A DNA stretch of 64,000 nt. Source: Bdellovibrionales bacterium. GTDB taxonomy: Bacteria; Bdellovibrionota; Bdellovibrionia; Bdellovibrionales; JAGQZY01. Position 1 is the stretch's first letter; every line of letters begins with the position of its first letter. Under the pieces are notes generated by a model. That model ran no database searches and was not told where the DNA came from. It saw only the letters and a program-made list of their open reading frames with translations. The translations under genes and the position numbers were made by a program. Where the stretch lies: assembly GCA_964230645.1 (NCBI GenBank), contig CAXRHT010000001.1, forward strand, positions 768,001 through 832,000, in the 5' to 3' direction. Of this stretch, positions 1 through 64,000 are shown piece after piece.

Positions 1-1041
1 CCAGGTGTTGTTCAGCACAACGAATCGGAACTTGATTTTGTCACCCGAAGCTCAGGAATAGAGTTTGATATTCGGCTTGCTAACCGCAATCGTCAGCGCA
101 ACTTTATGGAAATAGACTACCAGATAAGGAAGGGTCCCGAAGATCCGGTGAGTCGTTACCGTATAGCCTCCTTTACCCTAGACAGGGACTACCAGATTGG
201 GATCAATCTTTGGGAAAAAGAAGTTTCAAAAGAAGCATTGATGATCATGTCACTCGATCGAGATTCCAAAATCACGGGCCTTGATGAGCTGACCTTTCAC
301 TTTGAACGTTCGGATAAGAAACTAAAAGTTCAACGAGGCCTTTTCGCACAAAATGAATTGCCTTCTTTTTATGGACAATTACGTAAAATGCTACCTGAAT
401 CGATGCACTACCCTTACCTCTATCAACTCGAAGAGCATTTAAAAACGGGTTGGAACAAGGGTACTTATGTCGCCATGGATCTTGCTTTTAATCCTGAAGC
501 TTTTCAGCTTATGCAGACTCTCTCTAATAGAGAAATCGATCAGGTTTTTGATAATTTTGTGAATCAAGTAATAGAAACCCAAAAAGCTGACAACAATCGT
601 TTTTTTGGGGATCTTGAGCTACAAGGTTCTTTGAATCAGCACCTCAATGCAGAAACAGGAACACTCGAAAGTTTTTTCTCAGAAAAGAAAACTGAGAATC
701 TTAAAAAGATTTTACACTATGTCTTTCATCCAGCAACTGACCAGGAAATGCTTGAAAAGCAATGGGTCTACTTTCGGTCTTTAAAAAACAGCATGATCTT
801 TCGTGATCTTGGTGCTGGAATTATGGTACGTCTTCTTGAAAGAGCCGGTGATAAAAATAAAATTCCCTTTAACGAGCTGTTAAAATTCCAAGTGGAATAT
901 AAAGCTGATGGGGAAGACCGCATCTTCTTTTCGGCAGGAGACTATCTCCGTCCCGATTACACCAAAGCTCTATTGAGAGACAGGGACCGAGTTCTTAACC
1001 GTCGCTACAATCCCTGGCATTTCGAGGAGTCGAATCAATAA
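1..1041 (+). CDS. Hypothetical protein, 5'-truncated by the window edge
   Basis: The frame of ORF 106..1041 stays open back to base 1; no family motif recognised. Confidence 0.7.
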   Translation, partial: PGVVQHNESELDFVTRSSGIEFDIRLANRNRQRNFMEIDYQIRKGPEDPVSRYRIASFTLDRDYQIGINLWEKEVSKEALMIMSLDRDSKITGLDELTFHFERSDKKLKVQRGLFAQNELPSFYGQLRKMLPESMHYPYLYQLEEHLKTGWNKGTYVAMDLAFNPEAFQLMQTLSNREIDQVFDNFVNQVIETQKADNNRFFGDLELQGSLNQHLNAETGTLESFFSEKKTENLKKILHYVFHPATDQEMLEKQWVYFRSLKNSMIFRDLGAGIMVRLLERAGDKNKIPFNELLKFQVEYKADGEDRIFFSAGDYLRPDYTKALLRDRDRVLNRRYNPWHFEESNQ

Positions 1042-1051
1042 CAAATAATTG

Positions 1052-1858
1052 TTAGCTTGATTTTTTGTTGATGTCTTCAATACTGGTTGCAAACAAAGTT
1101 TTCAGAAAGTGCTTGCGGTTTTTCTTCACTTCATCACTTTCTTGAACCTCTTTTGCCTGCAACTTCTGATGGCTTTTCATTCTATTACCGTCAACCACTT
1201 CGGGGGCGCCTTCAGGACGCTCCACATTTTTTAAAAATTCTTTGTACTTTTGTGAGCGCCGAGGGTCGTCGATAGGACCCGCCTTGCTTACCTTTTTATT
1301 CTTTTCTTTATCAGGGATAAGATCTTCTTTTTTTCGAGACCTCTCGGTGGGTTCCGACTTTTTCTTACCAGATCCAGAAATATAAGTTTTTTGCTTATCA
1401 TTGAAATCAGAGGTTCCGTGAACGAACTGGCTCCCGCTCTTTTTACTTTTACGGTCCTGCTCGATGTATTCATTGTAGCGTTTTCTTAACTCAACAAGCT
1501 CAACGTCCGTGGTGTGTGCCAAAACGTCGATGAGCTTGAAGGGATCGATGGGAGAATAAAGTACGCCGTCGATAATTTTTTTCTGCTCTTCACTTAAGTG
1601 AGAGGACTCTTTTTCTTGCTTTACAAAAACCAGCTTAGGTTTCCCACGCACTTTTTTGATTTTTCCCAAAGCCGACAAAATTTTCTCATTTCTACCTAAA
1701 GTGGAGGCAAAAACCACATCGGGAAAATGATCAATAAGCTGCTCAGAAAGGTCTGTTCCTTGGCGCATGGCAATAACCTTGTAACGCAAACGAGCCATTA
1801 TTTTTTCTAGGAAAACCTGATCTTCATCGTTGTCGAGTACTAACATTATTTTTTGCAT
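1052..1858 (-). CDS. Atypical (pseudo-)receiver domain protein with a charged low-complexity C-terminus
   Basis: N-terminal KIMLVLD...PDVVFAS...LVFV...YSPID resembles the CheY-like fold, but the phosphoacceptor Asp and conserved Lys are missing. Confidence 0.65.
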   Translation of the reverse strand: MQKIMLVLDNDEDQVFLEKIMARLRYKVIAMRQGTDLSEQLIDHFPDVVFASTLGRNEKILSALGKIKKVRGKPKLVFVKQEKESSHLSEEQKKIIDGVLYSPIDPFKLIDVLAHTTDVELVELRKRYNEYIEQDRKSKKSGSQFVHGTSDFNDKQKTYISGSGKKKSEPTERSRKKEDLIPDKEKNKKVSKAGPIDDPRRSQKYKEFLKNVERPEGAPEVVDGNRMKSHQKLQAKEVQESDEVKKNRKHFLKTLFATSIEDINKKSS

Positions 1859-2006
1859 AACCTATGATCTCCTGATTTCGCGAGGAGGTCAAAATCCAGA
1901 TAAAAAGGGTCTACTGCTAGGAAACGGGGCCTCCTCTAATGTCGAGGAAGGGGTCGATATTGACGCACTTTTTCATTGGTGTTAAAACCGCAGAATTGGA
2001 GGATTT

Positions 2007-2903
2007 ATGGAAAAAACCCGTGTTGAAGAAATCCAGTTACCAGAACGAAAATTCAGTGTCTCCGCAGGAAACACCACGATCAATATCGGCTCCGGCGAAG
2101 ACCTAGCTGTTATCGCAGGCCCTTGTGTCATTGATAACCGCGAATTGGCCTTTAATACCGCCCGAGCTCTCTCTGAAATTAGCCAGAAACTAGGGATCGG
2201 CATCATTTTCAAAAGCTCGTACGAAAAAGACAATCGAGGGGCTGTTGGAAATTGGAAAGGTCCTATGATGGATGAAGGACTCAAAACCCTTGCTGACATT
2301 AAAAAAGAATTCGATATGCCAGTGCTAACCGATGTGCACCGAACCGAAGATGTTGCTCCTACGGCGGAATTCGTCGATGTTCTACAAATCCCCGCCTATA
2401 TGTGCCAACAAACCTCAATGGCTGTTGAGTGCGGAAAAACAGGACGCGCGATCAATGTTAAAAAGGGCCAATTCCTGGCTCCTGAAGGAATGGCCGGAGT
2501 TGTTGGCAAGATTCAATCCACCGGTAACAAGAACATTCTTCTTACAGAAAGAGGCGCTTGCTTTGGTTACAACCGATTAGTCGCTGACATTCGCTCCATT
2601 CCTATTATGCAGCAATTGGGAACACCCGTGTGTTTTGACTCCACTCATATTATCCGTCTCTACGGGATAAGCAGTGCTGATCCGGCTGGTGGTGAACCCC
2701 GTTTTGTGCCTCACTTGACTTTAGCCGCAGTGGCCGCGGGTACTGATGCCTTATTTATTGAAACCCACCCCGACCCAATGACAGCGAAATGTGATGCGGC
2801 CTCTCAGTTGCGCCTCTCTCATTTTGAAAGACTGGTTACACAGGCCAAGAATGTGCGTAAAGCTATTCAAAAACCTGAAAATGTCGGTACAATGACCGTA
2901 TAA
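2007..2903 (+). CDS. kdsA: 3-deoxy-8-phosphooctulonate (KDO8P) synthase
   Basis: IAGPCVI, FKSSYEKDNR, LTDVH, NVKKGQFLAP, ERG..FGY, FDSTH, LFIETHPDP motifs; GGAGG RBS. Confidence 0.92.
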   Translation: MEKTRVEEIQLPERKFSVSAGNTTINIGSGEDLAVIAGPCVIDNRELAFNTARALSEISQKLGIGIIFKSSYEKDNRGAVGNWKGPMMDEGLKTLADIKKEFDMPVLTDVHRTEDVAPTAEFVDVLQIPAYMCQQTSMAVECGKTGRAINVKKGQFLAPEGMAGVVGKIQSTGNKNILLTERGACFGYNRLVADIRSIPIMQQLGTPVCFDSTHIIRLYGISSADPAGGEPRFVPHLTLAAVAAGTDALFIETHPDPMTAKCDAASQLRLSHFERLVTQAKNVRKAIQKPENVGTMTV

Positions 2904-2974
2904 GGCTTTGCGACTCATCAAAGAAACCTGGGGTCGCGTTTAAGGCCCCGAAACTTTGAAACACTGAGGCCATC

Positions 2975-4075
2975 ATTTTTCGTCGCTACAAACTCGTATT
3001 TTATTATCTATTTTCAGAAATGGTTCCCACATTCTTCGTGGGAGTCATCAGCTTCGTATCGATTCTCCTTTTATTCCAAGTTTTAAAACTCACTGAAGAG
3101 CTTTTAAAACACGACGTTGGCATTAGAACTCTTGTTCACCTGCTTTCCTATATGTCGATTAGTTTTTTGCCCGCGATCCTACCAATGAGTTTAATTTTTG
3201 CCATTGTTCTGTCCTACAATCGACTTTCTGCTGACTCTGAAGTTATAGCTATGAAGTCGCTTGGCCTTAGTATGTGGCCGATCATGGCTCCTGGTATGGC
3301 CTTAGGTTTAATTATCTCACTACTTTCCGCCTACACTTCTTTTCAAATTGGACCCTGGGGAAATCGACAGTTTGAAGTTCTGATATTTGACATCGGCAAT
3401 TCAAAAATCACCTCGCAAATTGGCGAGGGAACTTTTTCGTCTGGCTTCTTCAATTTGATGGTCTATGCCAATAAGATTAATGAGGAGACCGATGAATTGG
3501 AAAAAGTTTTCATTTATGACGAACGAAATAACAAAAACCCCACAACGATCATCGCTGATCGAGGTAAAATTTTAACTGAGAAAAGTTTTAACGCCTATAA
3601 GGCTTTTGTCCGTCTCTCCGATGGAGACATTCACAAAATGTCTGATAAAGGACATACAAAGATTCACTTCGAAACTTATGATTTGCAGATCGTGGAACCA
3701 GCCAACCGTAAAACACGGGGCAAGTCCATGAACAGTTTCACCTATAAGGATCTAACCACTGCTATCGATAGCGAGAAAAATGAAAAGAAAAAAAGGGAGT
3801 ATCTCTACGAGTATCATCGTAGATTCTCCCTTTCGTTTGCCTGCCTTTTGTTTGTTCTGGTTGGTATCGGTCTAGGATGCCGAAGCAATAGCCGATCAGG
3901 AAAGTCTGGCGGGGGTGTTATAAGCGTCGGTGTCATAGTCGCCTATTGGCTACTTTTTGTCATCGGCAATAGCCTGCTTAAATCGCCTCAAGTCCCAGTG
4001 CTCGTAGCCGCCTGGCTCCCCGCTTTTGTCTTGCTTCCTACGGGAATCTATTTGCTACGTAAAAACTGGAACTAA
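2975..4075 (+). CDS. lptF: LPS export ABC transporter permease, LptF/LptG family (probable ATT start at 2975; first ATG at 3020)
   Basis: RLSADSEVIAMKSLGLS motif, 3+3 TM helices around a periplasmic domain, C-terminal AAWLP. Confidence 0.85.
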   Translation: MFRRYKLVFYYLFSEMVPTFFVGVISFVSILLLFQVLKLTEELLKHDVGIRTLVHLLSYMSISFLPAILPMSLIFAIVLSYNRLSADSEVIAMKSLGLSMWPIMAPGMALGLIISLLSAYTSFQIGPWGNRQFEVLIFDIGNSKITSQIGEGTFSSGFFNLMVYANKINEETDELEKVFIYDERNNKNPTTIIADRGKILTEKSFNAYKAFVRLSDGDIHKMSDKGHTKIHFETYDLQIVEPANRKTRGKSMNSFTYKDLTTAIDSEKNEKKKREYLYEYHRRFSLSFACLLFVLVGIGLGCRSNSRSGKSGGGVISVGVIVAYWLLFVIGNSLLKSPQVPVLVAAWLPAFVLLPTGIYLLRKNWN

Positions 4076-4082
4076 TAAGCTC

Positions 4083-4250
4083 TTACAAGCCTGTGCGCTT
4101 CTTTGTTTCCGAGTGGTCACCTCTAACATGCTCGTCTACCTCAACGTCTTTTTCGATGGGCTTAGAGTCGGTTTCCTCGACACTGGCTTGCTTTTTTTCT
4201 ATTTCCTCTTTCCACTTTTCGTCTGTGTTATTTTTCTGCTGATTAGCCAT
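4083..4250 (-). CDS. Small charged hypothetical protein (MANQQKN...)
   Basis: ATG 2 nt after the upstream gene's stop, preceded by GAGGTGG. Confidence 0.5.
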   Translation of the reverse strand: MANQQKNNTDEKWKEEIEKKQASVEETDSKPIEKDVEVDEHVRGDHSETKKRTGL

Positions 4251-4251
4251 C

Positions 4252-4515
4252 TTATACCACCTCTCTGGGTTTACCCGAGAATGCATTGACTATGAAAAGT
4301 AAAGCAATAGCGCCCACGATCGAGGCTATAAAACCCACAGGTTCGTTGGGGCTGTACCAGCCGAGCATTCGTCCGGTGAACCCAGCAATCAAAGCACCGC
4401 CGATTCCGAGCAGGGTCGTTAATATAAAGCCCATAGAGTCATCTCCAGGCTTAAAAGCACGGGCGAGTAAGCCCACAATAAAACCAATTAAAATCATCCA
4501 AAGAATTCCGATCAT
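4252..4515 (-). CDS. GlsB/YeaQ/YmgE (transglycosylase-associated) membrane protein
   Basis: ILIGFIVGLLARAFKPG...LLGIGGALIAG...ASIVGAIALL pattern; AGGAGG RBS. Confidence 0.9.
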   Translation of the reverse strand: MIGILWMILIGFIVGLLARAFKPGDDSMGFILTTLLGIGGALIAGFTGRMLGWYSPNEPVGFIASIVGAIALLFIVNAFSGKPREVV

Positions 4516-4658
4516 ACGATCCTCCTTTCAATTCTCCCATCCACATTAACAGAGGCTTTCGGACAATAGTTCTTGCTGTAATGGAAAGAATTTGAAGCTA
4601 TTTTCATATTTGCCCCCTTAAGTCTCAAAAATCGGCTTTTCAGAGGCTCTAGCCTCTA

Positions 4659-5165
4659 TCAGTCCTCTTCTATTTTTCTATTCCCTAAAAATTGTACGAT
4701 TTTTTTTATTCTATCCTTTTCGTAGTGCACTTTTTCAAGCTCAACAGAGAGACCTTTCACATCCTCTGCGATTTCTTGACTCACCTTTGCCGAGCGAATG
4801 ATCTGAACCGTTTCTTCGATGGGCGACCAAAGCCCTTCACAACTGTAGCAACGTTTCAGTTGAGCTCCACTATTGTAGGCATAGCGAAATTCATCTAAGG
4901 CCACGGAACAACGAGGACAAACACTAATTTGAATCCAGTTTTTTTCCGGAAAGCTGAAAAACTCCACAATTTTCGTGAGGTCCAAGCGGTCTAGAAGATC
5001 TTTGAATTGGCCAATTCGTCGCTCATCAAACCAGATTCCATCGCAGTCGTCACACTTATAGACCTGTGTCTCGCCACACCTAAAGGGAGAAAGGAAGCAC
5101 TGGCAATCGGGACATCTCAGTGCACTCTTTTTTCCAATAGGAACTAGATTAGAAAAAGTTTTCAT
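4659..5165 (-). CDS. Double zinc-ribbon (zf-TFIIB-like) protein
   Basis: Two CxxC...CxxCxGxW units (CPDC/CDDCDGIW; CPRC/CYSCEGLW). Confidence 0.75.
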   Translation of the reverse strand: MKTFSNLVPIGKKSALRCPDCQCFLSPFRCGETQVYKCDDCDGIWFDERRIGQFKDLLDRLDLTKIVEFFSFPEKNWIQISVCPRCSVALDEFRYAYNSGAQLKRCYSCEGLWSPIEETVQIIRSAKVSQEIAEDVKGLSVELEKVHYEKDRIKKIVQFLGNRKIEED

Positions 5166-5223
5166 CAGCTAACATCTTATAAAAACTCATTGATTTGTGT
5201 GACAAGCCTGACCGGATGGGCCT

Positions 5224-5886
5224 TTATGATGGATTAAAAGGCAAAAAAGTTTCACTTTGATAGAGAGTTTCAAGATCCGCAAAATTGCGTATCATTAGAG
5301 CCCCATCAAAGAGAAGTTGATTATTCCCGGAGAACTCAGGCTCAAGAACATGACCTGGAAGAGTGAGAACGGTAGCGCCGTTATCTATGGCAAGCTTTGC
5401 GGTAATCATAGAGCCACTTTTCTTTTCTGCTTGAATGACAAAAATTAATGAGCACAGTGAAGCAATCAAGCGATTGCGATGATAGAAATGGTGTTTTCTC
5501 ATTTCCGTTTCATGGGGGTATTCGGTCGCCATAACAAATTGTGAATGTTGATGAAAGCGTGTCAAAGTACGAGGGTAAATACTGCTCAGACCACTGGGTA
5601 GAAACGCCAAGGTTGGGCAGCCAGCCCTTAAAGCCACTGCATGAGCCGCTTGGTCCACGCCTCGAGCCCCTCCGCTTATGACAGCCAAATCGTATTTTTT
5701 AATAAAAGGTAAAAATTCTTGATCCAGCCACTGAGGAACCCAAGGCTTCATATTTCTTGCTCCGACAACGGCAACACTGGGTCTGGAGAAGTCCCAGTCT
5801 TTAGAAAGAAAAATTTGGTCCGGGGTGTCTTTTAGATTAAGAAAACGTTTTGGAAAACTAGCATCCGAATTTTTTATTGCTCTCAT
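5224..5886 (-). CDS. dprA: DNA-processing protein DprA (core Rossmann-like domain only)
   Basis: VAVVGAR, VISGGARGVDQAAH, F..RNRLIA, SGSMITA, PG...GNNQL..GA motifs. Confidence 0.92.
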   Translation of the reverse strand: MRAIKNSDASFPKRFLNLKDTPDQIFLSKDWDFSRPSVAVVGARNMKPWVPQWLDQEFLPFIKKYDLAVISGGARGVDQAAHAVALRAGCPTLAFLPSGLSSIYPRTLTRFHQHSQFVMATEYPHETEMRKHHFYHRNRLIASLCSLIFVIQAEKKSGSMITAKLAIDNGATVLTLPGHVLEPEFSGNNQLLFDGALMIRNFADLETLYQSETFLPFNPS

Positions 5887-5985
5887 TCTATAAGCTAGTC
5901 TTCAAAAAGCAGGCTGTCTTGAAAACAAGGACAAAAGATTTTGATTTACCAGCATCCGGAATTTATTTCGATTTTTGGGTAAAAA

Positions 5986-7383
5986 CTATTCGAACTCTAT
6001 GTCCTCATCTTCAAAAGGAAGGTCACTGCCCTCTCCGGGCTCCTGGAAATCAAGGCCCGTTTCGATGCTATCTAAGTCATCCAGCTCTGACTGAGTTGTC
6101 GTGGGACGCACAAGTGTCGGCGCACCCGTTTCGTCCCCTGGCAAAATAACATCATTGGAACTTATTACGAAAGCCGAAGCCAATTTTGGCTCCGCACGAA
6201 AGACTTTTATATGAGCGATGGGCGTTGGACTCTTGTCGATGACAGGCTCATCGTAGCGTATGTCTCTTCTCTTGTAGATTCCTAGTATATCACCCTTGCG
6301 CAGCCCCCTATTGGTTCCTCCGCCTAAATAAACCACGTCACTTTGGCCGTAAACGCGAGAGGTATTTTCTAAGCCACCGCCAATGATTCTCACCGCGACA
6401 TCAGAGGGTCGGCCAGCGTAATCATCGGCAAAGGTTGGGATTTGCTCTCTGGAAATCCATGGATTTCCCTTTACGCCAGAAAGACTACGGATGATCACAC
6501 CACGATATAAGGTCTTATTAATTTTTTCACCGATTTCCACAGTACCCATATAGCTGATGACATCACCATCAAAACCATTGCGATCAAATTCATAATCACG
6601 CCCCATGACCGTGAATCTTTCTCCAATTTTTAAGTCCTCCTCGGACCGAATATAAACTTTTTGATTTAGACCCACTAAAATAACGTCGTCTTCTGATTCT
6701 ACAAGCCTTCCAATACGAGGATAATCGCGAGCCAAGCCTCCATATAGAAAGGAACTGGCGACAAAAAGAGGATTCACTCGAACCGGAGGACGAATATCCA
6801 TACTCACCCCTTTTTCATCATACTTGGAAGCATCATAAGAGTCCGAGTTTTGAAAGGAGGATGGAATCGGCTGCACGGGCCTGATGGCTCTTTTTCTGCC
6901 AGGTATTTTTGGGGCCCCTGGATAAAGACTTCGTCGAATTCTCTCGTCTTTAGGGTCTACGGACTCTCCTTCAACAATAACAAAACCACTTAAGGGGGCC
7001 GCCTGATCAAAATTTTCACCAGTGGGCTCGATACTCACTCCGGGAGGCAAATCCATGGATCCACTAAAAAACTCGATCTTCTGTCCCACAGAGAGTAAAT
7101 GGGGATTGGTTAAGGTCGAATTATAGGACCAAATTTTTGGCCAGAAAAAACCATCTCCAAAAAAAATGGTACTTAAATCCCAGAGGGTATCCCCTTCCGA
7201 GATCGTGTAAGAACGTTGGGAAAGGTTAGTAACATATTGAGCCCACTGAGCATCACTGATTTCTTCGTCGTAGGAACTCTTATAGATATTATACATTCTC
7301 TGCTCAAAGCTAGTTTGAGACTGAGCTCCTAACCAAGAAGTTGTTAGTAGGATTAAAATAAGGAGGACGGCACGAAGCTTCAT
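5986..7383 (-). CDS. Secreted LysM peptidoglycan-binding protein (TsaP-like)
   Basis: Signal peptide; YTISEGDTLWDLS...WPKIWSYN..LTNPHLLSVGQ LysM motif; located upstream of dprA. Confidence 0.85.
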   Translation of the reverse strand: MKLRAVLLILILLTTSWLGAQSQTSFEQRMYNIYKSSYDEEISDAQWAQYVTNLSQRSYTISEGDTLWDLSTIFFGDGFFWPKIWSYNSTLTNPHLLSVGQKIEFFSGSMDLPPGVSIEPTGENFDQAAPLSGFVIVEGESVDPKDERIRRSLYPGAPKIPGRKRAIRPVQPIPSSFQNSDSYDASKYDEKGVSMDIRPPVRVNPLFVASSFLYGGLARDYPRIGRLVESEDDVILVGLNQKVYIRSEEDLKIGERFTVMGRDYEFDRNGFDGDVISYMGTVEIGEKINKTLYRGVIIRSLSGVKGNPWISREQIPTFADDYAGRPSDVAVRIIGGGLENTSRVYGQSDVVYLGGGTNRGLRKGDILGIYKRRDIRYDEPVIDKSPTPIAHIKVFRAEPKLASAFVISSNDVILPGDETGAPTLVRPTTTQSELDDLDSIETGLDFQEPGEGSDLPFEDEDIEFE

Positions 7384-7826
7384 CGCGTGCGACGACTCCT
7401 CGGTGCAACAGCTTGTAGTTTTTTGTAGCGATTTCTCTCAGCTATTGCTTGTTTTTCAAGCCCCATCTTTTTGAAGATGGAATATCGGTAGCGGGCTAAA
7501 AGCTTGTTTCTGGGATACTCCTCTTTAAGCTTGGAACTCAGTTTTAAAGCTCTGACCCAGTCTTTTTTCTTTACGGCTTTTACCAAGGGGCGAATCGCGA
7601 GTTTAATACTCTTTTTCACTGGCTTTTTCGCCCAGCGATTCGCCTTGAGTTTTGATATCACTCTTTGTTTGCGCACCAGCTCTTTTTCTAAACTTTGTAT
7701 CCGTCTTTGCTGCACGTTCAGGATCCGCTTTTGCTTACCGGAAGTTGCGCAACCGGAAACTATAAATAGCGAGGAAAGAAAAAGGCAATACATTATTTTA
7801 TGGAATTTTAAATTTTTTTTCTTCAT
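7380..7826 (-). CDS. Basic lipoprotein with a coiled coil
   Basis: Lipobox VSG-C, coiled-coil segment, 4-nt overlap with the LysM gene; start taken at MKKKN. Confidence 0.7.
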   Translation of the reverse strand: MKKKNLKFHKIMYCLFLSSLFIVSGCATSGKQKRILNVQQRRIQSLEKELVRKQRVISKLKANRWAKKPVKKSIKLAIRPLVKAVKKKDWVRALKLSSKLKEEYPRNKLLARYRYSIFKKMGLEKQAIAERNRYKKLQAVAPRSRRTR

Positions 7827-7957
7827 AGAAATATTGTAGCGGTCCCCCTTCCCATAGAGCAAGTGGACGATTTTAAAAGTGCTCGAAAAATTGTCAGATT
7901 GACCCTAAAAATCCCCCTCAACTCAAAAATAAAAAGCAGAGACGCTCGATTTTTCAT

Positions 7958-8062
7958 CAATCCACAGCCTTTTTCCACACACTTTGTGGAATGGTCACCA
8001 CCCTAGACCTTAGACCCAGGTCCTAGAGCGGATTTCAGCGAATTGCACAGGTTTTATCCACA
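7958..8062. promoter_or_regulatory. Cluster of DnaA-box-like 9-mers
   Basis: TTATCCACA 8054-8062 (perfect), TTTTCCACA 7971-7979, CAATCCACA 7958-7966, reverse CATTCCACA 7985-7993, AATTGCACA 8041-8049. Confidence 0.55.
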
Positions 8063-8196
8063 CTTAAATAACTGAAATCACACAGATTTGAGCATAAAAT
8101 CTAAAAGGAAATCAGAATCTGAAATGTCCGGTCGGACAGCTAAAAAAATGCACTCTTTTTACTCAATTTAGTCTTTGAGTCATTTTTGCAATCCCG

Positions 8197-9072
8197 TTGA
8201 CTGTGTTTTCAAAATTCTCTTTTTTATTTTTTGCTTTCATTCTTCTTTATTGGACCTTTTTTGAAAATTCATACTTTAGTTTAGACCTCCACACACTCTG
8301 TATGAACCACAGCCCGAACACTGCGTGGAGGTTTATCTACCAAGCTTTGGTGTGTGGAGAGAAGCTCCCACAATCCGCCCAAAAAATAACACTACAAAAC
8401 ATAGGGCTTATTCACTTATTTGTAGTATCAGGAGCTCACCTCCATTTACTCAAATATTTTTTGGACAAAATCACCAAAGGGAAAGTTCCCTTCTTTATTG
8501 AAGTCTTTCTACTTTTTATTTTTGTTGCCATCTGCAATTTTCAGATCACAGCCTTAAGAGCGTGGATTCAGATTCTTTTAAATAAAGGGAATCAGGTTTT
8601 TTACCTTAACTATAGCCGCTTTCAAATTTTACTGCTCAGTGTGCTATCCTGTTTATTAATAAATCCAAGTAAAATCACTTCTCTTTCTTTGGTACTAAGC
8701 TGGGGAGCCTGTTTAGGTCTTTTCAGTTTTTCCTCATTTTTTCTTAGGTCTTTTGCTTGTTACCTTATTCTCTTTCCTGTCATAAACGCCTTTTCCTACC
8801 TGAGTCCTTGGAGTGTCGTTATTAATGCTTTTATCTCACCAATCATTGCGTGCTTTCTCTTTCCTTTGACTCTGATGAGTTTCGCGCTCTCACCGCTTGT
8901 TCCTATGACAGACTCTTTATGGAGTGCCTGCTTTTATCTTTTGAACTTTTTGGACATGAGCTTAAACAAACCTCAAGCCAGCCAGAGCTTTGTACAATCG
9001 CTGCCATACTGGTTTTATGTTTTGTTTATACATTTTTTCATGGAACAACTTTTTAGAAAGAAAAGTTTATGA
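8197..9072 (+). CDS. comEC: ComEC/Rec2 competence (membrane channel) domain protein
   Basis: GLIHLFVVSGAHL, LRA, SLVLSW motifs; highly hydrophobic. Confidence 0.85.
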   Translation: MTVFSKFSFLFFAFILLYWTFFENSYFSLDLHTLCMNHSPNTAWRFIYQALVCGEKLPQSAQKITLQNIGLIHLFVVSGAHLHLLKYFLDKITKGKVPFFIEVFLLFIFVAICNFQITALRAWIQILLNKGNQVFYLNYSRFQILLLSVLSCLLINPSKITSLSLVLSWGACLGLFSFSSFFLRSFACYLILFPVINAFSYLSPWSVVINAFISPIIACFLFPLTLMSFALSPLVPMTDSLWSACFYLLNFLDMSLNKPQASQSFVQSLPYWFYVLFIHFFMEQLFRKKSL

Positions 9073-9776
9073 AGAAAATTTCAGTGATCTTGCTAATAAC
9101 GGTTCTCTTACCTCAAAATGTATCTGAACAACCTCTTTTTGACTTTGTGATCTGGAACGTTGGCCAGGGTCTATGGACAAGTTTTATTACTCCCCAGAAC
9201 TGTTTTCATATTGATATGGGAGGCGAAGTTTTCCCTCAACCGGTCGTAAACCTTTGTCGAAAAAAAGACAATTTTTTGATGTTAACTCATGAGGACTGGG
9301 ATCACGTCAACTTTATCTCTCGTTTTAAAAATCAAGTTTTTTCGTTCTGCCTTTTCCCCACAAAACCACCTGCAAAAAGCTACTTGAATTCCCTCACAAA
9401 GTGCTCAAAACCTCTGCCCCCTTTTATAGAGATCGTCTCCCGAGGAAAACCAAAGGGGTCAGAAAATGAGCAGAGTGTGGTGTATTTACTCAAAAATCAG
9501 ATACTGATTCCAGGGGACACCACCAAAAAAGAGGAGATAAAGTGGACTCACACTCTTCCCCGCAAAATCCGCTTTCTCATACTTGCCCATCATGGCAGTA
9601 ACACAAGCACGTCTTCCCAGCTTCTCAGACGAGCTGATTTTAAAATGGCCATTGCTAGCGCCAGAAAGAAACGCTACGGGCATCCTCACCCAAAGGTGCT
9701 ATCAAGACTCAGAAAAGCCCAGGTGGGACTTTTACAAACAGAACAAATGGGGCACATTTATTTAGAGCTCCCATAA
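9069..9776 (+). CDS. ComEC-type metallo-beta-lactamase domain protein (separate C-terminal module)
   Basis: NVGQG, THEDWDH, PGD, HHGS, YGHP motifs; ATGA overlap with comEC. Confidence 0.88.
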   Translation: MKKISVILLITVLLPQNVSEQPLFDFVIWNVGQGLWTSFITPQNCFHIDMGGEVFPQPVVNLCRKKDNFLMLTHEDWDHVNFISRFKNQVFSFCLFPTKPPAKSYLNSLTKCSKPLPPFIEIVSRGKPKGSENEQSVVYLLKNQILIPGDTTKKEEIKWTHTLPRKIRFLILAHHGSNTSTSSQLLRRADFKMAIASARKKRYGHPHPKVLSRLRKAQVGLLQTEQMGHIYLELP

Positions 9777-9812
9777 AAAAAAGCCGAGGACTTGCAGTCA
9801 CCCGGCTTTTTT
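9776..9812. terminator. Bidirectional intrinsic terminator
   Basis: A-tract-GCCG...CGGC-T-tract between convergent genes. Confidence 0.75.
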
Positions 9813-9834
9813 GATCTTCCTACTTTTTAAGTGA

Positions 9835-10950
9835 TTAAATCATTTTAGAAAATGGAACATACTCCATTCCTAGATCAGAGGCCACAGCCTCATAGGTGAC
9901 CTTACCACCGTAAACGTTCACCCCTTTTTCTAGAAGTGGACGAGCCTTTACAGCCTCTTCAAGACCCATTTTAGCGATCAGGGAAGCATAATTGAAAGTA
10001 ACATTTGTCAGAGCGTAGGTTGACGTACGCGCAACAACTCCAGGCATATTAGGTACACAGTAGTGAATGACATCATTAATGGTAAAAGTGGGATGAGTGT
10101 GGCTGGTTGGCTTACAAGTTTCGATACAGCCACCTTGATCGACGGCCACGTCCACGACCACAGAGCCTGGCATCATGCTCTCGATCATATCTTTAGTCAC
10201 AAGCTTAGGAGCTTTACGACCGGCTAACAAAACAGCCCCGATCACAAGGTCGGATTCGGCCACAGAGTCTTCGATGTTTTGTTGATTCGAGTACACAGTA
10301 TTAATTTTACCGGCAAAAATATGATCCAAGTACTCTAAGCGAGAGTGGTTCACATCAAGAATTCTAACTTCAGCTCCCAGTCCCACGGCCATTTGAGCAG
10401 CGTTGGTTCCAACAATTCCGCCACCAAGAATCGTAACACGTCCACGCTTAACACCTGTAACTCCACCGAGAAGGATACCCATCCCCCCTTTGTCTCTTTG
10501 TAGATAAAAAGCACCCACCTGTGTGGCCATACGGCCTGCCACCTCAGACATTGGAGTAAGCAGAGGAAGACTTCCTCTTTCATCTTCAATGGTTTCATAG
10601 GCGACGGCTTTAACATTTTTTTCAACTAACACTTTTGTCAGTTGTGGCTCAGCCGCCAAGTGAAGGTATGTGTATAAAATTTGGTTTTCTTTGAGGAGAT
10701 CGTACTCATCGGGAAGGGGCTCTTTCACCTTGATGATCATGTCAGCCGCTTCATAAATTTCCTTGGCCGTTTCAAGAAGTTTGGCACCCGCTTCCACGTA
10801 GTCTTCGTTGGTAATCCAGCAACCAAGCCCGGCATCTTTTTGCACATAAACGGTATGACCCTGGTGAACCAACTGGCGCACACCCGCTTCTGTTAAGCCC
10901 ACTCGATTTTCACTAATTTTAATCTCTTTTGGAACACCGATAATCATCAT
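9835..10950 (-). CDS. ald: Alanine dehydrogenase
   Basis: IGVPKEIKISENRVGLT, KVKEP, YLHLA, PMSEVAGR, GGGIVG, DVAVDQGG, VPNMPG. Confidence 0.96.
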   Translation of the reverse strand: MMIIGVPKEIKISENRVGLTEAGVRQLVHQGHTVYVQKDAGLGCWITNEDYVEAGAKLLETAKEIYEAADMIIKVKEPLPDEYDLLKENQILYTYLHLAAEPQLTKVLVEKNVKAVAYETIEDERGSLPLLTPMSEVAGRMATQVGAFYLQRDKGGMGILLGGVTGVKRGRVTILGGGIVGTNAAQMAVGLGAEVRILDVNHSRLEYLDHIFAGKINTVYSNQQNIEDSVAESDLVIGAVLLAGRKAPKLVTKDMIESMMPGSVVVDVAVDQGGCIETCKPTSHTHPTFTINDVIHYCVPNMPGVVARTSTYALTNVTFNYASLIAKMGLEEAVKARPLLEKGVNVYGGKVTYEAVASDLGMEYVPFSKMI

Positions 10951-11118
10951 TCACTCCTTAGCCCAAGAAGACTTTTACACCTCTCTAGGGGCTCATTTCG
11001 ACCTGGTCCGTCGACCCAAAAATTAACGTTCATGGTGGGAGTACCTTTAGGACCACAAAGGGTCAAGTCATTCCGCCAACTTGCAGGGGAACTGTCTAAG
11101 ACTGTCATAGTGTAATTC

Positions 11119-12027
11119 TTAGGCGCGCCCGCTAAAGGGTAACTCAAAGCTTTCAAACTCTGGCAGGCCTCCACCAAGTTCGAGCTCCTGGTAGCTATCA
11201 GGGGTGTCTAAGATCTTTTTTACCAGTTGGTTTAAAAGATCATGACCGGCTTTATAAAGAACCACATGGCCCATAAGAGGACGCCCAAGAGTCATCAAAT
11301 CACCTAAGGCATCCATGGCTTTATGACGGACGAATTCGTTCTCGTAGCGAAGCCCCTCGGGGTTCACAATCGTCGTTTCATCCACAGCAATAGCGTTCTC
11401 TAGTGAAGCTCCCATCGCTAAGCCCATTTCTCGCATTTTCTCGATATCTTTTACGAAACCAAAAGTTCGGGCTGGGGCCAATTCTTTAGCAAAGGTGTGC
11501 TCATTGATATCCACATCCACAAACTGTTGTCCGATCATTTTATGATCAAAATCGATGGTGCAGCTCACTCGAAGGCCATTATAAGGCACAACATAGGCAT
11601 GCTTCTCTTCGGTTCCACAGTAGATCGGCTTTGTAATATAAACGTATTTTCTTGGCTCGGATTGTTCAATGGTGCCTACTTTACGAATCTCATCCATAAA
11701 TACTTTGGCACTTCCGTCGCCGATGGGAATTTCACTGCCCTTAAGCTCCAAATAAACATTATCAATTCGAAAAGCGGCTAGAGTGGACAGACAATGCTCA
11801 ACGGTGGAAACCATGAAACGATCCGTCCCTAAAGTTGTGGCAAGAGATGTGGCTTTGACATGATCTACATGAATGGGAACTGAAGGACAGCCCTCAAGAT
11901 CCGTACGTACCAAATGAATGCCTGCGTTGGCCGGGGCCGGACAAAAAGAAAGGGAAGTTTCGATCCCTTTATGGAGTCCCACTCCTTTAATAATCGCTTT
12001 GTTTTTCAACGTCTTCTGCAGATACAA
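11119..12027 (-). CDS. lpxC: UDP-3-O-acyl-N-acetylglucosamine deacetylase
   Basis: QKTL..GVGLH.G, STVEH, DGSA, ARTFGF, RHKAMD..GDL, AGH. Confidence 0.96.
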   Translation of the reverse strand: MYLQKTLKNKAIIKGVGLHKGIETSLSFCPAPANAGIHLVRTDLEGCPSVPIHVDHVKATSLATTLGTDRFMVSTVEHCLSTLAAFRIDNVYLELKGSEIPIGDGSAKVFMDEIRKVGTIEQSEPRKYVYITKPIYCGTEEKHAYVVPYNGLRVSCTIDFDHKMIGQQFVDVDINEHTFAKELAPARTFGFVKDIEKMREMGLAMGASLENAIAVDETTIVNPEGLRYENEFVRHKAMDALGDLMTLGRPLMGHVVLYKAGHDLLNQLVKKILDTPDSYQELELGGGLPEFESFELPFSGRA

Positions 12028-12034
12028 CTTTCAC

Positions 12035-13039
12035 CTACAATGATTGGAAGTGTTTTTTCCCTAGATCCGTAATCACTCGTCCACGAGGGGTTTTTTGAAT
12101 CAAGCCCTCTTGGATCAGATAAGGTTCATAAACCTCTTCAATCGTTCCTTTGTCTTCAGATAAACCAGCGGATAATGTTTCAATTCCGACAGGCCCACCC
12201 GCAAATTTGTTTAAGATTATACCTAGAACTTTGCGATCCATGTCGTCAAGTCCCAGATGATCCACTTCCATCTTATCGAGAGCTTTCTCAGCCAACTCTT
12301 TGTCAATTTTACCATTGTTTTGAACTTGAGCAAAATCTCTTACTCTTTTCAGTAAACGGTTGGCGATACGGGGGGTTCCCCGACTTCTCCGGGCAATCTC
12401 TAAAGCCCCCTCGTCAGCAAGCTCCACATCCAAAAGATGGGAAGAGCGCTCTAGGATTTGGATAAGTTCCTTTTTCTCATAAAATGAAAGCCTTTCCACA
12501 ATTCCAAAGCGATCGCGGAAAGGACCATTCAGAAGTCCCGCCCGTGTCGTGGCTCCAATGAGTGTGAAGGGAGCCAGCTGAAATTTCATGGAACGGGCAC
12601 CAAGCCCTTCACCCGTCATGATATCGAGATAAAAATCTTCCATCGCACTGTAAAGGTACTCCTCCACTGTGCGATTAAGACGATGGATCTCATCAATAAA
12701 TAAAATGGAGTGCTCATTAAGGCTCGTTAATAAGGCGGCTAGATCTCCCTTTTTATCAAGAGCGGGTCCTGAGGTGGTTTTAATTTCCACACCCATCTCT
12801 TTCGCCAATAAGAAAGCCAAAGTCGTCTTTCCAAGCCCTGGAGGGCCTGAGAAAAGGATATGATCAATGGGCTCGTTTCTTTTCTTTGCCGCTTCAATAT
12901 AAATTTTAAGTTTCTCGACAATCTTGGTTTGCCCGGGAAAGTCGTCAAATTGACTGGGACGCAAATTGTTTTCCCAATGACCTTCGCTGGGAATCTCGCT
13001 GGCCGATAAACTTTGATTTTCTCTAATGGAAGAATCCAC
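12035..13039 (-). CDS. ruvB: Holliday junction branch migration helicase RuvB
   Basis: [50 protein letters not shown]. Confidence 0.97.
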
Positions 13040-13055
13040 AATGACTCCTTAAAAA

Positions 13056-13631
13056 TTAACGGGAAAGCAGACGAAGACTTTCGCGAACCCCTTCTTCAAA
13101 CTCAACATCTTTGGGGAGGTTGTAGACGACCTCTTCGACTTCTGCACTTCGAAAACCCAGATGAGTAAGAGCCGAGAGAATCTCTTGATGGGGCTTAGGC
13201 GCTTTGTTTTGAGGATTTTCTTTTTGTTTGTCTAAGACCAAATCCCCTTTCAAGGTGAGGATCATCTGTTCCGCCGTCTTTTTTCCCACCTTCGGTAAAG
13301 CCGTGAGAGCTTTGACATCTTTAGCCTCAATGGCATCGATAATGTGATCAAGACTGGCTCCTGAAAGAATTTGAATGGCCATTTTCGGACCAATTCCTTT
13401 AACTTTAGTGAGACTTAAAAAAAGCTTTTTCTCCACTTTACTAGAAAAGCCGAAAAGAGTGAGTTGATCCTCTCTTACGTGGGTATAGATCCAAAGCTGC
13501 ACCACCTTGCGATCGGCCACATCATCAACGGTGTTCGTTGAGCAAGTGATCTCATAGCCCACCCCTCGACACAAAATTGTGAGCACACCTTCTTCGTTAT
13601 CTATAATTTGCCCTGACAAAAATGAAATCAT
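13056..13631 (-). CDS. ruvA: Holliday junction branch migration protein RuvA
   Basis: GVGYEI, HVRED..LFGF, GIGPKMA, VGKKTAE. Confidence 0.96.
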   Translation of the reverse strand: MISFLSGQIIDNEEGVLTILCRGVGYEITCSTNTVDDVADRKVVQLWIYTHVREDQLTLFGFSSKVEKKLFLSLTKVKGIGPKMAIQILSGASLDHIIDAIEAKDVKALTALPKVGKKTAEQMILTLKGDLVLDKQKENPQNKAPKPHQEILSALTHLGFRSAEVEEVVYNLPKDVEFEEGVRESLRLLSR

Positions 13632-14134
13632 CGCATCTCCATTCCCCGCTGTTTGCGAGTCACACTATGGTGCAAAACATGACAAAAAGCGAGAGCTAGT
13701 GCATCGGAGGCGTCCATGGGGAGTCCTTGATCCCTTAGGCCAAGTTGTTGATATAAAAAGGTTTTGACCATCTCTTTACTCGCACTGCCGGAACCCGTGA
13801 CCTGTTTTTTCACGGTACGAGCGGCATATTCCTTGATTTCCGCCCCACCCGCAATACATTGCGCCGCGCAAATCCCACGCACATGGCCTAATTTGAAGGC
13901 ACTGTCTACATTTTTACCTAAAAAGATTTTTTCAATCGAGGCGACTTGAGGCCTCTCCTGTTGAATCAAATGGCCCAATTCAACATTGATGGCGTGAAGA
14001 CGCTCAAACAAAGTTCCTTTTTTGGGGGCACTAATACATCCCCTTTTGACATGAACAACTTTTTGATTGTTATCAAGCTCGATCAATCCCCAGCCTAAAA
14101 TCAATGTTCCTGGATCGATTCCCAATACTTTCAT
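13628..14134 (-). CDS. ruvC: Holliday junction resolvase RuvC
   Basis: LGIDPG, IE..F, VKKQVTGSG.ASK, DASDALALA. Confidence 0.96.
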   Translation of the reverse strand: MKVLGIDPGTLILGWGLIELDNNQKVVHVKRGCISAPKKGTLFERLHAINVELGHLIQQERPQVASIEKIFLGKNVDSAFKLGHVRGICAAQCIAGGAEIKEYAARTVKKQVTGSGSASKEMVKTFLYQQLGLRDQGLPMDASDALALAFCHVLHHSVTRKQRGMEMR

Positions 14135-14196
14135 AGGCCCATCCTACCTTGAAGAACATTGCTTTCCCACCCAATTAATGAAAAAATTATTATGTT

Positions 14197-14961
14197 ATGA
14201 GTCAGGTGGATCCACAGAAAGTCGAAGAGCTGCAAATGCTCCTACTAAAAAACCCTCGTTCCCCAGCCTTTGCTAATCTTGCAGAGGCATACTGGAAAAT
14301 GGGAATGCTCGAGGAGGCTTTAGAGGTCACTTCCAAAGGGGTGCGCCATAATCCGGAGTACGTCTCGGGACTTGTTGCCCACGGGAAAATTCTATTTGAG
14401 CTCAAAGATTATAAAGATGCCATCCGAGTTTTAACAAAAGCTCATCTATTAAATCCGGAAAACCTTTTGGCCATCCGCCTCCTCGCTCATTGTTTTGTAA
14501 AAACCAAAGAGCATCTTGAAGCCCTCTCTCTTTTTAAAAAATTGCTTATGCTTAAGCCTAACGATGCCTCCGCCCAAAAGTTCGTTAAAGACTGGGAGTT
14601 TCTTGAAAACGTGGACGACGACCTTACCGACCGTAGTTTTGAACTGAATGATTATGGTCACTGGATTGCCAAACTCCCCAATGAACACCAGGTCCTACAC
14701 CTAATCGACTCTTTCATGAACCGAGGAGAGAATCAGAATGCCATGGACGTTGTTGACATGGCTTTGGCCCATCGGGGAGAAACTCCAGGGGTCCGAAAAC
14801 GCAAAGACCTTCTCAGAGAAGTCATGGACGAGGAAAGTGAAAGTGTCTCAGAGACTGAGGAAAATCCGGCTCTCTACTTTCTCCGCAAAAAACGCAATCT
14901 GTACGAGAAATGGCTGCATCGCATCGAAGAATTGAAAGCTCAAAATAGCCAACAGACCTAA
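14197..14961 (+). CDS. Tetratricopeptide repeat protein
   Basis: TPR-like helices (FANLAEAYWKMG.LEEA...G..HNPEY). Confidence 0.8.
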   Translation: MSQVDPQKVEELQMLLLKNPRSPAFANLAEAYWKMGMLEEALEVTSKGVRHNPEYVSGLVAHGKILFELKDYKDAIRVLTKAHLLNPENLLAIRLLAHCFVKTKEHLEALSLFKKLLMLKPNDASAQKFVKDWEFLENVDDDLTDRSFELNDYGHWIAKLPNEHQVLHLIDSFMNRGENQNAMDVVDMALAHRGETPGVRKRKDLLREVMDEESESVSETEENPALYFLRKKRNLYEKWLHRIEELKAQNSQQT

Positions 14962-15113
14962 TTTTTTTTAGAGCCTCAAACACTCCCTTGAAAACTCTGA
15001 GCCCCTCGATTAGCTTGTTAGTCTCTTTAACTGGGGACTTTTTGAACTTTATTTTCTTATTTATCAAAGATAAATAAAGAGCAATAATCCCGAAAATAGA
15101 AATAGGAATTTTC

Positions 15114-15677
15114 ATGTATCAGACATCCGATTTTAAAAAAGGTCTAAAAATTTTACTCGAAGGGCAACCCTATTCGATCGTTGATTTTCAACATGTAAAA
15201 CCAGGTAAGGGAAACCAATTTACCCGAACCAAATTAAAAAACATGCTAACGGGCTCGAACTTAGAAAAGACCTTCAAGTCCGGTGAAAAATTTGAAGTTC
15301 CCGATGTTATGACTCGTGATTGCCAATATCTTTACAAAGATGAAAACGGCTACCACTTTATGGACAAAGAGAACTACAGCCAAATAGCCATGCACGACGA
15401 TGATATTGGTGACAACGCCTACTACTTAATTGAAAACATGGACACGACTCTTCTGTTTTTCAATGACCGCGCCATTGATGTGGCCGTTCCTAACACTGTG
15501 GTTTTAAAAGTCACCCAGACTGACCCTGGACTAAAGGGTAATACTGTTACTGGTGGATCAAAACCCGCCGTTATGGAAACAGGTCTCACTGTGACAGTTC
15601 CACTTCATATCAATGAAGGAGATATGTTAAAAATTGACACTCGCACCGCTGAGTATATTGAGCGTTCGAATTCTTAA
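15114..15677 (+). CDS. efp: Elongation factor P
   Basis: HVKPGKG, PGLKGNT, KPA.METG, VPLHI..GD..KIDTR. Confidence 0.97.
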   Translation: MYQTSDFKKGLKILLEGQPYSIVDFQHVKPGKGNQFTRTKLKNMLTGSNLEKTFKSGEKFEVPDVMTRDCQYLYKDENGYHFMDKENYSQIAMHDDDIGDNAYYLIENMDTTLLFFNDRAIDVAVPNTVVLKVTQTDPGLKGNTVTGGSKPAVMETGLTVTVPLHINEGDMLKIDTRTAEYIERSNS

Positions 15678-15874
15678 AAAAAACTTTTCTTATTGGCCGG
15701 AAGTCTTGAAAAATTTCAGGCTCACCGCAAGCTTATAAACAGCAAGACTTTCGGTGGGCCAAACCCATAAAATCGACTTTCGGCGCGCTTTGACGCATGT
15801 TAGCAGACAGTCCCAAAATTAAACGACATAATATAGATGAGAACCCACTTCCCGTTCAACTTTGAGGTGCTACA

Positions 15875-16903
15875 TTGTCCAAACCGTGGAAGCCGTCTAT
15901 TGCCACCTTTCTCAATGGAGGAAAGGAAAAAGACTTAAAAGACGCTTTAAGAAAAGATTGGTTCGATTTTTATCCTGAGGATAAAATGGAAATCTTTCAC
16001 TTTCTTCACCTGGCAAAACAGTACAAACTCTTTCTGTATTTTTTTGCTATTGATTTACAAAGCCAAATCACAGACCTTCCTTGGATTTCATTTTTACAAA
16101 TCTTGGACACTGAAAAAATTAATATTCCTGATTCTCACTTTGACGAAATGATCAGAAACTTTAAAAAACAGCAGCTTATTTCCAATAAAGCCTCTTCAAA
16201 AGAGCAGGTCATCAAAGAGCTAAAGGCAAGGCGACGGTTTCGATTCCTGCAAAGAGTGACTAAACACAAGCAGGAGCTGATCGCCTCGGCACGAATTGCT
16301 GAATCCGAACAACTCATGGAACAGCATATGACCTATATGAACGAACTCAAAAAAATCTCTCCGAGTGAGTTTCGCCTTAAAAGTCTTATTTCTGATCGAG
16401 ACAAACGAAAAGCAGAACAAATCATTCGAAGCCGTATGACCCGTAAATCCAGCAGCCTGCATGAAGACTCTCAGATTCTTGATAAAGAAGAAATGGAGCT
16501 AATCAATCGTTTAAAAGAGCAGGCCAGTGGCTTTTTGAAAAATAAGAAGGTCAACCCGGAGGATTTCGCTTATCTTTTTAGAACTTTAGGGGACGGAAAA
16601 TTGGCCGTTGATTTTATTTATCAGAATCAAGATGAGGGCAAAAAAGATTGGCAGCTTCTTGATTACCTTTTTAATGGCAAACAATATGTGGCCCTTCTTG
16701 ATCATTGCCAAACTCTTAAAGAAAAATACTCAGAAAAACCCGATGCACTCTTTTCTATTTCCTACGCTGAATCCATAGCCTATTGGGAATTGGGGGAAAA
16801 GGAAAGAGCCTTTGACCTTATGAAACAAATCAGTTCGATGCGGCCGAATTTCAAATCAGCCTCCGAAACTCTAGCCCAGTGGAGAGAGGACGGATTTGAG
16901 TAA
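15875..16903 (+). CDS. Helical hypothetical protein with a C-terminal TPR-like repeat
   Basis: Long ORF; GAGGTG RBS before TTG; overlaps the tamB start. Confidence 0.7.
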   Translation: MSKPWKPSIATFLNGGKEKDLKDALRKDWFDFYPEDKMEIFHFLHLAKQYKLFLYFFAIDLQSQITDLPWISFLQILDTEKINIPDSHFDEMIRNFKKQQLISNKASSKEQVIKELKARRRFRFLQRVTKHKQELIASARIAESEQLMEQHMTYMNELKKISPSEFRLKSLISDRDKRKAEQIIRSRMTRKSSSLHEDSQILDKEEMELINRLKEQASGFLKNKKVNPEDFAYLFRTLGDGKLAVDFIYQNQDEGKKDWQLLDYLFNGKQYVALLDHCQTLKEKYSEKPDALFSISYAESIAYWELGEKERAFDLMKQISSMRPNFKSASETLAQWREDGFE

Positions 16904-19900
16904 CAAAGGTAAGATTTTTCTTTATAGTTTTCTCATCCTGTTAGCGGCGGGCTTTTCCTACCTCTATATTTGGGAGAAGCCAAAACTTGAAAGGGTGGTC
17001 GAACTCTACGTTGAAAACTTCAGTCAAAAAGACGATATTCCCTTTACAATCGATATTGGCCGTACAAATTTTTCGATCTTTCCACTTCAGCTTGAACTCT
17101 ACAACACCAAATTTGGACCCAAAAAAGATCTTCGAAAATACACAGGGGAATTTCGCATTGAAAAGGTTTCTTTGCGTCCGAGCTTTTTTGATCTGCTTGT
17201 CGGTAAGTTTTGGCTGAGTCTACTAAAAATTGAAGGTTCAACACTGGATTTAAACATCCCAGCCTCTGCCCAGAGTGCTGATATGCCAGACACTGATTTT
17301 GAACTCAATTCCATCCTTAAGAGAATACCTATCTCTGAAATCAATATCCAAAACTTCAAAGTCAACGCCAACTACCAGGACAAATACTTTGTGACGACTG
17401 AAAGTTTATACGTAAAAGCCTATAATGAGAAAAGTAGCCTGATCGTCACAGTCAAAGATCCTAACCTTGGGGTCCGTAAAGACAAAAAGCAAAAACCTTT
17501 GAATTTCCTCACAGAATTTCAGTTGATGGTTACCTCAAACACAGTGTCTCTGTCTAAGGTAAAGCTAGTAAAGGAAACGTCCTATTTTCTCGCCTCTGGA
17601 AACTTCACCTACGATAATAGTCCTGAGAATATCGAAGAGCTTAATATCAACACCAGAATCAACTCCAACTTCTCGGACATCAATCGCTGGGTCAATCTTC
17701 TTCATAAAACCGACGCTTTGGATATCCTGAAAGGCAATATTAAAACGGACTTTCATTTCACCAAGAAAAATAAAAAACAAGATATTGTCACAGAAGTGGA
17801 CGGGGATTTTAATAAACTTCAAATTGAAAATGTGATTTTAGGTGATTTAAAGGTCAACGCCAAACTGCCTGACACTAAACACTTGGTTATCGAAAGAGTA
17901 GAGGCGAACCTTTCTGGAGACAACAAAGCTATTATTGATAATATTCGGGTCAATATCGGCGAGGATAAGACAACTTTCCAGGCTGGAGTGCAAGTCAAAC
18001 AAGCTCAGCTCCACAGTTTCCTCCGCGACTCAACCATTGCCGATATTCCTGTCTGGTTACAAGTTGACGGCAGTGTTAAATGTGAAGGAGTTTTTGAGAA
18101 AAACCTTAAAGTAGAATGTCCAGGGGCTGCAACCGTTTCAAATATTAAGATCCAAAATGGAGAAAGAACTAAAAATATAGTAGCCGCGAAAAAAGCCGAG
18201 ATCGCTGGCACAATGACAATCACAGAAAAAAATATCTCCTACAAAGCTCAAGCCCAAATACAGTCAATCAAAGGAAAGTCTTCGGGTGTGATCAGCTACG
18301 AAAAAGGCTTTGATATCCAATATGAGAGTGAAAACTTAAATCTTGCGGAAATTAGCCCCATTGCCGATTTGCAATTTGCAGGGATGGCAAAAACCAAAGG
18401 TTCCACCAAAGGAAACAGTGACTGGGCCACATTCCAAATGGACATCTCTGCAAGTCAGTTTGAATTCGAACAGTATTTTTTCGGCGAAATTTCTACCCAA
18501 TTAAAATACAAGAGCGGGACTCTTTTCTTTGAAAAGCTCAAAGGAAATATTGAGTCCACACGTTATCAAGGCATGCTCAACGTTAATCTGACTGAAGAGA
18601 ATATAAAAGGAGATATCCAACTCCCCTTCTTCCGCATGGCTGATATTCAGCAATCCATCCTTAAAAAGGTGGACCTTGAAGATCGCTTCCTTGGTTCTGG
18701 CTCAGGACGCATTCAACTCAATACACCCTTTGACGTTGACCAACTCAACTTTATTCTAGATGCAAGACTTTTTAAAGGTGAAGCCTTTGGGGAACAATAC
18801 AATGAAGCTAGCCTAGAAGCTGAAAGTGTTGATGGAATCATTATCCTACAACAATGTCTCCTTGAGAAAGAAAAATCAAAAATTCGTCTGAAAGGAACCA
18901 TTGATACCCAATTAGAGAGCAACATTAACTTTTCTGTTTCCAATGGCTTTTTGCAGCACTCAACAATCTTAAAAGAGCAAGAACTTCCTATCTCGGGAAC
19001 ATTCCAGGCTCAGGGCGAAATCCTCGGAAACCTCGGTAGTCCGGTCATAAAAACGAAGGCCAAAATATCGCAGTTGATTTTCAATAAAAAGAAATACAAA
19101 GACGCTATATTTGCTTACGACAACTCGAACAAACAGACCAATCTTCAATTCAATATTCCTGAGCAGTTGGAGTTTCTAGTCATCCTTCCTGAGTCCGACC
19201 TCAAGAGTCTTTTTGTTGACGTCAATGCCAATCAACTTGATATCGCCCCCATTTTAGGGTTTGTGGTTTCAGAGGACTCCACACGAAGCTATGTCATAGA
19301 AACCTCGGGGGAGATCTCCGGAAATTTTGACACTCGAAATTTTTGGAACTCTGAATTTTCTTCTACAATTCGAAATATCTCACTGAACTACAAAGCTAAT
19401 AAAATAGAGACCACCATTCCGACAAACATAGAACTAAAGAATGGAAAACTCTTTTTGAATGAAATCAGCGTGCTTGGTAATAGACAATTTCTCAAGGTTA
19501 CTCAACCTTACACAGAAGAGTTTCGCACCAAATTTATTATAAACTCACGTATGAACATTGCGTTTTTTAAGATCTTTGCTCCTTTTATTGAAAAAATTGA
19601 TGGCTACTCCACTTTGCGACTGGAGCTTACTGTTGATCGTGATCAAATGAAACTTATTGGTTCTTCCTACACAACCGATAGTTTTTTAAAGTTTCCAGGC
19701 TTTCCTCATCCTCTTGAGGATATCTCCGCAGACATTTTGTTCAACCAGAATAAAGTACTCATAAACTCCATCTCCGGGCAAATGGCTGGCGGGAATGTTC
19801 GGGGAAGTGGCGAGGTCCGACTCCCAGGGGATGGAAAGTTTGATATTGAAATCAACACAAATATAGAAAACGCCAATATTGATTTTCCTGAGGGTTTTAA

Positions 19901-20867
19901 AACACGAGGAAACGCAAACATTAGCCTTTCAGGAAGTGAGCAGCCCTTTAAGCTTTCGGGAAATTATGATGTTCTTGAAGGGCTCATTGAGAGCAACTTC
20001 TCAGGGGGTGCAGGAGGAGAGAACACGGATTTGCTCGAAGAACTCCTGAAAAAGGAAATCACCTCTCCTCTGATATTAGATATAGATATTGATACAAAAA
20101 ACAGTGTCGAAGTTCGAAATTCGCTTGTGGATGGGTACATATCTGGAAAGCTTAAGATTTTTGATAAAATAGACACTCCTAGAATTTCCGGAGAGGCCTT
20201 TTTTGATAATGATTCTGTGATAAAGTTCAGAGAGCAGGAATTTGATATCTTATCTTCAAATTTTAGCTTTGAAGGTGAGCACCCGATCAATCCAAAACTT
20301 GCAATGAGTGCTAAGACCCGAGTGAACGGTTATGACGTAAACCTTCTCCTGCAAGGTCGGGCTTCTAAACCTGTATTAAATCTAACCAGTCAGCCTCCCC
20401 TTCCAGAATCACAAATCATTTCGATGCTCGCCCTGGGACAACTTCCCGATGAGTTTGATCCCACCCAACAGAACTCTCTTAACAGTGACCCCAACGCCCC
20501 TCAACAGCAAGGTTTCGAAGTCGGAACTTCTCTTCTTGGCAATAATCCATTGGGCCGAGAACTTAAAGAACGCTACGATGTGGATGTTGAAGTTTCCACC
20601 TCTTTTGACGATCAGACAAACTCTGCTGTTCCTCGCGTCACATTGAGAAGAAAGATTTCTAAAAAATTAGAACTTTCAGGTTCTTCCACCACAGGTGAGA
20701 ACAATCGCCAGGAAGGACGGGTAACCTACGAACTTAACGATGATATTTCGACAATCTTTAGACTGCGAAATCGTCCATTGGATCAAAACAATTTGAATAG
20801 TAATCCAACAGTGCGCCAAAATAACTCGTTCGGAGTTGATGTAGAATACAAAGTGGAGTTTGATTAA
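16896..20867 (+). CDS. tamB: Translocation/assembly module TamB (AsmA-like)
   Basis: N-terminal TM anchor, long beta-rich body, C-terminal DUF490-like region (NP.L...LTSQPPL....IISML..G); coupled to an Omp85 gene. Confidence 0.85.
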   Translation: MSNKGKIFLYSFLILLAAGFSYLYIWEKPKLERVVELYVENFSQKDDIPFTIDIGRTNFSIFPLQLELYNTKFGPKKDLRKYTGEFRIEKVSLRPSFFDLLVGKFWLSLLKIEGSTLDLNIPASAQSADMPDTDFELNSILKRIPISEINIQNFKVNANYQDKYFVTTESLYVKAYNEKSSLIVTVKDPNLGVRKDKKQKPLNFLTEFQLMVTSNTVSLSKVKLVKETSYFLASGNFTYDNSPENIEELNINTRINSNFSDINRWVNLLHKTDALDILKGNIKTDFHFTKKNKKQDIVTEVDGDFNKLQIENVILGDLKVNAKLPDTKHLVIERVEANLSGDNKAIIDNIRVNIGEDKTTFQAGVQVKQAQLHSFLRDSTIADIPVWLQVDGSVKCEGVFEKNLKVECPGAATVSNIKIQNGERTKNIVAAKKAEIAGTMTITEKNISYKAQAQIQSIKGKSSGVISYEKGFDIQYESENLNLAEISPIADLQFAGMAKTKGSTKGNSDWATFQMDISASQFEFEQYFFGEISTQLKYKSGTLFFEKLKGNIESTRYQGMLNVNLTEENIKGDIQLPFFRMADIQQSILKKVDLEDRFLGSGSGRIQLNTPFDVDQLNFILDARLFKGEAFGEQYNEASLEAESVDGIIILQQCLLEKEKSKIRLKGTIDTQLESNINFSVSNGFLQHSTILKEQELPISGTFQAQGEILGNLGSPVIKTKAKISQLIFNKKKYKDAIFAYDNSNKQTNLQFNIPEQLEFLVILPESDLKSLFVDVNANQLDIAPILGFVVSEDSTRSYVIETSGEISGNFDTRNFWNSEFSSTIRNISLNYKANKIETTIPTNIELKNGKLFLNEISVLGNRQFLKVTQPYTEEFRTKFIINSRMNIAFFKIFAPFIEKIDGYSTLRLELTVDRDQMKLIGSSYTTDSFLKFPGFPHPLEDISADILFNQNKVLINSISGQMAGGNVRGSGEVRLPGDGKFDIEINTNIENANIDFPEGFKTRGNANISLSGSEQPFKLSGNYDVLEGLIESNFSGGAGGENTDLLEELLKKEITSPLILDIDIDTKNSVEVRNSLVDGYISGKLKIFDKIDTPRISGEAFFDNDSVIKFREQEFDILSSNFSFEGEHPINPKLAMSAKTRVNGYDVNLLLQGRASKPVLNLTSQPPLPESQIISMLALGQLPDEFDPTQQNSLNSDPNAPQQQGFEVGTSLLGNNPLGRELKERYDVDVEVSTSFDDQTNSAVPRVTLRRKISKKLELSGSSTTGENNRQEGRVTYELNDDISTIFRLRNRPLDQNNLNSNPTVRQNNSFGVDVEYKVEFD

Positions 20868-23779
20868 TGAAAATGATCAAGCTCCTCTTTTCTTTGTTTT
20901 TAATCCTTTTGAGCCATAAGGCTTTTGGTCAGTATGTTCTAGAGGATTCAAAGATTCCCATCATTGAACGCATGACTTCAAACTATCAGGAAAAAGAACT
21001 AAGCCTCAAAGAACTTGATGAAATCGTTAAAGAGATTTCTCAAGACGGTCTTTTTCAAGTGGTTTATATTGAACGCCTCAGCGGCAACCGAGTTATTATT
21101 CGCGCTCAGCAGTCCAATAAAATTTCTGATATTCAAATTGCCGGTAACACGTCCTACGATCAAACCGAGCTACTAGAGGCTATGAAAATCGAAGAAGGTC
21201 AGGTATTAAGTGAGCTTGAAATTGAACAAGCTGTCGAGCGCATTCGCGAAATTTACCGCAACTCTGGATTTTTTAACTTTAAAATTAGCTATGAAAAAGT
21301 CAGAGGGGATTCAGGCTTCACTCTGAAGATTAATATCGATGAGCAGGACTTTACCATCATTGAAGACATTCTCATTTTTTCTAAAAACGAGTACCTCAAT
21401 GAACAAACCAAAGTGATTGTTCAAAAGTACGAAAAGAAAAACTACAAAAAGGACACGACTAGCAAAATCGAAAAAGCGATCAATGATCTTTTATTACAAC
21501 ATCGTTTTCTAACAGCTAAGGTTGAAAACACTGCCACGATATTCAACAAAAACAAAACTAAGGTAAAATTGAAATTTACCATCAGTAACGCCACTCAATT
21601 TGAATTCGTTTTTCATGGGAACGAACATTTCTCTCATTTTGACCTAATTAAATCCAGTAAGATCGGTGGAAAGTTCTTGTACCTCAGTGACTCAAGCTCA
21701 GAAATCATTGACGCGATTGTCGAACTCTACTTGAACGCTGGATATCCTCAAGTCAAAGTTTCTCATTCGGAACGCTATTTTGCTGAACAGAATAAAAAGG
21801 TCTTTATTTTCTCAATCGTTGAAGGACCCCATGTCAAAATTGGTGACATCGACATTGTAGGTAAGCTTTCTAAAAAGAAAAAATACTATCAGAATCTTTT
21901 TGACCAGTATTTGGCCGAAGAAGCCCATACGGTTTATTTTGTTCAAAAAAATATTGAAAACGCCGCTCGAAAAATGGTCACACACCTAAAGCGCAATGGT
22001 CACCTCCAAGCCGAGCTCCTTTCTGTAAACAACGAGATTACCCCTAAAAATAAGGCCTTGATTACGATCCAAATTGATGAGGGTATTCTCACCTACGTCC
22101 GTCAGATTCTTTTTATGGGGTCAAAATCTTTTAGTAATTTGGAACTTAGAGAAGAAGTCGGTATTGAGACCAATAAGCCGTTGAAAATAAGAGAAGTCGA
22201 AGAGAGCTTTGAAAAACTCGAGCTTTTTTATAAAAAACGGGCCTTCCTTGAATTTAAAGTTAAAAATAGAAATGCTTCTGTAATACAGTACAAACCGGAC
22301 CAGCCCTACGCCGATATCGTTTACCAAGTGAGCGAAGGTCCCAAGATTCGAGTTCAAAATATTAAAGTGACGGGTCTAAAGAAAACGAAAGAATATGTCG
22401 TTCGGCGCGAACTCTCATTCGGAACTGACGAACTGCTCACTTTGGAAAAGGTCTCTAATTCTATCGATCGCCTTGAAAAAACCGGTTTATTTGGAAAAGT
22501 AAATATCCGTTCTCTTGAACAGGGATCAAAAAAGCGAAACCGAACAATTGTGGTTGAAGTCGAGGAAAGAAAGCCAGGAGTATTTTCAGCTGGAGCGGGA
22601 CTTTTTAACGAAGGTTTTTTCGGGTATCGAGGTTACGTAGGAGCTCTTTATAACAATCTATGGGGCAAAGCTCGTGGTATTAGTTCGCGGGTTGATCTTA
22701 AATACCTGGATATGAATTCTCAAATCGATGAAGCCGAAAACTTTTTAGAAAATCGCTTGGCCCTGTCTTACTATGAACCCTTTATTTTTGAAGACCGTGT
22801 TCGAGGTCGAGTGTCCCTTATTAGAGAACAACAGGTTTTCGATATCAACGCCGTCCGATCAACAAATGACATTATTTTAGCGGCCGAAAAAGAGTTCACT
22901 CAACATTTTCGACTGATTTACAATGTGTGGAACTTTTCAAACCAGGAAACATTTAGTTTAAAGGACAACGAGACCAACGAAAACTCAAGACAAATTATCA
23001 ATATTGGAAGCACAGGTCCTGCCGTTGAGATTGATTATAGAAACGATCAGTTCCTTCCCACGGAGGGAACCTTCTCAAGAATTGAATTCGAATACTCAGA
23101 CCCTATCTTTGGAAGTTCAAAAGACAATCCACAAATTAGCGGTTTCAAACCGGCGAATCCAATCTCTGGAATAAGGGAAAGAGAAGACAACCAGAACGAG
23201 ATCCAGTTTATTAAAACTTCTTTTTCACATACTCTCTATAGTCCGCTCACCAAAGACCACCGTTGGGTTTGGGCGAATTCTATTCGGGGGGGATATTCTA
23301 AAAATGTCAGTAGCCGCGCGGACTCTGGTATCCCACAAGCAGAACAGTTTTATTTGGGGGGAAGTTCAACGATTCGTGGATTTGCTTTTGGCCCAGCAGA
23401 GACCGTGCCTGGAAAACGTGAGCTCTGTATCAAACAAGGTGTCATAGATTATGACGAAGCCACGGACCAGTGTAATTTCAACGAAATCTTTGTCAGAGAT
23501 GACTCCGCCTTTGTTTTATTCAAATCCGAACTTCGTTTTCCCATCTCTGGGGCTTTTGGCGGCCTGATCTTTTACGATGGCGGTGCTGTGTACCTAGGTG
23601 ACTTTTCATTAGAAGACCCCTACCGAGATGCCGTGGGTCTTGGCTTCCGCTATGACACACCTGTAGGCTCTTTTATCATGCAAGCGGGATATAAGCTCGA
23701 TCGTAAATTAGGCGGACCTAACTCTAATTTTGATAGAGAAAGTGACCTAGCCTTCCATGTTTCTATAGGTACCTTTTAG
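20867..23779 (+). CDS. tamA: Omp85-family outer membrane protein (TamA/BamA-like) with several POTRA domains
   Basis: POTRA repeats, FYLGGSSTIRGF motif, G.GFRYDTPVG, terminal SIGTF. Confidence 0.85.
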   Translation: MKMIKLLFSLFLILLSHKAFGQYVLEDSKIPIIERMTSNYQEKELSLKELDEIVKEISQDGLFQVVYIERLSGNRVIIRAQQSNKISDIQIAGNTSYDQTELLEAMKIEEGQVLSELEIEQAVERIREIYRNSGFFNFKISYEKVRGDSGFTLKINIDEQDFTIIEDILIFSKNEYLNEQTKVIVQKYEKKNYKKDTTSKIEKAINDLLLQHRFLTAKVENTATIFNKNKTKVKLKFTISNATQFEFVFHGNEHFSHFDLIKSSKIGGKFLYLSDSSSEIIDAIVELYLNAGYPQVKVSHSERYFAEQNKKVFIFSIVEGPHVKIGDIDIVGKLSKKKKYYQNLFDQYLAEEAHTVYFVQKNIENAARKMVTHLKRNGHLQAELLSVNNEITPKNKALITIQIDEGILTYVRQILFMGSKSFSNLELREEVGIETNKPLKIREVEESFEKLELFYKKRAFLEFKVKNRNASVIQYKPDQPYADIVYQVSEGPKIRVQNIKVTGLKKTKEYVVRRELSFGTDELLTLEKVSNSIDRLEKTGLFGKVNIRSLEQGSKKRNRTIVVEVEERKPGVFSAGAGLFNEGFFGYRGYVGALYNNLWGKARGISSRVDLKYLDMNSQIDEAENFLENRLALSYYEPFIFEDRVRGRVSLIREQQVFDINAVRSTNDIILAAEKEFTQHFRLIYNVWNFSNQETFSLKDNETNENSRQIINIGSTGPAVEIDYRNDQFLPTEGTFSRIEFEYSDPIFGSSKDNPQISGFKPANPISGIREREDNQNEIQFIKTSFSHTLYSPLTKDHRWVWANSIRGGYSKNVSSRADSGIPQAEQFYLGGSSTIRGFAFGPAETVPGKRELCIKQGVIDYDEATDQCNFNEIFVRDDSAFVLFKSELRFPISGAFGGLIFYDGGAVYLGDFSLEDPYRDAVGLGFRYDTPVGSFIMQAGYKLDRKLGGPNSNFDRESDLAFHVSIGTF

Positions 23780-24966
23780 GACTTTTTTAATAAAGCCATA
23801 AAAAAACCATCGAATCCATCTTCCACGGGATAGATGCTTTTTTGTTTTTCCAAGCTAAAGTCAGGATTTTCTTTCAAGAAATTCTCAATTTGTAATTCAT
23901 TCTCTTCGGGCAAAACACTGCAGGTCGAATAGACCATCAGACCTCCCGATTTTAAAATCGGTGAGTACTGGGTGAGGATTAGTTTTTGAAGTTCTATGAG
24001 TTCTTTGATTCTTTGCTCTGTGAGCTTCCACTTCGTATCGGGATTTCGCCTGAGCACTCCAAGCCCCGTGCATGGAACATCGAGAAGTAACCTATCAGCC
24101 GAATTCTTTAACCTTTTAAATGCTTTTGTGGAATCAACGACTTTTCTTTCAATGTTGTGGAACCCATCTCTTCTAGCGCGAAGTTTGAGCTGATTGAGCT
24201 TCCACTCATGGATATCCAAAGAGACAATTTGTCCCTTATTGTTCATGAGATCTGCCATATGAAGAGTCTTACCACCAGCACCAGCACAGGCATCGACCAC
24301 GCGCTGCCCTGGCTCCACTCTTAAAAAAGAAGCCACTTGCTGACTGGCCCCATCCTGAACTTCAAACCATCCACTTTTAAAAGCTTTGGTTTTAAAAACA
24401 TTGGCTCTTTCCTCAAGTATTAGACCAGAGGTCGTTCCCCATAATTTTTGAGCTTTAATGTTTTCTTCGCTCAAAGATTTCACCACATTTTCAAGTGTCG
24501 TCTTTGACTCATTTACCCGAAGGACGACGGAATTTGTTTCATTAAAGTAAGGGCAAAGATCTTGCCACTGAACGGGAAGACTTTCCTGCATACGTTGATA
24601 GAGCCAGGCTGGAAAAGCCTGTCGAATACTCGGATCATCAAGCGCGGACATTCTTTTTTCAAACTCTGAAAAATCAATGGAGAGATATTCATCGAAATAA
24701 GGCTTTTCCAGCTGCCGTCTCCAAAGAGATGGGGCTAAGAGCTCTAGAGTTGGGGGCTGCTCTTTCTGATCGAGGAGGTACCAATAAAGTCGCCACCATC
24801 GCACACAGTCGTAAACAGTTTCTGCAAAAAAGCGACGGTCTCGACTCCCCCACTTTTTGTTATTCTTCATATGGTATTCGATGCACTTGTCCGCATGACG
24901 ATCTTCAAAAAAGATCCCAGTTAGGGCCTCAACACAACTATTAAATAAATGCTTATGATATCTCAA
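23776..24966 (-). CDS. RsmB/NOP-family RNA m5C methyltransferase
   Basis: EVQDGASQ, DACAGAGGKT, DVPCTGLG..RRNPD, YSTCS..EENE; TTG start at 24966 overlaps the upstream stop. Confidence 0.92.
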   Translation of the reverse strand: MRYHKHLFNSCVEALTGIFFEDRHADKCIEYHMKNNKKWGSRDRRFFAETVYDCVRWWRLYWYLLDQKEQPPTLELLAPSLWRRQLEKPYFDEYLSIDFSEFEKRMSALDDPSIRQAFPAWLYQRMQESLPVQWQDLCPYFNETNSVVLRVNESKTTLENVVKSLSEENIKAQKLWGTTSGLILEERANVFKTKAFKSGWFEVQDGASQQVASFLRVEPGQRVVDACAGAGGKTLHMADLMNNKGQIVSLDIHEWKLNQLKLRARRDGFHNIERKVVDSTKAFKRLKNSADRLLLDVPCTGLGVLRRNPDTKWKLTEQRIKELIELQKLILTQYSPILKSGGLMVYSTCSVLPEENELQIENFLKENPDFSLEKQKSIYPVEDGFDGFFMALLKKS

Positions 24967-25577
24967 AACCTGTATGCCACTCCTGAAGAGACGAACCATC
25001 CGATAAATTGTCCGTCACTTAACACGTGGACGTGATTTTTGATACCACCTTGAATAAAATACTGACTGTGGATCTCGTTGAGTCTAAATCCAAGATAAGC
25101 CTTATAATCAAAAGAAAAGGCCGACTCCCCTTTGAGCTGCTTGGTAAAATAACCAGGCCCGCCGGCCACCCCAAGATAAACGGGAAAACTAAGCCTTCGA
25201 GGAAAGGTGAAACTCAAAAGAAATGAGATTTTTGAAAACTCGCGGTTGTCGCCAGCGAACTTTTGAAGCTCTAAATGGTAACCCTGGCCAAAGTAACCTT
25301 TTGTAGCCTGGTGATAAAATATCTCGGCATTCCAGCCAGATAGCTGATCCTGAGTCCACTGATAGTTCTTCGTATCAATGAGACTCCCTACTGCTATGGC
25401 TAGAAGGCGGGAGTGACCAGGGTCGTATACCGGTTGGCTGGCCAGCTGCCTTTTGTTTTTCTTGGTGAAATATTTCATGGCGGCATCTCTGCCTGTGGAA
25501 GAGGCAGAAGCCTGCTGCACCCCTGCCATAAAAAGACAAAGGATCAAAATGTGTCCGCTTCGGCTCCATTGGATCAT
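24963..25577 (-). CDS. Secreted, probable outer-membrane beta-barrel hypothetical protein
   Basis: Signal peptide, alternating aromatic beta strands, C-terminal GVAYRF. Confidence 0.65.
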   Translation of the reverse strand: MIQWSRSGHILILCLFMAGVQQASASSTGRDAAMKYFTKKNKRQLASQPVYDPGHSRLLAIAVGSLIDTKNYQWTQDQLSGWNAEIFYHQATKGYFGQGYHLELQKFAGDNREFSKISFLLSFTFPRRLSFPVYLGVAGGPGYFTKQLKGESAFSFDYKAYLGFRLNEIHSQYFIQGGIKNHVHVLSDGQFIGWFVSSGVAYRF

Positions 25578-25679
25578 ACTTTATTTTACGGGGCTCAGGT
25601 GAAAATGAATAGGACAAGGGCCCAAATCAAGACCCAAGTGACCTTGACGCTTTCTCAATATTTTCATACTTTCGTCTTG

Positions 25680-26150
25680 ATGAAGTGCCCTCACTGCCAG
25701 TCACTCGACACTAAGGTTTTAGACACTCGCTCTCAAAAAAATGGAGAGGTGACTAAGCGTCGTCGCGAGTGTGAAAAATGTGAAGCCCGTTTCTCAACAA
25801 TTGAAACTATTGTTGTCAGCTTCCCCATGGTCGTAAAAAAAGATGGTCGAAGAGAGCCCTTTTCACCAGAAAAACTAGCTGGCGGAATTAAGGCTGCTTG
25901 TCAAAAGCGGCCGATCAGTGCTTCCCGCATTGAACAGATGGTTGAGAAAACAACAGCCTGGGTTGTCGAACATTCTGAAAAAGAACTCTCAACGGATATG
26001 ATCGGGCGATTTGTAATGAACGAACTAAAAGATGTGGACGAAGTGGCCTACGTTCGATTCGCTAGTGTTTATAAGACCTTTAAAGATATTTCTGAGTTTG
26101 TGGCCGATCTTGGAGATCGTAACCTAAAACAGAAAGACCTACTCCTATGA
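25680..26150 (+). CDS. nrdR: Transcriptional repressor NrdR
   Basis: MKCPHC..TKVLDTR, RRRECEKC..RFST.E, ATP cone, VAYVRFASVY. Confidence 0.96.
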   Translation: MKCPHCQSLDTKVLDTRSQKNGEVTKRRRECEKCEARFSTIETIVVSFPMVVKKDGRREPFSPEKLAGGIKAACQKRPISASRIEQMVEKTTAWVVEHSEKELSTDMIGRFVMNELKDVDEVAYVRFASVYKTFKDISEFVADLGDRNLKQKDLLL

Positions 26151-26563
26151 AGCCTTTAAGAAAAGCCCGCGAAATGGCGTTACAAATCCTTTTTCAAAAG
26201 GGTTTTCAAGAAGGGACGAGTGCTCAAGATCTATTTAACTCTTTTGCCGATAACTTCGAATTTGATCAGACGACCAAGGACTACTCTCTTTTTCTCACTC
26301 AGGGAGTTCTTGAGAACGAAACCAAGATCGATGAAACAATCGAATCTTTAAGTGATAACTGGAAAGTCGACCGAATTGCTAAGATTGATAAAATTTTAAT
26401 TCAACTGGCGATCTTCGAACTCACCCTTTCAGACAACACTCCCACAGCCCCAAAGCTATGCATCACAGACATTATTGATCTTGCAAAAAAATACAGTTCC
26501 GCTGAGTCGAAAAATTTCATCAATGGAATTATCGATCAAGTTTATCAACAGCAACAACAGTGA
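26147..26563 (+). CDS. nusB: Transcription antitermination factor NusB
   Basis: RKAREMALQILFQ, W..DRI..ID, LAKKYS...S..FINGI. Confidence 0.95.
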   Translation: MKPLRKAREMALQILFQKGFQEGTSAQDLFNSFADNFEFDQTTKDYSLFLTQGVLENETKIDETIESLSDNWKVDRIAKIDKILIQLAIFELTLSDNTPTAPKLCITDIIDLAKKYSSAESKNFINGIIDQVYQQQQQ

Positions 26564-27432
26564 GCCTTATGACCGACACCGACAATGGAGAAGAAAAAAA
26601 AGCCTTTGTCTATATCATCTCGGATGGAACTGGCGAAACAGCGGCCATCATGACCCGAGCAGCTGTGGTTCACTACTCAAAGTTTGATTTTCATATTGTA
26701 CGCAATAAAAATATTCGCTCAGAGTCTCAAGTTGAAAATGTCGTCAATGAAGCCTTTAAAAGAGGGGCTCTTATTGTTCATACCGTGGTGACCCCTACCC
26801 TGAGGCAATACCTTGAGGAAAAAGCGGCTGAAAAAAACGTTCTGCAAGTTGATCTTCTCGGTCCCCTTTTACAAACCTTGGATCAATTTTTAAATGTTGA
26901 GAACAATGACAGAGAAGCCGGTAAATTGCGCTCAGTGGATGATAAATATTTTCGCCGTGTGGAAGCCATCGAATTCTCGGTCAAACATGATGATGGAAAA
27001 GTTTCTAACGACCTGGACAAGGCTGACATTATTCTCGTGGGTATCAGTCGAACCAGTAAAACGCCTTTGAGTCTTTTTCTGGGGTACAAGGGCTGGAAAG
27101 TAGCTAATATCCCTTTAGTCAAAGGCACCCCTCTTCCCGATGAGCTTTTCGAGGTGGATCAAAGAAAGGTTGTGGGCTTGACTATTGAGCCCAGCAGCCT
27201 TCAGAAGATTCGAAAAAATCGCCTGGAAAAGTTTGGACAAGATCCTGGTGGAGAGTACGCAAGGCTCGATAACATCTACGATGAAATTGAGTACGCCAAA
27301 GGTATATTTCAAAAGTACAAGCGCTGGCCTGTTTTAAATGTGACCGATCGTGCTCTTGAGGAAACAGCCTCGGAGATCACACGGATTGTTTGTCAAAGAA
27401 TGGGAATAAAGAATAAAAATTACGTTTTTTAA
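26560..27432 (+). CDS. ppsR: PEP synthetase / pyruvate phosphate dikinase regulatory kinase-pyrophosphorylase (DUF299)
   Basis: ISDGTGETA, YF.R.EAIEF..KHDDG, GISRTSKTP, EETA. Confidence 0.93.
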   Translation: MSLMTDTDNGEEKKAFVYIISDGTGETAAIMTRAAVVHYSKFDFHIVRNKNIRSESQVENVVNEAFKRGALIVHTVVTPTLRQYLEEKAAEKNVLQVDLLGPLLQTLDQFLNVENNDREAGKLRSVDDKYFRRVEAIEFSVKHDDGKVSNDLDKADIILVGISRTSKTPLSLFLGYKGWKVANIPLVKGTPLPDELFEVDQRKVVGLTIEPSSLQKIRKNRLEKFGQDPGGEYARLDNIYDEIEYAKGIFQKYKRWPVLNVTDRALEETASEITRIVCQRMGIKNKNYVF

Positions 27433-27548
27433 AGAGAAGCTTGCTCCTTAATAAGGAAATTTTACAATCCTCCTATAGCTTAGTGTTGGTTCCTTTAAAG
27501 ATCAGTTAACCTCCTATTTTCTCGCCTTTTACAAATAGGAGCTCTTTA

Positions 27549-28667
27549 ATGCCTAAGATCGCCATTTCCACTTGTTTGCTGACTGTCTTTTTTATGACGT
27601 CTCTTCAAGCCTCGGAGCTGTCAGAGAAAGTCGAAAAAAGTGCCTACCGAACCTCACAATTAGAATCTTTTGATCAGGTTTGGAATAAAGTCTCATTAAG
27701 TCCCTGGGAACAAGTCGATCAATGGGGGCGCGAACAGACTCTTCCCCAGTACTCGGGCGTGGGCACTGGCGACTTGATAGAACTTTTATTAAAGGCCTTT
27801 ACCGAAAGCTCCGGTGACATGGATAAGAACTGGCCTTTTGCGGTTAGAAGTCGAGAGCTTTTTACCCATTCAGCAAACTTTAAAAAAGAGCCCAAAGTTA
27901 AATGGCTTCATCCGCGTGGCGTGTGTGCTCAAGGACGTTGGGTGATCCCTGAAAACTCCTCTTCACCGGCCTCAGGACTTTTTGAACCTGGTACTGAAGT
28001 TCCAGTGATCTTGCGCCTTTCCAGTGGGACCAATGCCTCAGAAAGACTTTTAGATGGGGAGCCTCAGGATCGTCTCTTTGGAATGGCTATCAAGCTTTTT
28101 CATTCCACAAACCCGCAAGAACCAACAGTGACATCAAACATAGTGACTCTTGATCAAAAGGGATTCAGTCGAACGGCGAGACCTCATATGTTGCAAGAAG
28201 ATGAAAACGAAGGACCTCTTTACTATACCAATGTGGCTCCCGTTGAAGATATCATTGGTAGCGATAAGCCCTTAAAAACTTTTGCTGGAAAACTTTTAAG
28301 CCGAGCGCTCGATATTTTTGATACGCCCAATTTTGCCAGACCTGTCTATGTAACAGCAAGCCTAAATGATCAAGCGGAGGCCGTTGAAGCACCACAAGTT
28401 CCCTTCGAATTGCGTTTAATTCCTCAGTTTCAAGAGCCTACAAAAAATTATGAAGACTTTCGCCTGGAACTTCTTGATTACAAGGGGGGAGGCTTTGATA
28501 TCGTGATTCAGAAAATGGCCGAATCAGGCGAGACCCTTGCGCTAAAAATTGGGACAATCGAAATCGACTCTCCCATGATAATTTCTGGTAATTGTGATCT
28601 TCGCCTTTCTTTTCACCATAGTCCAAATGAGTGGAAAGACGAATATGAAAGCGATCTTGAAGACTAA
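27549..28667 (+). CDS. Secreted catalase-like (catalase-related fold) protein
   Basis: Signal peptide; K..HPRGVCAQG, GLF.PG..PV.LRLS, GMAIKLF resemble the catalase N-terminal core. Confidence 0.6.
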   Translation: MPKIAISTCLLTVFFMTSLQASELSEKVEKSAYRTSQLESFDQVWNKVSLSPWEQVDQWGREQTLPQYSGVGTGDLIELLLKAFTESSGDMDKNWPFAVRSRELFTHSANFKKEPKVKWLHPRGVCAQGRWVIPENSSSPASGLFEPGTEVPVILRLSSGTNASERLLDGEPQDRLFGMAIKLFHSTNPQEPTVTSNIVTLDQKGFSRTARPHMLQEDENEGPLYYTNVAPVEDIIGSDKPLKTFAGKLLSRALDIFDTPNFARPVYVTASLNDQAEAVEAPQVPFELRLIPQFQEPTKNYEDFRLELLDYKGGGFDIVIQKMAESGETLALKIGTIEIDSPMIISGNCDLRLSFHHSPNEWKDEYESDLED

Positions 28668-28670
28668 TTT

Positions 28671-29357
28671 TTAAGAGCCCATCTTTGTCGGAGTCATCAT
28701 TACCTCTCGAACATTGTTGCGAGGATTGGCTTCCATAGCATAGAGCACGGCCTCTGCCACGTCCTCTGGCTTTAGCTTATCAGGCTTTGGCTCATCAAAA
28801 AATGGGGTATCCACCATCCCGGGGCAAATGGTCGTACAGCGCCCCTGCCACTTTTCCATTTCCCGGGCTAAGTTTTGCCCAAAACCATACGCAAACCATT
28901 TGGATGCGCCATAGATGGAACCAGGCATAGGGATTCTTCCAGCCACCGAGGCTGTCAAAAGAAAATGTCCTTTTCGATCTTTTAAATGAGGAAGCGTGGT
29001 TTTAGCCGTCCACAAAAGTCCTTTCACATTGATATCAATCAGTTTGTCCCATTCTTCAGGATCTCCGTTTTCCGTTCCAGCTTTGGATAGACCGGTTCCG
29101 GCGTTGGCAAAAACAACATCCAAGTGCCCCCAGTGATCAATGGCTTTAGAGACCATGTGGTCCATCTCATCAAATGATGTGGCGTCCGCAGGAAGTGCGA
29201 TGGCTTGATCCTCTCCTACTTCCGAGACAATTTGGTTGAGGAGCTCACCTCTTCTTGCCGTGAGCACTAAATGATAACCCTTACTTGCCGCCAATAGTGC
29301 CGTTTGTTTGCCGATTCCACTGGAAGCGCCAGTGATGAGCATAATTTTTTTATCCAC
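28671..29357 (-). CDS. Short-chain dehydrogenase/reductase
   Basis: ITGASSGIG, ANAG, YGASK, PGMVDT. Confidence 0.93.
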   Translation of the reverse strand: MDKKIMLITGASSGIGKQTALLAASKGYHLVLTARRGELLNQIVSEVGEDQAIALPADATSFDEMDHMVSKAIDHWGHLDVVFANAGTGLSKAGTENGDPEEWDKLIDINVKGLLWTAKTTLPHLKDRKGHFLLTASVAGRIPMPGSIYGASKWFAYGFGQNLAREMEKWQGRCTTICPGMVDTPFFDEPKPDKLKPEDVAEAVLYAMEANPRNNVREVMMTPTKMGS

Positions 29358-29445
29358 GAGGTCTCCTTAAAGTTAAATAAGATTAGATAGTAATTTATCA
29401 AATTCATTTTAACTTCGACCTAGTTTCAATCAAATGTTTAAAGAA

Positions 29446-29482
29446 TTAATAAAAAGGAAGGTCCGTTGAAATGACCTTCCTT
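29446..29482 (-). terminator. Intrinsic terminator of the spondin gene
   Basis: AAGGAAGGTC-9nt-GACCTTCCTT stem followed by a U tract on the minus strand. Confidence 0.7.
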
Positions 29483-29495
29483 AAGTTTTTGAATA

Positions 29496-30887
29496 TTAAA
29501 GTTCATCCGCTAGTGGCTGAGGGTTTCCGTCCTCGGCTAGGGCTTCAAGTCCCTTGCGCTTGATCTCTGTATCTTTCACAAAAAGGGGATTTTGAGTGCC
29601 CTCAAAAAGGACTGCCACTCCAGGAGTCACAGGAGTGGGAGAGTTCTGAGCTGTAGTGATGATCAGCTCAAAAGTTCCCTGGTCATCAATTCGAGTGAGC
29701 TCAACGTCAACTATATCGGCAACACTCGGGGCATCCTCGGAGTCGACAACTCTAACAAGAGCGTTGTCGTCTTCTGGTCCGGTATTTGCCTCGGGTTGAT
29801 TGGGAGCTTGATTATCACCTTGGCCGAAAGCTTGATCTTCTTCAGTTCCAGCATCCCAAAGTGTTAGCTCCTCAGTGATCACCGCTGTTACTTCATCACT
29901 TGTCAGAGCCCAAACGTCTAAGCCTTCATTCGCAAGGGGCGCAATAAACCAGTCGTTAGACTTTGCGACCATCGTGGCTAAGGTCAATCTCTCACCTTCC
30001 TGTGCTTTGAACTCAACACTGTAGCTCATACCAGGTGCCAAGGGTCCGGCTTCGTTAGCCCCCACCGGGGTATTAAAAAGCAAGTGATCGATAATATTCA
30101 CAGCCTCTAAATCTCCAACGGGGTTACTGTTTGCCGCAAGATCTTCTCCTAGCTTGTCAGGGTTACCATCTTCGGCCAGTGCTTCAAGGCCTTGAAGTTT
30201 CGCCTCAGAGTCGGCAACAAAAATAGGATTTTGATCGCCTGAGTAAATGGCAATCACTCCTGGAGTCACCGGACTTTGAGAATCATCCACTGTGGATATT
30301 ACGATTCGATAAAGACCGTCACTATCAAGGCGAGTCAATTGAACTTGGATATATTTCTCGACTTGTCCCAACTCCCCTTCCACTAAACGCACGGTCGCGT
30401 TGTCGTCCGCGGGCCCAGTGTTGGGCTCAGGTTGACGAGGCGCTTGGTTAGGGCCTTCACCAAAAGTTTCATCCTCTTCGGTTCCTGCATCCCAGACCGC
30501 AAATTCTGAGGTTATATCTTTATCAAACTGCCCTTCGGTTAAAGCCGCAAGGTCTAGCCCTTCGTTGGCTCTCGGTGCAATAAACCAATCATTTGTTTGT
30601 GCCACCATGGAGGCGAGTGTCACCCTTTCGTCTTCGTTTATGGTAAACTCCATAGAGTAACTCATTCCGGGCTCAGCAGGCCCCGCATCGGAACTCCCCA
30701 CGGGTGTATTGAAAATCATGTGGTCAGCCACATTCACATCATCGAGCTTTTGCATCACCTGATCTTCATTAACATCCGGATTGATGGCCAGTGCTGGAAC
30801 ATTGTCTGTGGAATCACAAGCGGTCACCACCAGTGCCAGTGACGCTAAAACCATAAGCCCCATTTTTGTTTTAAGAAAATGCCTCAT
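29496..30887 (-). CDS. Lipoprotein with two tandem Spondin_N-like domains
   Basis: Lipobox VTA-C; two copies of M..(T/S)NDWF...WDAGTEED...PG...LEALAEDGNP. Confidence 0.85.
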   Translation of the reverse strand: MRHFLKTKMGLMVLASLALVVTACDSTDNVPALAINPDVNEDQVMQKLDDVNVADHMIFNTPVGSSDAGPAEPGMSYSMEFTINEDERVTLASMVAQTNDWFIAPRANEGLDLAALTEGQFDKDITSEFAVWDAGTEEDETFGEGPNQAPRQPEPNTGPADDNATVRLVEGELGQVEKYIQVQLTRLDSDGLYRIVISTVDDSQSPVTPGVIAIYSGDQNPIFVADSEAKLQGLEALAEDGNPDKLGEDLAANSNPVGDLEAVNIIDHLLFNTPVGANEAGPLAPGMSYSVEFKAQEGERLTLATMVAKSNDWFIAPLANEGLDVWALTSDEVTAVITEELTLWDAGTEEDQAFGQGDNQAPNQPEANTGPEDDNALVRVVDSEDAPSVADIVDVELTRIDDQGTFELIITTAQNSPTPVTPGVAVLFEGTQNPLFVKDTEIKRKGLEALAEDGNPQPLADEL

Positions 30888-31087
30888 ATCTCCTCCTTAT
30901 GGAAAATGGAAAAATATTGAATTTCGATACTCAGGCATTTTTGATTTTTTTGGTTGAAGGCATGTTGCTGTTAATGTGTAGTTAGCTAATTAAATGTTTT
31001 TTAGTAATAGACCTATCACTTTTACGAAATTCTTTAAACTTGAGTTCAGAACTTTCTCCTAGAAGAAAACAACAATTGCTCCAAATT

Positions 31088-31119
31088 AAAAAGGGCTCTA
31101 GCTACGATCTAGAACCCTT
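31088..31119 (-). terminator. Terminator-like hairpin
   Basis: AAGGG.TCTAG / CTAGA.CCCTT stem, G-U compatible on the minus strand, followed by a U tract. Confidence 0.55.
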
Positions 31120-31210
31120 GAAAAGTGCTGCAATTATTACGTTACAACATCTGTTTGAACACAACAAAAAGCGAAACATCGCTAAGTAAACTTGTCACAA
31201 TGGAAAATTT

Positions 31211-31516
31211 TTACCTCCTCTCCCGTCTAACGTTAAAATTGTACTGTCTGCTATCAAAAATTAGGTTTTCTGTTATCTCTATGTCATAGAAATTCAGTCC
31301 TCCTGTTTGGTTTTTAAAAAATTGAAATTGGCAATAACTCCTTTCCATTTTTTCTGGTGCCAAAACTAACCAGCCACCCTCTTCAATTTGCAAAGCCTGT
31401 ACCTGGATTGAAAAATCAGTTTCAAACTGAACTTTTTTCAGGAACCTAGTGCGAGATCTAAAGAATTTAACAAGGTGAAAAAAATGAAGTCTGAACTTGT
31501 GAAATGAGAAATCCAA
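31211..31516 (-). CDS. Possible hypothetical protein
   Basis: 101-aa ORF co-oriented with its neighbours; no motif. Confidence 0.3.
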   Translation of the reverse strand: MDFSFHKFRLHFFHLVKFFRSRTRFLKKVQFETDFSIQVQALQIEEGGWLVLAPEKMERSYCQFQFFKNQTGGLNFYDIEITENLIFDSRQYNFNVRRERR

Positions 31517-31571
31517 TGAATGGGAAAGCTTTACAGGGAGCTTCCCAATTTTGTCACAATAAAGATGTTAA

Positions 31572-32735
31572 TTATCGATTGGGGCAACGAACACGGTCGT
31601 CAGGAATACCGTTTTCATTGGCGTACTTGGTGTACTGTTGGCAGACTCTTCCGAAAAGAAACGAATCTTTAGCTCCAAATTCAAGAGAACTGGCAAGGCC
31701 CCTTTGCCTTCTCATATGTTTTTGCAGCATGTCTCTAAAATTAGGGTCATTTTTACTAAGAGCGGCCAATCTTTTTAAGCGATTTTTTTCGGCCAAGGCC
31801 GCACTCGCCCGCATTCTGGAAGCATGAGATCCACCGGATCCACTCATTCCAAAAAATCGCTCACCGAGTCCCTTGGCAATTCCAGCAAGCCTTCCTAAGA
31901 GTCCATCTCCACTAGTTGAAGAACCACCTGAAGCCGCAGCACCACCGCCACCAGAACCTCCTGAGGCAGAAAAACCGCCACTACCACCAGCACCACCACC
32001 AACAGAAGCCATTGCGCGAGAGGAATTTTTACTCCTTTCAGCATCTTCACCTGCAGAAGGACCGCCAGCACTATTTTGTCGGTTGAGCATAACGGCTGAC
32101 TGACCACTAGCCAGGGATTGAGATTTTACCGTATCGGGATTGCTACCGTTCTTAAAATTGGCGCCACCTGAAGCCCCACTGTCCTCACTCGCATAGAGCA
32201 AGCCACCTTTGACCATCGTTTGACCACCGGGGTTGCTACCGCCTCCAAGACCCGTAATCCCCGACCCAGCGTCATCCGCGTAGGGATCCTGAGCCTGCGC
32301 CTGTTGTCTTGCCGACTGATCAAAAGCAGTGTCTTCATCATCACTAGCTCCCGGAGGATTGCCATTTGTGCCTCCAGCGCCATTGCCAACTCCAGAAACA
32401 CTTGAATTGTTAAAATTATGGACTTGTTCGGCAGACGCACCTCTTCTGGATTCTGGATCTCTATCAGGACGCGCACCTGAAAGCTGAAAATTTCTTCTAT
32501 TTCCCTGAAATTCCAATGCTCCTGTTTCAGGTTCCACCTCAATTCCAGTTTCTGATCTTAAGTCCTCCCAGCCCGAGCTGTGAGGACCAGCCGCAGTCCG
32601 ACTTCCGATACATCCTTGGGGCTGGAAAACAGCGTCGCAGGCTAATACAGCCTCAACATCGACCATCTCTCCAGCCTTAGAATTATAGCCAAAGAGTGAT
32701 ATAGAGATGCAAATTAAAACTACAACAACTTTCAC
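31572..32735 (-). CDS. Secreted Gly/Ser-rich low-complexity hypothetical protein
   Basis: Signal peptide, Gly/Ser-rich centre, Cys pairs at both ends. Confidence 0.75.
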   Translation of the reverse strand: MKVVVVLICISISLFGYNSKAGEMVDVEAVLACDAVFQPQGCIGSRTAAGPHSSGWEDLRSETGIEVEPETGALEFQGNRRNFQLSGARPDRDPESRRGASAEQVHNFNNSSVSGVGNGAGGTNGNPPGASDDEDTAFDQSARQQAQAQDPYADDAGSGITGLGGGSNPGGQTMVKGGLLYASEDSGASGGANFKNGSNPDTVKSQSLASGQSAVMLNRQNSAGGPSAGEDAERSKNSSRAMASVGGGAGGSGGFSASGGSGGGGAAASGGSSTSGDGLLGRLAGIAKGLGERFFGMSGSGGSHASRMRASAALAEKNRLKRLAALSKNDPNFRDMLQKHMRRQRGLASSLEFGAKDSFLFGRVCQQYTKYANENGIPDDRVRCPNR

Positions 32736-32740
32736 TGATA

Positions 32741-33625
32741 CTATTCCGGTCTAGGTTCAGGTCTCACGGCACTCATTTCAACAAAACGGTTCAAATCCTG
32801 TAAAGACTGTAAGATTGATATTGCTTTTCTACGATTAATTTTATGCCTGTTCGCATTCAGATGGATTACTGAGGCCGCCCCTCCATCCCCCATCATATAG
32901 TTACTAAATTCGGTCAGTAGATTATCAATCCCGGCTTCGGTACAGGAAGCGAGGAGATGCTCCTTACCTTCTTGGTTATAGTCACCAATAATCTGTTTAA
33001 AAGTATCTTTACAATTGGGCGCTTGAGCTTGAGCTAGTGCCTGTGCACAAGATTGATTGGCTGTAACCATCTTCTTTAAATGATCATTTAGAGCGTTAGT
33101 CGTTCGAATGGCTGTCGATCTCCAATCAACCGAAGAAGATGTATCACTCGCTAGACCTCTTGCACTTTGTAATGCCTCCGTTAGCTCTGAATTTTCAGGA
33201 TCTGCGATAACTGAAGAGGCATTAGGATTTTGTTGGGATGGAGAAGAGGGGCCAAAAGTAGCTCCCTCTGGAATAGATCCTTCACACTGCCACCTGATAT
33301 TATTTAAACTACAATTATTATCGAAAAGATTGGCGAGATAACCTCTCATCTCCTCAACCAAACAAACATTTTGCCTCATCTGCTGCTTGGCCATGATTTC
33401 ATTGGCGACACCCTCTAAACGTTCCACGACGGCGGGATCATTAGTCATCATCATTTCGTTATTCAAACGACGCAAGTTTGCCTGTTCAGCACTTATCCTT
33501 AATCTTAACTCTTCTTTTAGCGGTTCTATATATTTAGATCGAACAATTTGCTCATCATACCCAAACTGAGCAAATGCTGGAATTGAAAACAGTAATGACA
33601 TCAATATGATAAAAATTTGTTTCAT
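32741..33625 (-). CDS. Secreted helical Cys-containing hypothetical protein
   Basis: Signal peptide ending PAFA; 5 nt from the downstream gene. Confidence 0.75.
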   Translation of the reverse strand: MKQIFIILMSLLFSIPAFAQFGYDEQIVRSKYIEPLKEELRLRISAEQANLRRLNNEMMMTNDPAVVERLEGVANEIMAKQQMRQNVCLVEEMRGYLANLFDNNCSLNNIRWQCEGSIPEGATFGPSSPSQQNPNASSVIADPENSELTEALQSARGLASDTSSSVDWRSTAIRTTNALNDHLKKMVTANQSCAQALAQAQAPNCKDTFKQIIGDYNQEGKEHLLASCTEAGIDNLLTEFSNYMMGDGGAASVIHLNANRHKINRRKAISILQSLQDLNRFVEMSAVRPEPRPE

Positions 33626-33906
33626 TTTCCCCTACCCATATCAGTCCATTATATAAGGTGAAGGCAAATTAGAACAGTTCTACTCTATTTTACGAGTCAA
33701 AATGAGACAGGATTGGAGCTTACCAAATCATTTGCTGTGACACTTTATGTTTCTAATCTGTAAATAATGTATACACTCTTGAAAAATTACCAGAGGGTAT
33801 GGCAATTATTAATAATCTCAATATGATAAACCCCTTACAATGATTGAAGAATTATCAATTGGTATGGAACTTGATATTAATAAGTACAAAAGGCTGGGAG
33901 GCTTAG

Positions 33907-34536
33907 ATGTTGAAAAAAATGTTAATCACCACAATAACAATAATGATGTTTCCTCTAATCGGTCACACAGAAAATGTGAGATCGGAAGATACTCTGGCTC
34001 GTTACACTTGTTTTCGAACAGACCAATCTGGAAACAACGCCTCTGGTAAAGTCGTTATCTTTCAACAACGTCACAATGACAATATTAACGGGGAAGATTT
34101 CAACTCTGGTCAACATTCCACAATTGCTGAGTTCTCTGTTCACGTTTTCAAAGGCGTTAACGAGGTAAGAGGTCTAAATTCATTCGAACAACTTCAGGAT
34201 TTAGATACTTTAGAACTCTCTGAAAACCTACTTTCTCAAGTGGGCACTACCTATCATGAAAAGCGTGACAATTACCTAGAGTATAATGATGGCGTTGCAC
34301 AAAGAAGAGGGGCCTTCTTAGGATTCAGCTGGAACGACCGAGATGGTAGCCTTGCACTGAATAGCGGCTTCACAACATCTGGAATTTTTAGTAACCGCAG
34401 AGAAAACTTTGAGGACACAGACCAAGGCTCTATGGTTTGTAATTTTCCCGATTTTATTTCTGAAAGGACAGAACTTGTCCTAAACGAGGAGACTCTTCAG
34501 AACGAAAACAACACAGTGAATTCAGTATTAAGATAG
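33907..34536 (+). CDS. Secreted hypothetical protein (paralog A)
   Basis: GGGAGG RBS, signal peptide, two Cys. Confidence 0.75.
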   Translation: MLKKMLITTITIMMFPLIGHTENVRSEDTLARYTCFRTDQSGNNASGKVVIFQQRHNDNINGEDFNSGQHSTIAEFSVHVFKGVNEVRGLNSFEQLQDLDTLELSENLLSQVGTTYHEKRDNYLEYNDGVAQRRGAFLGFSWNDRDGSLALNSGFTTSGIFSNRRENFEDTDQGSMVCNFPDFISERTELVLNEETLQNENNTVNSVLR

Positions 34537-34545
34537 TCTTTAGCC

Positions 34546-34576
34546 AAGCCACCTTCCTCCCAGGGTGGCTTTTGTT
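34546..34576 (+). terminator. Intrinsic terminator
   Basis: AAGCCACC-loop-GGTGGCTT followed by T-rich tract. Confidence 0.7.
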
Positions 34577-34716
34577 GTCTAGAAAATTTCCAACCCTGTA
34601 AATTTCACAGTTCAAGTTCTAAAAGCAACTCTTCTCTTATATAATATTTCTTTATTTCGCGGAACTATCAACCAGTTTTAGATCTTGAATTCATTGCTGC
34701 AAGCAAGGTATTGACT

Positions 34717-35265
34717 ATGAAATTTTTAACGACTTTTATACTTATTATTACTGGAGCGAGCTTTTCTCTGGCTACGGCCAGTGCAGACGAAAATTTAGCG
34801 CAACTTATATGCTTCACACATACCACAGGTGAAAATGCTTCATCGCAAGGTGATGTGTTTATCTTCACGCAAGAGCCTGGAAGTGGTGTCAGCGGCAAAG
34901 CAATTGCCGAAGTTGAGACGGATGAATACCAAAATACCATCGTCACTCCCGACCTTAAATTCCGTATGCAGCACTATCAAGAAGATGGGAATTCGGTTGA
35001 TGAATTAGTTAAACTCAACGCTCCTTTAGCTAGTCAGGGATCCGCTATATTGACCCTCTCTGAAGATCTCACACAAAATTCCATTAATATAGCCCCCACT
35101 CATTCTGTGCTTCTTCAAAGACAAATGGATGGAGTCGGTATCGGAAACTTCAATGACTCCCTTGGTGACGGGCTTCAATTTAAGACTGACGATATGAAAG
35201 GAAGTCTTACATACGAGGGTACGAGCCTACCCGTTTCCTGCTACAGTCATATAATTTCCCAGTAA
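34717..35265 (+). CDS. Secreted hypothetical protein (paralog B)
   Basis: Signal peptide ending ASA; N-terminus resembles 33907..34536. Confidence 0.75.
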   Translation: MKFLTTFILIITGASFSLATASADENLAQLICFTHTTGENASSQGDVFIFTQEPGSGVSGKAIAEVETDEYQNTIVTPDLKFRMQHYQEDGNSVDELVKLNAPLASQGSAILTLSEDLTQNSINIAPTHSVLLQRQMDGVGIGNFNDSLGDGLQFKTDDMKGSLTYEGTSLPVSCYSHIISQ

Positions 35266-35275
35266 CTTTTTTCAA

Positions 35276-36079
35276 TTACATCATGAGGCAAGCCATTTTC
35301 TCAAGACTTTGAGAAAGGGCTCGGCCCACGTCACTAAATGAGGATGCGGGCGTGAGATAGTTGGGATGAGTGACAACATGATCCCTGTAGAAGTCTCTTG
35401 TAATATAAAGATCTTCAGGCATATCGTTGGGGTCTCTTGGTTCAACCGTTTCACCGAGCATTTCCATGAGCTCATCCGCTCTACCTCTTCCTGTATCTTC
35501 ATATACGACAATGGGAAGACCATGAACTTGAATGCCTTCATAGCGAAAGAGATTTTTTAAGTTTAAAAATTCTTCGGCGGTATATTCATTGGGTGGACCG
35601 TCTCCTGAAATAAGGACCACTCTTCGAAAGGCTTGGTTGCCATCTCTTTTGAGGACTTCGAGTGACTTCTCAAGAGCTCCTCGCACATTGGTTACGTATC
35701 CGGTTCCATAAAGCTTAGCCAGTGGTGTTGGTGAGTTGATTTGGTTTCCAAAAAGAAGGGCTAAAGAAAAAAGGTCTTCCTCGGACCGAATACGCTTAGG
35801 TTCAAAAACAACGGACTGAGATTCACTCCAAAAAATCACACTTACTTCGGTACACCCACAACCTAAAAAAGGCCCCCAGAGATTCTCATTCATAAAGGCC
35901 TGCTGATAACCCTGCATCTGTAGGTTCATCTCCTGAGTATTAACCGAATGAGAAATATCTACAGCTATGACCACAGACTGATCAACTACGGACTGAGCGT
36001 CGCCACAGGCAGCCAAAGAGTATATTGAGATTAAGAAAATCTTTGAAAACACTAATATGATTCTGACAACTTGTAACAT
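35276..36079 (-). CDS. DUF1194 / von Willebrand factor A domain protein
   Basis: VIAVDISHSV...E..LQ..GY..A, WS, ISGDGPPN. Confidence 0.8.
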   Translation of the reverse strand: MLQVVRIILVFSKIFLISIYSLAACGDAQSVVDQSVVIAVDISHSVNTQEMNLQMQGYQQAFMNENLWGPFLGCGCTEVSVIFWSESQSVVFEPKRIRSEEDLFSLALLFGNQINSPTPLAKLYGTGYVTNVRGALEKSLEVLKRDGNQAFRRVVLISGDGPPNEYTAEEFLNLKNLFRYEGIQVHGLPIVVYEDTGRGRADELMEMLGETVEPRDPNDMPEDLYITRDFYRDHVVTHPNYLTPASSFSDVGRALSQSLEKMACLMM

Positions 36080-36238
36080 CGTGTGCTTCTAACATCGATT
36101 TTAACTGCTCCGAAGAAATCACTGCAAATTGTAACTTTTCCATACATTCTGGGTTGGACAACAAAAATTATAATATTTGTTTATATGATTGACCAGGATC
36201 AACCAATAGCTTAGGGTCGCAAAATCAAGAGGTGACCT

Positions 36239-36577
36239 ATGTCCAAAAAATTATTTTTTCTTGTTTCTTTTATTTCTAGCTGTTTCGCTAGTGCAAGAGC
36301 TTCAGTTGACGTTACCGGTAGTGATTTCATGGAAAATGGAAATTCTAGACATGAATTCGTCGGGCAAGAAGAAATGCTTTTACATTTCTCAAATAGTGAT
36401 AAAATAGACCAATTCTTCAAGGATAACTCTTGTGCTTATGGAGTGGGAAATGAAATACAAAGTGAAGACGACGTTGTGGTTGATCTCACTAATTGTGACG
36501 TTATTATCGTTCCTCCTGATGTGGAAATTCTTGCCGCAGGAAATGTTTGGGAAGAAGGAGGTCGAAACTTCCTTTAA
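36239..36577 (+). CDS. Small secreted acidic protein (112 aa), candidate signal/RiPP precursor
   Basis: GAGGTG RBS; Sec-type signal ending ARA; acidic mature part with two Cys; first gene of the SBP-YcaO-HK operon. Confidence 0.65.
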   Translation: MSKKLFFLVSFISSCFASARASVDVTGSDFMENGNSRHEFVGQEEMLLHFSNSDKIDQFFKDNSCAYGVGNEIQSEDDVVVDLTNCDVIIVPPDVEILAAGNVWEEGGRNFL

Positions 36578-38018
36578 GGAAGTCGACCTGACCTTTTTTC
36601 TTCACCAGAAAAATCCATTTTCTACTAGTATTTATAAAAGTGATTATTTCAGAAACAACGCCCTGATGGTTAATCTGATCGGTTCACTTGTAAAAACTGA
36701 CAACGCAGGAAAATACAACCTGTATCTTGCAAAAAAATTGCAAACTACACTTGATAAGAAAACTTGGATCTTTACCCTCAGAGACAATCTATCTTGTGAA
36801 AATGGTGAAAAGATCACCGCAGCCTCCTACGCGAAAAACCTCACTCAGTCCTTGAAACGGTACAGCCGGATGGGGCAACTGCTTGAATTTAAGAAGCTCT
36901 CTGGAGCTAACGAGCTCGATAAATGGGATACCACACAAATTCCTGGAATAACCTACGAAGCAAACAACCTAATCTTGAAATTTGACCAAAGGCCAGAACA
37001 ATTGTTTGAGCGCTTGGCTGATAGATATTTCGGATACATTTGTTCAGGGAATTTTGAGGAGGATAATTACACTTGGAAAGACGAAAGTAAAATTATTTCA
37101 AGTGGTCCTTATAGAATCCATGAAGTAACGTCAGAATGGGACTTTACCTTAATTTATAGAAAAAAAGGGTCGGTTCCAAGGGAAACAGAGTTCAAAAAAG
37201 TAAGGTATAAAATTGTGAGTGATCCAAATGACATTCACAGCTCAACTTTTGTTGCTCAGCTCAACGAAATAATTCCCAAGAAGAAAAATGTTAATCTTGT
37301 CGGGGGAGTTCCAACATTTACAGTCAATCTGTCACTTCCGATCTGGGAAAAGTCTATCTTTCAAAATATTAAATCACGAAAATATTTTTTCTTTGAGCTC
37401 TACAATATAAAACAGAAAACACGATACAATGACACTTCAACTGTTTCTGCAAACAGTTTCTTCCCCCTTGACCAAAGAGACTATTTTTCCGAATACTACA
37501 AAAATAATAAAGTAAGACCTTGGATGTTTGAACAGAAAAGAACGGCTGTGGTTTCTTTGTCTACCGGTTTACCTCAAGATTATCAGAAATTGATTATCGA
37601 TAATTTAAAAACTATCGGACAAAAAATGAATTTCGAAATAGAACTTTACGATCCCCGAAAACACCAAGCTAAGACTCCAGAAAACATTAAGCCCTTTGAT
37701 ATCCGAATCACCTCAGTTGATATGGATGCCATTCCTTATTTTTCTCTTCTAGACATGATATTCTGTTCGGAATTGGGAGTGAGATATTCGGACAACGGAG
37801 GTAGAGTTTGCAAGTTCATAAACCAGCATATTAACACTCATAACGGACCTTTAGATACAGCTCAACGAGAGCAGTTACATAAACTCATTCTTGATAATGG
37901 ATTGGTCATGCCCTTGGCGCACAGGTCTCTAACATATATGTACTCAGACAACATCGATCTCAGTACTGTTTCAGCTTCTGGCCTTCACCCAGTGCCGAAT
38001 TTACTGAAGAAAAAATGA
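36450..38018 (+). CDS. Family-5 (oligopeptide-type) solute-binding protein with an N-terminal TM anchor
   Basis: LA......D.KTW.FTLR.....NGE.ITA and SSGPY motifs; GGAG RBS before ATG 36450. Confidence 0.8.
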   Translation: MKYKVKTTLWLISLIVTLLSFLLMWKFLPQEMFGKKEVETSFKEVDLTFFLHQKNPFSTSIYKSDYFRNNALMVNLIGSLVKTDNAGKYNLYLAKKLQTTLDKKTWIFTLRDNLSCENGEKITAASYAKNLTQSLKRYSRMGQLLEFKKLSGANELDKWDTTQIPGITYEANNLILKFDQRPEQLFERLADRYFGYICSGNFEEDNYTWKDESKIISSGPYRIHEVTSEWDFTLIYRKKGSVPRETEFKKVRYKIVSDPNDIHSSTFVAQLNEIIPKKKNVNLVGGVPTFTVNLSLPIWEKSIFQNIKSRKYFFFELYNIKQKTRYNDTSTVSANSFFPLDQRDYFSEYYKNNKVRPWMFEQKRTAVVSLSTGLPQDYQKLIIDNLKTIGQKMNFEIELYDPRKHQAKTPENIKPFDIRITSVDMDAIPYFSLLDMIFCSELGVRYSDNGGRVCKFINQHINTHNGPLDTAQREQLHKLILDNGLVMPLAHRSLTYMYSDNIDLSTVSASGLHPVPNLLKKK

Positions 38019-38860
38019 GAAAGTTAAGTATTTTCGAAAAGGCGCCTGAGAAACCTATTGTATATATGCAGAAACAGCAAGGCTTTGAAGATAATCAATC
38101 ATTTTATCATGTTACCCTACATTTTCCATCTACAAACATACTAGCCTCTGGAAGCGACCGAAGCAAGAGGATCGCTACCAACAAAGCTTGCTGTGAAGCT
38201 GTTGAAAGATTATTTTACCATAGGCACCAAGGCACAGATGTCATGAAATTCCGAGAACTTAATTCAACCACATGTATGGCTGCAGGTTTTGATTTAAGAA
38301 AAACTATTCAACGTTCGAACAACGAATGTGTAGAAAGGTATATTAAGTTACTTATTAATCAAAAAAAGTTCACACCAAAAAAGTCTCAAATTGCTAAATC
38401 AGATTATCGTTACCTTGCAGGATGTTTCGATCGTATAGAGAGGTTTACCGTGCAAGTTTCGTTTTTAGACTATAATGGTATTTCACAGGTTCGCTGGTTT
38501 ACGCTTTGTCTTTGTTGGCAAAAAGGTCGCTTTGTAACAGGTTCTTCTGTGAATAATTCTGCTGAAATGGCTACGGAACACTCTCTTGTCGAAGCTAAAA
38601 GAAACTTAACTATACTAAACAAACTGGATTCGCCACCCTATAATCAGTTTAAAAATTCGTTTTATTCAAAAGTAAAAAAAATGTCGAAATCAGGAGTAAA
38701 AGCCCTAAACTACTTGGAGAATATTAACATCGAAAAAGACCAAGTCATGCTTCCAAAAATCTACTGGCAGGAGTACTCTAATTTTCTCGGCACACACGTC
38801 TGTCGATCTTTTCTACAAGGGTACCTCTTAGACCTACCAAACCAGAAGGATCTTTTTTGA
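38015..38860 (+). CDS. Compact YcaO-like protein
   Basis: SG......A..KA..EAVER, S...MAAG...........E.VER, G.S.......A...L.EA; these resemble the YcaO ATP-binding motifs. Confidence 0.7.
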   Translation: MRKLSIFEKAPEKPIVYMQKQQGFEDNQSFYHVTLHFPSTNILASGSDRSKRIATNKACCEAVERLFYHRHQGTDVMKFRELNSTTCMAAGFDLRKTIQRSNNECVERYIKLLINQKKFTPKKSQIAKSDYRYLAGCFDRIERFTVQVSFLDYNGISQVRWFTLCLCWQKGRFVTGSSVNNSAEMATEHSLVEAKRNLTILNKLDSPPYNQFKNSFYSKVKKMSKSGVKALNYLENINIEKDQVMLPKIYWQEYSNFLGTHVCRSFLQGYLLDLPNQKDLF

Positions 38861-40020
38861 AGCCCAAAAAATCAGTTTTCCAGGAAAAACGCTTATACAC
38901 TCTTCTATTTTTAACCACACTGGCAGGATTATCCCTGGTTCAAATTATTTTCTATATTTTGATGCTTTCAAACAGTACAGTAATTACGAAGACTCTAAGA
39001 GAAAGTTTTGATATTGGTCTCTACGAGTCTGATTTTGACAATGCTTCTATTCTTATGCGAAATCTCGAAAAAGCAGACATTTTAGATTGTGTTTCACTCA
39101 AGATTAAGACAATCGATCAGCTTTTCGTTGTCTACTCCTCTGCTGTCCAGGAAACTTGTAATCCCTCAAGCTTTTTACTCAATGGTGTCAGGGTTGAAGG
39201 TTCTCTTGCTGGCAACACTGGAAACTCATGGATTTATTCCTTTGTAGTTCGAATGGACCAGAATCACGTTCTATTGTTATGGTTTTGCCGTCTTCTGTCT
39301 TGCATTGTTTCATTCGCTTTAACTTATTTTTTTGTTCAGAACAATCTGCATATTAAACAAAAGGAAGATGAAATTTCACTAAACATGAGAGCTATAGCTC
39401 ACGACCTAACATCGCCTATTGGACTCCTTAGAATGCTTTCTAGTCAGCAAAAGTCATTGAATAATGACAAAACCCTTGGCTACATGAAAAATGCTACCGA
39501 AAGGCTTTCAGATATCTCACAAACTATTCTAGATGGAACCCTTGATATTTACTCTTCTTCTAGAGAAACTTTTAATATCAAGAAAATAACTGAAAAGATC
39601 GTTGAAGAGAAGATTAACTTCTTTGGTGATTCGATCAGTGTTGATATCGAAACCTCCGTTGCAAACCACAACTTAAATGTTATCGGGAACAGTCAGAAAT
39701 TTGAAAGAATCTTATCAAATATGATTAACAATTCTTTTGAGGCTCTCTCAGAGAAAGTATCAGTGCTTCAGATGAAAATCGTTTTGAAGTCTGAAAATTC
39801 TAAAATAACTGTTCAAATATCTGATAATGGTTCGGGCATAAGTGATAGCCTTTTGAATCATTTAGGTGAAAAAGTCGTAAAATCAACAAAAAAAGGGGGG
39901 AGTGGCCTTGGGCTCTATCTCGCCAAAAAGGATATCGGCGAATGGGGAGGAGAGTTTAAAATTAAAACTACAAGTCCCACCGGCACAACCTTTGAAATCT
40001 CTCTTCCTAGAAGCGTTTAA
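38857..40020 (+). CDS. Membrane sensor histidine kinase
   Basis: Two TM helices; H-box IAHDLTSP, N-box NMINNS, G1 DNGSGI, G2 GSGLGL. Confidence 0.92.
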   Translation: MKPKKSVFQEKRLYTLLFLTTLAGLSLVQIIFYILMLSNSTVITKTLRESFDIGLYESDFDNASILMRNLEKADILDCVSLKIKTIDQLFVVYSSAVQETCNPSSFLLNGVRVEGSLAGNTGNSWIYSFVVRMDQNHVLLLWFCRLLSCIVSFALTYFFVQNNLHIKQKEDEISLNMRAIAHDLTSPIGLLRMLSSQQKSLNNDKTLGYMKNATERLSDISQTILDGTLDIYSSSRETFNIKKITEKIVEEKINFFGDSISVDIETSVANHNLNVIGNSQKFERILSNMINNSFEALSEKVSVLQMKIVLKSENSKITVQISDNGSGISDSLLNHLGEKVVKSTKKGGSGLGLYLAKKDIGEWGGEFKIKTTSPTGTTFEISLPRSV

Positions 40021-40043
40021 AGAACACATTTACATTTAGGTCG

Positions 40044-40958
40044 CTAGATTGACTTATTCTGTATCTGCTGCAAAAGCGCTCGATAGAAGACGTCGAACAC
40101 GCGGGCTTGATCCGGGGCGCAGTCTTTTTTGGAATAAAATTGCACGTTCATTGGGTATTGGAAATCCACTATAGGTACTGCCGACATTCTTCCCGTGCGC
40201 ACATGCTTTCTAATACTGTGTGCAGGTAGAAAGCCCCAGCCTAGACCTGATTCGATCACACGTTTTATGGTTCCAACATTTGTGGTTTCAAAAACGGGGG
40301 TCGGAGCTTTTTCCCCGTCCATATGTTTAGTCAGTGAGTTTTGAAAGCTAGGGAATTTTTCTGACAAACGCACCACAGGATTTTGGTTAATGTCTTTAAG
40401 CTGAATCTCCGTTGGAACACTAGCGTCTTTACTCGTTCCAACAAGCCACATCTCATCTTTCATCAAAAGTTTTTTGTCGGCATTCTCCAAGGGAACCTGG
40501 TACTCAGCCTGAGCATCGGGAATGATGATCACATCCAATTGATTGTTTTTAAATTGTTCAATCAATGTAACACCATCTTCGTAATTCAACTTAATATTAA
40601 GTTTGGAATTGTGCTTTAAAAATAATCCCACCACCGGACTTATAATATAAAGTCCTAATGAGTTTAGGGTTCCAATTCTTAGGGTCCCTTGAATGGCTTC
40701 ACCGATGGTTTGAATGGCCACCTGCGCTTGCTGATTAAGAGCAATAATCCTTTTCGCATAGTCGTACAGAATTTGGCCTTGAGCTGTCGCTTTGGCCTGC
40801 CTTGAACCTCTGACCAAGAGCTCAACGTTGAGTTCTTCTTCTAAATTTCTGATCTGTTGGCTGACGGCGGGCTGAGTTAAGAATAGTTTTTCAGCAGCGG
40901 CCGTCATGCTGCCCTCACTAAGAACGGTACAAAAAGTGGTCAATTGTTGAAAATTCAT
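40044..40958 (-). CDS. LysR family transcriptional regulator
   Basis: GSMTAAAEKLFLTQPAVSQQIRNLEEEL HTH and a LysR substrate domain. Confidence 0.95.
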   Translation of the reverse strand: MNFQQLTTFCTVLSEGSMTAAAEKLFLTQPAVSQQIRNLEEELNVELLVRGSRQAKATAQGQILYDYAKRIIALNQQAQVAIQTIGEAIQGTLRIGTLNSLGLYIISPVVGLFLKHNSKLNIKLNYEDGVTLIEQFKNNQLDVIIIPDAQAEYQVPLENADKKLLMKDEMWLVGTSKDASVPTEIQLKDINQNPVVRLSEKFPSFQNSLTKHMDGEKAPTPVFETTNVGTIKRVIESGLGWGFLPAHSIRKHVRTGRMSAVPIVDFQYPMNVQFYSKKDCAPDQARVFDVFYRALLQQIQNKSI

Positions 40959-41108
40959 GCTTCACTCTACCAATATTTTCAAAGACTTACAACATTATAA
41001 GTTTTCCTTATGTGAGCCCATAAAAAAGAACACTTGCCTCTTGTCCTAGACCATGGTCTTGTAAGCCTGTCTTTGGGGAGAAAGACAATTAATTCCGGGG
41101 GGGATATC

Positions 41109-42836
41109 TTGAAAGCGTTCTTACTTTCTGCTGTTTTATTCGTTGTTTACCTATCAACTACGGCTTGCTCGCCGTCTCAACAAACTTTCCAAGCACCACA
41201 CAACCAAGAAGAAGCCAGTAAAAATTTCATCGTCAAAGGGGATGCGGCTGATGTGGAAGCCGTGAAAGCAGCTAGTACCCATTTTCGAGTATTAAGTCAA
41301 AAACATGGCCTTTACGAAGTATCAGGACTTGATTACGAAACTATTAAAAACATCGCTCCTGCAGTGAACGCCACTCAAAATGAGTATTTTAATTCACTCA
41401 TTGGACCCAAAAAAGAAGAGGATGCTCTTAAAGTTCTCAAGGCGCAAGGGGCCCCTCTTCCACCGGGGCTTCAGCAAGTGCCACCAGTTCTTCGTGGCTG
41501 CATGATGCAAGATCCTCGTAAACCCACACCACAACTTGAGCTTCTTACTGAAGGCCTTTTTGCCAATGGATCACCCACCATGGATCTTGGCGGAAGCATT
41601 GCTCTTTCTGCCGCTGGAAGTCTTCCTTTTAATCGCGAAAGTGGAGAGCTTGAGCTTCGTTGGGACATTGTGACTCCAGCCAGTTCCCTTTTTAATGAGA
41701 CTTTTCAAGTGGGCGAAGAAGTGGAACTCACACCCGACTCTCTAGGTCTTTACGAAATCTATATGGTGGCTAAAGAGGGATCGGCTTGTGCTGCCACGGT
41801 GGTAAGATTTCTTGTCACTGACAATCCAGAAGTGGAGCTGGCTCGCGAAACCGATCCACGTCCCGAACTTGATCTTGAGCCTTTTATGCACCTAGAGCGT
41901 GTCAAAGCCAGCGAGTCATGGACGAAAGCAACAGGGATGGGAAAAGTCATCGCGGTTCTTGATACTGGTCTTAACTACAATCACCCGGCTATAAAATTCA
42001 ACTTAGCCATTAACTCTGATGAGCTCGAAGCTGACCGTGTCGGTGATGACGATGAAAACGGTTTTGATGATGATCTTGTGGGCTGGGATTTTGTGAATGG
42101 CGACAACAAACCTTTCGATGACGAAGGGCACGGCTCTCACGTGGCTGGCCTTGCTGCTTCTCATATTATTGGACTAGCAAAAGATGCCAAAATTCTTCCA
42201 ATTAAAGTTCTCAATGGTGCTGGTGGCGGTGATACGGGTAGTATCATTGCTGGAATCTACTACGCTGTTGATAATGGAGCTGATGTCATTAACGCTTCCC
42301 TTCAAAGACTCAACACCCAAATTCCTGAATTGAGAGAAGCGATCCGCTACGCTCACGATAACAATGTTGTTTTTGTAAGTTCTGCTGGAAACGACAATCT
42401 CGACCTTAGCCTTCCAGAAAATAGTATTTTTCCAGGCGAGCTCGATATTCCAAACGTAATCAACGTCGCAGCTGTTGGTGCCACAAGTGGCCTCGCTAGC
42501 TATTCAAACTACGGAGTTATGGAAACTGATGTTGCAGCCCCTGGTGGTGACCGCGGGCGTCCCATCTACTCTCTAGCTCCCTTTAATCCAAGAGGCCAAG
42601 AGTTCGTTGGAAGTGGTGGAACCTCTATGGCAGCCCCTATTGTAGCTGGAATTGTGGCTCAAGTGCTTGAAGTGAATCCAAATTTAACTCCTGTGGAAAT
42701 TAAAGTTCTTCTTATGGAAAGCGGTGAAGAAAAGCCCGCTCTTCAAGACTTCGTAGGCTCCGGAAAACTACTCAACGCTCTCGACGCGGTCGAAAGAGCG
42801 GAGTCGTTCAGCCTGCAACTTGTCAACAATATGTAA
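41109..42836 (+). CDS. S8 subtilisin-like serine protease, probable lipoprotein
   Basis: AVLDTG, GHGSHVAG, SAGN, GTSMAAP triad motifs; lipobox TTA-C after a TTG start with G-rich RBS. Confidence 0.93.
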   Translation: MKAFLLSAVLFVVYLSTTACSPSQQTFQAPHNQEEASKNFIVKGDAADVEAVKAASTHFRVLSQKHGLYEVSGLDYETIKNIAPAVNATQNEYFNSLIGPKKEEDALKVLKAQGAPLPPGLQQVPPVLRGCMMQDPRKPTPQLELLTEGLFANGSPTMDLGGSIALSAAGSLPFNRESGELELRWDIVTPASSLFNETFQVGEEVELTPDSLGLYEIYMVAKEGSACAATVVRFLVTDNPEVELARETDPRPELDLEPFMHLERVKASESWTKATGMGKVIAVLDTGLNYNHPAIKFNLAINSDELEADRVGDDDENGFDDDLVGWDFVNGDNKPFDDEGHGSHVAGLAASHIIGLAKDAKILPIKVLNGAGGGDTGSIIAGIYYAVDNGADVINASLQRLNTQIPELREAIRYAHDNNVVFVSSAGNDNLDLSLPENSIFPGELDIPNVINVAAVGATSGLASYSNYGVMETDVAAPGGDRGRPIYSLAPFNPRGQEFVGSGGTSMAAPIVAGIVAQVLEVNPNLTPVEIKVLLMESGEEKPALQDFVGSGKLLNALDAVERAESFSLQLVNNM

Positions 42837-43030
42837 TGGTTATTGGGGGGGAGATGCGAGAACCAAGGAGGGACCTCGCTCTCATTTTGAAACCTAACTA
42901 AAGAAAGCCGACATAAGACGAGTTTGCTTTTTTATCTCAATAAGGCTTATTAAAAATAAGCGACCTTCCTTCCTAGACCTTCTACCTATTAATGATTACC
43001 TCCAAATGGGAACTTTGATAGTCTTACTAT

Positions 43031-43828
43031 ATGTTTAGACAACTTAGAGTACCCACCCTTTATTTCGCCATTTTTATTAGTTTTTTAACTTTTGCTCCCA
43101 TGGATTTTGCCCATGCAAAAAAGTTTCGGAATTCCTATGTCAGCTTTGAACTTCCCAACCGCTGGGACTGTTATTTAGAAAATACGGCCTGGATTTGTCG
43201 ATATGCGATTTCCAAGGCTTGTCTCGGAGCTGGTGCGAAGAAAAAAGAATGTGCGGTACAAAGAAAGAAAACAAAAGAGGCCATTATTATTCTGGCGGCA
43301 AAAGAGGTAGGCCCCAAAGACTCCTTTAAAGAGTACTACACTCACTTAAAAACTCCCCGTCCAATTATCACTAAAGGCGGAAAGCGAAGTGCCTCAAAAA
43401 TTATTCACGTTAAGCCTATCAGTATTGAAAAACATCGTTGGATTGATGGAATGCATTTGGGAAGTGAGATTCCCCACTACTACACAAGGTACCTGGCCAC
43501 ACTCAAGGGTAATATCGCGGTCCTTGTCACCTTCAGTGCCCATAAACTTTTTTACTCAAAATACAGCTCCGAGTTTTTTAGAGCCATCAAGTCTTTAAGA
43601 GTACTTGCTACAAAAGCGAAAACAGTCGACCGAAGGGAACTCACCAAAGGAACTGGCATCCTAGGGGACAACAATATTGGAAGCTACTTAAATGATGCCA
43701 TCGATAATGCCAACGAGGGCTTTGATGGTGACGCCACCTCCGGTATGGGTCTTGACGTTTATTTAATGATTGGAGCTCTTTTATTAGCACTTGCTGGAAT
43801 TGTCGTGTGGCTTAAAGGACGTCGTTAA
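43031..43828 (+). CDS. Exported protein with C-terminal TM anchor (tandem paralog 1)
   Basis: Signal peptide; FRNSYVSFELP.RW.C; C-terminal TM plus basic tail. Confidence 0.8.
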   Translation: MFRQLRVPTLYFAIFISFLTFAPMDFAHAKKFRNSYVSFELPNRWDCYLENTAWICRYAISKACLGAGAKKKECAVQRKKTKEAIIILAAKEVGPKDSFKEYYTHLKTPRPIITKGGKRSASKIIHVKPISIEKHRWIDGMHLGSEIPHYYTRYLATLKGNIAVLVTFSAHKLFYSKYSSEFFRAIKSLRVLATKAKTVDRRELTKGTGILGDNNIGSYLNDAIDNANEGFDGDATSGMGLDVYLMIGALLLALAGIVVWLKGRR

Positions 43829-43831
43829 TAA

Positions 43832-44587
43832 ATGACTAAAAAAGCTCCTCTTATCTTTGCTCTTTTCTTTTGTCTTTATGCTGAAAGCAGCTACGGGCGA
43901 ATGTTTAAGAACTCCTACATTCAGTTTCACCTCCCCGATCGGTGGGACTGTGAAATGCAGGGTAAGGGTTATCTTTGTCGACACAAGATTTCAGCCTCCT
44001 GCCAAGGCAATCCTGAGAGTAAAGTCTGTAAAGAGGAAGTAAAGAAATCAAGGGAAGCCGTCATCGTCTTTACAGCCAAGGAAAAAAGTGAGGTGGATAG
44101 TTTTGAAAATTATTTGAACCACTTCAAAACACCTAAAAAAGTCCAGATAAAACCGGGATCGAGCACCCAGTCTAAACTTATTCACGGCAAAATTGTTGGA
44201 ATCCGAAACTACAAATGGGTCGATACCATGCATCTCAGTAGTGAGCTTCCACACTACTACACTCGTTACTTATCAACCATCAAAGGCAACATCGCCGTCC
44301 TTGTCACTTTCACATCTCATAAGCTTTTTTACACTCAGTACTCCAACACTTTTTTTAAATCGATTAAAAGCCTGAGTGTGACAGCTTCGAATTTAAATAG
44401 CGTGGATAAAAATGAAGTGGGTAACAAAATACTTTCACAACCCATCGACATACCCGATGAATTTTTTACACAGACCGGCCCACAAGAATCCGGAGGCGAT
44501 GGTCTCTCCCCTATCTTATTTGCACTCGCTATGCTGCTTGCCGGTACGGGTGTTTATTTGTGGATAAAGAAACGTAAAAAGTCTTGA
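43832..44587 (+). CDS. Exported protein with C-terminal TM anchor (tandem paralog 2)
   Basis: Shares YYTRYL.T.KGNIAVLVTF..HKLFY with the upstream gene. Confidence 0.8.
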   Translation: MTKKAPLIFALFFCLYAESSYGRMFKNSYIQFHLPDRWDCEMQGKGYLCRHKISASCQGNPESKVCKEEVKKSREAVIVFTAKEKSEVDSFENYLNHFKTPKKVQIKPGSSTQSKLIHGKIVGIRNYKWVDTMHLSSELPHYYTRYLSTIKGNIAVLVTFTSHKLFYTQYSNTFFKSIKSLSVTASNLNSVDKNEVGNKILSQPIDIPDEFFTQTGPQESGGDGLSPILFALAMLLAGTGVYLWIKKRKKS

Positions 44588-44635
44588 ACAAAATCGATAT
44601 TCTTGGGAAGTAAGTGATGTCCCGGGGGGGAGTCC

Positions 44636-45592
44636 ATGAATCGATTAACGTTCATTTTTATATTTCTATTCACATTGCAATCTTTTGCGGCCGTCTACGG
44701 CCCTGACCAAAGAAAAGATATTTCCAAGGTACCAAAGCGCTGGAGACAAGCCGCTTCTGCCGTTGCCGTGGCCTTGCCGACCTTTTACTTTGAAGATCTC
44801 GATAAAGACCACTTCATCCATTCAGAGCATGATCAAAGACCCTATGGGGAAACTGTAGGCCTATGTAAGGGGGAAAAATTCTTTGATCAAAAAAGTTTTG
44901 GTCACTGCACAGCCTTTTTAATTCATCCAAAAATTCTAGTCTCCGCTGGGCACTGTTTTCTACCCACTGGAGAGGTGAAGGACTTTAAACATAGCTACTG
45001 TGAGAACTTTTCTTTTTGGCTTGGCTACAATGATAGTAAAAACCCACTAGACAGCCTTGGATCGAAAGTTCCTAAAAAAGATCTCGTTCATTGCAAAAAG
45101 GTGATCTACGCTACCAACAACGAGCAGACAGAGCCTGAAGATAATCCTGTCGACTTTGCTATTTATGAGCTTGAAAAACCAGTGACTCATATCAAGCCCT
45201 TAAAACTTGCTAAACAAACAGTGAGGCCTGGCACACTTGTGACCACTATAGGTCACCCCCACGGCCTTCCTGCAAAACAGTCAGGATTAGCTCCTGTGCG
45301 CGGTGTATTTGATACCACCATTTCAGCCAATATGGACACTTTGGCTGGAAACTCAGGAGGTCCAGCCTTTAACCATCGCGGGGAAGTGGTTGGAATACTT
45401 ATTAGTGGTCATCAGCACGATACCTATGAACCCAAAGGCCAAAGATGTGACCGAATCAATCGCTGCAATCAAAATGGTTCGCAGTGTAACAGAGGAAGTG
45501 AACTTGAAAATTCGAACCTCCTATTAAGAAGTGAAGTTTGGCTTCCCTATGTTGAGAAATTTTTGAGTCAATCAGGTGAGACTCTACCTTAA
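44636..45592 (+). CDS. Secreted trypsin-like (S1) serine protease
   Basis: SAGHC, VDFA, GNSGGP triad motifs; signal peptide. Confidence 0.92.
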   Translation: MNRLTFIFIFLFTLQSFAAVYGPDQRKDISKVPKRWRQAASAVAVALPTFYFEDLDKDHFIHSEHDQRPYGETVGLCKGEKFFDQKSFGHCTAFLIHPKILVSAGHCFLPTGEVKDFKHSYCENFSFWLGYNDSKNPLDSLGSKVPKKDLVHCKKVIYATNNEQTEPEDNPVDFAIYELEKPVTHIKPLKLAKQTVRPGTLVTTIGHPHGLPAKQSGLAPVRGVFDTTISANMDTLAGNSGGPAFNHRGEVVGILISGHQHDTYEPKGQRCDRINRCNQNGSQCNRGSELENSNLLLRSEVWLPYVEKFLSQSGETLP

Positions 45593-45661
45593 GTACTAAC
45601 AGAAATTTTTTACCTAAAATTTATTTCAGGCACCAAAAAGTTTTAGGTATTTGATTGAAAT

Positions 45662-46183
45662 TTATTGCAAAACAAATCTTGAGAAATAAACGTCTTTAAT
45701 AAAACTTCGATTGAGCTGCTTGTTTAACGCCACTGTGATCTCATCTTTTAAGAAAAGTTTCCCTTGAATGGTCTGAAGCTCTGGGAAACGTTTTCCATTG
45801 AGGATATGAACAATGGTATCACGAGCCTGTGCTCCCATAGAAACCACTTCCTCAAAGCCGTTCTCATCAAGCATTTCTAATGTAACCTTAACTTGTACAA
45901 TTCGGTTGTCGCTTTGGTCAGCGAGGTTCACAGTAAAAGGTTCTAGGGAGTAGATTACGGGCTTATCTTCAAAAATCTCTTCATTAAAAAGATTCTCTCT
46001 AGCCTTCATTTCACGTATTTTTTCAGGAGTGAGACCAATAGTTCCCATGTAGGCAAGATAACCTCCAAGAGCCATCCCGCCAAAGTTTAGAATTAGGAGT
46101 AACTTCGGTAAAAGTGCTTTAATTGCACCTAAAGAAAATTTCTTCTTTTGTTTTTCTGGGGCTTTCTCATCTTTTTCAGCCAC
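45662..46183 (-). CDS. fliL: Flagellar basal body-associated protein FliL
   Basis: Single TM, LEPFTVNLA, RD.I..IL......L....GK..LK.EI...N, VYFS.FV.Q. Confidence 0.9.
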   Translation of the reverse strand: MAEKDEKAPEKQKKKFSLGAIKALLPKLLLILNFGGMALGGYLAYMGTIGLTPEKIREMKARENLFNEEIFEDKPVIYSLEPFTVNLADQSDNRIVQVKVTLEMLDENGFEEVVSMGAQARDTIVHILNGKRFPELQTIQGKLFLKDEITVALNKQLNRSFIKDVYFSRFVLQ

Positions 46184-46222
46184 ACTCGACTCCTCAATTA
46201 ATAAACCATTATCCTTAGTATT

Positions 46223-46249
46223 TTATCGGACTTAGGCACTAAGACTTAA
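46223..46249 (-). promoter_or_regulatory. Sigma-28 (FliA)-like promoter of fliL
   Basis: TTAA-N15-TCCGATAA versus consensus TAAA-N15-GCCGATAA. Confidence 0.65.
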
Positions 46250-46344
46250 GGTAAACCCATTTCTTCGTTTTAAATCGATACACTCTAAAGCTCTAAATTT
46301 ACTATTATAGCAATTTGCTAAATAAATTGACGATTTAACACAAC

Positions 46345-49300
46345 TCACTGAAAACCTTTAATCCAGGAAACATACACATCAGAGCCTATACGTTGAAAAG
46401 TATAGACTGTGCGAGTACCACTTTCTCTTGGGCCGTTCGCCGGCGAGAAAAAGAATGTTAAGCCCGTTTGCGAGAAATCACATTGGCTCGTACCGGTTTC
46501 TGAGACAGCCAGAATATAGGTACCACCATCAAGCATATTGCTAAAAGTTGTGGTGTCACAGTCTACATTCATAGTCTGAGCATTACCATTATCCCAATCC
46601 ACTGTAGCTGTTGTATTGACCTCAGAGGATCCGCTGGAATTGACACTACGAACTTGTCCTGCGACATCGAGTTTACCCACAGGGCTTGTTGTTCCTATTC
46701 CCACTTCACCAGTTGAATTTATAGAGAATGGAATTTGAGGCGCTCCATTATCGTAATTCACAATCGAGACCGCACTATCAATTGAGCCAGCCGTGGCATC
46801 AGTCATTACGAACCTAAAATTTCCTAAAGATTCAACAACCCCTTCTGTGGCTGTTTCGGCTGCAAATTGAAGTTGGTTGCCTGATCCATTGGCTCCCACA
46901 CCACTTGGATTTGTAGTACGAAGTTGTAGGACATTGCTTCCAGCACCGGCTCTTTCGGCAATTACTGCGACCTCTCCATCGGCGTAGACATGTAATTTTT
47001 TATCCGGCGCTGAAGTTCCTATTCCTAAGCGCCCTTGATTATCAAGCCGCATTTGTTCTTCGACCGCAGAATCGTTGGTATACCAACTAAAGTAACCATC
47101 ACCACCCGAGTGGTAAAATTGAAATTCGTTATCTTCACTAGCATTAAGATAACCTAGTTTGACCGTTTCGTTACCATCAGAGCCACGACTGAAATAAGCG
47201 ATTCCCGCATCGCCTCCTGCCGAATCACCAATAGTTAGTTTACCATGAACATCTAAGGCTTCTCTCGGTGCTGTTGTACCAATTCCGACCCGTCCTGAAG
47301 AATCAATTTGTAAGCGTCCTACACCACCTGTCGCTAAGCCCACTGTATCTGCCGCTGACATATAAAGCCCGGTGTCGGTATCAGTTCTGATCGTATATAG
47401 AGGAGTAGAAGCGGAGCTACTACCGTTATATCTTAGATAGGCTCCAGTAACATTTGCTGAATAAAAATCACTTGAGGAAAAGACCCAACGCTGAGTTCCA
47501 TTTGAAGAGTATCGAATAACTCCATCAGCTGAATTGAAAAAACCCGTATCCTCATCTCCATCAAATGTAAGACCTGGAGCACCTGCAGAACCACCTACAG
47601 CCTGTAGAGCTCCTGTCATTGGCACAGATCCATCAGCAAGAAAATCGCCACCACTAGCCCAACCTGTTGATATATCCTTACAGTTAGCGCCAGTTTCATC
47701 GCACAATTGTTGAGCTCTTATATTGCCTGCGACATCAAGTATATCACCGGGGGAAGTGGTACCAATTCCAACATTTCCGGAACCATCAATGACCATTCGT
47801 TGAGTGTTATCATTCCAGAAGGCGATCTCACCGGTACCACTGGCCTCAATATACATTTGACCTGTTTGACTAGGGGCAGAGGCATTTCCATACCCCACCC
47901 AACCGGCATGAGCATTATTGCTCGCCATAAAGTCTATACTAGACCAACCAAAGTTATTGGTGGATTGAATGGTCATAAGATCTGTAGAGTTTGATGTCAC
48001 AATTTCAAAGGCAGACCCTGGAGCACTGGTTCCAATTCCAACATTACCTGAGGTGTAGGAAATATCACCGGCATTATCTGTCCAAAGACTTCCACCTGAA
48101 ATACCATCGGACAGATCAATACAGTTACTATTGTCTTCATCACAAATCTCAGCAGCGTTGATTCTACCTGTGTGAACGTCAAGTTCAACAACGGGGGCAC
48201 TTGTACCAATTCCAACTGCTCCACTGCCACCTCTTATTCTAAAGTATTCTGTGAGAGCTCCTCCCGTACCATCGGCACCACCAGAGATCGTAAAATCACC
48301 ACCTCCACTGGCCGCTAGTTCCACGTCAAAGTTTGCTCCACTTCTGTCAAATCTAAACGTAGGATTGACATCGGATATTGTTAACAGTTGATCAGGATTC
48401 GTTGTGCCTATTCCCACATTACCATTGCTTGTGACCCGCATTCGTTCAGTGTTGTTTGTTGTGAAGCGGACATCTGCTGTGTTGTTCGTTCTAAGTTCAA
48501 CATAGTCATTTGCGGAGAACAGGGTCGCACCGCCAACACCAGAAGAGTTCCCCATACGCAGATAGTTTCCAGAATTTGATCCGTAGAGGAAATCATACAA
48601 GTAGGCGTTACCTTCAAAGTTAATGTTCTGAGTCGAATCAATGTTTATGGCCGTCGTGTTATTAGTTTCAAGATTCAAATCTTGAGCATCGTTGGTTCCC
48701 ACTGTTACCGGAGCACTCAGGGAGTTCCCTCCATTGAGAATATCTCCTCCACCACCGCTGCCACCAGCCTCTACCCAACTTGAGCCGTCGTAATATTTTA
48801 ATTTATTAAAATCAGCACTATCAATAGCTAGATCACCAGCAGCCCCAGTTCCAGGGAGAGCTGCAGGCGTAATTCTCATAGCACCGTCGACGTGAAGCAG
48901 TCGCTCCGGTGCTGTAGTACCAATCCCTAAATACCCAGAGCTCGCTATACGCATTTTCTCACTGGTCGATCCTGCTGATCTTGTAACAAATCTCATGGCG
49001 GTATTGGATGCAGAGCCTTCATTGGCGACGGCAATTTGACCCATTGTATTTCCACTGTATTCAAATTGTAGGAAACGAAAAGAGGACCCTCCTCCACTGG
49101 TATTGTCTATCGTAATTCCATAACCGCCACCGCTCTGCCCTCTAAATTCAGCATTATTTGAGTTGCTGAAATTAAGTCCGTAAGTGGTACTACCTGTTCC
49201 ATTTATATATTGATTCGCTAAATTTATATCACCAGTCATTTGGCCACCGGCTAGAGGTAAAAAGTCTGTACCTCCACTAGCCTCAATCCAGGTCGAACCA

Positions 49301-52300
49301 TCATAAAATTTTAATTTATTAGAATCCGAAGTATCCACAGCTAAAACTCCGGCATCAGGAGTTCCTGGTAAAGTGGAGGGTTGAATTCGCATCGCACCAG
49401 CGACTTCTAGCCGTTGAGTTGGTGTGGTCGTTCCAATACCAATATTCCCTGTTTCATCCATGAGAAGCCTTACTTCCCCCGCCGTTCCATCAAAAAGAGT
49501 AAATTTACCGGCTCCGACCGAATTTCCAGAGCCCGAGGAGAAGAGCTCGTAGTCTCTTCCCCCTGTGTCTGTGGAGAGTAAATGCAGGCCAACACCATTA
49601 GCTCCATAACTTTCTAAAAATGCATCAGTACCATTACCTGAAAGATGAAACTCGCCAGAGGGAACTGTCGTACCTATTCCAACATTTCCATTATTCAGGA
49701 TGGTCATTGCAGTCGAGTTGTTGGTTTCAAAGTTTAAGGCAAAAGAATCATTGGTACCTATGGTGACCGCAGCAGCTTCTGTATTACCACCATCCATTAT
49801 ATAGCCGCTTGAAGACAGTAAAGAGTTGATCTCACTGGCTGAGCGCACGAAATTATCTCGAGTCATTTTTCTTAAGCCACCAGCTGAGGTGTCAAAAATC
49901 AATAATTCGTCCCCTGGCGCCACCGTGGATTCTGCTGTTTCATTAGTAATATCGACATTCACACCCGTACCATCGACGGTAATGGCATCACCACCAACAA
50001 CTTCAATATCGTCGGCATTAACGTTAATTCCATTTCCTGCTCCTACAGCAAGTGTGCGATCAGAGGTCAGATCACCTCCACCCGTCAGACCAGCCCCAGA
50101 GGCGATAGATCTTGTTGTTGATACCTTAGCAGCTTCAAGCTCGACAAGAGCGGCTTGTAAAGTTGTGGCCGTTAGAGGAGTGGTTCCGACCGGAATAGCT
50201 GTTGGATCAAAAGCACTCTCATCAATTGTTAATGTGACATTATCGGTATCTGATGAAACAGCGATCTTACCATTAGCAGAACCAATGGATTTAAACTCTA
50301 AATTGAGTCCGTTCTTCGCTTTAAAGACACCTTCACCTGTACCAACATTAGCACCATCATTGACCTCTCCACCGGCGGCTGTTCCGAAAGCTTCCCAACT
50401 TGCACCATCACAATAGGAAACACTTGAGCCACTATACTTTAGAGTACCAGCCTTTGTTCCATCACAAAGGGCAAGGTCATCACCAATCTGAACTCCTCCT
50501 GCAACCTGTAGCTGCGATGTTGGAGTGGTGGTACCGATACCGACACTACCTGAGGTTCGGCCTACAGTAAGAGCCGTTCCAAAAGTGTCTGTCGCTAAAT
50601 TTAAATCACCTGAAATCGATGTCAGGGTTGTATCGGTCAGATTTAATTTGTCAGAGGCCGAGTCACTTTTACGGAAGTTTATTCCGCCTGGCCCGCCTCC
50701 AATAATCTCTCCACTTTGTACACGAACATCCCCATCGACATCTAATTTAAAAAGTGGACTAGAACTTCCGATTCCAACATTTCCTCCAAAAGCCGCCAGG
50801 TAACTGTCACTTTTACCTAAAAGGTGATTCACGTCATTAGAGCCATTGGCCCTATAGATCATAAAATTGGCACTACCTGAAGTATTCGAGTCTCGAAATA
50901 TACCCACATTGTGTAATGAACCTCCACCGCCTGTTGGACTTATATTTATTGTTGCGGTGGTGCCAGTTGAATTAGAAATAGTTGAGACGGTACTATCATG
51001 GCTAATTCTAAATCTTCGATTAAGATCTGTATCAGTTAAAGTAAAAACCGGAAAAGCAGATGCTATATCTAGTAAGCTTGAGGGAGCTGTAGTTCCGACC
51101 CCGACATTCCCATTGTCATCTACAATAAAGCTGGTTGTTCCGTTGTCTTGGACTTGGAAATTATTAGTACCTGTCAGATTCCAAACAACATCTGTAGAAT
51201 CAACCGTGACACTTGAACCATTGTCGTAAGCGTCATCTAAACTTTGAGTTTCTGCGGTTAAATATCCAGCCGCCGAGTGGTCTCCCCAACTAAAGGCGGT
51301 ATCCCAATCGGTGGAATTGTTGGTCACAGTCGTATAGGTATTCGCACCCGTTCTAACTAAAAGACCGTTTGTTGAAAACACATTATCGAGCTCTGTGCCT
51401 GTGATATTTTGTAAAAACCCTTCATTGGAGGCGAAGGTACCGACTTCACTTTGACTCAGTACAAAATTTGACCTTGTGATTTCTTTTAAATTTCCAGCGT
51501 CTTCACTGTCTCTTATTAAAAGACTATCGGCAGCAACGGCAGAAGTTAATTTGTCAGCCGTTCCGGCGACATCAACATTAACACCTGTGCCATCAACACT
51601 GATTCCGGTTCCAGCTCTGACTTCAATGTCATCAGCATTCACTGTAATACCGTTGCCAGCTCCTATGTCAAAAGTACGATCGAAGCTTAAGTCACCACCA
51701 CCGGTTAGACCTTGTCCCGCTGTTACACTTCTTGATTCTGCTGCGACGCTGGTCCAAGAAAGGACTCCGGCGCCATTTGTTTGTAGCACTTGTCCTGCTC
51801 CTCCGTCATCATCCGGAAGAGTCCACACAAAGGAAGACACGGCATTCACAGTGTTCGGCGCTTGAAATCCAACATACTTTGTTCCCGTATCCTGGAATCT
51901 TAATTCTGTAGTCACCCCTCCATTGAGATCCATCACCAGGTTTCCTGTCATGGAGTCACCACTTTTAGCGAGCTTTTCAGTGCTTAATTCTTCAATCGCT
52001 CCCTGCACTTCTGTGGCTGTATCCACATCACCACCATAGGTGTTATCAAAAGTGATTAAGTCGGCATCATAGTCACCCGCTGTCGCAACGACATTTCCTG
52101 TCCGTCCAAAAACTTGGGTCACTCCCGCGTTAACATCTTGCCAGGAGAGCACTCCACTTCCATCGGTTTGTAAGTATTGTCCAGGGTCACCATCGTTATC
52201 CGGTAGAATTAAATTAACCGTTGTCGCAAGGGCTGCTGGTGAGTGTAATGAGACATAATCAGAACCGTTTCCAGTGGCCTCAGCTAACTGCAGTTCACTT

Positions 52301-53382
52301 TCGTTTTCTAAGTTAATATTACCAGCGGAATTAATCCCGTTGGTAACACCAATCCCACCCGAGACGGTAAGGTTGTTACCTATACTAGCATCTTGGCCCG
52401 CACTTAAATTATTGGTGGCAGAAATATTGTTGTTAGCTGAAATATCATTAGTATTTGAAATGTCTTGATTTCCCATGTTGATGGAACCAGTCATGGTTCC
52501 ACCTCCCAATGGGAGTTTATTCACATCGTTTATCACTTGCGAGTTCCACTGCGTGCCATCCCAGGTCAGGACTTCGCCATTCTGACCGGCACCAAGAGCA
52601 CCAAGATCCGCGGTATCGACCTGTTGTCCACCGATGTAGCTACGAGCATAGCCGACGTTCACAGCGTCGGAATCTGTAGCTGGGTTGGGATCCGCGAGAT
52701 TGACTATTTTTTGGTTGTTGTTGTCCACGTCTGCTGTTGGAGCGCCCGCTGTAAAACTCGTGCTTGTTCCATCAAGAAGAGCTTGTAGCTCTGTCCAATT
52801 GCTGTCGTTAAAAACAATCTCCATATTAGTTTGGCTAAGATTGAATCCAGGCCCGCTATTGACCTGAATAAAGTCACCGACTCCAAGGCCACTGATCGAA
52901 CTGGCATTGGTAGCGTAGGGAACGCTGACGATGTTGTGATCTTGAGCTAATGTCACAGGACCTGAGCCATCATTAAAAGTTATTCGTAACCGTCTTCCAT
53001 CATTGGGACTTGGAGCATAACTCCCACCCATGACACAAAGATCAGGGTTCACAGTGCCTGTGGAATTACTAAGCGCTGTCGCTAAGTTTGTCGTATCCTG
53101 ATATTGCGCCCCGGACTGCGTCCCTAAGCCTACTTCGATGGCAAAAATACCATTGGAGTTTGACATATTGAGGGTATGCTCCTCACGGTAGAGAATACAT
53201 TCCTCAGCCCCTGGTGAAATCAGCTCGATACGAAAATCAACATTAGAAGCCTCAAGCGCTTGTCCGTTGGGCTTTATAATCTGACCTTGATAAGTAAAGT
53301 TCTCTGGGCCAGAAAAGGCCAAAGAGGGAAGAAATAAGACAGAGCTTATTAGGAAAATAAAGATTCGGTCAGTAACGTGCAC
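46345..53382 (-). CDS. Giant secreted phage-tail-fibre-like adhesin (Bdellovibrio mosaic trimeric fibre type)
   Basis: Signal peptide, FTYQGQI.KP.G N-terminal domain, 13 G.(V/I/L)G(I/V)G(T/S)..P repeats, duplicated internal modules. Confidence 0.85.
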   Translation of the reverse strand: MHVTDRIFIFLISSVLFLPSLAFSGPENFTYQGQIIKPNGQALEASNVDFRIELISPGAEECILYREEHTLNMSNSNGIFAIEVGLGTQSGAQYQDTTNLATALSNSTGTVNPDLCVMGGSYAPSPNDGRRLRITFNDGSGPVTLAQDHNIVSVPYATNASSISGLGVGDFIQVNSGPGFNLSQTNMEIVFNDSNWTELQALLDGTSTSFTAGAPTADVDNNNQKIVNLADPNPATDSDAVNVGYARSYIGGQQVDTADLGALGAGQNGEVLTWDGTQWNSQVINDVNKLPLGGGTMTGSINMGNQDISNTNDISANNNISATNNLSAGQDASIGNNLTVSGGIGVTNGINSAGNINLENESELQLAEATGNGSDYVSLHSPAALATTVNLILPDNDGDPGQYLQTDGSGVLSWQDVNAGVTQVFGRTGNVVATAGDYDADLITFDNTYGGDVDTATEVQGAIEELSTEKLAKSGDSMTGNLVMDLNGGVTTELRFQDTGTKYVGFQAPNTVNAVSSFVWTLPDDDGGAGQVLQTNGAGVLSWTSVAAESRSVTAGQGLTGGGDLSFDRTFDIGAGNGITVNADDIEVRAGTGISVDGTGVNVDVAGTADKLTSAVAADSLLIRDSEDAGNLKEITRSNFVLSQSEVGTFASNEGFLQNITGTELDNVFSTNGLLVRTGANTYTTVTNNSTDWDTAFSWGDHSAAGYLTAETQSLDDAYDNGSSVTVDSTDVVWNLTGTNNFQVQDNGTTSFIVDDNGNVGVGTTAPSSLLDIASAFPVFTLTDTDLNRRFRISHDSTVSTISNSTGTTATINISPTGGGGSLHNVGIFRDSNTSGSANFMIYRANGSNDVNHLLGKSDSYLAAFGGNVGIGSSSPLFKLDVDGDVRVQSGEIIGGGPGGINFRKSDSASDKLNLTDTTLTSISGDLNLATDTFGTALTVGRTSGSVGIGTTTPTSQLQVAGGVQIGDDLALCDGTKAGTLKYSGSSVSYCDGASWEAFGTAAGGEVNDGANVGTGEGVFKAKNGLNLEFKSIGSANGKIAVSSDTDNVTLTIDESAFDPTAIPVGTTPLTATTLQAALVELEAAKVSTTRSIASGAGLTGGGDLTSDRTLAVGAGNGINVNADDIEVVGGDAITVDGTGVNVDITNETAESTVAPGDELLIFDTSAGGLRKMTRDNFVRSASEINSLLSSSGYIMDGGNTEAAAVTIGTNDSFALNFETNNSTAMTILNNGNVGIGTTVPSGEFHLSGNGTDAFLESYGANGVGLHLLSTDTGGRDYELFSSGSGNSVGAGKFTLFDGTAGEVRLLMDETGNIGIGTTTPTQRLEVAGAMRIQPSTLPGTPDAGVLAVDTSDSNKLKFYDGSTWIEASGGTDFLPLAGGQMTGDINLANQYINGTGSTTYGLNFSNSNNAEFRGQSGGGYGITIDNTSGGGSSFRFLQFEYSGNTMGQIAVANEGSASNTAMRFVTRSAGSTSEKMRIASSGYLGIGTTAPERLLHVDGAMRITPAALPGTGAAGDLAIDSADFNKLKYYDGSSWVEAGGSGGGGDILNGGNSLSAPVTVGTNDAQDLNLETNNTTAINIDSTQNINFEGNAYLYDFLYGSNSGNYLRMGNSSGVGGATLFSANDYVELRTNNTADVRFTTNNTERMRVTSNGNVGIGTTNPDQLLTISDVNPTFRFDRSGANFDVELAASGGGDFTISGGADGTGGALTEYFRIRGGSGAVGIGTSAPVVELDVHTGRINAAEICDEDNSNCIDLSDGISGGSLWTDNAGDISYTSGNVGIGTSAPGSAFEIVTSNSTDLMTIQSTNNFGWSSIDFMASNNAHAGWVGYGNASAPSQTGQMYIEASGTGEIAFWNDNTQRMVIDGSGNVGIGTTSPGDILDVAGNIRAQQLCDETGANCKDISTGWASGGDFLADGSVPMTGALQAVGGSAGAPGLTFDGDEDTGFFNSADGVIRYSSNGTQRWVFSSSDFYSANVTGAYLRYNGSSSASTPLYTIRTDTDTGLYMSAADTVGLATGGVGRLQIDSSGRVGIGTTAPREALDVHGKLTIGDSAGGDAGIAYFSRGSDGNETVKLGYLNASEDNEFQFYHSGGDGYFSWYTNDSAVEEQMRLDNQGRLGIGTSAPDKKLHVYADGEVAVIAERAGAGSNVLQLRTTNPSGVGANGSGNQLQFAAETATEGVVESLGNFRFVMTDATAGSIDSAVSIVNYDNGAPQIPFSINSTGEVGIGTTSPVGKLDVAGQVRSVNSSGSSEVNTTATVDWDNGNAQTMNVDCDTTTFSNMLDGGTYILAVSETGTSQCDFSQTGLTFFFSPANGPRESGTRTVYTFQRIGSDVYVSWIKGFQ

Positions 53383-53388
53383 AATGAC

Positions 53389-53415
53389 CTATCGGAGCAT
53401 TGAAATAGACATAAA
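53389..53415 (-). promoter_or_regulatory. Sigma-28-like promoter immediately upstream of the fibre gene
   Basis: TTTA-N15-TCCGATAG, ending 6 nt before the GTG start. Confidence 0.45.
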
Positions 53416-53577
53416 GGGAATTGAGCTAATTTATTGAAAAAACACGGTTGTTCGAAAATTAGTGTTCAACGATGATACACTCTGTTTTTAAATGAAAGCT
53501 ATTGAATGTAAACTGCAGGGAGAATATTAATTCTCCCTATCGACATTCCCAATATGAAACATCTTTATAAAGACGGA

Positions 53578-55239
53578 TCACTCACCCTCACAGATCGGTA
53601 AGCTAAGAGTTTCTATTCGAGGAAAAGTTTCTAGGGCTTGTTCGTTCTCCATTTCCATCAGACGATCAGAGTGTCTTTGTTGAAACATTCTAAAAGCACT
53701 TTCTGCTCTGCGGGCTCGGAAACATTCCATACTTGAGGTGTTTGACCTTACAAGCAACGCCAAACATTGATCCATACTCGAAAACTTTTCATCACGAACT
53801 TCTCTGTAACGTGTCACCAAAGACTCAGGCAGTCTCTGCATTCGACCGATGTATCTACCCTCTTCTAAATTGTATTCAAAATTGTATATGAGACTTTTTA
53901 ATTCTCCAGGAACTTGCAGACGCCCCCGCTCGTCAATTTCAAAGTTTGAACGATCACTGGTTATGATGGGAATTTCAAGGGAAAATTCGGTATCGCTTGT
54001 CTCTCGCGGGTGGACACACCTCGGGAAAAAAGGAAAAGCTTGTTTTAACATTTCACCATCGCCATAACGAGCGTAGCGCAGAACTAAATCTCTTGTCTCG
54101 ACTGGCAATTCACCAAGATCTTCTTCAAAAGACTCACGCCCATACTGATCAAGGAAATTGTTCGAATTGGGAACAGACCATCTCACCGAGGGCTGCTCGA
54201 TCGTTTTATTTTCCACAAGAGCCATGGTCTCCTCGGAGGTCTCAACCGAATTAATAAACACTGTCACTAAATAAAGGAGGAGATTGGTAAACTGATCTCT
54301 AGTTTCAAAGTCACAAAAAGGACCTGGATCAGAGTTAAATTCGCTAAGACATGAGAGGCTTGTTCCTCCGGCCCATTTGTTCTCAACAAGGGCTGATGAA
54401 TTTCCGAAGGCCAAATGTTTTAATGAGTCTTTTTGAGCGTAGCTAATAACTCCTGAAAGCTTACCGTCGTCTTTGTATATGCCCGAGCCGGAATTCCCGC
54501 CGATCACTTCATGGTCACAAGTTCCTCCAAAGATATTGGATTGGGGATGAAAGTAACCAATGATCATGGCGTGGCTCATGCTGGTCTCGCAATTTACCTT
54601 TTTAATAATTCCCTCACCGATATCATAGTCTCGATTGTTTAAAAAAACTGAAGATTGGGTGTAGTAAGTGGGATAAATATTGAAAGACGTTTTATTGGGA
54701 AGTCCCGAAATATCTTTTTCCGGGAAAGGACGGTTCACTGAACTTTCTAATTCAATAATCGCCCAGTCCGGGTGAGAGACCTCATCATCCGGATAGCGCG
54801 CCGATAAAGACAGAACTTTTTGACAGCGCACATCCTGAGCCCCATGAAAGTTTGTTTCTGGAAACTTGATCATAATTTTTGCAGAGCAATCAGCACCTTC
54901 GTAAGCAATACTACTCGGTATACAATGTCTATTGGTCAGCACTTTATTGTTTGCAATGAGTTGGGTGGAGCAAAAACCAATATTATAGTTGGTCGTCGAT
55001 CCAAAAAAGTAACCTTGATTTTCGCTTTCATCAGCCATGACTAAACTGGCAATATGGGCTGGGCACTGGCTTTTATCTTCACATTGAACCGTGGTGTGCT
55101 TATAGGCCACTTCCGCCTCGGACTTCTCATCAAATGTCATATTGTTTATATAGGGCGAATGACTACCATCTTTTTGGCAAGAGACGATAACGCTGAAAAA
55201 CGCAAGAAGACACAACGGAACGAATGACTTTTTTAGCAT
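53578..55239 (-). CDS. Trypsin-like (S1) serine protease lipoprotein with a C-terminal extension
   Basis: Lipobox IVS-C; LTNRHC, PDWA, GGNSGSG; start taken at MLKKS (TTG at 55254 is an alternative). Confidence 0.85.
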   Translation of the reverse strand: MLKKSFVPLCLLAFFSVIVSCQKDGSHSPYINNMTFDEKSEAEVAYKHTTVQCEDKSQCPAHIASLVMADESENQGYFFGSTTNYNIGFCSTQLIANNKVLTNRHCIPSSIAYEGADCSAKIMIKFPETNFHGAQDVRCQKVLSLSARYPDDEVSHPDWAIIELESSVNRPFPEKDISGLPNKTSFNIYPTYYTQSSVFLNNRDYDIGEGIIKKVNCETSMSHAMIIGYFHPQSNIFGGTCDHEVIGGNSGSGIYKDDGKLSGVISYAQKDSLKHLAFGNSSALVENKWAGGTSLSCLSEFNSDPGPFCDFETRDQFTNLLLYLVTVFINSVETSEETMALVENKTIEQPSVRWSVPNSNNFLDQYGRESFEEDLGELPVETRDLVLRYARYGDGEMLKQAFPFFPRCVHPRETSDTEFSLEIPIITSDRSNFEIDERGRLQVPGELKSLIYNFEYNLEEGRYIGRMQRLPESLVTRYREVRDEKFSSMDQCLALLVRSNTSSMECFRARRAESAFRMFQQRHSDRLMEMENEQALETFPRIETLSLPICEGE

Positions 55240-55428
55240 AGATGACAACTCCAATATTTTATCCCTTACAGTTTCAAATATCGTTCCAATTTTTTAAGAA
55301 ATTATGACCCTATTTCAGGGACTTACTGGGTATTGGGGCTGTCGATAAAAGAAGAATGACATTTTTGGCAGACCACTGTGGATACTATGGTCACCCTCAA
55401 ATTTCTTTAGGCTTTTTTACTAAAGTTC

Positions 55429-55593
55429 CGTTCGAGCCACGATCCCCATGTTTCAATTTATAATAATTCTCGTAAGGGCTCTTGTGAGCGTGACGCGTTT
55501 TCGCCCGAAGGGCGAAACACAAGCAAGGCATGGATGCCGGCCCTGTCGAGATTTATTATAAATGGAAGCATGGGGAGCCGAGGACTTCGAACG
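55429..55593. repeat. Long imperfect inverted repeat / branched hairpin element
   Basis: Arms 55444-55479 and 55540-55575 (31/36 complementary); outer CGTTCGA/TCGAACG; central TTTCGCCC-GAA-GGGCGAAA. Confidence 0.85.
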
Positions 55594-55604
55594 AAGCTCG
55601 ATAG

Positions 55605-55630
55605 GTCCTTCGGCTTCGCCTCAGGACGGC
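55605..55630. repeat. Half copy of a REP-like element
   Basis: GTCCTTCGGCTTCGCCTCAGGACGGC resembles 57828-57853. Confidence 0.6.
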
Positions 55631-55679
55631 AAACAGAGCTCAGAACGACAAATGAAGCTCAGGCCTGCATTTCTGAAAT

Positions 55680-55714
55680 AAAAAAAGACCTCACTTTTAA
55701 GTCAGGCCTTTTTT
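55680..55714 (-). terminator. Intrinsic terminator
   Basis: Stem-loop flanked by A and T tracts, just downstream of 55738..56013. Confidence 0.65.
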
Positions 55715-55737
55715 AATATCTGTTTGTTTAACTTAAT

Positions 55738-56013
55738 TTAAAATCCCGAACCAAAGGGGTCGGTGTTTGGTGGCGTGCCAGTTGAGGCCTGTTCTTCGTT
55801 GGTGGAGGCTGGGTGTGATTCACCATTCATGGATTCATTGGATGAGTCAGACTCTTCCACTAACTCAATTTTCTCAGCATTGTTTTCAAGGTCAGAAAGC
55901 TGACTCAGGTATTGATTGTATTGGTCTTGGGTTAAAGAGCCGTTTTTCATATTGATCTCTAGAAGTCGTTTATCAAATCTCAATAAGTCCATCTGCTTCT
56001 GTAGATACGACAT
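55738..56013 (-). CDS. Small hypothetical protein
   Basis: GAGGAG RBS; last gene of the HIT-mce-rhomboid run. Confidence 0.75.
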   Translation of the reverse strand: MSYLQKQMDLLRFDKRLLEINMKNGSLTQDQYNQYLSQLSDLENNAEKIELVEESDSSNESMNGESHPASTNEEQASTGTPPNTDPFGSGF

Positions 56014-56027
56014 AATTTACTCCTCTT

Positions 56028-56807
56028 TCAGTTCCAGTATTTAGGACCCTCTGAATCGTCCTCTTTCTTGTCATTGTTTACCACTAATCTCAGATTCCGT
56101 CTAGTTCTGGACTTTTTCGCCCCTCTCCAGCGTTTTTGCTGAAAACGGGTCCATCCAACCAAATAGATATAACCCGTCACTAGGCCCCCTATATGGGCCA
56201 TATTGGCCACTCCAGAGCCTCCCATACCATCACTTACGAGGGTAACCACCTCAATTCCGGCTATGACGAGAATAAATATTTTAGCTTTCATGGGGAATAC
56301 ACCCATCAAATAGATGACTCGGTCACCAAAAAGAATGCCGTAAGCTAGTAAGATTCCAAAAACAGCCCCGGAGGCCCCAAGCACCGGTATTCGGTAAACA
56401 AGTGGCTCCTCGCCTTGGATCAAGCCCCAGGCCACAACGGTCACAAAATAAATGGCTGCAGCCCCCACTCCACAAATAAAGTAATAGGATAGAAAGCTTT
56501 TAGCCCCCCAACGGTACTCTAGCTCTGAGCCAAAAAACCACAGGGAAACCATATTGAGTAGCACATGGAAGATGTTCACCGAGTGCAAAAACATATAGGT
56601 GACCGGCTGCCAAACAAAAAAGTTTTCAAGAAAGTATTTGGGGGTGAAGCTTAGAAACTGAGTGATATAGGCCTCTGAGAAAACAAGCCTCTCGAGGATC
56701 AACTGCAGGAAAAACCAAATTCCCACATTCACTATAATCAGTCTCTTTACCCAAGGGCTGATCGGTATGGGTTGCAATTGAACAGGTCCTCCCCCTGGTC
56801 CTCTCAT
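56028..56807 (-). CDS. Rhomboid family intramembrane serine protease
   Basis: WQPVTYMFLH..H...NM, GASGA, AHIGG. Confidence 0.94.
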   Translation of the reverse strand: MRGPGGGPVQLQPIPISPWVKRLIIVNVGIWFFLQLILERLVFSEAYITQFLSFTPKYFLENFFVWQPVTYMFLHSVNIFHVLLNMVSLWFFGSELEYRWGAKSFLSYYFICGVGAAAIYFVTVVAWGLIQGEEPLVYRIPVLGASGAVFGILLAYGILFGDRVIYLMGVFPMKAKIFILVIAGIEVVTLVSDGMGGSGVANMAHIGGLVTGYIYLVGWTRFQQKRWRGAKKSRTRRNLRLVVNNDKKEDDSEGPKYWN

Positions 56808-57214
56808 GATGAAGCCTTTTCACTGAGTTCAACAAGAACACCACCAGTGCTCTTTGGGTGAATAAAAACAACTCGGCAATTATGAGCCCCAGGTCTTGGT
56901 TCCTCGTTGATTAAGCGAATCCCTTTTTCCTTAAGGGTAGCAACTAATGCATCAATGCCTTCCACACGGAAGCAAATGTGATGAATTCCAGGCCCGCGCT
57001 TATCAAGAAATTTTGCAATGGGGCTTTCGTCACTTGTAGGCTCTAAGAGTTCCACCGTGGCTTCATTATCCGTTTTAAAAAAACCAACTTTCACTTTTTC
57101 GGTGGGAACTTCCTCCACTCCTCCATCGGGAAGACCAAGAAGTTTAAAGAAATTCGCTTCATCCAAAGAAGGAGTGGCGACTCCGATATGATCTAATTTG
57201 ATTTTAAACGACAC
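56804..57214 (-). CDS. mce: Methylmalonyl-CoA epimerase (VOC family)
   Basis: LDHIGVA, ELLEP....SPIAKFL.KRGPGIHHICF, FIHPKSTGGVLVEL. Confidence 0.9.
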   Translation of the reverse strand: MSFKIKLDHIGVATPSLDEANFFKLLGLPDGGVEEVPTEKVKVGFFKTDNEATVELLEPTSDESPIAKFLDKRGPGIHHICFRVEGIDALVATLKEKGIRLINEEPRPGAHNCRVVFIHPKSTGGVLVELSEKASS

Positions 57215-57767
57215 CTTTTTTCTCCAGTTTTTCGAAATGAGGTTTCAGTTGATTGTAACTGTGCTCGGTGGTCTCAACAACCAGTTTTGTCTGAGCGATC
57301 AGAGGGAAAAAGTTGGTATCTCCTCCCCACCGAGGGATAATATGCTGATGAATATGATCAGGAATCCCCGCTCCGGCAACCCGGCCAAGGTTCATCCCAA
57401 GGTTGAATCCATGAGGATTATAAACCTTCTTCAAAATCTTGATCGAGTGCTTAGTAAGAAGCTGTAATTTCTCAAGCTCCTTATCAGTGAGCTTATCATA
57501 ATCCGCAATATGGCGTTTAGGCACAATTAATAAGTGCCCATTGTTATAGGGGTATTTATTGAGAATAATACTATGGCTGCGACTTTTAAAAAGAACAAGG
57601 CTTTCGGGATCGGAAGCTCTTTTCATAGCCTCACAAAAAACACACCCCTTAGGCTTAATCACTTTACGAACGTACTGAAGCCTATGAGGGCTCTCAATAA
57701 CATCACGCTCATCAGGCCAAATATCCGACTGCAATTTTCGAATGGACTTCTTCTTCTTTTTAGCCAT
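57204..57767 (-). CDS. HIT family hydrolase
   Basis: CVFC, NKYPYNNGHLLIVP, N.G..AGAGI..HIHQHIIPRW.GD. Confidence 0.93.
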   Translation of the reverse strand: MAKKKKKSIRKLQSDIWPDERDVIESPHRLQYVRKVIKPKGCVFCEAMKRASDPESLVLFKSRSHSIILNKYPYNNGHLLIVPKRHIADYDKLTDKELEKLQLLTKHSIKILKKVYNPHGFNLGMNLGRVAGAGIPDHIHQHIIPRWGGDTNFFPLIAQTKLVVETTEHSYNQLKPHFEKLEKKGVV

Positions 57768-57800
57768 AACACTCCGCTGCTGTTCGTTGGACTTCCTAGC

Positions 57801-57853
57801 GTCATCCTGAGTGCAACGAAGGATCTTAGGTCTTTCGCTTCGCTCAAGACGAC
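57801..57853. repeat. REP-like palindromic element
   Basis: GTCATCCTGAGTGCAACGAAGGATCT-T-AGGTCTTTCGCTTCGCTCAAGACGAC, an imperfect palindrome. Confidence 0.75.
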
Positions 57854-57977
57854 ATGTTTTAAACCCGAGACGGAAAACCCACCGGACAGCATGAAAACTT
57901 CCACAGTTTTCCCAACCATTCTAGAGGTTTAAACAAATATAAGCAACCCTGGGTTGTTTGGTAAAAGCGAATGAGAA

Positions 57978-58147
57978 CCCTTTGGTCGCTTGGATTTGAG
58001 GGGAAAGATCTTAAAAACCAAGCTCGAGCCGCGAGCGCTGCGTATCTCGGGCTGCGACATGAAATGGCGCAGTCCGGGAGACGAAGTGCACCCGTCGGCA
58101 TGCTTGGGTTTTAAGATCTTTCCCCTCAAATCCAAGCGACCAAAGGG
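57978..58147. repeat. 170-bp hairpin element with 46-bp inverted arms (MITE/REPIN-like)
   Basis: 57978-58023 versus 58102-58147 are complementary at 45/46; the interior also pairs (TCTCGGGCTGCG/CGCAGTCCGGGA). Confidence 0.9.
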
Positions 58148-58169
58148 CCCCCAATCTTCAATCAGGCAC

Positions 58170-58202
58170 AAAAAAACCCAGGCACTTACGGACCTGGGTT
58201 TT
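58170..58202 (-). terminator. rpsA intrinsic terminator
   Basis: AAAACCCAGG-10nt-CCTGGGTTTT. Confidence 0.8.
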
Positions 58203-58228
58203 GTATTCTCCAAATGAGAGAGGACAAC

Positions 58229-60010
58229 TTAGTTTTGGTTGTCTCCACTTTGTTGAAGATCTTTAAGTTGGTCGGCAAACAAGTCACCGATTGTGGCGTT
58301 AGGTTTCGCCGTTTTCTTTTGGTACTCAGAAACGTCCGCGTTTTGCTCACGAAGAGTGGCCAAACGAGCACTGAGTCCGACTTTACGAGCATCTTGGTCG
58401 ATACTGATAACTTCGGCTTTGATCGTGTCACCCACTTTGCAAACTTCCTCAGGAGAATTGATTCTCTTAGTGGAAAGCTCACTAATGTGAACAAGGCCTT
58501 CGATGTCTTCAGCCAGCTCTACGAACACACCAAAGTCAGCGATCTTAGTGACCTTAACTTCATGCATAGTTCCGATCTGGAATTTCTGATCAACAACAGA
58601 CCAAGGATCCGCATCGAGTTGTTTGATACCAAGACTGAATCTCTCGTTTTCAATATCAACACCGAGAACAACCGCACGAACATTGTCGCCTTTAGTGAAC
58701 ATCTCTGAAGGATGATTCACGCGCTTTGTCCAAGAGAAGTCAGAAATGTGAACCATTCCATCGATCCCTTCTTCGATTCCGATAAAGACACCAAAGTCAG
58801 TGATTGATTTAACTTCACCCTCAATGATTGTTCCTGGAGGATAAGCCTCTTTAAGCTCATTCCAAGGATTGGGTTGAAGTTGCTTCATACCCAGACTGAT
58901 TCTTCTGTTTTCTTCGTCAAGAGCAAGAACTTGCACTTCCACTTCGTCGCCAACATTGACGAGTTGTGAAGGATGCTTCACTCGTTTTGTCCAGCTCATT
59001 TCACTGACGTGAATAAGTCCTTCAACACCTTCACCAACGTCGATAAATGCACCGTACTCAGTGAGGCTCACAACTTTACCAGTGATCTGAGAACCAACAG
59101 GGAATTTTTCCGCTGTGTCTTCCCAAGGATCTTCTGTGAGCTGCTTAAGACCAAGGCTGACACGCTCTTTTTCTGTGTCATACTTAAGAACCATGACTTC
59201 GATCTCATCACCCACTTCAATCACTTCAGAAGGATGTTTGATACGAGCCCAGCTCATATCGGTGATGTGAAGAAGACCGTCGATTCCACCAAGATCGATA
59301 AAGGCTCCGTAATCGGTCACGTTTTTCACGATACCAGTTACAGTGCTTCCCTCTTTCATTTGATCTTTTGTTTGAGATCTGAGGTTTTCTCTTTCTTCTT
59401 CAAGAAGAGCACGTCTTGAAAGAACGATGTTTCCACGTTTCTTGTTAAACTTAATCACTTTGAATTTTAATTTCTTACCAATGTAGGCATCCATATTGCG
59501 CACAGGGCGAAGATCAATTTGGCTTCCTGGCAAGAAGGCTTTCACACCGATATCAACACTGAGTCCACCTTTAACCTTTGAGATTACGGTTCCTTCAATG
59601 TGTTCTTCATTTTCTGCGGCTCTAGAAATATCTGTCCAAGCGCGCATCATATCGGCTTTTTCTTTTGATAAAACAATCATTCCATTGTCGTTTTCAATTT
59701 TATCAACGTAGACTTCGACCTCGTCGCCCGGCTGGATGGCATCTGTGCCCTCAACAACGCGGAACTCACTCATAGGAATAAGGCCTTCAGATTTATAGTT
59801 AATATCAACGAGAACATAGTCTGGCTGAACTTCTACGATACTCCCCTTAACGATATCTCCGGGGCGTACTTCGTTCTCTTTCACTTCATCTTCAAAAAGT
59901 TGAGCGAACTCACCGGACTTTTTAGGGTCATCAGCTTCCTCTTCATTGAAGAGTCGAAGAATTTCTAATTCTTCCTTTTGTTTTTTGGTTAGATTGTCTT
60001 GTTTATTCAT
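58229..60010 (-). CDS. rpsA: 30S ribosomal protein S1
   Basis: Six S1 repeats (YGAFIDLGG.DGLLH..D.SW, RISLG.KQL); AAGGAGG RBS. Confidence 0.97.
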   Translation of the reverse strand: MNKQDNLTKKQKEELEILRLFNEEEADDPKKSGEFAQLFEDEVKENEVRPGDIVKGSIVEVQPDYVLVDINYKSEGLIPMSEFRVVEGTDAIQPGDEVEVYVDKIENDNGMIVLSKEKADMMRAWTDISRAAENEEHIEGTVISKVKGGLSVDIGVKAFLPGSQIDLRPVRNMDAYIGKKLKFKVIKFNKKRGNIVLSRRALLEEERENLRSQTKDQMKEGSTVTGIVKNVTDYGAFIDLGGIDGLLHITDMSWARIKHPSEVIEVGDEIEVMVLKYDTEKERVSLGLKQLTEDPWEDTAEKFPVGSQITGKVVSLTEYGAFIDVGEGVEGLIHVSEMSWTKRVKHPSQLVNVGDEVEVQVLALDEENRRISLGMKQLQPNPWNELKEAYPPGTIIEGEVKSITDFGVFIGIEEGIDGMVHISDFSWTKRVNHPSEMFTKGDNVRAVVLGVDIENERFSLGIKQLDADPWSVVDQKFQIGTMHEVKVTKIADFGVFVELAEDIEGLVHISELSTKRINSPEEVCKVGDTIKAEVISIDQDARKVGLSARLATLREQNADVSEYQKKTAKPNATIGDLFADQLKDLQQSGDNQN

Positions 60011-60172
60011 TGAAAATAGTTACCTCCTTGGCGGCAATAAAACTGAAGAAAGTCTCACTACCTAGATTTCACCTTTTATTATCCGTGCTGTCTAAAGGGG
60101 GAAAATGGCAGGGTTCATTCCCGGCGGACATGTCCCTTTATTACCACTTCAAAAAACCAAGGTGAACGTTCA

Positions 60173-60200
60173 CTTATAGAGGTTAAACGCTCAAAGTCAA
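60173..60200 (-). promoter_or_regulatory. Sigma-70-like promoter of rpsA
   Basis: TTGACT-N16-TATAAG. Confidence 0.5.
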
Positions 60201-60217
60201 AGGATTTTCTGGATTTC

Positions 60218-60880
60218 CTAGCCCCTGGAGGAGACCTGAGAATTGTAGAATTTCACCACCTCTTCGACCACCTCATCAAGGCTTAAATAAGTGGAATCGA
60301 TATGAAGGGCGCCATCGGCTTTTTTTAAGGGAGCCACCTTGCGCCGACTGTCCTGCTCGTCCCGCTTTTTTTGCATCTCAAGAGTCTCCGTCTCGGAATG
60401 ACTATCCTCTTCTGAGCGTCTCTGTGCTCGAAGCGCTGGGCTTGCAGTCAGATAGATTTTTGCAGTGGCTCCCGGAAAAACCACGGTGCCGCAATCACGG
60501 CCCTCGGCCACAAGTCCCTGATTTTGCTGGTAACAGTTTCTTTGCCTTTCAAGGAGTGCCTCGCGAACCCTGGGGATCTGACTAATCTGACTGGCCATGG
60601 CCCCCACTTTTTCTCCGGAGATCTCGGCGGTGCGGTTGCTGCTTTCAAAAAACACCTCGGTGTCCTGAGGGTTCATTTTGACTTCCCACTCCGGAGATTT
60701 TGAGAGCTCAAGAAGACTTTGCTCATCCTCTGGAGCCACCGCTTTTTCCAAAGCCACAAGTGCAAGACCGCGATAAAAGGCTCCGGTAGACACCCATTTC
60801 CACCCCAACTTTTGAGCCACAAGACGGCTAACAGAAGACTTCCCAGAGGCTGATGGCCCATCGATCGTAATTAGCTTCAT
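60218..60880 (-). CDS. cmk: Cytidylate kinase
   Basis: ITIDGPSASGKS, TGAFYR, EGRDCGTVVFP, RD..D..R..APL. Confidence 0.96.
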   Translation of the reverse strand: MKLITIDGPSASGKSSVSRLVAQKLGWKWVSTGAFYRGLALVALEKAVAPEDEQSLLELSKSPEWEVKMNPQDTEVFFESSNRTAEISGEKVGAMASQISQIPRVREALLERQRNCYQQNQGLVAEGRDCGTVVFPGATAKIYLTASPALRAQRRSEEDSHSETETLEMQKKRDEQDSRRKVAPLKKADGALHIDSTYLSLDEVVEEVVKFYNSQVSSRG

Positions 60881-61995
60881 AATGGCGCCACCTCATCAAA
60901 ACTTTTCTTAAGAATTTCGATGGCTTTTTTATTCTCTTCTTCCGTTCCCACACTCAATCGAATATGGCGAGGCAACCCGTAACCGGCCAGCGGGCGCACA
61001 AGAAGGCCCTTTTTCATATTGTGATTAAAAAAGTTTTGGCCGTCTCGAAGGCTATCAAAAAGAAGAAAGTTGGCCTGTGAGCGTATAAAAGGAATTTTTT
61101 CCTGCTCAAAGAAAGCGTAAAAACTATCAAGACCTTTCCAGACCACCTCTTGAGACCGCGTCAGATAGTCACTGTCACCAAAGGCAGCGATGGCGGCCTC
61201 TTGCGCGAGAGTGTTGACATTAAATGGGTTTCTCACTCGGTTCACCCACTGCAGGTGCTTTTGACTCCCCACTAGGGCTCCCACGCGAAGCCCTGCTAAA
61301 CCATAGACTTTACTAAAGGTCCGCATGACCAAAACATTTTCATATTTTTTAAAGTAATCAAGGCTTTCTACATAGTCATCGGCGCGAACAAATTCGTTGT
61401 AGGCTTCATCAAGAACAATCAAAAGGTCTTTGCGGCCACCCAAGCTTTCAAGAATTTTATCAATTTTTTCTTTTCCGAGATAGGTTCCCGTTGGATTATT
61501 GGGATTGGCAAGAAACAGTATTTTTTCACGGGAAGAATGATTTTTCTCAAAGTCCTCTAGGAAGGCATCAGCATCCCACTCAAAGTCGCGATTAATGGGA
61601 ATCACTTTTTTTCCAACTCTTGCGGCCTGAGCACAAATTCCGTAAGCAATGAATGATTTATCAGGAAAGATGATTTTATCCCCTGGCTCACAAAAGGTGC
61701 GGATCAAAAGATCGATGAGTTCATTGGAACCGTTTCCAATAACAATATCATCACTGCGCACCTGCCACTTTTGAGAAAGAGCCTCTCTTAAACGAAAGCA
61801 AGATGGGTCTGGATAACGCGAGAGATTCTCAGCGTGATTTTTAATCGCTTCAACCGCTTTGGGGCTTGGACCCAAAGGGTTTTCGTTACTGGCTAATTTA
61901 ATGACCTCAGATAAACCTAACTCTCTTTTTGTCTCTTCAATCGGTTTTCCAGGCTTGTAAGGTACGAGGGATTCAATCTCTGGTGACACTTGCAT
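60877..61995 (-). CDS. hisC: Histidinol-phosphate / aromatic aminotransferase
   Basis: YKPGKP, KLASNENPLG, GNGSNE, NPNNPTG, DEAY, RTFSKVYGLAGLRVG. Confidence 0.95.
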   Translation of the reverse strand: MQVSPEIESLVPYKPGKPIEETKRELGLSEVIKLASNENPLGPSPKAVEAIKNHAENLSRYPDPSCFRLREALSQKWQVRSDDIVIGNGSNELIDLLIRTFCEPGDKIIFPDKSFIAYGICAQAARVGKKVIPINRDFEWDADAFLEDFEKNHSSREKILFLANPNNPTGTYLGKEKIDKILESLGGRKDLLIVLDEAYNEFVRADDYVESLDYFKKYENVLVMRTFSKVYGLAGLRVGALVGSQKHLQWVNRVRNPFNVNTLAQEAAIAAFGDSDYLTRSQEVVWKGLDSFYAFFEQEKIPFIRSQANFLLFDSLRDGQNFFNHNMKKGLLVRPLAGYGLPRHIRLSVGTEEENKKAIEILKKSFDEVAPL

Positions 61996-61998
61996 ACA

Positions 61999-63213
61999 TT
62001 ACCTCTCGAGCATTCTTATATTGCGCTTTCTAATTCTTTCCTTAATTTGGTCAATGTGGTCAAAGCTCATTACTTCCAGTAAAAAATCAATGCGAGTTTG
62101 ACGAAGAGAGAGTTCAGGACTCACTCGGTCGTGCAGAACTTCAAGCACATTGGCTCTCATATCGGCGAAGTCATTGGTCAGAGCGGCTAGCTCTCCTGGG
62201 CGATCACCAACGATCACTGATATACGGGCCAATCTTCCCGCTTTTCTAAGACCGGTATCGATCACAGTGCTCATGGTATTGAGGTCAATATTGCCGCCAC
62301 AAAACACAATACAGCTAGGCTCTGCTAACTTCAGTTTATCATTTAGAACGGCCGCTAAGCCGGCGGCTCCAGACCCCTCAAGGATGGTTTTCTCTACTTC
62401 CATCCCATACACGATAGCTTGTGAGATTTCCTCATCGTTCACTGATACGATTTCATCGACATATTTCGAAATGTAATTTTCATACATCGCAGGACTTGGG
62501 TTTTTTACAGCAATCCCATCAGCAATTGTTGAAATAAAGGCCGGATTATTTTGTGGCTTGCCTTGCTTCATCTGCATCATTCCAGGAGCCTGATCAGAAA
62601 CCACGCCGTAAACTTTGCAATCAGGCTTTAAACTTTTAATCACAAAAGCAATTCCGCTTATAAGGCCCCCACCACCAATGGGGACGATGACCGACTTTAT
62701 GTCGGGTAAAGAATCTAATATCTCAGCCCCAATCGTCCCTTGCCCAGCAATAACTGACTTATCCTGATAAGGGTGAACAAAAACACGTCCTTCTTCTTCT
62801 GCAAGCTCTTGAGCTTTTTTAAAGGCTTCATCAAAATAGGAACCATGAAGAACCACTTCAGCGCCATATCCACGAGTAGCCTCAACTTTGATTAGAGGAG
62901 CCCCTTGAGGCATGACGATTTTACTACTGACATTAAACATGGTGGCACTCATCGCCACACCTTGCGCGTGATTTCCAGCCGAAGCGGCAATCACGCCTCT
63001 ATTTCTTTCTGCTTCAGTGAGATTGGAAATTTTATTTAAAGAACCCCGAATCTTAAAGCTGCCGGTGGTTTGCAGATTCTCCATTTTAATGTGAACGTTT
63101 TTTTCTCGAAGCTTTTTACCAAGAGCCAAATTCACAGGGGTTCTTCTCGCCACCTTCGCAATGTTTTTCTGGGCCTGCCAAACTTGCTCTAAATCAATTT
63201 GTAAATCGTTCAT
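61999..63213 (-). CDS. ilvA: Threonine ammonia-lyase with C-terminal ACT domain
   Basis: KMENLQTTGSFKIRG, SAGNHAQG, GQGT, GGGGL, GGNID, DRPG.L. Confidence 0.93.
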   Translation of the reverse strand: MNDLQIDLEQVWQAQKNIAKVARRTPVNLALGKKLREKNVHIKMENLQTTGSFKIRGSLNKISNLTEAERNRGVIAASAGNHAQGVAMSATMFNVSSKIVMPQGAPLIKVEATRGYGAEVVLHGSYFDEAFKKAQELAEEEGRVFVHPYQDKSVIAGQGTIGAEILDSLPDIKSVIVPIGGGGLISGIAFVIKSLKPDCKVYGVVSDQAPGMMQMKQGKPQNNPAFISTIADGIAVKNPSPAMYENYISKYVDEIVSVNDEEISQAIVYGMEVEKTILEGSGAAGLAAVLNDKLKLAEPSCIVFCGGNIDLNTMSTVIDTGLRKAGRLARISVIVGDRPGELAALTNDFADMRANVLEVLHDRVSPELSLRQTRIDFLLEVMSFDHIDQIKERIRKRNIRMLER

Positions 63214-64000
63214 AGAGGTGATCCTCCCCGCTTTTTAAAGCTCTTTAAACCAAAAAAGAGGAGAACAATCAAAAACAAAGCCACTGGAAACGAAATTCCA
63301 ATGGAAAATCCCATGGTTGCTGGCCAGTAGCCGACACAAAGGGCTAGAACTCCCACGATCAGGGAATAGGGTAGCTGGGTTTTAACATGGTTCAGCAAAT
63401 TACAATCCGTTGAGATGGAACTCATTATAGTTGTGTCAGAGATGGGTGAGCAGTGATCTCCCATAATCGCGCCATCTAAAATCGCGGCAAGGCTGAGGGA
63501 AACGAAAATTCCGTACTCGCCGCCGGCTAACTCCACTGCCAAAGGGGTCACTGTTGGAATGAGAATGGCCATTGTGCCCCAGCTTGTTCCCGTAGAAAAA
63601 GCGGTGAGCGCGGAAACAATAAATACCAAAATGGGGAGGTAGGTCTTCGGTATGGTCTCCCCCAGAAGCGAAACTATATATTCTCCCGCCTTTAGGTCAT
63701 CACACACCTCTTTGAGCGACCAAGCCAGAACCAAAATCACAATGGGAATCCAGGCACTTTTTATCCCAGCCACCACAGTTTCCTTGTACTCGCGCCACTT
63801 CAAGTGGGTGGAAACAAAGCCAGAGATTACTGCCATAAGGTAACAAACCATAGAAGAAACAAACAAAATAGAGATACCATTCTGAGAGGCCGTTAAAACT
63901 TTTCTCCAACTTTTCAAACTAAAAGGAGAATTCTCTGGAGACCATCCTCCTCCATCCCACCATAACGCCGCAAAAACTAAAATAAGAAGACTAATTAAGG
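63210..64000 (-). CDS. Na+/H+ antiporter NhaC-family transporter, 5'-truncated by the window edge
   Basis: FSTGTSWGT, GAIMGDHCSPISDTTIMSS, HVKTQLPY; frame open to the window end. Confidence 0.9.
   Translation of the reverse strand, partial: LISLLILVFAALWWDGGGWSPENSPFSLKSWRKVLTASQNGISILFVSSMVCYLMAVISGFVSTHLKWREYKETVVAGIKSAWIPIVILVLAWSLKEVCDDLKAGEYIVSLLGETIPKTYLPILVFIVSALTAFSTGTSWGTMAILIPTVTPLAVELAGGEYGIFVSLSLAAILDGAIMGDHCSPISDTTIMSSISTDCNLLNHVKTQLPYSLIVGVLALCVGYWPATMGFSIGISFPVALFLIVLLFFGLKSFKKRGGSPL

Follow-up and report, generated by a model that had tools for sequence, protein, structure and literature searches.

A candidate modified-peptide signalling cassette with a minimal YcaO protein in a Bdellovibrionales bacterium

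Introduction

In Gram-positive bacteria, signalling by modified peptides is textbook knowledge. In the agr, ComQXPA and lantibiotic NisK/R systems, the precursor, the modifying enzyme, the kinase and often the regulator are encoded in one operon, and their specificity groups co-vary. The cassette described here lies in a 64,000-nucleotide stretch of a Bdellovibrionales genome (contig CAXRHT010000001.1), referred to as the window. It differs from the Gram-positive systems in its diderm host, its long and predicted Sec-exported precursor with a folded leader and its YcaO chemistry, and it has a separate putative receptor, a family 5 solute-binding protein (SBP), whereas in those systems the peptide binds the kinase directly. 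No AgrB/AgrD or ComQ/ComX homolog was detected by Pfam or NCBIfam among the three non-kinase proteins, and the kinase has two transmembrane (TM) segments, unlike the polytopic kinases of agr and ComQXPA.

For the enzyme, one of the closest chemistries known to us is that of spyrimidone, a peptide–nucleobase hybrid said to be the work of Pei et al. in Nat Chem Biol, whose ring reportedly derives from Asn. The pathway is also said to require an RRE–YcaO–dehydrogenase complex and an esterase, and we know of no Sec signal, SBP or kinase in it. In our cassette, the partners of this complex and the esterase are missing, while an Asn that is invariant in 37/37 related precursors is the predicted modification site. 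According to the accessible parts of two sources (bioRxiv 2025.07.11.664356, PMC13174530), the spyrimidone pathway proceeds from a YcaO-made heterocycle to the loss of a C-terminal follower. The accessible text of PMC13174530 further describes a std cluster in which YcaO and TfuA, as a pair, thioamidate the Asn in SNKEWQE. There too YcaO acts at Asn, and Asn-Lys is the most frequent pair in our clade A precursors (15/37). However, std is a multi-enzyme Streptomyces cluster that needs TfuA (PF07812), which was not found in the 99.6%-complete genome studied here by a search that detected the M. acetivorans control.

SBPs that control membrane kinases also have precedent. As far as the available portion of PMC8050422 goes, CBP, an SBP_bac_5 protein like ours, controls the kinase ChiS in Vibrio, as LuxP does LuxQ, but the ligands are chitin oligomers or AI-2 rather than a gene-encoded peptide from the same operon. 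The SBP considered here differs further in having an N-terminal TM anchor encoded inside the putative ligand gene. Finally, bufferins are Sec-signal RiPP precursors, small folded proteins served by a cytoplasmic-type modifying enzyme (PMC11626156, available part). They depend on MNIO/DUF2063 enzymes, have conserved Cys, bind copper and come without an SBP or kinase; neither MNIO or DUF2063 genes nor conserved Cys were found in our cassette.

Results

Gene organization and the dual-coding overlap

The cassette consists of four ORFs on the forward strand, encoding a small precursor (36239–36577, 112 aa), an SBP (36450–38018, 522 aa), a YcaO protein (38015–38860, 281 aa) and a histidine kinase (38857–40020, 387 aa). 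A preliminary description had claimed four co-oriented, overlapping genes, and the ORF re-check returned the same coordinates, strands and junctions: the SBP gene overlaps the small ORF by 128 nt, ATGA at 38015 is common to the SBP and YcaO genes, and TTGA at 38857 is common to the YcaO and kinase genes. Its statement that the run lacks a permease, ATPase, regulator, dehydrogenase, TfuA and peptidase agreed with the Pfam search. SD-like words were present 5′ of 36239 (GAGGTG) and 36450 (GGAG). Promoter and terminator scans gave a signal close to shuffle level, and there was no sigma-54 motif just upstream of the cassette.

A congener (L016) and a metagenome contig (L122) carry the four genes in unchanged order, and a single contig covered the whole stretch in two of four DNA runs, both of which may be the source of this DNA. 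The recurrence and the spanning contigs rule out an assembly artefact. The flanking DUF1194, LysR and subtilisin genes were rejected as parts of the cassette because they do not recur among the neighbours.

The overlap at 36450–36577 is dual-coding. The C-terminal 42 codons of the precursor are read in the +1 frame as the SBP N-terminus, whose membrane anchor is encoded at ~36459–36539, and the +1 offset was seen in 37/37 called precursors of this YcaO clade. T occupied 468/703 third codon positions (67%) where the anchor is encoded, compared with 476/1364 (35%) outside that segment. This bias, together with the SD-like word before 36450, rules out the anchor being a chance reading.

The proposal that 36450–38018 encodes a family 5 SBP was borne out by a match to SBP_bac_5 (PF00496, E 2.7e-11) and by full-length similarity to OppA/NikA; the best solved relatives of the family profile were OppA3, AapF, MppA and NikA. 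No Opp/Dpp/Nik-type permease or ATPase is encoded in the operon, and an Opp-type permease occurred in only one fetched locus (L136). The SBP could possibly use a permease encoded elsewhere in the genome. This membrane-anchored protein with no linked transporter is a likely receptor. The kinase has TM segments at residues 13–43 and 136–161 enclosing a periplasmic domain of ~90 aa, His182, N, G1 and G2 boxes and a HATPase_c match (E 8e-19), and it lacks a receiver domain. Both the SBP and the kinase genes are intact.

An invariant Asn in the precursor tail

The protein encoded at 36239–36577 is a predicted secreted precursor with a Sec-type signal at residues 1–21 ending in a putative A-R-A cleavage site, a predicted folded leader domain at residues 44–100 and a disordered tail at residues 101–112. 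The AF2 pLDDT was 70 overall, 71–90 at residues 41–100 and below 50 in the tail. Pfam assigned no family to the small ORF or to any of 34/34 relatives, an ESM Atlas search with the mature precursor gave no usable match, and a fold search reached Z 4.7 at most, for a common ferredoxin-like arrangement to which no family could be assigned. The 112-aa ORF proved to be conserved. Outside the overlap (residues 44–70 versus L122) pN was 0.31 and pS 0.89, so this part of the ORF is under purifying selection.

In clade A, the YcaO clade of this locus, the codon at 36542–36544 encodes the sole invariant mature residue, Asn102. Asn was present at this position in 37/37 called clade A precursors (AAT in 22, AAC in 15), behind the predicted folded leader and flanked by hypervariable residues. 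It lay 16–17 residues past a conserved Asp column in 32/37. In 16 loci fetched after the Asn had been proposed, it was again found in 16/16, and at +15 to +17 in 15. One clade A locus outside the 37 (L024), for which no start was called, has a candidate frame lacking the Asn and is possibly an exception. That the Asn merely follows from the overlapping SBP frame or from an ATG start was rejected, because AAT and AAC both occur and the SBP dipeptides that overlie the codon are of 22 kinds. Cys was found in the tail of only 4/37 clade A precursors, and clade A tails keep neither Cys nor His.

The lack of such ligands bears on the suggestion that the modified small protein carries metal in the manner of bufferins, or that the SBP senses an outside nutrient (a nickel complex, murein or prey peptides) and the small protein does no more than tune the response. 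The SBP profile agrees with this suggestion, since its matches include NikA and MppA in addition to OppA, and thiazoline-type tails of clade D (see below) could chelate metals. However, no importer is linked to the cassette, and SBP divergence runs parallel to the class of enzyme and precursor, something that an unchanging external ligand would not require. We regard this explanation as highly improbable.

The YcaO protein

The preliminary description had placed a YcaO enzyme at 38015–38860, and the fold holds. The 281-aa protein, which has no signal peptide or TM segment, matched PF02624 at E 8e-7 (29.1 bits; cut-off 25.7), and its AF2 model had a pLDDT of 93. The best structural match was McbD (6gos; Z 19.1, rmsd 3.4, 262 residues aligned), and Z was 13–19 against 13 YcaO entries; the top Foldseek match was the M. 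kandleri YcaO (E 1.4e-7). The protein shares the full-length fold and the three Glu/Arg motif regions with solved YcaOs (McbD 6gos; M. kandleri and M. jannaschii 6ci7, 6pe3; MusD 7u58; LynD/TruD; E. coli 4q84–86). It differs from them in its length (377–784 aa in solved YcaOs), in having no E1-like/RRE partner, dehydrogenase, TfuA or C-terminal PxPxP, in the Asn conserved in its predicted substrate, and in its genetic tie to a receptor and a kinase.

The window YcaO keeps E61/E64/R65, E104/E107/R108, H189/E193/R196 and R264. E61, E64, R65, E104, E107, R108 and E193 align with the ExxER motifs of solved YcaOs, whose Glu and Arg residues we take to bind ATP; these seven are conserved in 93–100% of 94 members and R196 in 84%. 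Relative to its clade, near-invariant positions have changed (G87C, W109Y, W114I, D116Q, G172R, W273D and R280L), so its activity may differ or be reduced. It is the sole YcaO match in the genome, and no clade A YcaO was found with our queries in the viral contigs or plasmids searched.

Azoline-forming YcaOs carry a PxPxP-type C-terminal motif, according to the accessible part of bioRxiv 2025.07.11.664356. The window protein (P0003) ends in NQKDLF, an HP-type end was found in 0/21 clade A enzymes, and neither a TIGR03604 match of P0003 nor a partner C protein gene was detected. The four-gene run also contains no RRE, dehydrogenase or esterase gene; the genome has four nitroreductase-family matches at other places. 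With Asn as the conserved clade A site rather than Cys, Ser or Thr, azoline formation of the ordinary kind is unlikely. Other YcaOs can add nucleobase-like groups or cleave (PMC13063428, accessible text).

The same text describes stand-alone YcaOs that modify folded proteins, and our enzyme might likewise have a different protein as its target, like the E. coli YcaO that thioamidates uL16, or serve as a non-catalytic scaffold. The M. kandleri match, the lack of an RRE or partner gene and the loss of clade-typical residues are compatible with this. Yet the catalytic-type Glu and Arg residues are retained across the 94 members, the tail residue of the precursor shifts with the enzyme clade, and some loci of the same layout have a different RiPP maturase in place of YcaO. 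Such a role is therefore very remote in our estimation.

Recurrence, clades and co-variation

Conservation of the four genes extends over Bdellovibrio-like bacteria, and their predicted co-occurrence was upheld at further loci. A cultured carrier recorded as Bdellovibrio sp. HCB337 (L123) also encodes a clade A YcaO. Beside 93 non-seed YcaO genes, an SBP was adjacent in 83, a kinase in 76 and both in 70; among the 77 loci with room on both sides, the numbers were 72 for the SBP and 68 for the kinase. A strict blind caller found a Sec-type small ORF before the SBP in 48/75 loci versus 20/488 control ORFs. Conversely, when 40 SBP-first loci were picked, a YcaO was present in 27 of them, and these YcaOs were unlisted by our first profile (A3), which thus under-counts other clades; four of the 40 loci are in genomes outside the A3 search. 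The clade profile matched 207 clusters (50% identity) at E ≤ 1e-30. One locus (L097), with a 544-aa YcaO carrying YcaO_C, was set aside as a different type.

Short YcaOs were present in at least 85 of 401 sampled genomes with a patchy distribution, and one genome can hold several paralogous cassettes of different clades. Together with the hypervariable residues around the Asn, this fits identity signalling better than housekeeping surveillance. It thus speaks against an autocrine sensor, in which the modified protein would remain in the periplasm of the cell that made it and serve the SBP as a constant ligand or a plug. Its export, proteolysis or displacement would then be a readout of the envelope's state, of prey entry or of a foreign protease, and no message would pass between cells. 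In favour of such a sensor, the mature product has 91 aa with a folded domain, the cassette lacks a peptidase or exporter of its own, the amounts of precursor and SBP could be coupled through the +1 overlap, and the leader weakly resembles subtilisin prodomains (several matches at Z 3.6–4.2, not significant). Bufferins also remain periplasmic (PMC11626156, available part). We consider this reading unlikely.

In a quick IQ-TREE tree, clades A, B and C had SH-aLRT values of 88, 100 and 96, and D was a weakly supported assemblage. The tails differed with the enzyme clade. Clade B had [ST][QN][DEA] in 16/17 precursors. Clade C had Asn in 12/12 tails, a weak result because chance alone often puts an Asn into the last 16 residues (13/23 in clade D). 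Clade D had Cys in 12/23 tails and an HP-type enzyme end in 20/28, versus 0/60 in clades A–C. The tail of one clade D precursor (L093) has no Cys. A sister group of this YcaO clade has Cys in place of Asn, and tail Cys occurred in 25/27 tallied SBP-first precursors versus 4/37 in clade A. Although kin are not independent and about four clades underlie the pattern of enzyme versus tail, the change of tail residue with enzyme clade supports the earlier proposal that the small protein would be modified by YcaO.

The SBP and the kinase sensor domain follow the YcaO tree, whereas the kinase catalytic domain does not. Tree-distance rho was 0.68 for YcaO–SBP, 0.51 for SBP–sensor and 0.33 for YcaO–sensor, a congruence that linked inheritance alone suffices to produce; for the catalytic part it was 0.06–0.14 (shuffle maxima 0.11–0.20), and this more conserved domain may simply hold less signal. 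The nearest neighbour was within the same YcaO clade for 70/71 SBPs, 64/71 sensors and 35/71 catalytic parts. The SBP–sensor value agrees with the sensing pair that had been suggested, and on sequence comparison the results favour the small protein as YcaO substrate and the SBP and sensor as a coupled pair.

The same SBP and kinase type was also found beside other maturases, a LanM-type DUF4135 enzyme (L191, L192 and L194) and a radical SAM enzyme (L026). YcaO, LanM-type and radical SAM enzymes usually yield bioactive RiPPs, the best match McbD is the microcin B17 enzyme, and MFS exporters occur in L113, L192 and L194, all of which would suit an antibacterial or anti-competitor RiPP with the SBP as immunity protein and an autoinducing kinase, as in lantibiotic loci. 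However, the tail is short and variable with a single modifiable site, and most loci have no dedicated exporter. The sensor domain co-evolves with the SBP, and peptide sensing would still be part of a weapon locus. Such a function seems improbable to us. A sigma-54 response regulator, absent at this locus, is encoded directly upstream in other clades. The cassette is thus not always self-contained, as had been proposed for it.

Discussion

We think it probable, judging from gene content and comparison, that the cassette is a modified-peptide signalling circuit that makes and senses its own signal. In this circuit, the cytoplasmic YcaO would grip the folded leader (residues 44–100) and spend ATP on activating a backbone amide adjacent to Asn102. 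The leading candidate for the product, to which we give somewhat less than even chances, is a dihydropyrimidone-like ring (−18 Da) that the side-chain nitrogen of the Asn closes. A thioamide (+16 Da) is a less likely product, ATP-dependent cleavage is a still less likely outcome, and an amidine is a further alternative. Sec would then export the modified precursor, signal peptidase would cut after Ala21, and a general protease might trim it further. The anchored SBP would capture the modified tail, in which the hypervariable residues around the Asn could define strain-specific "pherotypes"; the signal may convey quorum, kin or prey occupancy. The liganded SBP would switch the kinase through its periplasmic domain, like CBP on ChiS and LuxP on LuxQ, and the regulator would be encoded elsewhere in this genome, its place being taken in other clades by the adjacent sigma-54 activator.

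Several features count against the circuit. The cassette has no peptidase, dehydrogenase or RRE gene and no adjacent regulator, the SBP profile also matches nickel binders, and to pass the outer membrane, a 91-residue mature protein would need to be trimmed or to have a secretion route.

Our literature search found no description of this cassette or of a modified-peptide signalling circuit in Bdellovibrionota. The parts each have a precedent, but their combination has none in the literature searched. What is new is the invariant Asn of clade A, the +1-frame anchor overlap, the tracking of the YcaO tree by the SBP and sensor, and the alternative maturases. More tentatively, Bdellovibrionota may share a phylum-wide RiPP pheromone language, in which an anchored SBP5 and a kinase read chemical classes set by the maturase, and the 281-aa YcaO may recognise a folded leader and work as an Asn heterocyclase with no partner. 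The swappable maturases would be YcaOs that form Asn or Cys rings, LanM-type dehydratases and radical SAM enzymes, the hypervariable residues would carry strain identity, and in clade A the dual-coding overlap would lock the ligand gene to its receptor.

The invariant Asn narrows the idea to one substrate, one residue and three distinguishable mass shifts. If true, the YcaO, very small, without a partner and probably acting on Asn, would be an enzyme tool, and the reading of a self-made RiPP through an SBP and a kinase would add a receptor architecture. Bdellovibrionota, among which we infer a predatory lifestyle for this genome from its relatives, would gain a means to count or recognise kin.

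Results

The preliminary description had read four co-oriented ORFs at 36239..40020 as a candidate self-contained modified-peptide signalling cassette, and all four were found at these positions on the forward strand. The precursor ORF (112 aa; 36239-36577) has no Pfam match and is followed by genes for a family-5 solute-binding protein (SBP; 36450-38018) with one N-terminal transmembrane helix (TM), a 281-aa YcaO without a TM (38015-38860), and a histidine kinase (38857-40020; Pfam HATPase_c) with two TMs, His182 and intact N and G boxes. The identities suggested for the two middle genes agreed with matches to Pfam SBP_bac_5 and, just above the cut-off, Pfam YcaO. The GC content of the run is 36-38% against 43% for the genome, making it slightly AT-richer. 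In the window's genome, this YcaO was the sole YcaO match, the SBP was one of nine SBP5 matches, and a search for TfuA found none. The window's flanking genes, DUF1194/VWA (35276-36079, reverse strand), LysR convergent with the kinase, and then a subtilisin-like lipoprotein (40044-42836 for the latter two), did not recur at other cassettes.

Searching with the window YcaO sequence alone gave matches in 14 of 401 phylum genomes, whereas a 14-row YcaO profile matched 85 of the 401; a clade profile retrieved 207 clusters from the representative library at E<=1e-30. At the 93 non-seed loci among all places matched by the 14-row profile, the SBP (83/93) and the kinase (76/93), scored with profiles built from the seed loci, stood beside YcaO (downstream, or divergent upstream). 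A strict caller placed a Sec-type small ORF 5' of the SBP at 48 of 75 loci, compared with 20 of 488 control ORFs. When all species genomes were scanned for the pattern of clade A, the window's own group in the YcaO tree, 37 loci were recovered, nearly all labelled Bdellovibrionota, with one label each of Elusimicrobia, Bacillota, Pseudomonadota and uncultured. The SBP was directly upstream in 22 of the 25 inspected (24 non-duplicates and a metagenome contig). In the reverse test, YcaO was present in 27 of 40 loci found by starting from the SBP and chosen as ones not yet known. The four-gene unit is real and conserved. It is apparently undescribed so far: a literature search on YcaO/kinase architecture, Bdellovibrionota and Bdellovibrio peptide quorum sensing, with subscription journals thinly covered, found no description.

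An Opp-type permease was seen at one fetched locus only. A sigma-54 response regulator family adjoins 15 clade-B and clade-D loci, and none was found beside clade-A cassettes, the window included. Among the 27 YcaO loci reached SBP-first, 18 have on their 5' side a gene of 460-505 aa, like this regulator in size, and like-placed genes in loci L172 and L191 are sigma-54 activators. In L040, L082, L084, L085, L104 and L150 the YcaO, SBP or precursor gene is truncated or split; the cassette appears to decay in some genomes, assembly errors being possible. By eye, the cassette and sigma-54 regulator of L025 (217-5628) adjoin VirB/Trb-like conjugation genes, and an integrase-like gene lies 5' of the L022 cassette; some cassettes may ride mobile elements.

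The secreted genes upstream of the DUF1194/VWA gene form a block. Two of its genes encode secreted proteins of about 290 and 360-390 aa, of which the larger is of low complexity and ends in a region with a C-x-x-Y...CP motif; two or three genes for secreted proteins of 180-210 aa diverge from them. The window's genome has three copies (window 31572-35265; contig C2, 1860470-1866108; contig C3, 748111-751775): one 5' of the cassette, one 5' of a lone TM-anchored SBP5, and one with neither. Others lie in L016 (10299-13775) and L095 (2919-4001). In a congener, the cassette sits behind a block copy near exbB/exbD-like and rpoN-like genes, a place without a cassette in the window's genome. The block is possibly a regulated output or an insertion hot spot.

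The YcaO fold proposed for the window enzyme was recovered in its AF2 model (146 sequences, pLDDT 93), for which the best three Foldseek matches were M. kandleri YcaO, McbD and M. jannaschii YcaO; McbD aligned with Z 19.1 over 262 of 281 residues (VIA-align). The Glu/Arg motifs, near-invariant among 94 family members and aligned with those of solved YcaOs, are kept in the window YcaO. In this enzyme several aromatic and Gly positions, as well as the C-terminus, depart from the clade, which calls for caution.

Outside the overlap with the SBP gene, the small ORF is under purifying selection, which bears out its expected conservation. In the predicted structure of its product, a signal helix is followed by a small folded domain of beta-alpha-beta-beta type (45-100) and then by a disordered tail. 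Tail type tracks YcaO clade. In clade A, Asn102 is the sole mature residue common to the 37 called precursors, its neighbours varying freely, and lies 16-17 residues past a conserved Asp column in 32 of them. This idea was recorded before a second set of 24 loci was fetched, of which 8 were dropped as too short, rearranged, broken or uncalled; the Asn occurred in all 16 callable precursors, 15 of them at +15 to +17. Among the dropped loci it was seen by eye in L139 and L150 (the latter broken by stops). L017 is truncated, and the candidate frame of L024 lacks the Asn. Clade-B tails carry [ST][QN][DEA] in 16 of 17; the short clade-C tails all contain Asn (12/12), a weak result given that Asn also occurs in 13 of 23 tails of clade D. 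Clade-D enzymes mostly have an HP-motif end, and their tails are Cys-, Ser- or Thr-rich. A tail Cys was present in 25 of 27 tallied SBP-first precursors. Since the tail residue switches with enzyme clade, as a modification site should, the small protein looks as an enzyme substrate should look, with few independent contrasts. A clade-E precursor (L058, 113-397, oriented to YcaO) carries GDTPWG three times, resembling a multi-core RiPP precursor.

In all 37 clade-A loci, the SBP gene begins, in the +1 frame, within the last codons of the precursor, and the SBP membrane anchor and the leader's last hairpin are encoded by the same DNA. Third-position T rises to 67% under the anchor from 35% elsewhere, which demonstrates selection on the SBP frame; both Asn codons are used, under 22 different SBP dipeptides, which demonstrates selection on the precursor frame. 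The putative ligand and receptor genes are locked together by this overlap in clade A.

Matches of the SBP profile to OppA, MppA and NikA span its length. Across 71 loci, SBP and kinase-sensor distances follow the YcaO tree, but those of the catalytic half, encoded by the same kinase gene, do not. Seven genomes carry two cassettes that belong to different clades. In all 14 comparisons made there, the SBP and the sensor were each nearer to their clade elsewhere, and the catalytic part was so in 11 of 14. This pattern is consistent with an input module that stays fixed while its outputs are rewired, though linkage and unequal signal could contribute to it. Additional SBPs of the same family, often starting with no N-terminal anchor, occur next to cassettes or in pairs lacking enzyme and precursor (L020:4762-6243, L021:9547-10878, L026:4416-5861, L035:2258-3766, L111:4617-5987, L160-L162), possibly as decoys, cytoplasmic binders or eavesdropping receptors. 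In L189 (4018-7192), L190 and L197 (2259-7383), SBP and kinase lie behind a Cys-rich 177-aa secreted or a 674-aa uncharacterised protein, with no adjacent maturase.

Other enzymes occupy the same layout. In L191 (1742-7809) the order is regulator, a Sec precursor whose tail is rich in Ser/Thr, a LanM-type DUF4135 enzyme, SBP and kinase; L192 (1895-8913) and L194 (3428-8720) have SBP and kinase together with DUF4135 and MFS. All three enzymes are of the stand-alone LanM N-terminal type, making these loci a candidate dehydro-amino-acid or phospho-peptide variant. In L026 (341-3363) the enzyme is a radical SAM protein similar to SPASM peptide maturases; with it lie a Sec precursor, an SBP and the beginning of a kinase-like gene that is cut off. 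That RiPP-type enzymes unrelated to one another fill a single slot argues that its job is to mature the peptide. Elsewhere in L026 (14874-15976), a second Sec-type ORF of 80 aa precedes a radical SAM gene, best matched, below cut-off, by the YydG epimerase family.

Discussion

After the checks on fold, co-occurrence and ORF conservation, the model first proposed stands and gains a specific predicted site. The analysis establishes anatomy, folds, conservation and co-variation; we infer that YcaO would modify the precursor at Asn102 in the cytoplasm, the modified precursor would leave via Sec, the SBP would bind the peptide, and the peptide-bound SBP would switch the kinase.

One study reportedly found that a YcaO can cyclise Asn. 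Cyclisation through the Asn side chain (-18 Da) is favoured here on two grounds: a ring-forming residue is fixed in the sister clades, and the enzyme's structure is best matched by a heterocyclase. Three reports describe a nucleobase-like ring that is built by a YcaO, with removal of the follower (PMC13063428, bioRxiv 2025.07.11.664356, PMC13174530). TfuA-assisted thioamide formation at Asn has a precedent in one of them (PMC13174530), and a thioamide at this residue is a possible alternative chemistry.

The main rival for the peptide's role is an autocrine periplasmic sensor. We consider it fairly probable that the cassette provides a self-made, self-sensed peptide signal that would act between cells.
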